DNA of 64,000 nt, taken from the NCBI RefSeq assembly GCF_003704095.1, contig NW_020844152.1, positions 1-64,000 of the forward strand, read 5' to 3'. The stretch comes from Pocillopora damicornis (Eukaryota). The translations under genes and the position numbers were made by a program. This document shows, in pieces, positions 1-64,000 of this stretch; the first letter of the stretch is position 1; the number at the start of each line of letters is the position of its first letter. Below the pieces are notes generated by a model. It was not told the origin of the DNA. It saw nothing but the letters and a program-made list of their open reading frames with translations, and did not search any database.

Positions 1-708
1 TCTGCCATAACAATGGCCGCTCTTACAACGTTTTTCACAGGTAGGGGAATTTATAATTTTAATAAATTAATTATTAGCAAAAATTAAGCGATTTCCTTGG
101 AATTTTCACTGGATGATGGAAGCATTGCGGTCTGGTTAGAAGCTTGTCCGACTAGATAGGAAAATTCCGTCATTGATTTTCAACCTCTATTAAGACTGTG
201 AGCTATATATATACATGTCACAGAGATTCCTAACTTTTCTTTTGATAGATTCTTACGTTAATTCGAATTGGGTTCAACCAATACTTAATCTCAATGTTGT
301 TGACAAATGGTTAGCTGCGACATTCAAAACATTCGAAAAAGTCTGTCTTAATGAAATATTGTTTGCTTTAAAAGCCTGCAATGTTCTTTTGATTGAGGTG
401 TACTTGAGCAATAATTGATAGCTAATGTCATCACTTTGTTTCCATGCAGGTTTGATGATGATGCCAGCTACAGTCTTGGCGTACTATCAGCTTGGACAAT
501 TCTTGATGCTGGTTATGGTCTTTAGCTGGCTCTATTCTACGTTTGGCTTCCTGTCAATCTGCTCAATGGTTGGCCCAAAGAACAATTTTGGACAGTTAAG
601 CATCACTCGTGTCTTCAGGAAGTGTGGACTTTACAGAACCGAACCAGTGCGCAAAATTGAAATTAATACAAGTAAAACCATAAATAACGAGGTTATAAAC
701 TTGAATGA
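1..708 (+). CDS. DISP1: Protein dispatched homolog 1 (RND/SSD family), 3' exons, partial
   Basis: Exon 1-40 (SAITMAALTTFFT-G, donor gtagg at 41) joins in phase to an exon starting at 450 (GLMMMPATVLAYYQLGQFLMLVMVFSWLYSTFGFLSICSMVGPKNNFGQ). This matches the last TM helices of Dispatched (remembered human: [40 protein letters not shown]...LGPQGTCGQ). The frame runs into the N gap at 709, so the stop is not seen. Confidence 0.82.
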
Positions 709-1264
709 NNNNNNNNNNNNNNNNNNNNNNNNNNNNNNNNNNNNNNNNNNNNNNNNNNNNNNNNNNNNNNNNNNNNNNNNNNNNNNNNNNNNNNNNNNNN
801 NNNNNNNNNNNNNNNNNNNNNNNNNNNNNNNNNNNNNNNNNNNNNNNNNNNNNNNNNNNNNNNNNNNNNNNNNNNNNNNNNNNNNNNNNNNNNNNNNNNN
901 NNNNNNNNNNNNNNNNNNNNNNNNNNNNNNNNNNNNNNTGGACCTGTTGTAAATACTTATATCTGAGTTTTCATTGGGACGAATGACAGGTGACGGTCGC
1001 ATATGATCAAACTGAATAGAACAACGTTCATTTCAACTCACTTTTGGTCATTTGTTCGCTCGTTCTCTTTGCCACTTATCTACGAGTGATAAGTCTTCTG
1101 TATCATTGCCAGTAAATGTAAACATCACAACCCGCGCCTATAGAATAAAATGAGGATGCCTGTTNNNNNNNNNNNNNNNNNNNNNNNNNNNNNNNNNNNN
1201 NNNNNNNNNNNNNNNNNNNNNNNNNNNNNNNNNNNNNNNNNNNNNNNNNNNNNNNNNNNNNNNN

Positions 1265-3030
1265 TGTGATGTTAGCAGTGTTTTATCCAAGATTCACATT
1301 TGTCTTCCAATTGTTGATTTGTTTGGATATTTCCAGTCATTGGATTCATGTACAAAGGTAAAAAAGTTACATTTCTATTATAATTANNNNNNNNNNNNNN
1401 NNNNNNNNNNNNNNNNNNNNNNNNNNNNNNNNNNNNNNNNNNNNNNNNNNNNNNNNNNNNNNNNNNNNNNNNNNNNNNNNNNNNNNNNNNNNNNNNNNNN
1501 NNNNNNNNNNNNNNNNNNNNNNNNNNNNNNNNNNNNNNNNNNNNNNNNNNNNNNNNNNNNNNNNNNNNNNNNNNNNNNNNNNNNNNNNNNNNNNNNNNNN
1601 NNNNNNNNNNNNNNNNNNNNNNNNNNNNNNNNNNNNNNNNNNNNNNNNNNNNNNNNNNNNNNNNNNNNNNNNNNNNNNNNNNNNNNNNNNNNNNNNNNNN
1701 NNNNNNNNNNNNNNNNNNNNNNNNNNNNNNNNNNNNNNNNNNNNNNTTGCCAAAAGACAAAATTTAAACCTCCCACTGTGTTAAACCCTTTAACCCCCTA
1801 AGAGTGCTTAGCATCTAATTTCTCCACACAATATCACCCCTGAATCATCTATTAAGGTCAGGAGAATGAAGGAAATGATCACCAACTAAAGAAGCTCTCG
1901 ATATTATAAAAAAATAAATTCACCTTGTCAGCACCTTAGGAAATGTGTAGAGAACAGTATGGAGAATANNNNNNNNNNTGTTTATGTGTAAGGGGTTCAG
2001 TTGCGATCTCGTAGCTGTCACAGGGAGATCAGTAACAAACTCAGCTGTGAAGAACCCCTTCTTACATCTACAAGATAAATGCTTTGAGAANNNNNNNNNN
2101 TTTCCAAAAAATAAGGCAGTCTTTTTCTGGGGAAACCAGTGAGAAACCAACNNNNNNNNNNGTGTTCAACTTGAAGAATTCTTGGTATTTCAGTTCTCAA
2201 ACTCTAGGCTTTATTTACTAATTTTCAGGTGGTACTGTCCATCATGTGTGCTGGTAATGAACTCTTTTTCTGTATGTTGTATTTGGTTCATTTNNNNNNN
2301 NNNNNNNNNNNNNNNNNNNNNTCTTTAGTACTCATGTACAGATACATTTGTATTTCAAGAAAACATGCTTTTTTTTAAATTTGACACAGTGAAATGGCAG
2401 CTTTTGAGATAATTATACANNNNNNNNNNATTTCATTGAAAAAGCAGTTCAGGTCTGTTTTTTTTATTCATCAGTACCTCTTTCTTATCAGGTTTGAGGT
2501 AAGTTACAGATCAAGTTTTTCTACTTGGAATCATGGCCTGNNNNNNNNNNNNNNNNNNNNNNNNNNNNNNNNNNNNNNNNNNNNNNNNNNNNNNNNNNNN
2601 NNNNNNNNNNNNNNNNNNNNNNNNNNNNNNNNNNNNNNNNNNNNNNNNNNNNNNNNNNNNNNNNNNNNNNNNNNNNNNNNNNNNNNNNNNNNNNNNNNNN
2701 NNNNNNNNNNNNNNNNNNNNNNNNNNNNNNNNNNNNNNNNNNNNNNNNNNNNNNNNNNNNNNNNNNNNNNNNNNNNNNNNNNNNNNNNNNNNNNNNNNNN
2801 NNNNNNNNNNNNNNNNNNNNNNNNNNNNNNNNNNNNNNNNNNNNNNNNNAGATACTGTTTTTGTCAAAGTGTCTGTTGCTGGCAGCACATTTGGTCTGTG
2901 GGTAGCTCTAGCTTGGCTGACTCTTCCTATCTGCATACTGAAGCAGTCCATCAGTGTGATTCAGCTCACTGTGGCATGTATCAACACGGCAAGCTTGGAT
3001 GAGAGTGAAAGAGAAAGAGTAAACAAATGA
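1265..3030 (+). CDS. CDIPT: CDIPT 3' exons, on an oppositely oriented gap-bounded block
   Basis: 1265-1357 VMLAVFYPRFTFVFQLLICLDISSHWIHVQ (donor gt at 1358); 2229-2293 VVLSIMCAGNELFFCMLYLVH (runs into gap); 2870-3030 SVAGSTFGLWVALAWLTLPICILKQSISVIQLTVACINTASLDESERERVNK*. These match the C-terminal half of PI synthase (LDxxSHW, CAGNELF). One exon is probably hidden in a gap. Confidence 0.88.
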
Positions 3031-3409
3031 CTAGACATGGAGACTGGAGAACAACACAAANNNNNNNNNNACTAAAGCAATTATTTCACAACTGAAAATA
3101 ATCAAAAGGATTATTATATGGTGTGGAGTTTTTCCTAAATTTTCAAGGCTTTTTGTGACTAACACTTAACCCTTTAACTCTCATGAGTGACCAAGANNNN
3201 NNNNNNNNNNNNNNNNNNNNNNNNNNNNNNNNNNNNNNNNNNNNNNNNNNNNNNNNNNNNNNNNNNNNNNNNNNNNNNNNNNNNNNNNNNNNNNNNAAAA
3301 ATTGGCCCTGTCAGAGATTTGAAAGGTTATTAAATTATAAAATAAATATTCTCAAATCTCTCTTTTCCAGTCCTCATTTCAACAAAATTAACCATACAAG
3401 ATACTTCAC

Positions 3410-4692
3410 CTGTCTGTGAGCATATCTAGCATGGCACCAAACATTGTACCTAAGAAGTTAAAAAACATTTGAAAGTTTTGAGTGGAATAAAATAATAACT
3501 ATTTATTAAAGACAACTAGACCATTGGAATATTTGCTACATTTCTGGAAAGAGGTGTTAAAGCTGGCCAAATCTATTAACGGAGTATCTATGTTTGAGAG
3601 CTTGCCTATCACATACCCATCCCAAATATGCATGTGTATCCCCCCCCAAGATGGCAAAACGCACTGGACAGAATTAACGGTGGTGTTGATGTAACTTGCA
3701 CAAGTGGGTAAGAAGACAGTGGAAACGAGGTACCTACAATTAATTTTCCCACCTAGCTGTTTCGAAAAAATGTGATTCGTGATCACCATGCATTCTGCCA
3801 TTTTTTTAATCACATGAGGAAGAGCACTTTCTCCTGGTCACGCAAACTGAAAACAAGACTCTTTGCGACACATTAAAAGAGTCAAATATCCTGGCGATGG
3901 GAAATTACAGCTCTTAATGATCGAACTCACTTTGATTAAAGTATCGTGCTGCATACCCATCAAATTCATCTAACAGGACACTCAGAAGATACATGGATGC
4001 CGCCACGACACAGTTCGTCGGCATGAAGTAGAAGGATAATATGGCTAACACGATCCGTGCATAACCTGTCAGATCAGTAAAGTACCATTTGCTATTTGAA
4101 ATCTCCGAGACTGAAAACGATTATGGTATTACAACATTATTGAAAATTCTAAGTGAAACATGCTATTTCCACAATAAAACAGCTGTTACGAGGTAAAAAG
4201 TGCCAAGAAAAAAATTTACTCACCTATGATATTTGGAATAAATAGAAACACATTTTCAGCCATTGTTCGCAAAGGAAAGATTTAAAATATAGGTTAACTT
4301 GAACCAAACCTTCAACTGTACTCGGTCACGCTTAAGAACGCTTTCGGTCTGTTTTTTAGTTTCTCTCAGGGGTAGGTTAGTAAGAGGCGGTCGATGTTAC
4401 TGATTTAATATGACTCTTTTCAAGAAATTCAGAATTTAATTTTCTCGTCTCATTCAGAAAATAAAAAAAAATGTATTTCTGGTATTTCAGTTACAAAAAT
4501 AAAAAAAGGAAATAAAGAAAGATANNNNNNNNNNNNNNNNNNNNNNNNNNNNNNNNNNNNNNNNNNNNNNNNNNNNNNNNNNNNNNNNNNNNNNNNNNNN
4601 NNNNNNNNNNNNNNNNNNNNNNNNAAAAGTGCCAAGAAAAAAATTTACTCACCTATGATATTAGGAATAAATAGAAACACATTTTCAGCCAT
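3410..4692 (-). CDS. CDIPT: CDP-diacylglycerol--inositol 3-phosphatidyltransferase (PI synthase), exons 1-3
   Basis: Exon 1 4263-4224 (MAENVFLFIPNII-G; duplicate at 4692-4653), exon 2 4065-3931 (GYARIVLAILSFYFMPTNCVVAASMYLLSVLLDEFDGYAARYFNQ), exon 3 3449-3410 (STMFGAMLDMLTDR). All junctions are GT-AG and in phase. The CDP-alcohol phosphotransferase motif DxxDGxxAR...GxxxDxxxD is intact. Confidence 0.93.
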
Positions 4693-4955
4693 TGTTCGCA
4701 AAGGAAAGATCTAAAATATAGGTTAACTTGAACCAAATCTTCAACTGTACTCTGTCTCGCTTTAGAACGCTTTCGGTCTGTTTTTTAGTTTCTCTCAGGG
4801 GTAGGGTAGTGAGAGGCGGTCGATGTTACTGATTTAATATGACTCTTTTCAAGAAATTCAGAATTTGATTTTCTCGTCTCGTTCAGAAAATAAAAAGAAT
4901 TATGTATTTCTGGTATTTCAGTTACAAAAATAAAAAAAGGAAATAAAGAAAGATA
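4196..4955. repeat. Direct duplication (~330 bp x2) across a 100-N gap, containing CDIPT exon 1
   Basis: 4196-4524 is nearly identical to 4625-4955, with scattered substitutions. The gap 4525-4624 separates the copies. Confidence 0.9.
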
Positions 4956-5121
4956 AGCACAATGTTGTTGGGGAGGTAGGTAAGGCGAGGAATCTGGTGA
5001 CGGATCGGGTGGATTGTCAATGAGGGAGTCACCCTAGCAACCTTTGTATCATAAGGCCTGGGGACGAGCCCAAACGACACGTCGCGTCTCTTTGAATGAG
5101 GAGGAAAACTTTGCGCAGTAA

Positions 5122-7681
<2,560 letters not shown>

Positions 7682-8181
7682 AGAAATAGTTAAACCATGA
7701 ACTGCTCTGTTTTTAGTTAGTTGTTCAAATGATTTTTACTTAGGTCTTAGTTCATAAGAAAATTTTTTGCATTTGCATGACTGTTTGGAAAAATAGTTTG
7801 GTAATATTTATGTTAATTAACTTAAATGTTCACTTTAAAATTTTCGTTTGTCAATTCTTTAAGGCTCTTTATTTTGTCTCAACACAGCTTCATGATAATG
7901 CAGTTTTAGGTCCTTAATAAAAAGAAGTAACTACCTTTACATAACCTAATATCTTATTTGCACTTATAATGACACAATTGAAAACCACAAATTGGCATTA
8001 TAAACAAACCATTGATTGCTGTAGTTAAAATGTCATAATGGATTTTGTTGCTTTCAGAGACAATTTCTCACAATTACAGTACCTACAAATTAATTTGTTT
8101 CAAGCTCTGAGTCAGCAAAGGGGAACAAAGAATGGTATTAACCACACTTGACCGTTGTCAGGGACAACGTCTCCAGCCTCT

Positions 8182-8390
8182 TTAAACCTGTAACTCCCAG
8201 AAGTAATTCACATGTAACTTCTCCCTACAATATCCATCCACTATCCAACAAACAGGTAATGAGAATACTCAAATATATCAGGTAGAAGTTATCTTGATCA
8301 AACACCAAATTCTTGCAGCTAATATACAAGGAAATGTGTAGCAGCTAGAGGGGAGCATTAACAATCAGATCTTGGGAGTTAAAGGGTTAA
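8182..8390. mobile_element. TTAA-MITE copy (reverse orientation)
   Basis: ttaaacctgtaactccc...gggagttaaagggttaa; the body is the reverse complement of 6674-6885. Confidence 0.75.
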
Positions 8391-8685
8391 GCCCATTCAT
8401 TGTTTAGTTTGTCTCCTCTTACAGTGAGCTTGGCATAACCTATGTACAAGTTGTATATGTATTAAGATCAAACACATTCCCCATACAGGAGTTTTCATTT
8501 GGTCCTTTTGCAAGAGCATAGTTACACATTTGTAACTCAGAGAGGTATGAAGACAAAGGACACTCTTGCACCCAAATCTAGTTGGGAGTTTTAACAGTAG
8601 CATTTTTTTTGTAGTATTACTACAACAGTCTGGAGATGACTGTCTTTAAATAATTATTCAATGGATTGTTAAGTGACTAAAGGTG

Positions 8686-8836
8686 CAGTCAGTTTTGAAT
8701 TTTGAAGACTGGGTTGTTGTGGACATTAATTTTAGTCAGTCAGTTTTGAATTTTAAAGACTGGGTTGTTGTGGACATTAATTTTAGTCAGTCAGTTTTGA
8801 CTTTTGAAGACTGGGTGGTTGTAGACATTAATTTTA
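8686..8836. repeat. 51-bp tandem repeat x3
   Basis: Unit cagtcagttttgaattttgaagactgggttgttgtggacattaattttagt starts at 8686, 8737 and 8788. Confidence 0.92.
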
Positions 8837-9906
8837 CTATAACTGAATTATTGAAGGATGTTTTAGGTGCTCTACATTGTTCTAGAGACTAACCAAGTAT
8901 TTTCACACATTCACGTAGTGCCACATGTTTTAACAGAATAGAGACCATTCTAATATATAGAGATTACACAAAGTGTCAGTACTTAAATATTGTATTGGCA
9001 TAAAGGATTGTTCCATTAAGTGGCTTCTAGTGTTACTAAAGATGGTTGTTCTTGTCTCTTTCCTCTTAATGCAAACAGTTTTAAAATTCAAATAAAATTG
9101 ATGGCAAGGGAATGTTGTTGTGTTAGTGAATGTGTTGAGGGTGTGGTTTCATAAATTGCATGAAAGTTAGTTTTAAATACCAGTAGTAACAACACATTTC
9201 CCCCAATTCAGAGCAGCAAATTGCACATTTGATTTTGTACTTTTTTATTCATTTTCTCATTTCCATTTGTTTCAGTATTTTCCATTTCATCCAAGCTAAT
9301 ATACAACTACGACTTTCCATGAATATGTACTTGAATATGTATTATAAAAAAAAAAATGACTTCTTATTTCTCCTAATGATCTTATTGCTTTCTTGCACAT
9401 CAGATCTGAGAAATTCAAATCATTTTCATAGATTCCTAACTGATATCACTACATTAGCATACAGTGTGATGATACTGCATGGAGTGGTTATGCATCATAC
9501 AGTTCTGACAGCTAAAGGTTATTAAATCAACAAGTATTGATAACAAAATAATAATTTGTCAAATGAATGTATATATACCTTCTCACACCAAACTGGTGTT
9601 AATATAATAAATTCTCATGTTGTGATCCTACATGAAGTGACAAAACTTTAAAATGATTTTCACAAGAAAGTATGTCTTCAAAAATGACCATTGCTTAATG
9701 ACGGGATAATACAAGGCAACGTTAACACACAAAGGACTATGAAAAATGATTTTCCTTGTTACTTTGATGCGATCAATCTGCTTAACTGCTTTGCCATTTT
9801 TCATGTTTTCTACCTGCAATGTAGTGTATCTAAGATGAAAATCATTAAATAAGCAATTCAAAAAAATTGTGGTAACAATCAGAAAAACTATCCCTTTGTT
9901 TGAGAC

Positions 9907-12900
9907 TTATTCCCTTGAAACAATCTTCACACGGATTCCATTCTTTGGTGCCATTGTGATTGTTGCCTTGAGCTCAAGAGGTACCTAAAAAAATTAGAAA
10001 ACATTAATAGCTACTAGGCATTAATAAAATCTTGCAAAGAAAACTGAGAAAGGAATGTTCCACGAGGCACCACAAGACACCACTAGCAGTTGTCTTTATC
10101 TAAAATCAGGTTACATAGAGGGGTGAAAAGTTATTTCAAACTCTTGGTTTGAATATCTTAGTCTTTTGACATTTTGGAGCATAAATTTTAATTTTTATTA
10201 CCAAAGATGTTAAACCTTGGAGGGTAACCCTTGAGCTACAGGCCATTGGAAGTCTGTGATCACAGAGGGTTTTGCTCAATTACAAAGAACACTTCAAGAA
10301 CTTTCAATGAAACCTACAGCCTTCACATTAGAATTAACAACCAAAAATTGGTGGGGTGAGGTGAAATTTACTAGGCTCCTAGGTGACACTGCATTGGGTT
10401 GCTCCTGTGAGTCTCACCTTCACTGCTGTAACCTTGACCAATCTAATGCAAAATTTATGAGTCCTTAGCTGACATAAATCAAAGTTTTACATTTAAAACA
10501 GATACCTCAGTCTCTGCAGAGCACTCAAACTTAAACCTCTTAAGAATGTGAACCAGAGCCATCTTAGCTTCCATGAGTGCAAATCTCATCCCAATGCATG
10601 AGCGTGGCCCTGTGCCAAATGGAAGGAAGCAATATGGGCTGCGCTGCTGTTTAGCCTCCTGGGAAAACCTACAAATAAACATAAAAACATAGCTATGATA
10701 AATAATGTGAAAACTCCCGGTTCTTGTCTGATCCTGTCACTTAAGCTCTTGCAAGTGACTGTAAATGCATTTGTCTATTAAATAGTCATCCATAAGAAAT
10801 CAGAGTTGATGAGGAGAAAGGAAAATATAAACTAAGGAACATTCAGATTTTATGGAACAGTAACTTCTCCACGATAAAATTGTATGAAACGCATCACAAA
10901 CATTGTGAAGGATTACTGTTTAAATCTTGGGCATGAGAGGCTTAGTTGACTTGTTTGTAAATAACTATCAGTCAGAGTACCTTTCAGGATCAAAGGTTTC
11001 TGGATCTGGCCAGTATTCTGGGTCACGGTGCAAATGATAAACAGGAAAAATCACCACTGAACCTTTAACAAACTGCACACCATTTAAGGTACAACTTTCT
11101 TTAACAGCACGGCCGAACCTGAATTAAAAAAAAAAAAAAAAATTAAAGAAAATATGTGGTACTTTGGTTTGGAAATTCCCCTTTAAAAGTTATTTTAAGT
11201 TCTTGCAAGGAGAGGTTTCTTTGTAGTTTCCAACAACTAAGCTAAACCTGTCCAGTTCTTAACACTTTTTTTTTATATCAAGAAGTTGTGAATAATTCCC
11301 ATCAGCATAGCATTCAAATGATTCATAACAGAAAATACACAACATACACTGACTGTTTTAACAGTAACAAAACATGATTAAAGGACAATTTAAGTCTGAA
11401 TGATACATTTTAAATGGAAATGGAGAGGAAGTTTTCAGTTGAAATCTGTTCTGATTACATGTAATACAGTTGGTAGTTACAACTGTCTGTGACAGTCATG
11501 ATAACAAATTCAAACTCAAAACTATGAACCTGAAAGCGGGAGGAAAGAGACGCAATGCTTCATTTAACACCATGTCCAAGTACTCTAAGTTCTGAACTGT
11601 GTCATAAGCAGCATTTTCCTGAAATTAAAAGATCCAAGCAGCTTTTCGGTGAATCACTAGTTTGATGCTTGACAAATAAATTCCATGTTGCCATTCGTAT
11701 GTTCAGTCAGTGATCATGTGTCACAAAAATGTGGTAAGAACAAAAAAAATTGGCAGACAACATGCAGCTGAGCGTCACTCATATTATCACATTTTGACAT
11801 CTTCTGTGATCTGTAAGTAAAAATACCCAAGGCAACATGGACTCTATTTGTTTAATGATTACAAAAGAGAAGCAAGATGTTGTTACTAGACAGTGACATC
11901 ACCTATGTGTCCATTTATAATCCATCCTATACAAGAACCAATCAAGACAAAAACTAGTATAATTTAGCTAATTATGTAAGAGAGAATAGAATAAAATTTT
12001 TGGCTTGATAAAATTTTTGTCACAGGCTAGAAAATCAGTTCTCTCAAACTTGCTTTTGAAAGAAGATATTTTTTTCACAGGTTGTTGAGGTCAGGAAGGC
12101 TATAATTTTTAAAAATGTATCTTGAAGACAGGAGATAGAGGTAGGTGAGTAGTCCTGATTATCAGTAATTTGTGGCTGATAACAATAAGACAGTTCATTA
12201 AAAAAATAACAATTTTTTTGTAAAAATTTTCTATAAAAGTGTCAGATTGCACAAGTGAAGCCTACTTTAGATATTGTGCTTGAATGGAGGCAAATGAAAG
12301 TTAATGAATAAATTCCATGTGTTCAGCCTGGCTCATATTTTCTAACCTCAAAATGTTTTTCACATGAACAGGACAAGTCATTAATTAAATTTGATCTTAA
12401 CTGCTCATGTTACATACTGCATCTGAGCTAGACCTTAATACAGTAATCATGAAATGTGGGAGACTTACATCATCTCCAACAGCCCCATCAATTTCTTCAA
12501 TCAGTTTCTCTTGCACTTCAGGGTTCAGTGCCAGACAGTAAGTCGTGTAGGCTAAAGCATTGCTTGTTGTTTCATATCCAGCCAAGATGAAGGTGAAAGA
12601 TTGTGACAGAACTTCACCATCAGTCAGTTTACTAACTTTCTTCCCTTCACTGTCTGTGACCTCTGCTTTCATCATCAACTCCAATACGTCTTTCCTCTAC
12701 AACAAAGTTCAAAAGCCAAGGGCAATTCCCTCATCAATACACCTCTTTTTCTTGGTTTTCTCTTGGCTCCATTTTTGATGTGATGTTGAGGTTCAATTTC
12801 ATATACATTGTATGTTTCATATCTAATTTATCTTCATTTGAAACTCATTATCTAGAATTATTACTGCCTAAAAACAAACAGAAAGTATTATGAGAACTAA

Positions 12901-15900
12901 AGATAAATTGAAGCACTTCAAAACAACTCTGGATCACACTTGCAATTCTAATAACAAGATAGTAGTCTCAAGGAACCCATCATTTTCAAGTCTACCTGTG
13001 CAGCTCCAGACTCTCTCCTCATTCTCATCACTTCTTGTGCAGCTTTAGTTAAAAACATTGCTGACTTTGATCGTTCAGTACTTTCCGACCTCAGTATCAG
13101 CTTCATCACCAACCGAAACAACCGTGCCATAAATGGAAACACCACTGCCAAAAAATTAACATTTACAAGAAATTGTACGAAAGGAAAGGAAAACACAGCA
13201 TCAAATACATGCAGTCCCTATCCAATTTACCTAATCTAAAATTTTCTCATAATTGCAACTGTTAAAACAAAATATAAGCAGAATGTTAAGTGTCTTATGA
13301 TCAATCAAACTGGAGATCAGGACAAACGGGCAATCCTCAAAATGACAGACTAGTTCTCTCCCTACTGACTGGTTTGTTCTTCTTTATACAATAACTTTCC
13401 AGTCTGAAATAATTCTGATGTCCATTGTTTCTTGGGTTTCACAATCAACACTTAGTGTAATAGTTCTTAGTCTGATAACAGTTCATCATTTACTGACAAG
13501 ATTAATTACAGGTAATTTTTCATTCATGTTCCTGACTGCATCCATAGATTATTTGATAACAAATTGTTTGCTGATCACTGGACTAAAGCAACACACAAAT
13601 GATCAACTTACTTAAAATAAATGAAAGAGGAGGCTGTTTAAAAAGAACCTCTGCATTTGGAGTGTACTGCTCATTGGCATCATTCTGTATGTCTGCCTGG
13701 ACACCAAATGCTGTAGCCAAGATTACTTCCATGGTGAATTTTCCATAAGTCCTTCAAGACATATTTATTTGCTGCTTAGAAGCTTAGACTTACTGTCAAA
13801 AAATGGTGACTGTTAAAAAAAACCACTCTTATTAACCCTCATATTCACTTAAAAGGACCCTTTTTTCAACACCTTTTTGTGGGGTCTTAGTAAGGAAGGG
13901 CAGTTTAACACCTTAATTAAACACTGGATCATAGGCTGCTATATTTTGGCTAAACAAACTTACTTACAAAACGACTACAAAGTGAGTTTTCCACCAGAAA
14001 GCTCTTGCTTTACCTAACTAAGAAATCACTTTTTATAAAATCTATAGCTCATCCCTAATTAAATCTCAGTTAGCCTTGCTTTCTTAAAGTAACAACAGTA
14101 GTAATGCAATAAAGAGAAAAAGTAATCACAGCAGTAAAACAAATAAAATTATGTGAACCTTTCTGCAGCAGGGTATTCGACAAGAGAGAGAGAAGAGTAA
14201 ATAAATTTTGACAAGTCATTAGGAGGGTGCAAGCCCCTAAGCAAAAGAAGGAATGCTTAAAGAGCGATGAACATATTCAAGTCATTTATAACACCCAGTG
14301 ACTCCCATCAGGAGAAGGGGTAATTTGTTTTAATGATCATGGCCTGTTATCAAGACATACTGCTGCACAGCTTGATAGTGTGATGATTTCATTTGAGCTT
14401 GTCTACAACAGAGTGCTGCATGTACATGTACCTCCACATGTCCACTATCTCTCCTGTCTTAGCAATTTGTTCAAGTTTTTTGCCCAGTGTCTTTGCTGAC
14501 TGGTGAACCAAAGGGGTAATCTGTAAAGAGAAAGACGAAAGTCAATGTCCAAGTTCAGCACAAGATACAGCCTGGTGTTCATGTACCAATAAAAAGAATT
14601 CTAGATTCTGAAATGATCTTAACATCAGTATTATTTGAAGGATATTCTTCATTGTTCTTTCATGAACATAAAAAAGATGAAACTAAATAGAATATCCTTT
14701 TTTGCCTTCCAACTAAAGATGACACAAACCTGTTTAAGTTTCAGTGCACTGAATGTTGGAGTGATTGTAACACGGATTCTTCTCCATTCTTCATCTTCAA
14801 GTGTTAACAAGCTCTTGTTTTCAAATATAGACTGACTTCCAATACTCTGTAAACACATTTCAACACAGAACATCACATCAATCACAACTAAGAAAAACAT
14901 TATTGACTGATAGAATGTTCAGTGAAGATAAAGAGCAGACCAAAATAGACACTTGATGTATTACACTATCTTCACTATGACCATAAATGTGTTTATCATG
15001 TACTTACAGAAAGTGGTCTGTTTGGGAATTTACTAAATTCTTTCACAGTGATCTGCTTGATTAGATCAACATCCGAGATCACATAAGTTGGTTTACGACC
15101 AAGATAAACCCTACAATTATAGACAAGAAATATTTTAATGCTTGACTGCATCTGTCCTTGAATGGCCAGACTTGTAACTTAATGGTTGACTGCCTTATGT
15201 TATCCCCAACTTTTTTCTGTGAAAACTTCATCTTAATTCTAATGATAAAGCCAACCATATCGTTTTCCTTAGCCTTTGACAAAACCTATTAATTTGAAAT
15301 ATGACACTTCTTTATCCAGGAACTCTAAACCAGACAGTGCTATGACAACATTTCCTCCAAATTAGTTTAAGAAATAATAATAACAATTTGAATTCATAAA
15401 GTGCAAATCACATGAATGTATGATCAAATGCACTGTTAACTTGGTCAAATATAATTTACAACATATTAATATGTCTAACACAAGGATTATATCAGCTACT
15501 TGCTATGTTTACAAACAAAGAAAATTCTTATTCATTTTCAGCCTGTTAAAACAGGTCCTCGTATTTTTACTCAGGAAAGTTTAGGATTTTTTATGCAGGT
15601 AGCATAGGAAAAAGGTGCCCCTAGAATATTTGGACCCAACCCTAGATCCATGACATCATTGTCCCCAAACCCTGTAAAAATTTGACTAACCCTGCTACTC
15701 TTCCATACTTCTCAGCCACTTCTTTGTCAAACAAAAACATTTGATGGGGCTGAAATCAAAGCACATGATAAATAACCAATTAATGCTGAAAATGCAAAGA
15801 ATTATTTTTGAGGCAAGTTACATGTTATTGGTACCATTCATCAAACAGGGTTCAGGGATATTAACATGTNNNNNNNNNNNNNNNNNNNNNNNNNNNNNNN

Positions 15901-16981
15901 NNNNNNNNNNNNNNNNNNNNNNNNNNNNNNNNNNNNNNNNNNNNNNNNNNNNNNNNNNNNNNNNNNNNNTGATGGCTTACGTCCTCCCTTGCATCTCCTA
16001 TTCACATTCTCAGGTAAGTAACCCTCCCAAAACAGTGGATGAGATTCAGGTAGATGCTGATAGAAGCACAGCATAGCATTTACAAAATACAGGTTCTTCT
16101 CGTTTGTAGGGCGTCGTGTGACATTTGCAATCCTGGCTCCTGAACGATCACTGCAGCTTGATCAAAAGCCATTTTAAAAACGACCGCATTAATACATTTA
16201 AAAGATGTTGAACAATCTTACCGTACGCATATTCAGCAAAGACATAAAACGATAGCCTTTACGATCTAAACTCTTGGTCTCCTAATCAGTTTTAAATTGA
16301 GGGGAGGGGCAATCAGTTCAAGAGTAGTACGCATTTGTATAATTTACTTGAAGAAATTAAGCAACACCTAGAGCGAATATAAATTAAGCTAGCCTGATTC
16401 CCCGGTGAAAACGGTCAATAAACAAGCACGGCCCTTTGTTAGCATCCGAACTGGGTAAATAATAGCAACAACGGTTTTGCAACACTCTGCGAAACATGTG
16501 CGTCGAAAGTTGGTAATTTGGAATTGTTATGTTACACATCATATGTCCCTCAAAAAATTTTGCGCAAACGTTTTTTAAACTTTCTCTTGGGAGGATTTCA
16601 GCTGCCGAAAGAGATTGAAAACAATTCGAGCGCCGAACTTTGTAGGGCAAACAAAGTTCAGTGAGGTCAAAACAAAATCAAAGTCTTCGTAAGAGAAGTG
16701 CAGGCCTTCAATTTTTCAAGCGGGTAGCGGGAAAATGATGCTTCACATGTATAGCTACTGATTCAATCGATTTAAAATTTTCAATTTCGCTATAATTAGC
16801 CACATCATTAAATGCTTTTACGTGTAGCTCGAAAGGTCAACGAAGCAAATCAATAACCTGTGTACAGATTTATGCAAGACCCAGATAAGCGAGTAACTTA
16901 CCAAGCGACCAGGAAAACGATTCCAATGACTAATGCAATCCATAAATGTTCAAATTCTGCAACATTTTTAACAAAATCCAT
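9907..16981 (-). CDS. Cytochrome P450, CYP3 clan (CYP3A-like)
   Basis: Exons 16981-16902 (TM anchor), [exon 2 presumably in gap 15870-15969], 15749-15691, 15110-15008, 14846-14730, 14520-14432, 13751-13612, 13144-12996, 12696-12469, 11618-11530, 11118-10981, 10668-10506, 9984-9907. Motifs: WxxxR (WRRIR), I-helix AGYETT, ExLR (EALR), PERF, heme FGTGPRSCIG. Confidence 0.95.
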
Positions 16982-18274
16982 CGTCAGAAAATAGGCTAGC
17001 TCGACCAAACCAACTTCACCACAATATGTAGAACGACCCTGCGCTTGGTTATAGAGTTATGCTAATAAGTCTTCCTCGCACTGGGACCACAGGCGTGAGA
17101 GCGTGACGTTTTCAAAAACAGCTGTGGGTCACGCGTGCCTAGCTCGCGAGATGGTCTGAAAGAAGCTACTTTGCGAGACCAGAGGTAATTCGCGCGCGAT
17201 ACCTTGAAAAAAGCCGCAAACCAATTTTCCAGTGATAAAATGGATGATCCATCGCAGTCCTCAAAGTAGAGGATATATTCTTTCCGTACGACCGTGCCAG
17301 GGGATGTGTGACGGAAGACGCGAGTAAACGTATTTACCCGCGTTGGTATCTGAATGATTATTCTGTCCATTTCATTTCTGTGCGGAAGCAGAGATTCTAG
17401 CAAAATATTATTTTGATCCTTTCTCAGCCACCTGTAAGGCTGCTTTAAACACCTGTTGGATTGTCACGCAATATTCACAAGGAAGAACCGCGTGACGAGT
17501 GTTTCAATCTGGCCGTAAACCTAAAGTATTTCAAGTTAATTGATTACCTCTTCAAGGCAAATTATTCTTCGAAAATGATTCTGATCTGCGATCGATGACG
17601 CTGCTAAGGTATGGAACAGTGAAGTATCGTTGACTATTTTTTGAATAAGTGATTCAAACAGTTGAAGTTGTTTCAGTAGCAGGTACCTTGGCCCAATTCC
17701 AAAAGAAAACTATTTGCAAAGCTAAGCGATTTCTAAACACTTACTAATAGCACGGCAAAATATCAAAACCTGTAAACAAGCAAAAAAACTGAATAAAAAA
17801 TAAGCCTGAAAAATTGAATACTGAATACTAAGAACAAGTCAGCTACCTTTTCTGCGCAAAATGATTTCCTGAACAAAATTGAGTTTACAATACTCGCTGG
17901 TAATGCACTTTAAACGTCTTTCACAAACGAACCTATAAATTACTTATTCCGAAGGATAAATAAGACGGCATTAATTTTTAAAAAGCCTCAAAGTTGTAGC
18001 GTCTTTCACGTACTTCAAGAAGATCCACGGCAATGGACGCACAAGTTGAAGACGAAACGCCTTCAAAGGGTTGTATTACCGTGTGCTTTGAACGCATATT
18101 TCAAAAGTTGATTGAGTGCACACCGAAATACATGTACTTCATCTTGGCATCTGATGGTTGAACTGTAGGAAAATCGCCTTCGTTTTGTTTTTTGTTTAAT
18201 TTGCGTTCAAAGAAACCTTTGGAACTGTATTCGGCGCTGGCGTCTGAACTGTACAACAAAAATCGCCATCAAAA

Positions 18275-21200
18275 ATGGCCTTACGACTTCACAACACCAG
18301 ACTAGTTGATGGCGGAATCTGTTGTTTTAATTTTATCTTTGAGGAGTTTTCCAGTATTGGAGAGAAAGTCTACTCAAGGCCCTTCTTTTTTGCCGGATCT
18401 CGATGGCGTTTACAAGGTGGAGTGAAAGGAGGACAGTTTGGTGTATTTCTCCGCTGGCTTGGAGGTGGGCAGCATACTGATAAAGTTAAATGCAATATCC
18501 GTTTCTCTGTGGAAGTTATCAACAACAGAGACCCTTCAAGCTCTGTACGGGTAGGAAATATGACAGAACCAGATGAGTTCCCAAGAGTAGCCTTCGGCAT
18601 TGGCTGGAGCAAGTTACTGTCTGTGGAGGAAATCGAGAGGCCCAATTCGGGCTTTCTGGACGATAACTCTTTGTTCCTGGAAGTCAAATGTTGCATGGTG
18701 CACTTTTTATTTGAGGATAAGCTGGTGATTAATTTGTCATCTCGTACTAGTTACGTGTCCAGTTCAAAATTTTCTCTGTTCGGCGAAGAATGGTACCTTG
18801 TATTGTATCCTAGAGGAGAACCCAAGAGTGACAATTCTGAAAGCCAAAAACAAGAGCACGCTGCCGTGTATCTTCACAGAGAAGAACCAGGCGTGTTAAG
18901 ATTCAAGGCCACTTACTCCATATTTGTGCGAGGAGGCCGCGAGACGCAAGTCAGTCATCATTTCTGCAACAACAACGCCAGCACAGCATTTGGCATTGAG
19001 AAGTTTGCACGCACCAAAGATCTTAAGGCTGTCTCCAAAGGAGGCTTGGTTTCCATTGGGGTCAAAATCACCAGCATCGAGCCTTACTATTACTTTGGGT
19101 TTGACACACAGGGTTGGTCGCCTCCCAACAAACTTGGAGAAGGATGTTCTATAAACGACGTGTTCCCTTTGTTGCTAAAGCCGTGCTCGAATGACAAGAA
19201 AATGTTGGATTTTAGTCTGATGTTGGACCCTGGGCCAAAATTTGAACATGCAGAACTGGAGGATAGTGCTTACTACATGAAGATCCTTTGGAGTGTCAAT
19301 GTGGTGTGTGTTAAAGATTTTAACAGAAGTGTAACCGTCAACTCTTGGGATGTCGTTGGTAAGAGCGCTTTCTGTCACAGCCAGGATGAAATGACAATGA
19401 ATACAACTCTGGAGCTAAACGAGGTACTCTTCTATTCATTTAATAATCATAAATGTTTAAGCCACCCTACCTTGTACTCCTTCTACAAATCGTTTCAGCG
19501 GTACTGGACGTTTAGGCATTTCGATTCCAACGTTTCTATTCGTGCCACTTAATCTTGTGCGTATTGGAAACGGTTTCATTCCTTTTATCCCTTATTTGAC
19601 TTTGATTCATCATAGGAGTAGACTTTTCGCAACCCTCTACTTCACTGCATCTCTGTTACATCTTTTGAGCGTTCTTATAATTAAACTTCATAAAATCAGG
19701 AATTTGGGGGGGCGGGGGTCAGTCCAAATTTAGCGAAGAGTACGATCTCTAGACGGTTGAGACATTTTGTTATTGTTTACAGCGAATGGTTCTACCAAGG
19801 TATTCAGACAGTTCAGCCCCTTTATCCCCGAAGCAAAATGCAGCGAGACGATTCCATCAAATAAGAAATATAATCCCATCCAAATTAACGATATTGAAAC
19901 AAAAATGCAATGTACAGTACTACGACAAACAAATCATTGAATGTTTTATTGCTCCTTCCCCTAGGTGTTGAACCCGCATAGCCCCTACTTGGATGACGAG
20001 AAGAATTTGGGAGTTCGCCTTGTCATGGCAAATGCAAATGAAGTTTATGATCCACTCCTGATCAACTCTGACAAACACAGCGTGGCAAAGTTGAGAGAAA
20101 TGAACGCTCAGACAAAAGCTGCTGTGGAAAATTTCTGGTAAGATTAGTGTTGCAGGAAAAGCCTTTACAAAGAGGCAATCGACTTTTTTTCCTCACGAAA
20201 ACTTGTAAAAAAAAAATTAGAGAATCGCATGTTTTGAAATTTATTTACCTAAAAACAACGCAGCCGTGGTGGAAACGCATAATCAAATAAATATTTAATT
20301 GTTTGTCAGTTACGGTATCAGGTGGATTAGATAAAGATCATTACCATCCACTTATTTCATAGGAAGGATCAATTAGACGAAATTTATTCTGAGAAAGATA
20401 GAATAATAGCTGACAAAGAAGAAGAAATCGCAGCAAAAGAAGAGGAACTAAACCAAAAAGAGGCTGCTATTCAGGCACTGGAGAACGAGATTACTGAGAG
20501 CAATGAGTATCTGGCAGAAATTGAGAGCACTGTTGATGAGGTATGGCAAGCATCTATGCTGTGAGCTAAGGACATCAAAGAAAAATAACAAAAATCCCAC
20601 TCTTTAGGAGCCCAAAGAATATTCCACTCCACTTCCTACAAAATGTTTAAGGGAAATATTGCTGGTTTATGCTCAAACGAAAACACATGCGAACCCACGC
20701 ACAGGTAGCATGATCACACAGCCACGGAACAACCTGAAAGATAAGTTAACATCGCTTCCTCTTCTGAAAATGTTTCTATGTTATGATCTCTTGGTTTTTC
20801 CTCTGTACAGATTGACGGCAAGAAAGTGAGCAGTATAAAGGATCTCGTACAGGAAGCTCAACCAGATGAAGAAGAACTTACTAAGCAACAAGAAGTTGGA
20901 GAAAAATTGAAGGCATTTTTAATGGCGAGTGTTCATTAACATTGCCTTAACACTTAATATGTGAAACACTCAATGTGTCTTAATTCCAGTTTTCTTAAGC
21001 ACTAGCGAAAAAATTCCCCACGTGAAGGACTAAAGAATTGATTTATTTTTGTATGACCTAACAGGATCGCCTCCCATTCAGCGTCAGCCGTATTTCAGTT
21101 GTTGGAGCTGCAGGACAAGGAACTACTATCAAAGGCAACAAGGAATTAGAACTGGCCGTGTTTGTCAAAGGTTAAGTGTATGTTTAAATTCTCCCTTCGC

Positions 21201-24041
21201 CATCAAGGAGTCTATCGTTTGAAAATTTTAAAATCTGACCACCGATCCCTTATCAGTGATAAAAAACTAAGCTATTTACAAATTCCTGAGGTCAAAACTT
21301 AGCTAAGCATGAGGTCAAGAAGACTGTTGTTACATAACTGTGACAAAGCAACAGCCATGTGAAAAGAACTGACAAAGTCCCATTTGTTCATTAGATCTTC
21401 CTAGAACTGAGCATAAAAGTTGGTTGCCAGCCATAGTTTTCACTATCAAGACCCTGCTGAAACAAGAAGGATCTAAACCAACAGAGAGCACAGATGACAA
21501 CCAAACGACTTCAACACTGCCACCATGTTCAGACTTTGTTACTACCTCAACATCTGTCAAGTTCAAATGTGATAGTGTGGATGTAACAATTGACCCAATG
21601 AATGACTGGGAGCAAATGGGAGGATTCGTTGGTTTATATAAACAGTGCCTTTCCCAACCAGCAGATGCTCAGCCATTGTAAGTGCACCCACAAGACATTT
21701 AAAAGAGGCCCCTCCCATTTGAGTAACACCGTGGCAACTATTGAAAGGCCCCTGAACTGAGATGTCATAAGAACTATGAAAGTAACTTAAACAAAGTGTT
21801 TTGTCGAGAAATTCTATGATTGATCATTAAGTTAATTTATCCACTAATGAGATACGTTATAGTGATGTCATAATACTAATGTAAGTCATTTGTCAGCTAT
21901 GGACCTAGCCGACTCACTGGGTAAATATCAAATCGTTTCGTATACTTTATTATCTGAGCATTTCATAACAATGTAACTTCCTTTTAGGATTCAAACTCAG
22001 TTCTTATTGTCTGGCAGTAAAAGTCATCAATAAAGATGTTTGATAACAATGAACCAAAAACCCACAACTGACAAAACACAAAGGTCATACAGTGGAATTT
22101 TTTTCTAGGGGACTCTCTGAAAACTAGAAAAATTGACCCCATACATTTAGGGGACACACTCAGGACTTGAAAAATTGAGCGCCTCTTTCTATCTATTTTC
22201 ATCTTTATCTAGCTACTTATAAGAGAATCAAAGATTCAGGAGAATTACATTCTCCATCACATCACACATTAAATTGTAAAAATGTTTGCAGACTTGATCA
22301 TAATTCAAGGCACTCAAGAACACTGAGCTGATTAAAAATTTGTATGGAAACTTTCGTAAAGTTCAGCATACTCAACAGCTTATGCATATGTCAGAAATCA
22401 TTTTTTCCTTTCTCTTGTTTTAGTTATAACATCTGCGCCTGTGAAAGACAGACAGAATTTATTTCTATACAGAATCCAAAGGTATTGTTTGGACTGTGAT
22501 TCTATGCAGGGTTTTTCTTTATCTCTCTGACTTTTTCTCAATATTCAGACAACTCAACACTCTTTGGGAAGGTATATGAACATGGTATCTCTACAAAAAC
22601 TGTATAGATTTTGTTTCTCCCTTTTTTTTTTGCATCACTGAAACTTGAAAATAAATTTTATTTAGATAAAAGAACCTCTACCCTGATACCAAAAAGGTTT
22701 CACTTGGAAAAAAAAAATCAGAACAATGTTTCTATTTCTACATTAGTGCAAGGAGCTGATCCGTATTGTCAAGGTGTGGAGTAACAGCGTTGCCTGGCGG
22801 AATACCTCATCCACACCCAGTCAGTACCTGTTGTGTCTGCTGGTGACTGCAGCTTATCAAGTGGTTCACGAGTAAGTATTTTACAAGTTCAAAATCACGC
22901 TTGTTTCTGGTATTAACAACATGCAAAATACTTTTCACAAAAATGTATATTTTGAGGTGTTTTGGGGTTAAGAGATTAATCAATATGGAATGATACAAAT
23001 ATACAAACTCTTGAATGAGAAATTTACCAAGTTACTGTATAAAAGTTCCTGTAAAAGAAAATTTGCCAATTCTTTCCTTAGAGTCATCAGTTTTCTAAAA
23101 GAAAATTATCAAAAAGTGATTGTGCAATGGCTGCTTAAACATCTTAGTAAACGCAAGCTTAAAGTTTGTTCCTTTTTCATTCCATACAAATATTAAAATG
23201 CAAAGCAGTTGTGAACACCTTTATATATCTACATACCATGTGCTTCAATGTGTTATTATGCAATGGTTGAATTCTAAAGGGGAGGTGATCAGTCTCAAGC
23301 AGTAAGAGCAGACAAAGATGTTTTCTTGGAACTTGCTGACATGGTTGGAGATGAATCTTTAGAGTAAGTTTAATAGATACCAGTACACACAACTTTTTTT
23401 AGAAAAAAAGTATTTCATATTGCATGATATTAAGAGAAGACAGCAACAGCATTTCTAAAAGTTGATAAATCTATCTATAAAATATTTCAAATTATTAGAT
23501 ACAGACAATACACATCTTTAGAAATGTGGCTTCCCTTTATCTAACTATGAAAATGGATGAATTTTTAAGCAGAGCTTATTTACTTATTTATTTATCTAAA
23601 AAAATTTAGGCTGAAGGGATTTACACTTGGGTCACCACATGACATAACATTTCATTCCTCCATTTGTTAAGTTAAGTTGGTCAGTCAGTTGGAAGTTAGC
23701 TGGCAGTGAGTTGATCAGTGACTCAGAAACTCATTGATATTCATTCAGTTTTCCCATTACTCTGTCACCCATCCATCTATCCAGCCATTCATTCAATAAT
23801 TGACTCTTTAATTTAAAGATATTTCTGACACAATAGTTTTCATCTCATTTTATCCAGAGTCTACTGGAATGAATATTACCTGGTAGAAGACTATCCCAGG
23901 GAAAATTTTCCAGTTCTATTTCAACTTCCCATTGTTCAAGACCCTGCCATTCCAACACATAATGTGGCATCTGATGGACTAGAGGACTGGGCACAATTCA
24001 GGAGAGAACTGTCAAAATGGGTTGCAAAATTAACTCTTTGA
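18275..24041 (+). CDS. MATH(x3)-coiled coil-OAS-like nucleotidyltransferase fusion protein, 817 aa
   Basis: Exons 18275-19423, 19965-20137, 20363-20540, 20811-20924 (GC donor), 21065-21170, 21395-21677, 22424-22481, 22747-22871, 23280-23363, 23858-24041. All phases are compatible, total 2454 nt with no internal stop. MATH motifs: VYSRPFFFAGSRWRL...FGIGWSKLL and SSKFSLFGEEWYLVLYPRG...AVYL...FGIEKF; the third MATH is degenerate. OAS motifs: VSRISVVGAAGQGTTIKGNKELELAVF, CERQTEFISIQNPKCKELIRIVKVW, PSQYLLCLL, VYWNEYY, PIVQDPAIPTHNVA. Confidence 0.88.
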
Positions 24042-25436
24042 TACACTACATTGATATGTTGTAACATCATTCAGTTAATAAGCTCTGTAAATGTTTTTTG
24101 TAATCATAAATCTTCAGAAATGTAAGTTGGAAAACTGTAGTAATGCTGAGTTGATATGAGAAAAAAATGCAAAAAATTCACCTTTGAAGGTACATTGTAT
24201 CCTTAAGAGATAAGAGAACAGCTGCCATGAAGGATATAATTTGCTTTAAAAATCTTTGCCATAGTACTTTCTTAAATAGTGTTAGAATAAAAACACTTAA
24301 GAGACAATAGCTACAATGACTAGCACTAAAAAATATTTTAAGTGATTTAACCTGTGGATTTCATTCAAAGATAGTTCAATGATGTAACCTAAAAATTTAC
24401 ACATTGAACATAGGGGTAAAAACTTTAAATAAACAAGTAGTCAGTGACTCACTATTTAGTTCAATGAATTGCTTTTACTATTGGTATTTAGGGCCTTCTT
24501 CTAGTTATTATATTATTTTCTTTTTTTCATATGGATGCAGAAGGAAGAAATCTGTAAAATCAACAGCACAAACAATTTTTTTGTTTTTATAAAGACGTGC
24601 GTCTATATGATAAAATTGTGATTCCTATGTAGATTAAGTATCGTAATAGTTGTGAAATTTAACTGCCTCATCACTATTTTAATTTTTTAAGTATGAGCAT
24701 TTTGATGGATGATTTCTTTAATAAATGGTTTATCTACTGCTGGTAAACAGGTTTTATACTTGTGAACTTACATAAAACTCCATGAATTATGTAATTATTG
24801 AGTAGCAAAACAGTATTATAATTTATTACATTCCCATCAATATCATTGCCTATACTGTCCACATCTTGATCAAACATACTTTTCCAAATGGATGGAACTC
24901 AAAATTTTCTCCCTCTTGAAAAAAACATTTAAATTTGAAGACATTTGTCTAAACCAGAGTATATACTTAAAAGTGGAATAGCATATAGTCGCAATTTCTG
25001 ATACTCCATTAACACCATAATTAAACATAACCACTTTTATATAAATTTCTGTCTTCCACACTCAGACTGTACACAGCACATAAAACAACCTGCCCTATCT
25101 ACAATAGATACAACTTTCTACTTTTTTCTTCAGTAGATACAGCTACAAAGAGCTTTACCTACTGCAGATAGTGAAAATAGCTCTACCCAATGTAGACAGT
25201 GTAGATAGCTGTATCTCCTGTTGTGAGTATAGGTTAAACGAAGTATCTGGCAGTGACTACCTGTACCAGTATATGCTCTCCTAGCCTGAGCACGGGATTG
25301 AATGGATGAAAATATCTTGATAACATGTTCCCATATTCCTTCGTCTTTTTCCTGTAATGTATAATTTGGCGGATGTACCATTTTTCGGCACTGTCTTTCT
25401 GTCAGCAAAACTTAACCATGTTCAAGAACCGCTATA

Positions 25437-25571
25437 CGCGAAATTCAGCTATCTATCAAGTGGTTTCGCGTTAGCTTTATATGAACTTACCCTACTCCGC
25501 TGACATTACCCTCAGGTCGCAGGTGATGTTCACCAATCAGAGGCTTTGTTAGAAGACGCGTGCTTTTCAAA
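25437..25571 (+). promoter_or_regulatory. Putative cell-cycle promoter (E2F-like, CCAAT, CHR-like sites)
   Basis: CGCGAAA 25437-25443, TTTCGCG 25464-25470, CCAAT 25533-25537 and TTCAAA (reverse CHR) 25566-25571, just upstream of the ATG at 25634. Confidence 0.4.
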
Positions 25572-25633
25572 CCGAACTCTTTCGACAACAAGCATCACAT
25601 CCAGTCAAAACAGAACTCGTTACAACCGAAAAC

Positions 25634-28600
25634 ATGTTTAGTCCACTTGAAGATCAGGAAAACCTGCCTGTTGGGGTAATCTCATACCCTTAATGTTTCG
25701 TATTGAGGTTATTTTTAGGTCTTTTTTTTAGGTTGAGCATGTGGCGATCTGTGTGACCACGTTCTGTAAACGGAATTTAGATCGAAACGTTCTGTGTGAA
25801 CGAATTTAATCATGGCGTAGATCATGAGGCTGTATGAGAGATCTTGAATTGAAACGGTCATAGGGTTACTTTGTAATACACCAAAGATTAATCTAAAATT
25901 TATTTCAGACGGTCTCATTCGCAAAAATCCTTATGAGATGAAAATCTCAAGACTTCGTTCGAACTGATGTGAACGCCAGCTAAACACTGCCTTTTGGCCT
26001 CTTTTTTGCAGTCTCGTTTGTTCCATTTCTCCCTCGAGTCTACATGTTCAGTTTTTATCCCTTTTCAAAGCGAGTGTTTTGTCTGACGATGGTAGTTGTC
26101 CGTTTGCTGATGGTTGCTGGTGGTTAACAGAACATTCAACCACACTGAACAGGCGGGGGTTCGAGTTTTTACAAGGGAATAGGATTTTTTATTGTACCGT
26201 GTTTCTGCACTTGAAATTTTACACGTAAAGAATAGAACTGCATATGTCTTATAGCATAAACACAACATTTAACCTGGATGATCATTGATTGACAGGTGGC
26301 GGCCTTGGTTACTCCTGCCAGACGACCACTTAAGAGTGTTTTTGACAGTCGTGTGAACCATGGTACCCCAACCAGACAGCAACGTTCAGATCTGTCTAAA
26401 AAGTTTCTTTTTAAACATAAACAGAAATCAAAGAGACGCAGTGCCCCTGTGCATAACTTGTATCAGTTGATACCTGCACTGGTCAAGTCAAGAATACTAA
26501 CAGCTTCTCCAGTTCAAGAGCAAAGTCCAATAGGGAAGGAGATAAGCGGTTGTAATATGTTGTCTTTGAGTGATAAAGGAAAAGAATCTTTGACTGAGAA
26601 AGTTGTTGGAGAAATCATAAAAGAAGTAGATAAGGTTTGAATTGACCGCACATAGTCATGGCATCATTTCTACAATGTGCAAAGACCTACTTGCACAACA
26701 TTTCGATGTTGCACTTTTTGAATAAGGACACTTTGACCTTTTTGTAACAAAGTACAATGTCTATAATTTCTAAAAAGAGGTATGAGGTATCAAATCAGGT
26801 ATTTTAGTCCGCAACTAGAAACAGAAGACAGCTTAAAAAATCCCTTCCACCCATCTCACTTGTTTTGTTTTGTTTTGTTTTGTTTTTTTTCTCCTCAAAG
26901 ACTGTTATCTTAATTTCTTAATATGATGTATAATGTTTCATGTATTTCATGGTGAAAGATTTTGAGTATATTTTTGCAAGGCTCTGATTTGGCCAATATA
27001 GGTTATTATGTTAACAGTCTAAAAAAACAATTCAGTTTTTTATGACAAATAAATGAACTATTCCAAATAATCTTTGAACACCTGTGCAAAGGTCACCACA
27101 GAACTTAATAATTAATAAGTATTTTGAATGAGCATAAATTAATCCAAAGATGTTCCATAATGCATGACCATAAACAAATTGATTAATACTTTCTTTTAAC
27201 AGAGTGAATCCAAAGTGAAAGAGGAATCCATGCCAAGGAAGATGGATTCAAATGAGCTAATTATTCTGCAGATGAATAAAGAAAGATTGAGGCTTGAGAA
27301 ACAATTGTCCCAATTGATGAAGGTAAGCTTCTCCCAGACGTCTTTCTAAAATCCTTCTTTTTTTAATCTTGAATAAAATAATTTTACCTGTAATTTTTTT
27401 TGAAGTTGTTAGTTTGGAATTTTCCTATCTGAATGCCAGGTTTCAAAAAGTGAAATTTTAAATGGATTAGTTTAGAAATCAGCAATCTAAAAAATATTTG
27501 CAGGTTACAAAATTTACATATTTATCAAATCATAATGATGACATTGAATGAAATATCTGGGTTTAGAAATAAATGAGCTCATGCTAAATGCAAATATTTC
27601 AATGACATGGAACAAAAGAGAGAATTTTAGAATACTGTTGTTATATTTAAATGTAAATAAGTTATGTTAGAAGAACATTTTTTTATGTTTAATGGGTCTT
27701 CTCGAATGATGCAGGATTACTATGTAGAAATTGTTTGTTTAATATTCAAAATACAAGTTTCAAGTTAAACTGAGTGATATGAACAGATTTTCTTCTATGT
27801 TTAGTTAACAATATCATGACAAGTCTTGACTAAATTTTCAACTTGTGCAGACTGTCTAGGTAAAGATTTTTTTTCTGTCCTACAGATCATTTCACTCCAT
27901 CTATATCTCTGATTATTAATAACAGTTTCATTAACTAAGGGCTGTGCTTCAGCTAATAGTCCAGGTATCACACCTGACCAATTTATGCTTTTGTGGAACT
28001 TGTAGTACTTTTGGGTTATGAATCCAAAGCTTTTAAGAGCTTGTCAACCCAGATGTCTGAAGCATGAGCTTTCAGGTTGCCAGTGATTCCTCTTAGAGCA
28101 CTGTTTGATTATTTTGAATTGGTATTTGTATATTTCAGGAGCAGTCAAGAACAAAGAAAGTACCCAATGGTACCTCTAATTCCAATGCAACAAACACCAA
28201 TGGATTGGAAAGGGAATTAGCAAGGAAAACAAAGGAACTTTTTGAATTGAAACAGCAATTTGATCAGTTACAAGAAATGTTGTTGGAAGTTCCTGAATTG
28301 AAAAAGGACTTACATAAAAGTAAGCAAGAAACCAAGGGACTTGGTGAAGTACTTTTTGCAAGTCAGAAAAAGACTGTCCAACTAGAAGATCTCATTAAGA
28401 AACTAAACAAACAAATTAAAGACAAGGAAAAGCTGAGTGAACACTGCATGCAACTTCAAAAGAGTTTGGAGAGTATAACACAAGAAAGGGATCAAAATGG
28501 CACTGAAGTGGAGAGACTTAGGAAGGACTTAGAGCAAAAGGAAAGTGAAGTCCAAAGAAATAGAGATCACTGCATTACATTGAAAGAACTTGTAGATAGG

Positions 28601-31600
28601 CTAGAGGTGAGAAATTTCAAATATATTTTTATCACCAGAGTTTGTTTTTGCATAAGCATTGTCAGGGAAAATTGCTTCTCTTTGCAAGTAAAGAACAGGA
28701 ACCTTGGAAGTAAAGTTGACATGAAGGTCACTATATCTTGAAATGCTGACAAAAAGTGTCCCTTTTCTAATCTCTATTGACAAATTCTTTCTATATAACA
28801 TTTAATCTCTCTGGCACTTCCTTGCTGCTAAACAGATTCAGTTTCTTTGTTGTGTTTACCCTCACACACCTTGTTGGGCATGGCATGCTCAAGGTTATTA
28901 CTACTAACAAAGATGTGTTTTGGTGAAAGAGTTATTTTCAAGATAAGTCTTTGCCTTATTGAGCTCATCTGTCCAATTATCCATTAAAATTATTTGCCAG
29001 AATGCTTCTTCAGATGCAGAGCACTATGTGGCCTCCAGTAAGGAAAATGAAACAATACTGCAATATCAGGTAAAGTATCGATTTAAGCTGTGTCCTGAGT
29101 ACAATGTTGCCCAACCATGTTCTACTATTTATCGAGGTAGATTTGTCTCAACTAATTGTGAATTACACCTTTTTCTCTCCCCATTATCAGATAGATGAAC
29201 TTAGTTTATCTTTGGAGTCAAATTTGCTTGCTTTAGAGGAGGGAAAGAAACTCATTATGGAGAGAGAAGATGAGCTGAAAAAATCAAGGTAATGAATTAA
29301 CAAAAACAATAATTGTTTTGAAATTAGTTTTGTCCAAGAGCTTCCTTGTAAGCATAGTCCGATGAACCCTTTAACTCACAAGATCTACTTGTTAATTCTC
29401 CTCTCTAGCTGATATACATTTCCTTGTAAATAAGTCACAAGAATTTGGTGTTAGCTCAAGACTACTAACTTCTACCTGATAAGTTTGAGTATTCTCATCA
29501 CATGTTGGTTGGATTATTTGTGGATGTTATAGGGAGAAGTTACATGTTAGTCACCTATGGGAGTTAAAGGGTTTACTGGATGACAAAAAGTCAGCTCATG
29601 AAAAAGTGAACAATTTTTTCAAAGGAACTGTAGATTATTGGAGAAAAGATGACAGCAGAATTTGTTCAGTTCTAAGTATTATATGGAATAGTTCATCACA
29701 CATTTTACCCTATGAAACTGTGAACACTTGAATATGTAACTCACAATTTTTTTGTACCAAAAAATGGAAAAGGTACAAAACTGTTTTGTTTTTTTTTCAA
29801 TTTTAGAGAAAGTGAAAAGGAACTACGAGACCAGTATGAGAAGCAAAGTGGACAATTGAATCATTTGACAGCAGAAATTGACACAGCCAAAATGGAAATC
29901 TCAAGGCAGAAGGATGTCATAATCAGACAACAAAGGGAGATGGAAGATCTGAGAGTAAAACTTGCAAATTCCATGGAGCAAATAGAGGTACGTCATAAAT
30001 CAAGAGAACCTAGTTTTCAAGTCAAATATTTCTTTTAAATTAGGAGACTGAGACTGTTGTTTGTGAACGCTTGTTTTCTCCAAAACAGTGTACATTAATC
30101 TGTCAATTTCCCAGTTCACATCTCAATTCTTGAGTTGTTTTCAGTGAGAATCATGACGTGCACCAGCTGTTCCTATATATTCTTATGCTTGAATTTTCAC
30201 TTACAGAAATGCTACAGATGCTGGATTTATGGACTGTCACCGTGACTTGTTTTGGGGTGAAATTCTGTTGCTTCTGTTAGCTCAACATTTTCCTTTCTTT
30301 TTTTTTGTTTTTGTCATTTTCAGTACATACAGCTGCAACAACAAGAGATGAATGAATTCACGGAAGACGAACGAAGAAATCTAGAAGTTACAGTGTGTGA
30401 AATGGAAAACGAGGTACGTATGATATGAATACATTTTTTAGTCCAAAATCATTGGCCAACATCTGTGCTGGCACTGACTACAGAAAAGTCTTGTCTTTCT
30501 TTTGTTTGTAGTTGAAGCTGACCAAACAAGAAAGAACACAAATAAATGCTTCTTTGAGGCGGAAGTCTGAGAAGTATGATGAACTCGTTCAAGAGGTGAA
30601 ACAATCTAGGTAAGGACTTCAATCACATGACTGTATTGTAAGAATAAAGTATGTACTCGGCGTAGATTCCCCGTGTGCTGTTTTTTTGGCAAACTAAATC
30701 ATGTTGCCTCGTTGGTTTTTAAAGAGGCCTTGTTTTAGGCAAATAGTAGGTTATACAGCCATACCACAACTTTCCAATTTGTATCTCTACTTTTCTAGGG
30801 ATCTGTTGCAAGATAAGCAGGAGGAATTGGATGCCACGCAGTCCCAGGCTCACTGGATTGTCTTACAGCAAGAAGCAATGATAACAGACACCACAAAAGA
30901 GCTGAGCGAAATATGCGATCTTGTTAATGATCTGCTCGTGGAATTCAACAAGGAAGCGTTTGCGATACAGGTAAATCCGAATTACTGTATTCGTGTTAAC
31001 TTAGGTATCAATTGCTACTGTTCTCTTATTCATCGAATTTTTTGGACGGATTGTTTAGTCCTTTATTTCTACCTCTAGGTCGACGATGACGAGAAGGCAA
31101 AACTGGATGAGCTTAAGTCAAGTACCCCAGAATATGACCCAAGCAAGAAGTACTCAGTGCCTCCGAATAAGTCTCTTGTACAGAGTATTTTAGAAGCAAC
31201 AGCAGTGAGGGATAGAAACCTGGAATTTAAAACGGTGAAAACATCTCAGCTTAAAATAGTTTGAAATTTTGAGCTCCTTTCTCTGAAGTCTGAAGGCCTT
31301 AATGTTTTGCCTGCTTATGTTGCTATTCAAAATGCATACTCATAGTATCGAAGATTTCGTTGATTTTTAAAGCAAGTTTGTGGCGACTTTACTGATATGG
31401 AAGTTGTTTGATTTACTTCTCAGCCAGAGAAACGTTGTCACAAGTTAAGCCCCATTCCTGAAGTAATCGAGGAAGATCAAGACTGTTCTCAAATTTCTGA
31501 AGAAGAAGAAGAGAAACTACCTTCACTCACTGCGCAAGCGGTGGAACTTAAACAAGCCTTAATAGAATTGACGGAGATATGTAGAAAAAACATCTTCACG

Positions 31601-33222
31601 GTTCAGACGCAAAATAGTGTTGGTAGATTGTTACAAGAGAGGTACATCATGAGTAAATCGTTTCTCGAAACTTTTGATTTTGTCTTAAATAACTGAAAAA
31701 TAAATTGAAGGGTAGAGCATTCCTAGCTGACAAATTATACTAATAAAAAGCTTACCTCTTCTCCTATACCCAGGATTTTATTAAAGAAAGAACACAGGTC
31801 TTCTCTTGATGAAGTCATGATGCAGCTTGAGGAATCAAGAAAATCCGAAACAAATCTGGGTCGAGAAATCTCAAAAAAGGACAACCAGATAACTACACTG
31901 CAACAGCAACTTGAGGAAAGCAGAAATGATTTACACCATTCATTTCAAAAGATTGAATCGCTCAGCGAGCAGTATGAAAAGACCATAGACCAACAGGCCA
32001 AAATAACGGTAAATTTTGCTTCATGTTATTCGCATTTTCGAGGGCGTGTTTGTATACTACTCAGTTAGCTTATCGAAGAACTAAGTCATTTTTCAAAGGC
32101 AGTAAAAAAAAAGAGGACGTCCATGGCCTACCAAATGTAAATATTTTGCAACACTAGAAGTCCAATTTGTAACTTTTTTTACCCTTGGGTGTCAGCAAAG
32201 TTGAAGTGTCATTTGTTCAAAAATTTAACCAATTTGAAAATCGTGAACAGTGTTGTTTTGTAATTTACGCTTGTGACATGGTGTACTTTCCAGGAGCTGG
32301 CCAACGATGTACGGCGTTTCTCCGAGCAAGTGAAAACCCTCCAAAACGAGAAAGAAAGCTTGTCGCAACAACTGAAAGAAAGCCTTGATACATTGAACCA
32401 ACTGTCACACGTGCCATCGAAAGAACCCGACCTTCACAAATCCCAAGACGTCCTTGGCAAACTATTAGCAGAAAAATTCAACCTAGAGGATCAGGTATTC
32501 ACAAAACTCGTAAACAGTAAAACAAGTGGGCAGCCGCATATTTTCCCGCCAAAATGACACTAGTTCACTCGTGTGACCATGCTCTGTTAATATCTTAGTG
32601 TGTCAGACGGTCTGTCGGTCTGTCAGCCTAACTGGGTAAGTTTCTTTGATCCAAAATTATGTGTTGAAATGAAAGCCAAGAGTATTCCTATTAAAATAGA
32701 TACCCAGGTTAGACATGTGTCTATCTAACAACTGCACTGTTTTTCTTCAGGTTCGTAAGCTGAAAGAGAAGTCCGTGACATATCGACTCGAAACACAGGA
32801 TCATATGATTGAATACAAATGTAGAACAGAATCGAAGGTAAAGATCTTGCGGAGAGGGTTTATCGTAATCCTGCCCCCACGCCCCCTTCCTTATGATTCC
32901 ACATACCCCTCCCCTCATCTCCTCCCCTCTGCACTTCTCATTCCCAGTCTCTTTCCTTCAGATGCGTGTCCTTGAGAGTAACATCCGAAAAGCAGAGACT
33001 GAAATTTTTCGACTGGATGGCTTGGTAGAAAAGATTAGACTCGTAAGTATCGCAAGAGATGGATAATTTATCATGGCGTTGCATTCCATAACTATTAAAT
33101 TATCAAGTTCAGTGATATAATTTCTCTTTATACAGGTCCTTCACCAGTATGATGACGTAATACGAAGCTGCCCGGAGTTGAACAAGTTGCTTTATTTTCT
33201 AGATGGCGAAGATATTCAATAA
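25634..33222 (+). CDS. SPAG5: Long coiled-coil protein, Astrin/SPAG5-like, 913 aa
   Basis: 17 in-phase exons: 25634-25675, 26296-26634, 27203-27322, 28139-28606, 29001-29069, 29191-29288, 29807-29987, 30324-30413, 30512-30609, 30799-30970, 31079-31234, 31424-31641, 31774-32008, 32294-32494, 32751-32837, 32962-33042, 33136-33222. The C-terminus RVLESNIRKAETEIFRLDGLVEKIRLVLHQYDDVIRSCPELNKLLYFL resembles the remembered Astrin tail NILEENLRRSDKELEKLDDIVQHIYKTLLSIPEVVRGCKELQGLLEFL. The gene structure is more certain than the name. Confidence 0.7.
29366..29574. mobile_element. TTAA-MITE copy
   Basis: aaccctttaactc...ggagttaaagggtt; the body is similar to 6674-6885. Confidence 0.78.
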
Positions 33223-34393
33223 GACACTCACATGTACTTTACATCCATATTCGTCCGTGTTCATTTTTACTATTAATGCCGATTAATATAATTTTCAGAT
33301 TTGTATTTAGTCTTTCTTCGCTTCCGAGTTCGTACGATTCCTTCTGATTGACAGTTCCTTCTGATGTTGGATCTTTTCTGACTGATTTTGTAAAAGAAAA
33401 GTTTATCGATGTAAGATGAAACTTAACACAAGCCATAAGAAATATTCATTTCCTAGTTTTAATTTTTTTCCTTTTCCTGGCTCGAAACTATTCCCATCTC
33501 CTTGTGAAGAAACTTCTCGATAAAAAATAGATAAATAAAAGTAATAATAAAAGTACAATAAACACCGACTTAGAGATCCACAGTCAAAGCCCTTCATCTC
33601 TTCCGAATATGAAATAGTTAAAAGGACGAAATAGTATTTTCTTGTCCTTTTTGGCCGTGAACTGCTCAAGTGGTGTCCTTGAGGCCACGAAGATTAAACG
33701 TAAGACCTGCTGGACCAAAGAGAGACAATTCGCACTTGTCTTGCGTCCTACATAAATTTCCCGGGAGAGGGATAGTTTTTTCCCTTTTGGCGATATTATC
33801 GATATCTTGCTCATTTGTTGCTACTTACAAAAAAAGGTAACCTTTCTTTTTTCGAGCCTTATTTTACGATATTTTTCCCCAAAGAACCGTTTTTGTGGAT
33901 CAAGGACTTCCTGCAAATCCTCAGAATTGAAAACCTGCATAATTTTTTTTATGCCATGTGGTATCGAAGAAGTAAAATTCATCCCTGCATCATCACTTAT
34001 GATTTTTCGTCAATGGAAGGGATATACAAATCAAAATCAAGTGGGTTTTAAAATATTTGAATTGACCAGAGATGCAAGTTCTTTTTAAATAATTAAAAAG
34101 TGATCGATAAACGTCAAGTATTTGTCAAAAATCCAAAGTGTTTGAACCCATATTGCAATTTTGTCACACACTTTAAGAGCTATTAGTCTCGAAAGTCGAG
34201 GGTGAAAGATTTTTATCCTGCCTTAATCAAACTAGCGAAGAACAAAACAGAATTTACATGTTTGTTGAGTTAGTAATTTGCATATACGACAGATAACAGG
34301 TGAAACTTTCGACTTGATCTCGCATTGGGTTACAGAGAGAGAGATAGACGAGAGAAAACAACCATCGTAGAGCTAAGAGATTGATTAAACACC

Positions 34394-37300
34394 ATGTCGA
34401 ATACTGTGGAACCTGGATTGGCGAAGTCGACAGGAATTATCAGTGTCGCAGCCGGTGTATGTGGCTTTGGAAATTGTATCTGTGGATTTATTTGGCTTGG
34501 ATACAACGGCTATGGAGGCCATGGTCTGTGGTCAGGCTTTGGCGTAAGTTTAAGTTATAATTTTTCTTATTCTTCAATATTGTGTTCTGTCGGCAACGTT
34601 GGTATTAGCAAGACTTAATAAAATCACAGCGAGTACGTGCACAAATACAAGATCTAAGAAATCTTATCGCCTCCATTTTATGCCAACCCGTCAAGCTATT
34701 GTTGAAAGATGTAACGAAAAAAATGTTCCTCTCAGCAGACGAAGTTTGCGAAATATACTTTGAACGACATTTTAATTTACCTTCGCGTGAAACTTGACTT
34801 TGTATTCTCTTCAACAAAGCCCGAAAATAAATACGAACTTCTCAACCATTCAACTTTGAATAGCAGTTCATTTTTAAAATACTCGAGCACGCGGCTGAGC
34901 CTGTATTCAATCTACTCTATTTTCAGCTTTTTATCCCTTAGAATCCAAGACGCTTATGTACAACAAAGTCATCACTTAAGTCCGGCAAAATTCAGTTCGC
35001 AATGGAGAAGTATATCGCCTCCATTTCGTACTCCTAGCGCAAAAGTGCGGATGCAACAATTAATCCAGCCTGTACATAATTCAAGCGTCGATGACACGTT
35101 TATAGATAAACACTGACAAAAGTGATTGAGACCTCCATAAATTTCCCAGGCGTGCACATATGATTTTCGGGGCATCAAGGCATTCTAAAAGGGGTAATTT
35201 ATATTGCTCGGGCGGTCAATTTTCAGACTGAGAGGATAAAGAGAACTTGCGTAAAAGGACAGCTTTGTAAACAATCGTTTAATCTATAGTATATCAAAAA
35301 TATTTTTCCAAGTTAACTCATATTTGACAAAATTTCATCCTCGCGAGAGATCTGATGAAATGCATCCTCTGAGAAGATTCGGAGGGTTGACGTCATCAGG
35401 CAGAGAATGCCGCCGTTCAACGCCCTGTTTCAGATTTGGCACGCTACCAAAATGTTTTTAATGTATTCATTGCATGGATACGTTCTCTTACTCGTTTGCA
35501 CAGGTGACATAACGCTCTCTCATTACTGACATTTCTACGTACATGAACAAAATGACGAGGTCTCTACCGGCAAGTTAACCCTTTAACTCCTACATCAAAT
35601 TCGTCATTCTCCTTACTGTCAACCATACATTTCTTATAATGTTAGTTCAGAGAATATAGTATTTGATCGACTAATCCACAAATTGATATTTTTCTTTATT
35701 TTCATCACTTATCTGGTTGATATTTTATTGATATTGTAAGGAGAAATTCTGTCTTGGTCTCTCATGGGAGTTAATAATAATAAGGTTAATAATTTACATC
35801 AAGATATCAATTCTAATGTAGACATCCCGTTTTGAATTAAACCAAGTTTGTTTTTATCATCCGACACTTCGCTCGATTTTCATGTGCTGGTTTCATGCGC
35901 AGAGATAAGTGAGAGAACTTGAATAGAAAAAACAGAATTAAACATAACTACTGATTCTCACTCTAAAAATAGCATCCATGTATTCTTAATACTGTTCTAT
36001 GTACATTTCCGCTGGTGCCAGTCAGGACATGAGGAGCTCGTTTAGCAATCGCTGAGTAGATCTTCTTTTGAAATTGTGGACCATTTCCTTTATTCTCATG
36101 ACCTTGATGTTTGATTCAAGGATGCTAACGTAAGGAGAAATGACTTGCTAACGTAAGGAGAAATGACTTGCTAACTTCCATAAGGGTTTACAGGGCTTAT
36201 GGAACGAAATCACAAATGACAACCTCCCCAGTAATACGAGTTCCCCAAGGGTGGGGGGATGTTTCAGTTCGATCTTCCTTAGCAGGACAGTGAGGGGATT
36301 ACGATGGCTAATACACCTTAAAGGATAGGATGAAGGATAAAGACGATTAAGGAGAATTGACAAATTAAAGCGAAGTTTGACTTCAGAAGAGCGCGACGTT
36401 TGACTTCAGAAGGGCGCTCATTGTTCATTTGTCTTTTTTTACAGTTACTCTTGGCCGCTGCAATGGGATTGTTCATATGGTGTTATAGAAACAAGGGTAT
36501 CGTAAGTGTCATTAATGTTTTTATTTTCGTAATATGTAACAGGAGATTGTTTACACTTTATCAAATACGATGACTGTTTCTTGTTTCTTTGATCTGTATG
36601 ACTGCTAGACTGCAAGAGAGAAGAATGGTACTGAATGAAAAGAATTTCTTACTTTTCCAGTTTCATCAAAATACATTTAATATCAATTAAATTATTTTCA
36701 GTAGAAGTGTAGAAATCGATACAAACTACACAAAAAGCAGTTTTGAAAGTAATCAATGTAAGCCCAAATAAAAAAATTTTGAGAAAGAGTACATTAAAAC
36801 TGAAAAGTAGCTTAAATATCGACTTACATTGTTACAAGAATTACTCTCTTTCTTTATTCAAATTTAATGTATCTCTTTATTGTCGTCGAGATCCTTAAAG
36901 TTGTCCACATAGGCCTCTGTTCTTTTGACGATTCGTTTTGCATCCCGGCTGTGCTTATTTGGTTTCCAGTAAAGGTTTTTGCCATTTGGAGCATTAGGAC
37001 CGCCATAGAACGCCACATCACTGTCTAACAAATTTAGCCGTTTTTTAACAAAACTGCGTTCTAAACGATCTTGAATTTAGCTGAATCTTTAACTGAACCG
37101 GTATTAATTTTTGTGAACATTGGCAGGAGGACCGAAAGCTAGAAGTGCAAGGACATTTATTTACTGAAACAACGCTCTTATAGAAAATACGTAAGGTCCA
37201 CTATTCGTGTAAAACCGCGGTTTGGGGCAGACCTCGTGTAAATAATCGGCCCTGAGTGTTGAAGTAAAGGCAAACTTTGATCATAGGATCAACTTAAAAA

Positions 37301-39921
37301 AGATGAATTGATCCACTACAAAGAAACAAAAAACATGCTGATTTTGTCTTTTGTTCTACAAACTGTTTGAGTCGTGTTCAACTCAGCAGTTAGCACATCA
37401 AACTGTTTCAACAGGCAGAAAGTGAAACATTGTAGAATTATTTCGAAGCCTACGAATGCTCTAGTATCAGCACGAACCAGCGCTCCTCTCCTCTTCACCA
37501 TTTGATATTAAAAATGTTAGAAAGTCAAGGCAAAAAACAGGGGAGAAATATCACGTACTCATCTATGCACTTTCAATAATTTTGTTACTTTGTTGTTGTT
37601 CTTGTTGTTGTTATTTTTTTTAAGGACTGTCTGTTGTTTTCTTTGCAGATGGTAGCTTTCCTTGTGACGTGTATAATCTTGGTGATTGTTGTGGGGATCC
37701 AGACCATTATTGCCGCCTTGGCATATATTTTATGGCGTCTGTTCAGGAACGCTACAGACTGTTCTACCTTTGCTGGAAGATGTCACTGTCGAGCCACCGA
37801 CGGACAAAGGATTCCCATGGATCGTAAGTACCGCACAATTCAGTACTTAACAACAGTTAAGGACGCTCAAGGACGTTCTCGAATGCGGAAAGCTTAACTC
37901 TATCAGCGGCCTCTTCGTGAGAATCCTTGAAGTGACGGGTGACATTTTTGCGAGGCTGTCGCGTGTCTCACCTCGCGCGACAGGAGCTCTTTCCTCGCGA
38001 ATCTCACCCCTCACGCTCGCTTCGCGATGTTCTCCCTTCTGCTGAAAAACAAAAATTGACGCACATTCTATAAGTTAGAAAAGACTTCCTTATAAAGTCT
38101 TACACGAACTCCCGTATGCCACAACCTCCATTTACGGACGATATCCCTCTAAATTCATGTCTACCCACAACGGCTGAGGGTGAGTTGCCTGGGCGTGGAG
38201 GGGAAGCGGTTAAGACTTTGAAGAAGCTTGGGTATGGGTGTGTCGCTTAGACCTTCAAACCTTGACCCGTTTTAAAGTCTTCAAAAGAAAAGACAAGACC
38301 TCATCCTTTCTTAGAATAAGTTTGTTCATTCCTAACCATTTCTACGGCAACAATTGTGGAACATCATCCTTAGAGAGCATCTATTAGCATTCCGAGACGG
38401 AAGTTTTAAAATTAGAGTTAAGGAGCAAATATTTAGTAGCACCGCGCAAGTAATTAAACTGTGGTACATACAGTCAAGTTAAGGACCTTGTTTGAAGCTT
38501 CCGATCAAGAAGTACACTCTATTCAGGATGATAAACAGCAAAATGCAATTAAACATGACGAGAATGTTCTCCTGGGGGAGGAGGGGGATATGGACAGTGG
38601 GACAGTGGGACAGTGGGACAGTGTCAAATTATTTAAAAAAGAAACGTAAGACTGGGGTACACTTCACAGTAACAAAAGAGTTAATGCAGATCCCTTGTTT
38701 GCCAAAAATTATACGTGAAATTCATTTATTGGTTGATTTCTTTGGTTGAGGCAATTATTTAGTGTACATTTCTATAAAATTAAGCCCAGCAGAACCTCCG
38801 ACCTGATCACTAGCCTTTAAAAGACTGTAACTGTTTCATAGAGACTTACTAGATCCTTTGATAGCAATTTTCGCTGTTTTCTTTTGTCAGTGGAAACATG
38901 TGACGTGATCACCGCCATCGACAGCCTCTTCCTGTCAATGACAATTTTCTCCGCCTTTGGTACCGTCATCTCACTTGCTGGCTCTGTTCTGGGATGTATG
39001 GGAACATGTTGCGCAAGAACTCAGGTAGTAAAGTTTGATCGCTATATTTGTTTATCTTTAATCATTTTCTCTTGCTCAGTAATTTCATTCCCCGCTGACT
39101 TAGCCCACGAACTACCCTCACCATTAGCACTACAGGACAAGTTTCTTCACTCACGAGAAATCGTGTGCCGCGGTGAGGGTTCTGCAAGGGATCGTACAAT
39201 GAAAATGTCAGGCTCCTGACACCTTTACCTGTCTCGTCTCTCGTGCGGAGAACGCGCGTCCTGCAGACTACAAGTGACTTTGGGCGTTTGTGCATCAAAA
39301 GAATTGCGGCCGCACCGCATGCACCCGTGAATACAAGCCATGGCAATTTGAGGGATTGTGGGTATCACAAGGACGACATACTATTCGTGAAAAGAATGAA
39401 GGGGTTAAGTTTCTAAGGAAACTGTGGTGCTGCGTTGGTGGGGAAGCATAACAAAATAATCTGGTTCTATTAAATGAGTTGATAATGTAAATTGGCCACT
39501 GTAAAGAGTTTCAAAGCTGACATTTCGGGCGTTGGCCCTTCGTAAGAGCGAATACTATTAATCAGTTTACTTCATGCTTTAATGACTGTTTTTGTTAGTA
39601 ATGGTTTAATGGAGTTCTTATCTCATGAGCATCTCCGTTGAAACTACAATGTCCAGTTCCCTATTTCATTTCTATTCATTATAGCAGCCAGGAGCAGTCG
39701 TTGTAGTCCAGCAGCCATCCGGTACCCAGTCTACTGTGGTCTACACTGCCCCTCAGTACACTGGAGAGGGCTACCCAGTCCAGTACCCTATGGCTCAACC
39801 TGGACAATATCCTGCACAGAATGCTGCAGCCCCAATGGGCCACTATCCTCCACCCCAGTACTCTGCCACTGCACCAGGTGGAGTACAGCATGGAGCTGAG
39901 GCAATACCACCCAAAGCATAG
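34394..39921 (+). CDS. Four-TM membrane protein (MS4A/CD20-like) with Pro/Gln/Tyr-rich tail, ~250 aa
   Basis: Exons 34394-34543, 36445-36501, 37649-37823, 38891-39024, 39685-39921 are in phase. Four hydrophobic segments, a GLWSG motif, a Cys-rich loop between TM3 and TM4, GCMGTCC after TM4, and a tail with YPPPQY. Confidence 0.78.
35575..35789. mobile_element. TTAA-MITE copy (related subfamily)
   Basis: ttaaccctttaactcc...gggagttaataataataaggttaa. Confidence 0.7.
36124..36174. repeat. 23-bp tandem duplication inside a MITE remnant
   Basis: gctaacgtaaggagaaatgactt x2 plus a partial third copy. Confidence 0.8.
39516..39549 (-). ncRNA. Degenerate minimal type I hammerhead ribozyme within a Penelope-like repeat remnant (~39400-39552)
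   Basis: Minus strand reads GCT-CTTACGA-AGGGC-CAAC-GCCC-GAAA-TGTC-AGC: stem I GCT/AGC, core CUGANGA mutated to CUUACGA, stem II GGGC/GCCC, then GAAA...UC. Confidence 0.55.
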
Positions 39922-40620
39922 TGGGACATTTGAAGTCTAAGCCAGTGTCTGGAAAGGACAGTACCTTTTGCTTTTGCCATAAACGTATGGCATTAATTTG
40001 TAGAACAATAGAACAAGTTTCCAACAAAACAAGACATAAATACTTTTCCTTTAGAAATGTGATGTTTGAAGATTTATGCCAATTTTGTGCACACAGGTTC
40101 ATTTGGATGAGATCATTCCATTTGTTACATTTTTTCTAGATAAAAATTTCCTAAAAAGTATCTGTGTACTGAATTTAAGGAGAAAATTTACCATGTCAAT
40201 GGCTTCACCGTTGAAATAACAAAAGGCTTCTCTTGTCCAAGTTTCATCAAGAACTTCTCAAACCACAATCAAACTATGCTAATATTCAACCTACTTTCCT
40301 TTTTAACCTTTTGCTGCAAACCTTTTGAAGAATTAGAACTATATGTTATGCTGTTTGTAGTTAAAACATATTGGATATAGTTTGTCATAGAAACACTTTG
40401 AAAATAGCTGTTGATTGTAATTAGATATTATAACAAATTGTCTTGTCTACCCATTAAAGTTATTACACTCTACACAGTGAGGATGTTAACTTGTTCTTTC
40501 TTGTGACATATTGGTAGCATTCAGGCTATTCCTTCTGATCAAATGTGTTTTACTTGCATGAAGCACAGCATCATTGCTGAACAATTATTTCACCATTTGA
40601 TTTTGATAGAAATCGTCATG

Positions 40621-43600
40621 CTACCTATTAGCCCGCTCATAGAAAAGCATGTAAGCACAGCTTGATAAAGCTTGATCTCGTGAAGTCACCTCCACTAGTT
40701 CATCAGATGTGTAAAGCCATTTTGAACCCTGCTCATTGCCCTGTGGCAATTCAAATCTGCGATAAGTAATATAATGGCCATCATCAACAGTTCCCATATG
40801 AACAATAACTGCCATCAGCTTGAAAACTGCCTGGCCTGTACTGTAAGAAAAAGAAGTTCTTATCAGCAAAGCTATTACAGTTCTTGACCTTTGCAATGAG
40901 AACAGGGTTTTCCAAGCTCTCTCAGCATTATTACTTTCATAATAAGTGCTCGTAAGCATCACATACATCTCATTTCACCCTCTTTGACCCTAATTTGTCC
41001 CCCAAGAGAGACTAGCATCTAATTTCTCCTTGCAAGATAGCAAGAATAAATAAAATGATCACCAACTAATGAAGCTGTTGATTTTGAACAAATTCTCCTT
41101 GTCAGCACTCTATGAAATGTATGGAGAACAGTATTGAGAATAAGGATACTGTTGCTTGGGTGTTAAAGGTTAAAACTCTGTGTTTCATAGATCAATTCTA
41201 CTGAGTTGTCAAAAGTGCATTATGAACAAGATAACCTGGGACAGCCTTATAGCCTGAGGATATAAATGCCTTTGCCCTTTCAATCTGTTCTGAGTGTCAA
41301 AAGTACATACACCTAGACTACCAATTTTATTGTAATGAATTACACTCAATGCAAGTGGATTACTGAAAAGAAGTATTAAAATATTATTCAGCTAGTGTCC
41401 TAAACAAAGAAAAAGCAAACAATTGATGATGAAAAATGGAGAGTAAAGAGCATAAACTTTCTTTCACTCTCTATACCCTCCCTAGACATTTCCTAAGGTG
41501 CTGACAAAGAGAAATAATGTAGCAATCAAGAGCTTCTTTGTGGGTGATCATTCCCTTTATTCTCTTTACCTTGATTTTTGTTTCAGGTGTGAAATTGTCA
41601 GGAGAAATTAGATGCTAATCACTCTTAGGAGTTAAATGGTTAACAAAAGAAAAAAAATCAGTTGAAAAGAGCTAATGGAATTTTTTAAAAAAATTATTTT
41701 CAATTTACCTCTTTTTGCCTGCATTTGCAAAGGACGTAACCAGTTCATCCAAATAATCATTAAAATATCCTCCATTGGCTGCCGAAAGTTGAAGGCCTCC
41801 ATTTGTCAGGGAACCCAACTTCTTACTGGGATGTTCCTTCCCTTGGTCTTTTTTGGGAAAGTTGTCTGAGTCTAAGGGCTCATATAAAAAGGGCTTCATG
41901 TTAAGGAACTCTGGAAACTTGATGAATGAGTTATTTTTGAATGGAATCCCATTAGAATGCCAATATGTCCTCTGAATGTGGAAGCAGAGACATTGTGGTA
42001 GCTTAAAAATTGACAAGAAAAAAAGTGTTAGAAGAAGGCATCAAAAAAGCTGCTTTAGCTGATTTTGCCATTCCCAGCGAGACAAAATCGATATTTGTAA
42101 GTTAGTACTTAACCCTCTGCATCCTAGTTATCAGTGTGCATATTCTCCACAGTGTTCACAATGCATTTCCTATGATAATGACAAGGAGAATTTGTCAAGC
42201 TAATGATCATTCACTTTCTTCTCATGACCTTAATGTTTGATTCAGTGGTGATACTGTGAGGAGAAACTAATAGTTGGTCACTCTTTTGGGTTGAAGGGTT
42301 AATAATCAAAAGCAAAATGATGCAAAGTTACTTTTCCAAGAGTAAGTCGCTTAATAAAAGTCGTGCGAATAGAGCTGGTCGAGTCATCTGTGTTTTGTCG
42401 CTGTTGACATCCATGACATTCCACAGCATCCACTGTCTCTGAACACACAAATCTGCGCAGAAGATCCTCTAATCTCAAGCCCTTCTGTAACAGAATTACA
42501 GAGCAATCGTAAGACTGTGTAGTTGAAAGAATGAACGACACAGAAGTGCTTTTGGTCAGCAGTGAGAGAGGAAAAGGTCATTTGCTTCACTGCTCATAAA
42601 TACTGCTACTAATTTGTTTTGAGGCAAAAAAATGATCACAATAAAGTGGACATGTAGATATGATAATAATGAATGTCAACAAACTGGGATGTGCAAATGA
42701 AGAGTGGAGATGAAGCAAAACTAACAAGCTAGAAAAAAGAATGCAGGCAGAAGTTGTTATCTTGGTCTAACACCAAATCATCATAAATACTGTGGCAGCT
42801 AGAGACTGGGAGAACTGACAATCAGACAATCAGACAATCAGATCTTGAGAGTTGAAGGGTTAAGCTATGATACCTGGAAAGTTGTTGGTAGACTAAGTGA
42901 CAGGCTGTCATAACTGTCAAACTTGACGGGACACTGTAAAAACACAGAACAATTATTAAAATACAAAGAAGTAGTGAATAGTCCATTGATTGTCAACGTC
43001 TAGTAAAGTTTTAGAGGTGACTCAGAGCATGGTTAACAAAACGTAAGTCACAGAACACCTTTTAAACAAGGTTACCATAGTATAAAGTGACAATGAGCAT
43101 CACATTAGAAAATAAAAGAAAATATATTAACGGCTACATAAGTGAAAATATCAATAGCACAGTAGTTATCAAACAATTGCTACCTCAGTTTGGTGGGAAA
43201 AATTATAAATGAGTCATTTACCTTGGTAGCACACTGCTTACACACCAACTGACTTGCCAACAAGCCATGAAATGGTAAATGAAGTTTTTTACATTTTCTA
43301 CTAAGAGGGACTAAAAGCAAATAAACATCAGAGTTCAGGAGAGATTTTAAATACATGCATCTACATTTAGAGAGGAAAATGAGCAAATTCATGCTGATGA
43401 ATCATCCTTGGGCCCACCAACATTTACACAGCATTATTGTTTTCAAAACACCAAATAGCACAAAACTCTTTAATTGAGTGAAACAAAAACATAAAATTAA
43501 ATACCTTTGTTTCTGTGTACCATGGATTTGTTGTCGTCAATGGAATCATCAGTTTTCTGCACAGGAAGAGTGGTAGGCACTTACTACACAAAACAATAGC

Positions 43601-46415
43601 AAGAAATGCAGTGGCCTAATATGTAGAATACTTTACTCCAAGTCAAAAGAAAAAGGTTCACGACCTTGCTAGGTCATCAAGTTTTATTCTAAGGTGAGAC
43701 ACTCTACCCTCACAGCACCCCCCCCCACCCCCCTTCGCCTGGGAGTATAAATAGGTACTGAGAACTGTTAGGGAAACCTGATGATAAAATAAAAGGGGGG
43801 GAGGAAGGGGGGTTAACTTGTAATGGACTAGCATCCCACCCTTAGAAAGAGATGGCACTCTATGTAAACCTAGCTTTATGCTACAGAAAATAAGGTTAGC
43901 TCTGGTCAAGAAGGCCATGAGGGTTGTTGTGTATTCATTTAGTTCAGACATTCACTCTCTAATTGCTTCTGTATTCTGTCTTTATTTATCAGTCAAGCAT
44001 CTAATAAGCTGGTACAATCATGTTCCTCGATTAAAGAACATTTACAGCATTCCAGGGCGTGAAATTGTGCCTAATACAGGCGCCAACGTGACTAAATTTT
44101 TCCCTTTGGCAACCAAATCCTGAAAATTAGTCGCCAAATTGGCAACTAGAATGTTTCATCATAGCCTTACCTAGAGATATAGTGAATTAAAAAGATTTGC
44201 AAAGACAAATCCGTGGCAAACTTCCTTGTTAAGTTTGTTTCCAAAACACAGCAGATGCATCTCGATCGATAACTAGACGCCATCTTGGATTTAGGTGAGC
44301 TTAAACATTGCATATCATCCATCCTAGTGTCCCCTTTGTAGCATGTTAAAGATCTTTTCCCTAACTTAATTTCTAGAATGATGACAGTGTAAAAAAAAGG
44401 TTTTGTTTGTCTTTCAAAATGGCAACCAACTTTTTTTAAATTGGCTACCACTTTGATGAATTTAGGAGCCAAATGGCTATCAGAAAAAAAAAATTAATTT
44501 CACGCCCTGCATTCAGTAGTCCCACAGTGATATCAATAATATCAGTGCAGAGCACTTTTACTATATGCTCAGTATACTACAAGGTTGGAGTGAAGAGGGT
44601 GCACACCTTCAATCTGGAAAAAACATGTTTTGCTAGCAATAACCAATTTCAACATCTATAACAAAGTTATAGAGCAGAGCACTTCAAAAAGCTTACAAAC
44701 AGCAGCATTAAGTTTCAAAATTCACTCATCACTTACTTCTATAATCGCAATATCACTGAGGTCCATCACATTGGGAAGATCCCCCTGTGAAATGAATGCT
44801 CAATACTGAAAATTGACTGTCTAATTATAAAGAGGGTACCTTGGATAATCACTTATACAATAATTAAAATTAATATGACAGAGCAATGACTACTTAACAA
44901 AACACAATTAAATTTGTGAAATAATTCATAGCCGGTACAAGAGGATGTTATTCTCACCATTTCATCATTAAGAGTTGAAGAAAGTACATGGAAGAACTCA
45001 TGGGCATCCTAATAAAGGAAAGAGTATCATGTGGTGTCAATTTAAAAAAAAAATTAAACAACAAAAAAAGAATCTCTGTGGAACACCCATAGTACTGTTT
45101 AAGAATTTTTTAAAAGGTGGAATTCAGGTGAGTAGTAAGATGCAATCCTGTCCTCGCAGGAATGTTTTCATTAGACAAATAGTGAAAAAGCCTCACAGGT
45201 CTAATGAGAGGGAGGGGGATGGGAGATCCTCTCTCTAAATAAGGCACTGTGGTTTATTCGCTTACCTGCTGGTCTGTAGGTATGACCCAACCATGTGACC
45301 CAAGAGCATTTAATACAAAATCAGGATTAATGACATCATCTCCTTCAAAACAACCATTGTTTAGAGCTACAAATAAAATATACATATTATGAGGACTGAT
45401 CATAAAGATATTAAAAAAAGTTATACAACAACTAACAATAAAACGCTGTACAAACCAGTAACTAGTGTTCTCAACTCTTTTCCTAAACTTGAGAAAGTTT
45501 TTCCATCATCATCAACAGAAAAATCTTCTAACCATGCCACAAATGATGGTAAGAATGCAATTCCCTTGAGATAAAAAGAACCATAAGTTGAACAGGAGAC
45601 TACTCAGTAATATTTAAATAGAACTTTTAAATTAGCGATGCAAGTTCTCCACCATAAAAAGATGGCAGTCCACACCATCTTTATAAAAAAATATCCCCTT
45701 TATAACTAGATGTCACTCCACCTGATATCTGTCTAGGCTTGAAATCCAGATTTATAAATACAAACCTGTAATATAGAATTCATAAAACAAGTATTGCCAA
45801 GATTGACAAGACCTGGAGGGCGATCTGTTGATATAACAGCAAAGTAACAATTATGGACATCACTACAACATATACATCAAAATTCTGGTAAGATGTTTAC
45901 CTCTTTTATATCAACATTTTTGAGGCATGTAGTTTACACTTTAAAATAGAAGCAGTTCTAATATTGCTTTTTCTCTATTCATATAATTATTTTGGACAAA
46001 CGTCATAATAGTTATAACGCCAGTCATTGATCAAGTTTCTTAACTGAAGCTCATTCTCAAACTGAATTTACGAGCAAAGTAGCTCAAACATCGAGGTAAT
46101 TTGACATCAAAAGCTTCTTTACTCTTGGTACACACGTTTTTTAAAGAAAGAGGCATCCCATCTTTCTCAAAAAATTATCACTCAGTTACAAAGATCAATC
46201 GACTGATCGACTGGATCAACTAATTTCAACTCAGCTGATGTTTGATATAGATGCTTTGTGACGTGTTTTCGATCTCGGTTAAATGGTTAAGGAAGTAACT
46301 AGTATTTACCCCGCCTGGATTTTTTCTTTTCCTTGCCATCAGGAGCCAAAAATACGTAAAAACTAGCTCCTATTGCCGCAGCGGCTGCAAAAACTGTCGC
46401 ACATCGCCCGTCCAT
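40621..46415 (-). CDS. USP30: Ubiquitin carboxyl-terminal hydrolase 30 (mitochondrial DUB)
   Basis: At least 12 exons, including 46415-46310 (N-terminal TM), 45824-45766 (Cys box GLVNLGNTCFMNSILQ), 45564-45456, 45366-45266 plus 45008-44958 (QQDAHEFF), 42933-42874, 42484-42332, 42001-41709, and 40840-40621 (His box HMGTVDDGHY; WLYTSD carries the USP30-type catalytic Ser; AYMLFYER). Junctions around 43500-44740 are not fully resolved. Confidence 0.92.
42109..42302. mobile_element. TTAA-MITE copy
   Basis: ttaaccctctgc...gggttgaagggttaa. Confidence 0.7.
44053..44509. mobile_element. Non-autonomous hAT-like DNA transposon with 5-bp TSD
   Basis: Perfect 14-bp TIR CAGGGCGTGAAATT (44053-44066 and 44496-44509). 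Flanking direct repeat CATTC (44048-44052, 44510-44514). Subterminal TTGGC(A/T)AC repeats. Confidence 0.85.
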
Positions 46416-46517
46416 GCTTTTCACCCTGTCAAGTTTGAGTACCATTACACAACGTAGTTTTGGTTTGAGAGCACAGCGCTGTACAGCAGTGCATGCAAGA
46501 AGAAACAAAGATGGCGG
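46416..46517. promoter_or_regulatory. Very compact bidirectional promoter USP30/PRKRIP1 with YY1-like site
   Basis: Only 95 bp separate the opposing ATGs (46415 and 46511). AAGATGGCGG overlaps the PRKRIP1 start. Confidence 0.6.
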
Positions 46518-48549
46518 ACGAGAGTGGTTCAAAAGTAAAGAAAATTACATCTACTGAGAAACCAGTTGTTCCTCGTAATCCGACCGAAATACAGAGGATG
46601 AAGTTAGAGAAGCTTTTGAAAGATCCTGTGAGTTGTAGTTTTTTAAAGCGAGGCCATAAAGGTTAGAAACACCAGATAAGTTTCTATAATGGTATTACCG
46701 AGTTAAACTGTGAACTCACGTCATGCTTTGCAGGATAAAACCGTTTCAATTCCTGATCGACCAAAGGAATGGAAACCATCAGATGCACCTGAATTTATTC
46801 GATTTGTAATGGGTAAGGTTTAATCACTAATTTTAAAACTGCTTATCAGTTTACGTATCATGATCAATGATACAAAAAGACTGCAGACAAGTTGTCTTTT
46901 CCGTTCTTTGGGATTTCACACGAAGCTTTCCCCAAGACTGGAATGTGCCGTTTTCTTGCCTTCCTCCTCTAAGGGAGTTGTGTTCTTATCAAAGTGGTTG
47001 GAGGCCAATGACATGTAGTTCCTTAGGAGTTTTCCGAAAGTTCCAAACAAAAAATGAATGCCTAAGGATTTCATTTTTACTCATTTACTTTATGAGTTTC
47101 AGATTAATGTATTTTTCTCAGGAGGGGTTAGGAATTATAAGGTATTTCTTTATTTTTAAAATATTCATTGAAAAACTTCATAGATCATTGAGGTTTTATT
47201 TAGCTACCAACAGAACTTTTTCTGGTATTTAGCAGTTCTTAAAGGATCTGCAAGTGTGCTTGGATTTTTTTTTATGTTTTAAAAAGTAAGAGAAAGTTGC
47301 TCTTTCATTTTGTCATGCAAGGTTCAAGTGCTGGGGCTGGTAGTGGAGAATTTCATGTTTATCGTGCAACAAGAAGAAGAGAATACAACCGAACAGCATA
47401 CATTGAAAAGAAAGCAGAAGAGGTACAAGAAGACATTAATCCTTTACACCCTAACATCATCATGCATATTCTCCATACTGTTCTCTACAAATGCCCTAAG
47501 GTGCTGATAAGGAGAATTTGTGTAACAATCTACAGCTTCTTTGGCTGGTGATCATTTCCTTTATTCTTGTGACCTTAATGTGTGATTCTGCGGTGATATT
47601 GTAAGGAGAAATTATGTGTTAGTCACATTTAGGGGTTAAAGGGTTAAATAGTTGCAGTTTTTCATATTGGTGAAATAGATCAAATTAATCAAGAAAATTG
47701 CACGTTTCTTAATTAATGTGGTTAATTTTGTTGAAGATTGTCTTTTCTCTGGTATGCTGTTTGTCATCTTAAACTGATGATAATTTCAACTTGTTTGCAG
47801 TGTATATTTAGTCCTTGACAGATGTTATTATTTTTAGCATGAACTTGATGAAAGTTTTCATAAAAAGCTTGAAGAAAACCAAAACAAGGCAGATGAAAAA
47901 ACAGCAAAGAAAAGAGCCAAGAGGTGAACGGTTCTCCCCTTTCAAAGACAAACACTTATTTTCTTTAAGAAAACATAATTGATTTCCTGCTTCAAATATG
48001 AATGTGCACATTTTAATCTTGATCAACAAAACAGTAGCAAGTATGACAATTTGTATGTTACTGTTAGTAGGCACAACAGGCCCTCAGTCACTTGTATTTT
48101 ATTCTATCTTAACAACATTTCCTGATGGATATGCATTCAATGCTATAGAAAAAAAAAATTTTTAGAAACTTAGACCAGCATTAAAATGAAATTATGTTTA
48201 ATCAATGGGACTGCTGAGAAAAGCTGTGCTTGATAAGCTTAAGTGCATCACCAGCCACAGATATTTGTGCATTTTGTTTTCCTACAGGCAAAAAAAGAAA
48301 CAGAAAAAGTTAAATGCAAAAAGGAAAAAAGAAGATGTGAAAGAAAAGGATGGTAAGTGACTTGATGGCAAATTAGTACACAGTCTCAGCTCTAAAAAGC
48401 ACAAAAGAGCTGAGTAGAGTGCTTTTTATCAATTGTTATTTCATTTTTCAGGCCATGATAGTAAAAATCGTGCCAGTAGCAGTGATGATGATGATGATGA
48501 TGATCAGGAGGAAGGGAATGAGCCACACTTTGTTATAGGAGGAAAGTAA
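46511..48549 (+). CDS. PRKRIP1: PRKR-interacting protein 1 homolog, 181 aa
   Basis: Exons 46511-46627, 46734-46812, 47322-47422, 47838-47923, 48288-48352, 48452-48549. Signature [17 protein letters not shown]...[18 protein letters not shown], and an acidic tail ending EPHFVIGGK. Confidence 0.95.
47436..47647. mobile_element. TTAA-MITE copy
   Basis: ttaatcctttacaccc...ggggttaaagggttaa, inserted 13 bp downstream of a PRKRIP1 donor site. Confidence 0.75.
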
Positions 48550-49476
48550 CTTTAGAAGTTGACAAATGGCAAAGATCAAAGAGTGATCTCCTTTAGCTGC
48601 CATCTCCTTTTCCAAGCTATTCATTCACTGACAGTAGACAGGCTTTGAAAAGTGGAAACTACAACAGTTTAAGTGAACTGTTATGCAAGATGCATGAATA
48701 CGATACAAGAGTCATGTTTCTAGTCTGACTTTAATTTGTTTCAAATGGATGACAGACCATGGAAAAAAAGATTGACTATTAAAACAAATTTATGGCTGGT
48801 GGTTTCTGAAATAGCTAATCTACTTATTACCAGCAATCATGCTGTCGGCAAAACTTCAGGTAATGCCCTTGGAAAAACAAGCTAGTGGGAACTTTATTAC
48901 TGCCATGAATACAGGAGTTTAGGTTTAAAGATGAGCTTCTTAAATGTAAACTGAATTGCAATGTTACTCAACTGTATGTAACCAAAAGTAAGTGCTGGAA
49001 CTTTATTCAATATGCCATGATAACACCCTCTCAAGTTGAAAGAGATTTGTCTTTTTTTAAATCACATAGTATTGAGGGTTAATTTTTACCTGTTATTTTA
49101 AGTCCTTGAACATTTCTTACATGACAGATATTTATAGATATCCAATAAACAACACCTACATCAACTCACTAAAAACACCACAGAATTTTGTTTGTTAAAA
49201 CAGTGTTCCTATTTGAAAAAGTCAGTATGCTGCTACCACAATGGTTAGAAGTCTAGGTTGCAGCATTTTTGTTATGCAAGCTGCGGCATGGTTTCTTTTT
49301 TCCCAACTAGTCCTGCTGATGTAAATGCAAGCTTGAAATCATCCAAATCTTAGCATCTTGTAATAACAGTAGCACACAGCCTGCCTGTGAACAGTTGTAC
49401 CAAATTTGACAAAGGATCCATCAGCAGGAGAAGTAGTTGAGGAGATCTTTCATTTTAAAACTATTTCTGGTTCTCA

Positions 49477-52400
49477 TTACTGAAGTTTGACAAATCCTTG
49501 CAAATCTTCAAGAAACTTGATATAATGTTGTTGTTCCATAGCTGTGCTATAGTCACGCAGCCATGCAGCAAAGTGGTTGTCAATTCCTCTTTCAGCCAAC
49601 ATCTTAAGTAGCATGCCATAAAGATCCTGTTCAAAACAAAATTGAGTGCATATTGGAAGAAATACCATGAATTGCACTTCAGCTTTTAAGAAAACAGATT
49701 TACCAAATGGATAGACCAAGATCATACACTAAATTTACCAGATTTTCTACACTCAAGCAATCATTCCCTGTCATGTACCATTCATGGCATATGTTACAAA
49801 TTTAAAACTCAAATTAAAAAATTCCTTACACCATCCATGTTTTCGGTTTCTGCACAATAGGAAGTCTTCCCTTTGCTGGTACCATCTACAACAGCGACAT
49901 TGACAATATAAAACAAATCAGGGCCCTCCTCTTCCTCAGAGTGTTCCTCTTCAAGTTGGGTGTTAAACTCACAGTAGAATTGTAGTGTTTTACCCTAAAA
50001 TCAAAAAATAAATAAATAAATTGACTGCATGTTACATCTATAGGGAAAGTTTGAATTCTTACACCAACTAAAAATTTTTCTAGTTTTCAGTGGCTTATAA
50101 GAGTATCCAAAAATTTATCCATTTCATTACACTGGAGGATTCAGAGCAGAGATCTGGTGTTTCCTGCCCATTGTTGTAAAGTTGATTTTAATAACAATAA
50201 TTCACTTAAAAATTCATCTGCTGAAGAAAGGAAGATTAAAAAATTATGCTTGTTATCAAATGAAAAAGTATACCACAGAGGATAAGATGACAGGAGATGC
50301 AAGCAGGAGAAGGTATGGTTTATTAAGGGCTAGCATTTGAGGAGTTTTGGTAAAGGACTGGTTGAATCAAGGCTTAATTTGATATTTCAATTCATCTGCT
50401 GAATAACTTGTTTCAATGGAATGCTCATAGTTTGTATGTGGGTTAAATAACAACACTCCTGTAAAGTAACAACACTTCTGTAAAAAACAAGAAATACAAT
50501 CATTTTTCTCTCAACTTACAGCTTTCTTTACAATTTCCACAGTAAATAAAGGATATGAAACAATCTGCAAAATACAAATAATTACAGAGTAAGTTTTTCA
50601 AAAGAGAACAGGAAAATATCAGATTTAAGTTCACCATTACCTTTCCAGCCACTTCACCTTCATCATCTGAGTCATTAAAACTTGCTTCATCATGGTTTGT
50701 ATTTTCATTAATGTCAAATGACACTACAATCCTGAAATAAAGTATTAAATATATAATTATAAATCAATGCTGACATCTGAGTTTTCAAGTATTCAAATTT
50801 TGCTTAACTCTGACCCATCTGGAGTGAAGAAGATAATCATGGAACATGTTTGGACTGTTTTACATACTTGAGCTTTTGAGAACTCTTTACAACTGCATGT
50901 GAAGATTCTTTATTTGCACCCCTTTAATAATTTGCCAATACAAGTTAATGTGGGAGGTCTTTTATTATATGAATTAATTAAGAATCTTGACAACATAGGT
51001 CATTTTCAATTTGATTAGTTATAAAAATGAAGTCCAGCAGACCTTTCTGCATTGTGTTCCCTCTCTAATTTAACATGTGTTCCATCCAATGCAGCCTATT
51101 TGAAGAGAAAAAAAATAGACAGTTATCAAAAATCAAATAGACTACTGCAAGACAGATTTGCAATACCACCAACTGGAGATTGCTTCAAACACAAAAGTTT
51201 GGGCAGCATGATTGTTCATTTTCTTTTGGTCCAGAATATTGTTACCAGAATTAGTTCTCATTGCAAACAAAAATACAATTCAAAGACAGGACCTCACCTT
51301 AAACAATTCTGACATTGGAACCTTGGGGGCAGCATCTCTTTCACTCTGTATCTCACCTTTCAGGAATTTGATTATTTCACTGTCAGCTGGCAGAGAAAGA
51401 ACAATAAAAAGTAATCAGCTACAGATGTTTTGCAGTTAGTAACCAGTGTCAGATTTTGCACTCTATTGTTCTATCTTTTACTACGTTAATATTTGAGAAG
51501 CATCCAGCATACTGCTACTACTGAATGATATCCAAATATCAAATATCTTACAAACCTTGTTTTAGATAGAAATAAGAGAAATGATAGGTTTTACAAGGTC
51601 TATCATGAAGTTCATATGACATGCATCCTGCATACTGCTAGGATCAGCAATGTCCACAGCCTAAGGTTTGTAGACAAAAATAAGAGGGATGGTAAGCTTT
51701 GAGCTCGGTAAAAAAATAGAGAAAGATGTTTTTCTGTCTTGTCACAAGCGTGGGACAAAGAAAAAATTCCAAGTCCCCATGAGGAATTGAACCTCAAACC
51801 TTCAGATTCCGTGCTGCGATGCTCTACAAATGAGCCACAAGAAACTACATTGTGAGCAAAGTCTATCAGGAAGTTCATATGACATGTGTCTTGCATACTG
51901 CTAGGATTAGCAATGTCCATAAGCATAATGTTTGTACATAGAAATAAGGGAGATGGTAGGTTTTGAGCTCAGTAAAGAAATGGAGAAAGATGTTTTTTCA
52001 TCTTGTCACTAGTGTGGGACCAAAAAAATTCTGAATCCTCATGAGGAACCACACCCCAGACCTTCAGATTCCGCACTCTGATGCTCTACCACTGAGCCAC
52101 AGAGACTCCACAGTGGGTTAGGTCTATCACGAAGTTCATTTTACATGCATCCTGCATACTGCTAGGATCAGCAATGTTGATAGCGTAATGTTTGTAGATA
52201 GAAATGAAAGAGATAATAAACCAAGAAAACCTTGTTTTCTTGGTCTGCACTGTAAGCCCCTCTTACCTAGAACAATGCCGTAGCTCCTTAGCTTGGAGAA
52301 CTGTTAGCATAATAAATTATGGCATCATAGGTAAATCTACTCCTTGTGAGTATCATTATCAAATATCCAGTGTTTCATAAAAGTGTAAATCTACTTACAG

Positions 52401-52728
52401 TTAACATTAGTCATCTGAGCTTACACATTGATCAGACACATGTCTTGTTCAATTAATTAAACGAACGCCCATGGACTTGTCATTTACTTCTTTAGTGAAG
52501 TTCTAGATCCTTACCTTGAGTGTGTTTGTGCATCTGACAAACGCAAACTTGTGAGCAAGCACATGAAACAGGGAGGATTCTTGGTTTCTGAGAGGCACCA
52601 CGTGTAGTTGCTGCAAATATAGACCTGGATCTACAAGAGACTATAGGGCTATTCGCTACATTCCTACCCGCAAGTAGTCGTGTGGACCTTGAAATGAACA
52701 GTCTGGCCAGTCCTCCAACTGTCGACAT
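49477..52728 (-). CDS. C1QBP: Complement C1q-binding protein / p32 (MAM33 family), mitochondrial
   Basis: Exons 52728-52515 (Arg/Ser-rich presequence...HTQ), ~51386-51298, ~51096-51043, 50731-50641, 50564-50520 (IVSYPLFTVEIVKK), 49994-49830, 49626-49477 (DLYGMLLKMLAERGIDNHFA...MEQQHYIKFLEDLQGFVK, the MAM33 signature). Confidence 0.93.
51560..52220 (-). mobile_element. Tandem array (~262-bp period) of a tRNA-derived SINE-like repeat in C1QBP intron 1
   Basis: The motif tctatca.gaagttcat.tgacatg...ctgctagga recurs near 51599, 51862 and 52123. The minus strand has GTGGCTCAGTGGTAGAGC (A box) and GGTTCAATTCC (B box). Confidence 0.75.
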
Positions 52729-53613
52729 CTTAACAGAGCAGCAAAACGTACTTTTTTGTCGAGAACGAGAAAATGACGAAGATTTAAAACCGGTGAAGTT
52801 TTGAAAAGGCTCGGCAGCACAGTGTGACTGTGCTGCCGAGCCTTCAACAGAAATATGTATCGATAAATAGCTTACCAAAGAATCACACTTTTTTTTATTT
52901 TTTTTATTTTTTTATTTCGAGGTGAACTTATAAAATTAGACTGAAATAGAGTTTGTATTCGTTTCCAACAAGGCCGTCTCTTTCTTCACTCATCCGGAAG
53001 ACTTCAGCCTACTATCGGCGCGACGTAGCTGTTTAACTATTTTCTCGTTTTCGAACCTTATACGAGGAAGAGATAGAAGTGTAACTGTTTCCTTTCGAAA
53101 AAATTGTTTAACGTCGTCATTTTAGGGGTGTTGTTTCTTGAAAACGGTGTTAATATCGTGTATTTACGTTTACTGCGCGGGGATAGATATTGTCCACCAT
53201 GTGACCACAATTGATGGCAATACTTTTAAGTGGCATAATTTGGATATTTTAGCGAATTGGATTGTTATTTATACATCGAAAATAAAGAAAATTATTGAGG
53301 GATTCCGAATTGACGCCAGACAAAACATTGGCAATGAGAAACTCTTCCTTTCGTAGTGAATATTTGATTACTTTTGTTTGTCTTTTTTTCCTATATTTCT
53401 GTGAAATCTTACTGTAAATTACTAATCCATCGTTTCTGGCTCTAAATTTGCCAGATAACGATCTTTCACTTCAAAATATGCACAATGGTTGGCTTTTGAG
53501 CATAACACCTGTTTTTGTTGTTGTTGTTGGTTTTACCTATCTGGGCATTTTCCCAAGTCCAGTCCATAGTTACTTTGTACAATTAATAGCGCCCTCCTTT
53601 TCAATACCGCCTT

Positions 53614-53664
53614 TGACGTCATACCAGAAGAAACCGCCAGCGGAGTCTCTTTGGGCGCCATCTT
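53614..53664. promoter_or_regulatory. CRE and YY1-like sites upstream of PP1
   Basis: Perfect TGACGTCA at 53614-53621 and GCGCCATCTT at 53655-53664, about 120 bp upstream of the PP1 ATG. Confidence 0.5.
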
Positions 53665-53779
53665 GATATTGAATTGTGTAGTTTGTAGAATCTAGATCCA
53701 TCGAGCTTTCTATCCACTTGTTAACTAAACATTTTTGCTAAAATAAGTTATTTTAAAGATAGGAAAAGCTCTATAGGTT

Positions 53780-58355
<4,576 letters not shown>

Positions 58356-61300
58356 TACTTGTACCATAAGATATTTGTTCTGAACTGTATTATAATATTG
58401 TTATACAACCTAGTTATTTTCTAGAGTAGCATGGATAGAAGTTATGATAGTATACACAATTGAAATGTTGTGTAATAAAACAGAACAGGATGCAGAGAAG
58501 AGATTATTTCAATGCATACGATGTGAGCAAGCTTGTCCATATGATTATATTCTTTTTTTCCTTTGCCGTTGATATTTTTTATTTGTAGGATAGAAATTTA
58601 GTTCTTTGTCAAACTATTGCTGTAAGTGCATCACTGAAATTTTCAGTGAGACATTTGTCGAAGTTGGAATGTCAGGAAATTATGACTTCAATATAGGCAC
58701 GGGTTTGAGGCAAGACCTCATAACTGAGGAAGTTTTGGTATCTCCACAAGACAATTATGCAAAGATTCATGTAAGTTCTGGCAGATAGCTATGTATATAC
58801 AACAGAATGGAAATCAAGTCATTATTTGAGTTAACCACAGCCCTAGAAATTCTAGAACTTCTGCTTAACAGATATAATACTTTCACACTTTCAAAGCATA
58901 CTATTGTGAAATATTTTCTCCACACTCACTCACCCCTCCCCCCCTTACTAGAATATACTTTAAGCCATGTTAGGCTGAACTTTGTATCCATACTACAGAA
59001 AGCCAAATCATTGGAGAAGTGTAAAATAGTAGCAAGGGAATTTTGCTATCTTTTTGTAACAAATTGAAGATAGGTTTTGGGTTTAATGGGAAAGTATTAC
59101 ATGTAGTTTATTTTATGTATATGATTTATACCTATAATTGTGTGAAATTTCCATCAACCTTTCCTGCAGTACTTGATCATTGCATAGAACTATTATGAAT
59201 AGTAAAAGATAAGAACAGTGATTTATCCAAGATCTTGTTGCTGCCTTAGAGGAATTAATCCAAACAAGAGTATTGTTGATGAAAACTGACTTCAACTTCA
59301 ATTCATTTTACGATCCTGTAGTAATTTTCAATAGATGTTAATGCATGGTTACTAACCCTTATAAACAAATGGTCCTGGATTTGGGAAAATATTCTCATGC
59401 AAAAAAAACAGATGAAGCTACAGTTTTTCTCTAAGGATCATCTAGTTGCAATGTTTTGAAATTAATAGTTTTAACTGTATGTGTTAGTGTAGGATTTGTA
59501 GAAGGGAAGTGACTAATTATTTTTTTGCCTGGGTTGATGATTATTTGATCATCATGGTTGCATTCTGTGTAACCTAGTTATTCTATACTTGTGTCAAAAG
59601 TACACTACACATTTCACTTTACAATATTTTCCCAACTCAGTCTTTTGTAATAAAAGTTACCATTGTTGTTACTTCAATGCAAACTTGTGATTGTGATTGT
59701 TATTTCTCTAAGTTTAAGTTATGATTACTTCAAGAGAATATTTTAGTGTTGTTTTAATATCAATGAATTTATATTTATATGATGAGCTGAATTATGAAAG
59801 GAATTTGATTGGTACTCATGATCTATTGCAGGACAGATGTACAGATAATGCCATCGAAAACAACATTCTGCCTTTATATCTTGTAAAACAAATAGATTTC
59901 ATGTTGTTGTGGGTCTCAGAATAATCTAAGAACATCAGTGACTTACTTGGCTGCACTTTGTGTGCTATTTTTTTTTCTGGCCACATTTTGACTTCATCTG
60001 TGATCTATCAATGAATAGACACACACAACATGGAATCTACAAGCGAAAGTGACGATTGGCCATAATTGTGACTGTCAGTAAATTTGTCAATGGTTTCAAT
60101 ACAACAATGAAATGTTTCTCCTATTTTAATCCATCACTACCAGTTATTTTAATTATGTACATATAAGGGAATAAAATTTGTATAGATTACATCATTGTCT
60201 TCTATTTGCCTTTGCTTTCTGTGTGAGGAGATTTAAAGGATTGGACAGTTCTTTAAGAATTCTTCCTTTAAAAAATATTTTGTGAAATTCTTTAACTTTT
60301 GAAACATACCCTCTGATTGCGTTGAGATTTTTTCCAATATCTTTGCTTCANNNNNNNNNNNNNNNNNNNNNNNNNNNNNNNNNNNNNNNNNNNNNNNNNN
60401 NNNNNNNNNNNNNNNNNNNNNNNNNNNNNNNNNNNNNNNNNNNNNNNNNNNNNNNNNNNNNNNNNNNNNNNNNNNNCCATAGACTGAATCTTTTCAGTAT
60501 TTTTAATTAATATAACTACATCTAGAGAGGTTTTTAGGAGTGTTAAGTATTTATACTTGACACTAATATTTGTTTAGGAGCAATGTCAATTAAAAAAATT
60601 TGGCCTTCTCTAATATTCCCTGTCTTGAAACATACTTGGATTAGAGTTCGTATCCGAGTTAATGCACATCTACCCCTCCCCAAATCCATAATTTGCCCTA
60701 AATTCATATTGGTTGAATTTTGTTGGTTTAGTTAGGGAAGGTGGGAGCATAGTTGCCTAGATACTGACATTGATCCTTTACCTCGATATGTTGACCTCAA
60801 GGTTTCACTTCAAGCTGAAAGTAAGTTATTCCTATAAAAAATTGGCTCAAAATGTTACAAAAAAGCTCCTAAATTGTGTTTACTTTTCTTGAGGTAAGAA
60901 AAAAAGAGAAAATAAGGTAAAAATTGTTTGAATGCCTACCATTAATCCTAACTTTACAAATGAATAGAAAAGATAACTGCTTTCTCTGAATGTGATTTTT
61001 GTACATTTCTAGTTTGACCTAAACAATATGTCTAACAAAATGATCGCGTTTGTACAGATGTGTGTTTATATTTACATTATGCCATATAGGGGACTGTAAG
61101 ATAACAAAATATTTTTTACAATGTAAATATGATAAATAAAGTTTCACCTTGATATTTTAAATACTTAATAACTTAGAACAAGCTGATGGTATCTAGAACT
61201 GAGGAGTCATCACTCAAATAAATAACTAGTGATATTCTGAAACTGTTATTTTCTTAAAGAAACCAAAATATTTTTTAAATGGAAATAAATAGTTCTACCT

Positions 61301-61750
61301 GAATTTGGAGTTTGACTCAAGAAAACCAAACCATCAGAGATTAAACATTCATCAAAAACTGGTTCTCAGTTTATTTTCTACCTGTCAGCATTGATTCGTA
61401 TGTGAAAGGTAACACCACATTGACCATTTAAAATCTCATTCTCACTGAAACAAGAAACCATTTTGAAGCCAAATCTACAAAAAATTAGCTTAAACTGCAC
61501 CATAGCTTACAAACAATAGTTTATGCACTATAGTTCTCTTCTTTAACCTTTTCACTTATAAGAATAACAAGTATCTAAAGTCTCTTTAGATTAGGACTGT
61601 TCAATCACACATCATGGCCATGAGAAAAAAGGAAAAGAAAGAAAACTAAAAAGTTAAAAAATTTGCCTTGCCACTATCATAAGAAATGCATGGAGAATAA
61701 GAGAATATGCTGTTAGGTTGTAAAAGTTTATGTCCTGGTACTCAGGCTTC

Positions 61751-63680
61751 TAATTAATGCTGTGGAGGATGTGGAATGGGCCCATGTAGAGAATAAGTCT
61801 GCTGTCCAGGGGGTCCATGGTGTATGACTCCACCCATGTTCAAGTCTGCACCAGATTCCATCTTTGGACCTCTGCCCATTATGTCCTAAAATTATTCCAA
61901 GGAAATGTGGTCAATGAAACAAGACAAAAGCAAGCTTACCTGGAGAAAATTTACTCAGTAGATACAAATCTATCAATACAAAACTTTTCACAATACACTA
62001 GTTCTGTTTAGCTTTATCAGTGGTCATTCAATGATAACCATACATCCCTCCCATTGCAGACTTCTTAGCAAATGTTCTTAAAAGTGCTTGTGACCAAGAT
62101 TATTGTTATTGACCTCAGAGGCTTCAAAGACAGAAGTCTATTGCTTTTACTCACCATGTTTCTGAGAGGTGCTTGACCATTGGTACGTGCCAGAGGTCCA
62201 AACAATGGACCAGGAGGGCCGTAGTTCATTTCCCTCTCATGTAACACTCCCTCCAAGGACCCTCTCAAGGGAGCATCTTGATTTCCTCGCATAGACCCAG
62301 GAGGATATGGTTGAGGTAAATGATGTGGTGTCATGTCACGTGGACTTTGAGGTGGCTCAGGTGTTCTTGGTCTTTCAAAAGCACTTTCAAGAGCTTGGCC
62401 CTCTGGACATCTTCCCATCCAGGGGCTGGTTGGTGATACCTCAGGAGGAGCATGCCTCCGAGGCCCTAAGCTTACATGCTCCCAAGGAACTGGCCTTTTC
62501 CCATGAAGATCTAAAGCACCTAATTTGGTGACACCAAGGGGTCCCAAACTAGCAGGATTAAGGGGTGGAACATTGGCTCTAGGAGGAGGGAGGGGTGATG
62601 ACAGCTCTAATTGTCCTTTCTGTTTCTTCTTTTTAGCTTTGTCCTTTTTTTTCTTCAAACATACAGCACGATTTTCTTGATCACCTTCAGTATTGTTGTG
62701 AGTGGTAATGATACGGGTGTTTTCTGCTTGAACATAATTTAGCTGCGCCAGTTTTGATGGATACTTTGGAGGTGTAACAGTTTTTTCTGTATTCTTGTGA
62801 GATTCTGCAAAGAACTGCCGAACAAACCTTAACATCAAATACACTATGTCATTAAAACTCCTTTAATTTGACTTACAGTCAGTGGTTGTCAAGCCACCAC
62901 CCATGGTGATAAGGAAAATAGCAATGAACTAAAGGACATAAATACAATCAAATCATTAACAATGTGTACCAATTTACCTGAGGTTGAGAATCACAAGTAT
63001 CTTCCTGCCATTGTTTTTTCTCCTTGTCTCCATCTGGGTAGTCTGTTAAGTCATCACCATGAACTATGTCCTCATTATCACTGCCAAGACTTGACACACT
63101 AAGTCCAACACTAACACTGCAATTATCAGCATTATCAGGTTCACTGTGTACACTTGATGCACTGCCACGTCCTTGCTGTAAGCGTGCACTGGAATATTCC
63201 AACTTTTCCTCACAGTCAATCTCTATATCTCCATCTTCCATGTCAATAATTTCCTCTTGCTGATCTTCAGTGTCAAGGTTACTGACTACAACTAAAATAT
63301 CTCCATCCCCAGTCCTCAGGTCAAAACTTGCAGCTTCATCCATTAAATGTCTTGAATCACCATCATGATGAAATTTGCTTTGCCTTGTAAGTGTACTCTG
63401 ACGCCGTTTTGGGTTTGATGGCCTACTCTGCTCTACCCTGTTGTCTGCTTTGTCTAAGGCCTTGGCATCATGATCTGAAAATTTTTCTTTTTCTTCATGA
63501 CTTGCCTCATTCATTGCTGAATCCCCAAGGTGCCCTGACTCCCCCTGTACATCAAAACCATGAAGGTCAGACACATCACAGTTCTCCGCACCAACAGATG
63601 CCTTGTGAGGTTCTTCTGCTGTTGCAGCTGCTTCATCTGTAGACGGAGGCTGCCATGAGTTTACAGGATCCACATTTTGA
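61751..63680 (-). CDS. 3' exons of an unidentified protein (acidic region, Lys cluster, Pro-rich tail)
   Basis: Long open exons ~63680-62978 (donor cag|gtaaat) and ~62814-62155 (atg|gtgagt), plus a terminal exon ~61885-61751. No recognisable domain. The 5' part lies outside the window. Confidence 0.7.
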
Positions 63681-64000
63681 CTATAAAAGGAATAAGTTCT
63701 TATTTCATGAAATCTGGTTAACACCTTGTTCATTTGATGATTAATTTCTCTTACTAACTTTCTACTGAATAATTTCATTATTTTAATATTGATAGCTCAT
63801 ATGACAAATTTGCGTCCAGAACAACTGTAGATTTCCTGGTTTCAATGAAAAAGCATCTTGTTATATCACATACCTATAGTTTATATATGTTTAATCTTAC
63901 TAAATAAATAATCCATTTCATTTGTAATATTTTCTAGAGTTAGTTACCAGGGATAACTTTCATTTTCAAAATTTCTTCAGTAACAGCTACTATAGGAGAC

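Follow-up and report, generated by a model that had tools for sequence, protein, structure and literature searches.

Canonical OAS1 is a dsRNA-activated 2-5A synthetase composed of a nucleotidyl-transferase (NTase) domain and an OAS1_C domain. The MATH domains of TRAFs, SPOP and USP7 bind short linear motifs, and the coiled coil located next to the MATH domain of TRAFs forms trimers. OASL signals through dsRNA binding despite its inactivity (PMC4446440). Within the family it falls in OASa, a group confined to jawed vertebrates, while the OASs of invertebrates are placed in a separate group, OASb (PMC10400998). Lineage-specific fusions of OAS, including TRADD-N-OAS, are described for cnidarians and deuterostomes in the searched text of Kaur et al. 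2021 (PMC8195603). A literature search found no paper on a MATH-OAS architecture, in agreement with an earlier note on the DNA analyzed here, whose author knew of no characterized protein of this kind.

The window, i.e. the whole analyzed stretch of 64,000 nucleotides of Pocillopora damicornis DNA, contains a locus of this architecture (positions 18275-24041, + strand). Ten exons (2454 nt) encode a protein of 817 aa, with the lone stop codon in the terminal position. This independently built exon model has exactly the length and exon number of the ORF given in the earlier note. The initiator M1 is unchanged across 15 aligned relatives, and eight introns have GT-AG boundaries, the remaining one (intron 4) being of the GC-AG type. 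The features of the locus are as follows:

Exon 1: 18275-19423, + strand; aa 1-383; start codon ATG at 18275 and the MATH array
MATH domain 1: 18308-18712, + strand; aa 12-146; Pfam MATH_2, E 3.8e-12
MATH domain 2, divergent: 18740-19099, + strand; aa about 156-275; second MATH_2 stretch of exon 1
Third beta-rich domain: 19112-20090, + strand; aa about 280-425; straddles the junction of exons 1 and 2 over intron 1 (19424-19964)
Exon 2: 19965-20137, + strand; aa 384-441; end of the third domain and start of the helical linker
Exon 3: 20363-20540, + strand; aa 441-500; helical linker with acidic character and heptad periodicity, possibly a coiled coil
Exon 4: 20811-20924, + strand; aa 501-538; linker end, followed by the presumed N-terminal OAS helix
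Intron 4: 20925-21064, + strand; GC-AG, donor GCGAGT; the junction on which the fusion hinges
Exon 5: 21065-21170, + strand; aa 539-574; OAS P-loop strand and catalytic positions 1 and 2
Exon 6: 21395-21677, + strand; aa 574-668; core part of the N-lobe of the NTase, divergent in sequence; the third catalytic position is expected here
Dispersed repeat: 21795-22080, no strand assigned; inside intron 6 and outside the protein; at least 9 other genomic copies with 90-95% identity
Exon 7: 22424-22481, + strand; aa 668-687; helix, by eye the OAS1 region with R195/K199
Exon 8: 22747-22871, + strand; aa 688-729; first block of OAS1_C
Exon 9: 23280-23363, + strand; aa 729-757; no family match on its own
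Exon 10: 23858-24041, + strand; aa 757-817 and the TGA stop codon (24039-24041); last block of OAS1_C

All nine splice joints were found in poly(A) RNA contigs, which derive from three or four separate studies of corals; the check proposed earlier, RNA junctions across exons 1-10, was thus answered by overlapping contigs, not by full-length single molecules. The joints 19423/19965, 20137/20363 and 20540/20811 were each detected in four RNA runs, and 21677/22424, 22481/22747, 22871/23280 and 23363/23858 are likewise present in RNA contigs. The joint of exons 4 and 5 (given as 20923>21064 with 2 ambiguous letters, which is compatible with 20924/21065) was found in runs X1, X2 and X16, representing three studies. 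It is carried by (i) a contig of 1891 nt (X2 record 13) containing the 5′ UTR and exons 1, 2 and 3, to which exon 4 and 107 nt of exon 5 are added from depth and side lengths, (ii) a contig with exons 3-4-5(-6) (X1 record 3) and (iii) a contig with exons 4-5(-6-7) (X16 record 10). The extra RNA depth within intron 6 is due to the dispersed repeat; one X1 contig skips 21776-22078.

The same ten exons are arranged colinearly and on the same strand in at least four other assemblies, all from coral-type genomes; four were compared. Three of these (L009, L010 and L011) share about 75-88% aa identity per exon with P. damicornis, and the fourth (L004) is much more distant (36% identity in the MATH exon, 47-59% in the OAS exons). 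The identity of exon 2 is 82-90% in L009 and L011, about 62% in L010 (over a longer match) and 45% in L004; the sequence of exon 7 is conserved across L009-L011, exon 9 is 93% identical in L010 and L011, and exon 6 has 11 database ORFs with 60-77% identity. The dN/dS ratios, which are rough due to saturated dS but far below 1, lie near 0.05-0.07 in the MATH exon and near 0.09-0.12 in the OAS exons; by this measure, both halves of the gene are under purifying selection. The gene is present as a single copy, and an OAS1_C profile scan of the whole genome found exon 10 as its sole match.

These data bear on the question of whether neighboring MATH-linker and OAS genes were joined artificially, by read-through or by chimeric assembly of contigs. 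The non-canonical (GC) donor of exon 4 would fit such an artefact, as would run X4, in which intron 4 has contig depth, the spliced joint of exons 4 and 5 is absent, and the contig depth is greater over the OAS exons than over the MATH exons. However, this joint was recovered in three studies, and the contigs link exons 1-5, 3-6 and 4-7. Moreover, the translated exon 4 has no in-frame Met ahead of its last residue, M538, and for this reason it is not an independent start; exons 4 and 5 offer no in-frame start upstream of this residue. In the orthologs of L009-L011 the intron follows an identical codon and keeps its position and phase, with canonical GT donors (GTAAG) and a CAG acceptor, and the ten exons are still together in the distant L004. 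An artefact is therefore very improbable, and the locus is one real, expressed gene joining MATH and OAS exons, as had been claimed previously, and not two neighbors. Retention of intron 4 introduces an in-frame stop codon at 20937-20939, and the intron 4 depth in run X4 indicates that a truncated isoform may co-exist with the fusion transcript.

Comparison with the MATH profiles (PF22486 and PF00917) gave a MATH_2 match of 70.5 bits (cut-off 32) for exon 1, in two stretches, and the AF2 model of this exon has a pLDDT of 85. MATH domain 1 is modeled as a clear MATH fold, the fold of an eight-stranded beta sandwich: Foldseek retrieved the TRAF-like domain of USP7 (E 4e-9, TMt 0.80), and for model residues 12-146 VIA-align yielded Z-scores of 15.4 for SPOP, 15.2 for USP7 and about 13 for TRAF1/2/5/6, with an rmsd of 2.3 over 126 residues to the SPOP MATH domain. 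MATH domain 2, with seven predicted strands, is weaker but supported (MATH_2 E 8.4e-7 when scanned alone; 29.7 bits, slightly below the 32-bit cut-off). The third beta-rich domain contains six strands (pLDDT about 80 in the exon 1 model) and, when aligned in register, resembles domains 1 and 2 only weakly. It has no Pfam match, hhalign against a three-MATH protein was not significant, and folding of this domain alone gave a pLDDT of 52, which is too low for use. It is possibly a degenerate MATH domain. Thus, the three MATH/TRAF domains proposed earlier are reduced to one well-defined and one weaker domain, with the third lacking a Pfam or significant hhalign match.

The linker is an uninterrupted acidic helix of about 80 aa, with no Pro or Gly over aa 425-502. 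In exon 3, one heptad column has the residues Y-I-I-L-I-I-L-V, Lys predominates in the second core column, and the net charge is -15; Pfam returned weak, sub-threshold matches to many coiled-coil families. As in TRAFs, a MATH fold adjoins a heptad-periodic helix. However, TRAFs contain a RING and TRAF zinc fingers, and neither is present in the coral protein (RING and zinc-finger profiles matched no exon, and exon 1 matches MATH families only). The coiled coil of TRAFs precedes a single C-terminal MATH domain, whereas in the coral protein the MATH domains are repeated and N-terminal, and the helix comes after them. The coral fold is also slightly nearer to SPOP/USP7 (Z about 15) than to TRAFs (about 13). 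Given this order of modules, the absence of a RING and TRAF zinc finger, and the mostly Lys second core column, the TRAF-like oligomerization suggested earlier was not upheld.

The C-terminal third of the protein is assigned to the OAS family on the basis of sequence matches of three exons (5, 8 and 10), which align colinearly and retrieve OAS1, OAS2 or OASL either first or exclusively. Exon 10 matches OAS1_C (PF10421) positions 110-169 with 28.6 bits (cut-off 19.9) and retrieves OAS2 (E 8.9e-5), OASL (0.0071) and OAS1 (0.018) from the PDB. Exon 8 matches OAS1_C positions 44-79 (E 0.0058, 16.7 bits), and its profile search retrieved OAS2 (E 0.001) and aligned OAS1 205-241. The alignment of exon 5 with human OAS1 51-82 is weak (E 0.066 with a single sequence, 0.025 with a profile); OAS1 chains rank first, followed by weaker unrelated matches. 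Sequence tools found no OAS match for exons 6, 7 and 9, which were placed by position and by-eye motifs, and none for exon 4 in a profile scan; exon 6 has no PDB or Pfam sequence match, and NTP_transf_2 gave no Pfam match when the exons were scanned singly. The OAS assignment of the earlier note is supported by the above-cut-off match of exon 10 and the colinearity with OAS1; its alignment of every OAS block is backed by sequence tools in exons 5, 8 and 10, and by position and by-eye motifs in exons 6, 7 and 9.

The predicted NTase center is degenerate. Pol-beta NTases are characterized by an hG[GS] P-loop and a [DE]h[DE] motif in the N-lobe. The P-loop of exon 5 reads G-A-A-G-Q-G where OAS1 has G-S-S-G-K-G, and the carboxylates are E-L-E where OAS1 has D-A-D. 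The changes S63>A, K66>Q and D75>E (OAS1 numbering) occur in all five genomes; the D77 equivalent is Glu in P. damicornis and Asp in the four others (E-L-D or E-C-D). The G-S motif, G-A in P. damicornis, is wholly gone in L004 (A-A). The stretch of exon 6 in which the third carboxylate (D148 in OAS1) is expected, V-[D/N/K]-V-[T/V/A], varies over 13 sequences, and no tool aligns this exon to OAS. The equivalents of K213 and Q229/Y230 are retained in exon 8. In OAS1, Ser63 coordinates the donor ATP; the inactivity of human OASL is partly due to Thr152 in place of the third carboxylate (PMC4446440).

It is probable that the coral OAS domain has lost catalysis, and the degenerate active site makes the earlier proposal of a protein acting without making a second messenger the likelier reading. 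Pol-beta NTases permit Glu as a carboxylate, and together with the kept K213 and Q229/Y230 equivalents this means that there may be residual or altered catalysis. An OAS domain that is still an enzyme would produce 2′-5′ oligoadenylates or another nucleotide signal, with metals held on Glu-x-Glu/Asp and another acid, and with the MATH domains localizing or regulating it. The invariable Glu/Asp at carboxylate positions 1 and 2 (five of five genomes), the conservation of K213 and Q229/Y230 and the strong purifying selection on the OAS exons speak for such an enzyme, as do reports that invertebrate OASs are widespread and that a sponge OAS is active (PMC6307210). Nevertheless, we consider it unlikely: Ala and Gln replace Ser63 and Lys66 in every ortholog, L004 is devoid of the G-S motif, no conserved acid is evident at either candidate third position, human OASL is inactive and shows a comparable change (PMC4446440), and RNase L is unreported in cnidarians (PMC6307210).

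A non-catalytic OAS domain could still bind RNA. Of the OAS1 groove residues K42, K60, R195 and K199, we compared K60, R195 and K199. In the tool alignment of exon 5, K60 is replaced by Val and the K66 equivalent by Gln. The R195/K199 equivalents are Thr/Ser in P. damicornis and L009-L011, according to a by-eye ungapped extension from exon 8, as exon 7 has no tool match. The classical dsRNA groove thus appears not to be conserved at the compared positions, two of them aligned by eye, and dsRNA is a rather doubtful ligand of the coral domain. Pseudo-NTases with non-sensor roles include DZF domains and MiD51, and the OAS-like domain might similarly be no nucleic-acid sensor but a protein-protein or dimerization module, or a small-ligand pocket, within a pure scaffold. 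The Val at K60, the Thr/Ser pair kept in L009-L011 and the net acidic character of the OAS part in all five genomes (-4 to -11) are consistent with this. Against it, the comparison spans just three groove positions, two by eye, and the OAS domain of human OASL, although slightly negative, binds dsRNA via a local basic groove (R45, K63, K66, R196 and K200) (PMC4446440). A pure scaffold seems to us improbable.

We lean towards a non-catalytic adaptor, in which a MATH array (two domains verified, a third possible), an acidic helix and a degenerate OAS domain are combined according to an OASL-like logic. In such an adaptor, binding or sensing would fall to the dead OAS-like domain, and the docking of short linear motifs in partners from signaling or the ubiquitin system to the MATH domains; the helix would separate the two modules and may oligomerize them. 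We regard an immune or adaptor role of the coral protein as an evenly balanced proposition.

Among the known systems, USP7 and SPOP provide the top sequence and structure matches of MATH domain 1, but the coral protein has no USP catalytic, ICP0-binding or BTB domain, and the identity is just 17-25%. Its exons 5, 8 and 10 are colinear with OAS1 51-82, 205-241 and 270-327, and OAS1_C is matched above the cut-off; it differs from OAS1 in S63A, K66Q, D75E and D77E, an apparently non-conserved third Asp, a central N-lobe exon with no detectable OAS1 sequence similarity, and an N-terminal extension of 500 aa. As in TRADD-N-OAS, domain shuffling in early-branching animals has placed OAS on an adaptor domain from the death/TRAF signaling network, but the searched text of Kaur et al. 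2021 (PMC8195603) lists TRADD-N fusions and does not mention MATH-OAS.

OASL and the coral protein both combine, in one chain, a catalytically incomplete OAS-family domain with an interaction module of the ubiquitin/TRAF world. OASL carries C-terminal tandem UBLs, whereas the coral protein has N-terminal MATH domains and a long helix; no exon matched a ubiquitin-like domain, and the coral ORF ends directly after the OAS1_C match. The catalytic center of OASL is altered at the third carboxylate (Thr152) (PMC4446440) and that of the coral protein has Glu-type residues at the first two; the groove residues of OASL are basic, but the aligned coral positions (two by eye) are not. Since the OASa group is restricted to jawed vertebrates (PMC10400998), the likeness would be convergent. 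The MATH-OAS gene resembles an independent, uncharacterized counterpart of vertebrate OASL.

The MATH and OAS parts of the gene at 18275-24041 (+) are joined in spliced RNA, and the features of the locus considered here are as follows.

18275-24041 (+): ten-exon gene (E1-E10) for a MATH-linker-OAS protein of 817 aa
16779: single ISRE-like site, about 1.5 kb upstream of the gene
20925-21064: intron 4, with GC..AG ends
21795-22080: dispersed repeat of about 285 bp in intron 6, with at least 9 other genome copies (90-95% identity)
5176-6141 (+): single-exon ORF of 321 aa with two cytidylyltransferase-like (PF01467) stretches (E 3e-47)
709-4624, 15870-15969 and 60351-60476: 14 stretches of N, from assembly gaps or masking, closely spaced over the initial 4.6 kb of the window

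The DNA of the window is AT-rich and eukaryotic, and the RNA runs containing it are labeled coral or marine metagenome. In the window ORF reading, the ATG at 18275 opens an ORF of 425 aa. Ten exons with consensus splice sites were read from the sequence (the frames were checked by script), and one boundary was corrected using RNA contigs. The contigs join E4 to E5 at 20923>21064 with two ambiguous letters, which places intron 4 at 20925-21064; an alternative GT donor for E4, six bases downstream, is ruled out by this joint. With the corrected boundary the CDS comprises 817 codons and one stop, exactly the length that the earlier note had claimed for a ten-exon ORF. A motif scan revealed the ISRE-like site and no NF-kB-like site near the gene; both results are uninformative.

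RNA contigs assembled from poly(A) or oligo-dT libraries (four runs from four studies) contain all nine splice joints, and the critical E4/E5 joint was present in three of these studies (runs X1, X2 and X16). Three contigs span this region: (i) X2 record 13 (1891 nt), aligned on the 5' UTR, E1, E2 and E3, whose depth of 83.8 and side lengths of 115 and 107 show that E4 and the leading 107 nt of E5 belong to it as well, (ii) X1 record 3, containing E3-E4-E5 and extending into E6, and (iii) X16 record 10, containing E4-E5 and extending into E6 and E7. The overlapping spliced contigs form an unbroken chain, single full-length molecules being beyond what contigs can prove. Moreover, M538, the final residue of exon 4, is preceded by no in-frame Met in that exon, leaving the OAS exons without an evident independent start. 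The fusion proposed in the earlier note is thus borne out at the level of one transcript. The RNA contig data do not show the alternative, in which transcripts would stop no later than 20939 and the OAS exons would be transcribed from another start site.

In run X4, intron 4 shows depth and no contig contains the spliced E4/E5 joint. Were this intron retained, an in-frame stop at 20937-20939 would yield a MATH-linker protein devoid of the OAS part; a truncated isoform of this kind may therefore exist beside the full-length form. The contig depth of X4 over the OAS exons (21065-24041) is about 65-160, i.e. 3-5 times that over exons 1-3 (29), and the gap is smaller in the other runs. This excess could reflect either 3' bias of the libraries or an additional internal start, between which contigs cannot discriminate. 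High RNA depth within intron 6 is explained by the dispersed repeat rather than a hidden exon. In one X1 contig, 17 other letters stand between 21775 and 22079, and this contig looks like an allele without the repeat insertion.

The Pfam scan of exon 1 identified two stretches matching MATH_2 and MATH. Domain 1 (aa 12-146), scanned separately, gave an E-value of 3.8e-12. An AlphaFold model of the exon 1 product, built with 15 sequences, reached a pLDDT of 85, and its residues 12-146 were matched by Foldseek and VIA-align to the MATH domains of SPOP and USP7 with Z of about 15 and rmsd of 2.1-2.4 over about 125 residues; TRAF1/2/5/6 ranked below these (Z about 13). Domain 2 (aa about 156-275) scored 29.7 bits, slightly below the Pfam cut-off. 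Two MATH domains in the exon 1 region are therefore verified. A third one (aa about 280-425) is probable: this segment has six strands at a pLDDT of about 80 in the exon 1 model, and their predicted order parallels that of domains 1 and 2, while exon 2 would supply the last strand. The segment gave no Pfam match, an i-E of only 0.15 with an HMM built from domains 1 and 2, short in-register similarities to these domains in hhalign, and an E-value of 0.28 in hhalign against a three-MATH protein; folded alone, it reached a pLDDT of 52. Thus, of the three MATH domains originally claimed, two stand and the last is less certain. Neither a RING or zinc finger nor a BTB or USP domain turned up in Pfam scans of all exons.

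The MATH array is followed by a linker lacking proline and glycine between aa about 425 and 502, within which a long helix may safely be inferred. Exon 3 encodes 16 Glu among 59 residues (net charge -15). One of its heptad columns is Y-I-I-L-I-I-L-V, and Lys predominates in the other core column; the Pfam matches of this exon, to assorted coiled-coil families, were all sub-threshold, and a complex prediction with two copies of the helix scored 0.14, where the mark is 0.32, a result that speaks on neither side of self-association. A coiled coil is plausible, and these features would also allow a single stable helix. The oligomerisation envisaged for the protein is not upheld.

The OAS region was searched exon by exon; the joined sequence has no reference. 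Exon 10 passed the curated cut-off of Pfam OAS1_C, which it matched at positions 110-169; exon 8 matched positions 44-79 of the same profile. Against solved structures, exon 10 matched OAS2, OASL and OAS1, a five-genome profile of exon 8 matched OAS2 and OAS1 (residues 205-241), and exon 5 matched OAS1 residues 51-82, its top matches being OAS1 and then weaker, unrelated chains. All matches of exons 8 and 10 were OAS proteins. The single-exon E-values are modest; the matches of exons 5, 8 and 10 are in colinear order, which provides sound sequence evidence that the C-terminal part belongs to the OAS family, in agreement with its original assignment. No OAS match was obtained for exons 4, 6, 7 and 9 in per-exon Pfam searches, nor for exon 7 alone against solved structures or exon 6 against the PDB, either alone or as a 13-sequence profile. 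Exon 6, corresponding to the central N-lobe, is strongly conserved among corals and diverged from vertebrate OAS.

Alignment with human OAS1 revealed that G62-S63-S64-G65-K66-G67 is replaced by G-A-A-G-Q-G, and D75-A-D77 by E-L-E. In none of the five genomes compared are the equivalents of Ser63 and Lys66 Ser or Lys, and in one ortholog locus (L004) a P-loop Gly is lost as well. The first carboxylate is Glu in all five genomes; the second is Glu in the window and Asp in the other four. The region of exon 6 expected to hold the third carboxylate reads V-[D/N/K]-V-[T/V/A]-x-x-P, a column that is unconserved in any register. The equivalents of OAS1 K213 and Q229/Y230 are retained. In OAS1, coordination of the donor ATP involves Ser63, and OASL owes its inactivity partly to Thr at position 152 (PMC4446440). 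On balance, we consider that synthetase activity has probably been lost, which fits the suggestion in the earlier note that no second messenger is made.

The residues assessed in the RNA groove also look altered. OAS1 K60 corresponds to Val in the tool alignment, and the equivalents of R195 and K199, placed in exon 7 by OAS1 numbering, are Thr and Ser according to an ungapped backward extension of the exon 8 alignment; the same two residues occur in three orthologs (L009-L011). In each of the five genomes the OAS part carries a net negative charge, which is not decisive, since the OAS domain of OASL is slightly negative and binds dsRNA via a local groove (PMC4446440). The classical dsRNA-binding mode is thus not supported by the aligned residues, and the proposed RNA sensing could not be upheld.

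Screening the whole library by HMMER with exon 1 yielded only 29 relatives, none of them full-length and most being ORFs about 400 aa long, the size of one exon. Searches with exons 6 and 10 found only close coral-type relatives (60-90% identity), among them 11 ORFs with 60-77% identity to exon 6. Ortholog loci in four other coral-type assemblies were compared by local tblastn of the spliced protein against their contigs. On three long contigs (L009, L010 and L011), a MATH ORF of roughly 400 aa lies 4-5.5 kb upstream of the exon 6 ORF on the same strand, and all ten exons are present with about 75-88% identity. The E4/E5 intron of these loci follows the same codon and has canonical GTAAG donors, so the GC donor of the window is a local variant of a conserved intron. 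In L004 the MATH exon is only 36% identical, and all downstream exons are colinear on the same strand (identities: E2 45%, E5 47%, E6 56%, E8 59%, E10 51%). Directly upstream of this ortholog, and on the same strand, is a very large sacsin-like gene (L004:1-8265; PF25794 SACS, then a HEPN ORF), with no equivalent seen upstream of the gene in the window.

In comparisons with L009-L011, the MATH exon gave a dN/dS of 0.05-0.07 and the OAS exons one of 0.09-0.12; these figures are rough since dS is saturated, yet they are clearly far below 1, and the gene is under strong purifying selection. Among the best candidates scored in a scan of the genome (234,350,878 bases, 4,393 contigs), the MATH exon, exon 6 and exon 10 were each single copy (a lower bound), exon 10 was the only OAS1_C match, and no paralogues were found in the window or genome. 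A separate locus contains a 445-aa MATH-array ORF (L007:5976-7313), 27% identical to exon 1, which adjoins transposon ORFs (DDE_1, RVT_1). No OAS exons were found within 10 kb downstream of it, so the OAS fusion is not universal in that MATH family, and the array module may also occur without OAS.

OAS genes are present in many invertebrates with no reported RNase L or interferon (PMC6307210, PMC10400998). The only OAS1_C gene found here has a degenerate site, yet it is selected and expressed, which points to a non-enzymatic task for OAS outside vertebrates, wired to MATH. MATH domains are docking modules in signaling of the TRAF, SPOP and USP7 type. It is conceivable, if rather improbable, that corals independently evolved an OASL-like single-chain sensor-adaptor, acting independently of RNase L and free of a second messenger, with a dead OAS domain sensing the ligand and the MATH array recruiting partners. 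The inactive domain would recognize viral dsRNA or another danger ligand via a non-canonical surface, ligand binding would cluster the protein through the helical linker, and the clustered array would form a platform directly recruiting TRAF-interacting or ubiquitin-system proteins. If true, this would constitute an OAS pathway without RNase L and second messenger in an animal lineage lacking interferon and RNase L, and a tractable entry into coral antiviral signaling, of relevance to work on coral disease and bleaching. Should the protein instead be a scaffold without any function involving nucleic acids, it would add another example of domain shuffling, which is frequent among cnidarian immune genes. 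The function of the MATH-OAS protein is inferred, and cnidarians often carry immune fusions confined to single lineages.

In the literature searched on MATH-OAS proteins, on oligoadenylate in Pocillopora and on OAS pseudoenzymes of cnidarians, this architecture is not described, and the earlier note likewise knew of no characterised protein of this kind. Kaur et al. name OAS as one fusion partner of TRADD-N in animals including cnidarians (PMC8195603), so shuffling of OAS onto adaptor domains is already a known theme; the searched text of that paper does not mention MATH-OAS. The gene is a conserved, expressed and selected fusion of a MATH array with a probable OAS pseudo-enzyme, and we found no counterpart described. 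The product cannot be classed as a TRAF: it lacks the RING and zinc finger, and its helix follows the MATH array, whereas in TRAFs the helix precedes MATH. In function it would be most like OASL, by analogy of a probably dead OAS domain and an interaction module in one chain. OASL, however, has UBL domains, which the coral protein lacks, and its clade is restricted to jawed vertebrates (PMC10400998), which places the coral protein outside the OASL family; should it prove to act as a sensor-adaptor, its likeness to OASL would be one of convergence.

What the first reader, a model, noticed from the sequence alone, without database searches (positions are those of the whole stretch)
21065..21677. 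OAS catalytic triad replaced by E/E/T, the same pattern as inactive human OASL
Seen: GNKELELAVF and DSVDVTIDP, and GAAG instead of GSSG in the P-loop. Known (from memory): active OAS1 has GRSDADLVVF and VEFDVLP (D75/D77/D148); human OASL has REVELVAF and TVTIVP, lacks 2-5A synthetase activity and works as an RNA-binding co-factor fused to ubiquitin-like domains. Inference: a cnidarian OAS independently became a pseudo-enzyme fused to signalling domains, converging on Glu-Glu-Thr, which hints that this combination keeps a function such as nucleotide binding or an altered product. A ~20-aa Ser/Thr/acidic insert (EGSKPTESTDDNQTTSTLPP) lies between the strands.
Basis: partly seen in the sequence, partly recalled or inferred. 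Interest (0 to 1): 0.82.

Follow-up and report, generated by a model that had tools for sequence, protein, structure and literature searches.

The report
Coral MATH-fused OAS-like pseudoenzyme
These two exons belong to an expressed, conserved coral gene that joins three TRAF-like MATH domains and a coiled coil to an OAS-like domain with a degenerate active site; its exact Glu/Glu/Thr match to human OASL is peculiar to this lineage, since related corals read Glu/Asp/Val.

Summary
Window 21065-21170 and 21395-21677 are exons 5 and 6 of a 10-exon, 817-aa gene (18275-24041, + strand). RNA contigs from four studies confirm every splice junction. HMMER aligns exon 5 to human OAS1 51-82: S63/S64 read A/A, K66 reads Q, D75 and D77 read E. 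Thr638 sits where D148 is expected. That register rests on the P-x-N-D anchor and a predicted strand, not on a superposition.

Seven orthologous loci (the window and six others, two of them near-identical) always have Glu first. The second residue is Asp everywhere except in the window. The third is Val or Thr here, and Ala in one of the 18 exon-6 sequences, never acidic. So loss of the third carboxylate is old and conserved. The exact E/E/T pattern is a terminal-branch coincidence, not a constrained combination.

The domain is under strong purifying selection (dN/dS about 0.1). It is the only OAS locus found in a genome with at least 51 cGLR (Mab-21) matches. It is acidic (pI about 4.8), which argues against OAS1-style dsRNA binding.

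Best reading: an independently evolved OAS-family pseudoenzyme that signals through MATH domains. Catalysis was not tested.

The parts
18275..19423 (+). Exon 1 (aa 1-383): start codon and tandem MATH/TRAF-like beta-sandwich domains
   Evidence: Pfam MATH_2 E 1.7e-19. AlphaFold pLDDT 86.3, showing three beta-rich blocks. Foldseek matches the USP7 TRAF domain and SPOP MATH at E 1e-8, TMt 0.75-0.80. Met1 is invariant in 16 relatives.
19965..20137 (+). Exon 2 (aa 384-441), linker
   Evidence: RNA joints 19423>19965 and 20137>20363 in 4 runs.
20363..20540 (+). Exon 3 (aa 441-500), acidic coiled coil
   Evidence: Only weak Pfam matches, all to coiled-coil families. RNA joints. pI of aa 384-538 is 4.4.
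20811..20924 (+). Exon 4 (aa 501-538), start of the OAS-like domain; followed by a GC-AG intron at 20925-21064
   Evidence: Joint 20923/4>21064/5 in all 4 runs. The splice context reads ATG|gcgagt ... aacag|GAT.
21065..21170 (+). Exon 5 (aa 539-574): P-loop and the strand that carries the first two metal ligands
   Evidence: Aligned to human OAS1 51-82.
21104..21121 (+). Codons G552-A553-A554-G555-Q556-G557, equivalent to OAS1 G62-S63-S64-G65-K66-G67
   Evidence: Q is invariant in orthologs. Ser is kept only in L013.
21143..21151 (+). Codons E565-L566-E567 (gaa tta gaa), equivalent to OAS1 D75-A76-D77 and OASL E81-V82-E83
   Evidence: All six other loci read E-x-D.
21395..21677 (+). Exon 6 (aa 574-668): helix, variable acidic loop, three strands, helices
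   Evidence: AlphaFold of the exon alone gives helix 9-25, disorder at 27-38 and strands 44-49, 54-58 and 61-65 (pLDDT 63).
21466..21525 (+). Ser/Thr/acidic loop (aa 598-617)
   Evidence: Its sequence varies among orthologs, and it is 10 residues shorter in L003 and P0038. pLDDT is below 50.
21586..21588 (+). Codon T638 (aca), the inferred equivalent of OAS1 D148 and OASL T152
   Evidence: It lies three residues before the invariant Pro of P-x-N-D-W. Orthologs read V, T or A here. The register is inferred, not superposed.
22424..22481 (+). Exon 7 (aa 668-687)
   Evidence: RNA joints. Highly conserved in orthologs.
22747..22871 (+). Exon 8 (aa 688-729): C-lobe helix carrying the equivalents of OAS1 K206, R210, K213, Q229 and Y230
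   Evidence: The ortholog profile aligns to OAS2 560-598 (E 0.0034) and to OAS1 205/206-241. Pfam OAS1_C E 0.0058.
23280..23363 (+). Exon 9 (aa 729-757)
   Evidence: The joint 22871>23280 in 3 runs corrected my first guess of 23307.
23858..24041 (+). Exon 10 (aa 757-817 plus stop): end of the OAS1_C domain; no ubiquitin-like tail follows
   Evidence: Pfam OAS1_C 28.6 bits, above the 19.9 cut-off. PDB matches to OAS2, OASL and OAS1.

Best explanation
The finding covers exons 5 and 6 of a single-copy, expressed coral gene. The gene encodes an 817-aa protein: three MATH (TRAF-like) domains, an acidic coiled coil, and an OAS-family nucleotidyltransferase-fold domain.

The OAS-like active site is degenerate in the whole coral clade sampled. 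The P-loop Ser is Ala in most lineages, the P-loop Lys is Gln in all, and the first metal ligand is Glu in all. The third ligand is a beta-branched or small neutral residue (Val, Thr or Ala) in all. In the window's lineage the second ligand also changed from Asp to Glu and the third reads Thr. That yields the same E/E/T string as human OASL, by coincidence.

The most likely function (inferred, not shown) is a catalytically dead OAS-like module. It would keep its fold, and perhaps a C-lobe nucleotide or ligand pocket, and would act as a sensor or scaffold. Its output would be oligomerisation through the coiled coil and partner recruitment through the MATH peptide-binding domains. This is analogous to human OASL, which signals through ubiquitin-like domains, and evolved independently of it.
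For: - Gene model and expression: all nine splice junctions appear in polyA RNA contigs of four studies, and the ORF is intact at 817 aa.
- OAS family: OAS1_C lies above the Pfam cut-off, with PDB hits to OAS2, OASL and OAS1.
- Register of the first two ligands and the P-loop.
- Conservation: orthologous loci L003, L008, L009, L010 and L015 carry MATH, coiled coil and OAS exons in the same order. L013/L014 (near-identical) carry exons 4-10.
- Key-position table: K66 equivalent is Q in 7 of 7; D75 equivalent is E in 7 of 7; D77 equivalent is D in 6 and E in the window only; D148 equivalent is V in 5 and T in 2.
- Third position in 18 exon-6 sequences: V in 12, T in 5, A in 1.
- Purifying selection: dN/dS is 0.08-0.13 in the OAS domain and 0.05-0.08 in the MATH region.
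- Copy number: exons 5, 6 and 10 and Pfam OAS1_C each find only this locus in the 234-Mb genome.
- MATH fold.
- Literature: the third carboxylate is required. OASL T152 is given as part of the reason for its inactivity, and restoring D-D-D restores 2-5A synthesis.
Against: - No enzyme assay exists, and no structure of the joined domain could be predicted here, so the D148 register rests on a motif anchor and a low-confidence exon-only model.
- Two carboxylates remain. In the window Asp stands at -2 and +2 of Thr638, on the same strand face.
- C-lobe residues equivalent to OAS1 R210, K213, Q229 and Y230 are conserved, which fits retained nucleotide binding and leaves residual or altered catalysis possible.
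- One ortholog (L013) keeps the P-loop Gly-Ser.
- The sensing ligand is unknown. The domain is acidic (pI 4.8), so dsRNA sensing like OAS1 or OASL is not supported.
Confidence: 0.62

Rival explanations
1. The domain is still an active nucleotidyltransferase. It would use a non-canonical metal site (Glu, Asp/Glu and another carboxylate or water) and possibly make a product other than 2-5A.
For: - The polymerase triad accepts Glu as well as Asp.
- C-lobe positions equivalent to OAS1 R210, K213, Q229 and Y230 are conserved.
- Exon 5 is as conserved as the rest of the domain, and dN/dS is about 0.1.
- The window has Asp at -2 and +2 of Thr638.
- Exon 6 holds an always-acidic position (D/E at exon-6 residue 46) and a nearly fixed Asp at residue 59.
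Against: - The third ligand position is never acidic in 18 sequences.
- The flanking Asp residues of the window are Asn, Leu or Met in most orthologs, so they cannot be a conserved catalytic solution.
- The P-loop Ser and Lys equivalents are also lost.
- In OAS-family proteins, mutating the three Asp positions abolishes activity.
Confidence: 0.15
2. One reading: Glu-Glu-Thr is a selectively favoured combination, reached convergently in corals and in human OASL because it preserves a specific function such as nucleotide binding.
For: - The window does read E/E/T, identical to human OASL E81/E83/T152.
- Thr also occurs at the third position in L013, P0031, P0042 and P0039.
Against: - Six of seven loci keep Asp at the second position, and 12 of 18 exon-6 sequences have Val at the third.
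- The one locus outside the window with Thr and a known exon 5 (L013) reads E/D/T.
- The changes are conservative: Asp to Glu needs one base change, and Val, Ala and Thr interchange on a beta-strand.
- Same-genus relatives could not be sampled, so no selection on the combination can be shown.
Confidence: 0.06
3. The locus is a decaying or mis-assembled gene and the odd residues are drift in a pseudogene.
For: The active-site residues are degenerate. Exon 6 finds no solved OAS by sequence.
Against: - The ORF across 10 exons is intact and correctly spliced polyA RNA is seen in four studies.
- Exon structure is conserved across seven loci.
- dN/dS is about 0.1 with saturated dS.
Confidence: 0.02

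Closest known systems
Human OASL (OAS-like domain plus two ubiquitin-like domains; PDB 4XQ7)
   Same: - An OAS-fold domain with an incomplete triad that reads E/E/T (E81/E83/T152), aligned in register with the coral E-x-E/D (PMC6019448).
- The P-loop Lys is replaced by an amide residue.
- The domain is fused to protein-interaction domains.
   Different: - The partner domains are N-terminal MATH x3 plus a coiled coil, not a C-terminal ubiquitin-like tandem.
- The clade-wide coral state is E/D/V.
- The coral domain is acidic (pI 4.8), whereas OASL binds dsRNA.
- The origin is independent, since avian OASL and mouse Oasl2 keep D-D-D.
Human and porcine OAS1 (PDB 4IG8, 1PX5)
   Same: - The N-lobe P-loop and beta-2 segment and the C-lobe helices align.
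- The OAS1_C domain is present.
- Equivalents of K206, R210, K213, Q229 and Y230 are kept.
   Different: - S63, K66 and D148 equivalents are lost, and D75 is Glu.
- The basic dsRNA-groove positions K60, R195 and K199 read V, T and S. K60 comes; R195 and K199 are aligned by eye.
- The exon-6 region is too diverged for sequence search.
TRAF-C / MATH domain proteins (TRAFs, USP7 N-terminal domain, SPOP)
   Same: The N-terminal 383 residues fold as MATH beta-sandwiches. As in TRAFs, a coiled coil lies next to them.
   Different: - There is no RING or TRAF zinc finger, no BTB domain and no protease domain.
- Three MATH units stand in tandem at the N-terminus.
- The coiled coil follows the MATH domains instead of preceding them.
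Cnidarian OAS genes reported earlier (Nematostella OAS1, Acropora digitifera, Orbicella faveolata)
   Same: OAS-family genes in Anthozoa. The Nematostella gene responds to poly(I:C) and to heat stress (PMC8476169; PMC12530282; PMC6307210).
   Different: Those papers mention neither a MATH fusion nor a degenerate triad. Whether their genes are orthologs of this one was not tested here.

Membership tests
OAS family (CD-NTase, OAS superfamily) | OAS1_C domain (PF10421) above Pfam's cut-off | tested here: met
   Exon 10 scores 28.6 bits against a cut-off of 19.9. Exon 8 scores 16.7 bits on adjacent profile positions. The genome scan finds the same place.
OAS family (CD-NTase, OAS superfamily) | N-lobe P-loop and beta-2 segment alignable to OAS1 | tested here: met
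   Gapless alignment to OAS1 51-82, E 0.066 for the single sequence and 0.014 for the profile. OAS proteins are the top hits.
OAS family (CD-NTase, OAS superfamily) | Three carboxylate metal ligands (D75, D77, D148 in hOAS1) | tested here: not met
   The first two are Glu (carboxylates kept). The third is Thr in the window and V, T or A in 18 orthologous sequences. The register of the third is inferred from the Pro/Asp anchor.
OAS family (CD-NTase, OAS superfamily) | Gly-Ser of the NTase motif and the P-loop Lys (S63, K66) | tested here: not met
   A553 and Q556 in the window. Gln is invariant, and Ser is kept only in L013.
OAS family (CD-NTase, OAS superfamily) | dsRNA-stimulated 2'-5' oligoadenylate synthesis | not testable with these tools
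   Needs a biochemical assay.
OAS family (CD-NTase, OAS superfamily) | Basic dsRNA-binding groove | tested here: inconclusive
   Domain pI is 4.8 in all orthologs. K60 reads V. R195 and K199 read T and S only by an alignment made by eye, because the exon-7 profile found no OAS.
OASL-type pseudoenzyme | OAS-like domain with the third carboxylate replaced | tested here: met
   T638 in the window, compared with OASL T152.
OASL-type pseudoenzyme | C-terminal tandem ubiquitin-like domains | tested here: not met
   The ORF stops at 24041, at the end of OAS1_C. RNA contigs support this last exon.
OASL-type pseudoenzyme | Common descent with vertebrate OASL | not tested
   No tree with vertebrate sequences could be built. 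Independence is inferred because avian OASL and mouse Oasl2 keep D-D-D.
MATH/TRAF-domain proteins | MATH beta-sandwich fold | tested here: met
   Pfam MATH_2 E 1.7e-19. AlphaFold pLDDT 86. Foldseek matches to the USP7 and SPOP MATH domains.
MATH/TRAF-domain proteins | RING and TRAF-type zinc fingers of canonical TRAFs | tested here: not met
   No such Pfam match in exons 1-4 at E up to 1.
cGLR / Mab-21 family | Mab-21 domain (PF03281) | tested here: not met
   No Mab-21 match in any exon at E up to 1. None of the 51 Mab-21 places in the genome lies in this window.

The most novel reading that the evidence does not exclude
The OAS-like domain has lost synthesis but kept a C-lobe nucleotide pocket. 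It would then act as a receptor for a nucleotide second messenger, for instance a product of one of the coral's many cGLRs, or for a viral ligand. Binding would be converted into TRAF-like signalling through coiled-coil oligomerisation and three MATH domains. That would be a synthase-turned-receptor, a new class of innate immune adaptor in corals.
Probability: 0.1. Interest if true: 0.8.

Novelty: new variant of a known kind. Interest (0 to 1): 0.45.

Why it matters
OAS enzymes are among the oldest antiviral sensors of eukaryotes, and human OASL is the textbook case of an OAS that lost catalysis and became a signalling co-factor. This coral gene shows the same kind of transition happening independently and long ago, with a different output module (MATH x3 plus a coiled coil). 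It occurred in a genome whose only detectable OAS-family gene is this one, while cGLRs are greatly expanded. That makes a concrete question testable: what a catalytically degenerate OAS fold does in an animal without interferon or RNase L. The result also corrects a tempting over-reading. The exact E/E/T identity with OASL is not conserved even among corals, so it carries no functional message of its own.

Tried and rejected
- My first hand-built model had exon 9 starting at 23307. The RNA joint 22871>23280 corrected it.
- Exon 6, alone or as a 14-sequence profile, found no OAS in the PDB. Exon 8 alone found none, but its profile did. The 19-residue exon-7 profile found no OAS.
- AlphaFold on exon 6 alone gave only a low-confidence model (pLDDT 63). 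Foldseek on that model returned nothing meaningful.
- The ESM Atlas search of exon 6 gave only sub-threshold bacterial hypotheticals.
- No full-length spliced protein id exists in either protein library. The HMMER search of 1.84 billion representatives with exon 1 returned only exon-sized ORFs, and two word-index searches returned only genomic exon-6 ORFs.
- For that reason the joined OAS domain was not sent to Pfam, the PDB search, structure prediction or fold search. That joined step was left out. The joined model was used only inside my own scripts, for tblastn against fetched loci, dN/dS, pI and a tree.
- The tree of seven loci was unresolved apart from the long L003 branch, so polarity rests on parsimony.
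- The short contigs L011, L012, L016 and L019 did not contain exon 5. P0003's contig gave no DNA.
- I guessed that the ORF at 5176-6141 was the HEPN neighbour seen in L003. It is a cytidylyltransferase-like ORF, so that synteny idea was dropped.


Full report
**What is there**

Reading 21065-21173 in frame 1 gives the peptide with VVGAAGQGTT and GNKELELAVF. Reading 21397-21681 gives the acidic Ser/Thr stretch and KFKCDSVDVTIDPMNDW. The two stretches are separated by a GT-AG intron and sit in a larger gene.

I built a ten-exon model by hand and checked it against RNA. Contigs of four polyA RNA-seq runs from four different studies show every junction. These include a GC-AG intron between exons 4 and 5. 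They also show an acceptor at 23280 where I had guessed 23307.

The corrected exons are:
- 18275-19423
- 19965-20137
- 20363-20540
- 20811-20924
- 21065-21170
- 21395-21677
- 22424-22481
- 22747-22871
- 23280-23363
- 23858-24041

They give an uninterrupted 817-codon ORF. The finding's coordinates are exactly the start of exon 5 and the end of exon 6.

**Family and register**

Searched exon by exon, Pfam finds MATH domains in exon 1 (E 1.7e-19). Exon 3 gives only weak matches, all to coiled-coil families. OAS1_C appears in exon 8 (16.7 bits) and exon 10 (28.6 bits, cut-off 19.9). No Mab-21 match appears anywhere. Exon 10 matches solved OAS2, OASL and OAS1.

Exon 5 aligns without gaps to human OAS1 residues 51-82. 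A profile of seven orthologous exon-5 sequences repeats this at E 0.014 and also aligns to human OASL 66-87. In that register:

| Window residue | hOAS1 equivalent | Note |
|---|---|---|
| G552 | G62 | kept |
| A553, A554 | S63, S64 | Ser lost |
| Q556 | K66 | Lys lost |
| E565 | D75 | OASL reads E here |
| E567 | D77 | OASL reads E here |

Exon 6 is too diverged for sequence search. Thr638 is therefore assigned to the D148 position on two grounds. It lies three residues before an invariant Pro followed by x-N-D, which mirrors the OAS1 D-V-L-P-A-F-D motif as I recall it. AlphaFold on exon 6 alone also predicts the third of three strands at exon-6 residues 61-65 (low confidence).

Literature confirms that human OASL reads E81/E83/T152. 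T152 is given as part of the reason for its inactivity, and restoring three Asp restores 2-5A synthesis (PMC4446440; PMC6019448).

**Orthologs**

A full HMMER scan of 1.84 billion representatives with exon 1 returned only exon-sized ORFs. Their contigs, and those of exon-6 ORFs found by two word-index searches, gave genomic loci from other coral assemblies and read sets.

L003, L008, L009, L010 and L015 carry the MATH exon, the coiled-coil exons and all OAS exons in the same order. L013 and L014, which are near-identical, carry exons 4-10. The fusion is therefore conserved across lineages whose synonymous sites are saturated (dS of 1 or more).

The key positions:

| hOAS1 position | State in the seven loci |
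|---|---|
| K66 | Gln in all seven |
| D75 | Glu in all seven |
| D77 | Asp in six, Glu only in the window |
| D148 | Val in five, Thr in the window and L013 |
| S63 | Ala in six, Ser in L013 |

Among 18 exon-6 sequences the third position reads Val in 12, Thr in 5 and Ala in 1. It is never acidic.

The Asp residues that flank Thr638 in the window (VDVTIDP) are Asn and Leu or Met in most orthologs. They cannot be a conserved replacement.

The tree is star-like with L003 as a long outgroup. By parsimony the clade's state is E/D/V, and the window's E/E/T arose on its own branch.

**Is it functional**

Pairwise Nei-Gojobori dN/dS between the window and the orthologs is 0.08-0.13 for the OAS-like domain and 0.05-0.08 for the MATH region. 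With the RNA evidence, this excludes a pseudogene.

C-lobe positions equivalent to OAS1 K206, R210, K213 and Y230 are conserved. The Q229 equivalent is kept in five of seven loci. From my memory of the OAS1 literature these residues contact the nucleotides, so a ligand pocket may persist.

The OAS-like domain is acidic in every ortholog, with pI about 4.8 and net charge about -11. K60 reads Val. By an eye alignment of exon 7, R195 and K199 read Thr and Ser. OAS1-like dsRNA binding is therefore doubtful.

**Genomic context**

In the 234-Mb assembly, Pfam OAS1_C and exons 5, 6 and 10 each find only this locus. Mab-21 finds at least 51 places, several in tandem clusters. These exon-wise searches give lower bounds, but they suggest this is the coral's only OAS-family gene.

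The RNA runs are labelled coral or marine metagenomes. The assembly size and contig count match what I recall for a pocilloporid coral, which is an inference only.

**N-terminal half**

AlphaFold on the contiguous exon 1 with 16 relatives gives pLDDT 86 and three beta-sandwich blocks. Foldseek matches the USP7 TRAF-like domain and SPOP MATH domains at E about 1e-8, TMt 0.75-0.80. These are peptide-binding modules. No RING or zinc finger is present, so this is not a canonical TRAF.

**Mechanism proposed**

Shown:
- a conserved, expressed MATH x3, coiled-coil, OAS-like protein;
- a conserved absence of the third carboxylate and of the P-loop Lys;
- strong purifying selection.

Inferred:
- the domain cannot catalyse two-metal nucleotidyl transfer;
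- it serves as a ligand-binding or scaffold module;
- its signal is passed on by coiled-coil oligomerisation and MATH-mediated recruitment.

This works like human OASL in outline: an OAS fold without synthesis, joined to a protein-interaction output. It is not a member of the OASL lineage. It has no ubiquitin-like domains, and avian OASL and mouse Oasl2 still have D-D-D, so the OASL loss happened within mammals.

Glu at the first two positions is not evidence of inactivity, because the triad accepts Asp or Glu. The weight lies on the third position and the P-loop.

The pseudoenzyme-with-fusion idea is supported as the best reading but remains untested biochemically. The claim of meaningful convergence on Glu-Glu-Thr is not supported.

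The Ser/Thr/acidic insert is real. It is a variable, probably disordered loop, 10 residues shorter in the L003 clade.

I found no paper describing a MATH-OAS fusion or a degenerate triad in cnidarian OAS genes. The library is incomplete.

**Left out**

It was therefore not sent to Pfam, the PDB sequence search, structure prediction or fold search. The joined model was used only in my own scripts.

I tested and agree with it.

Noticed in passing
window 5176-6141 (+): Intact 321-aa single-exon ORF with a strong cytidylyltransferase-like match (PF01467, E 3e-47). It is unrelated to the OAS gene.
   Followed up: partly
own genome: C2558 29-97 kb, C3576 678-685 kb, C2992 390-419 kb and about 40 other places: At least 51 Mab-21 (cGLR) matches, many as long intronless open frames in tandem clusters, against a single OAS locus.
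   Followed up: no
window 20925-21064: GC-AG intron (donor ATG|gcgagt), confirmed by RNA contigs in all four runs.
   Followed up: yes
window 26000-32100 (+): A run of ORF pieces rich in Glu, Lys and Leu heptad-like sequence (for example 28205-28741, 29856-30038, 31817-32068). They suggest a long coiled-coil protein gene downstream. The 28205-28741 piece has no Pfam match.
   Followed up: no
L003 1-8265: In this distant ortholog's contig, the MATH-OAS gene lies just downstream of a giant sacsin-like ORF (PF25794) and a 321-aa HEPN ORF. The window has no such neighbour.
   Followed up: partly
window 21677-22425 and 21775-22079: One run (X1) shows a variant joint one base off the main acceptor with an extra C, and an odd AT..CA joint inside intron 6 with 17 unmatched letters. 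Both have low depth and are probably assembly noise or minor isoforms.
   Followed up: no
window 21540 and 18553, 18769: All four RNA runs differ from the assembly at these bases. T>G at 21540 is synonymous in a Val codon. These look like fixed differences between the sequenced individual and the sampled populations.
   Followed up: partly
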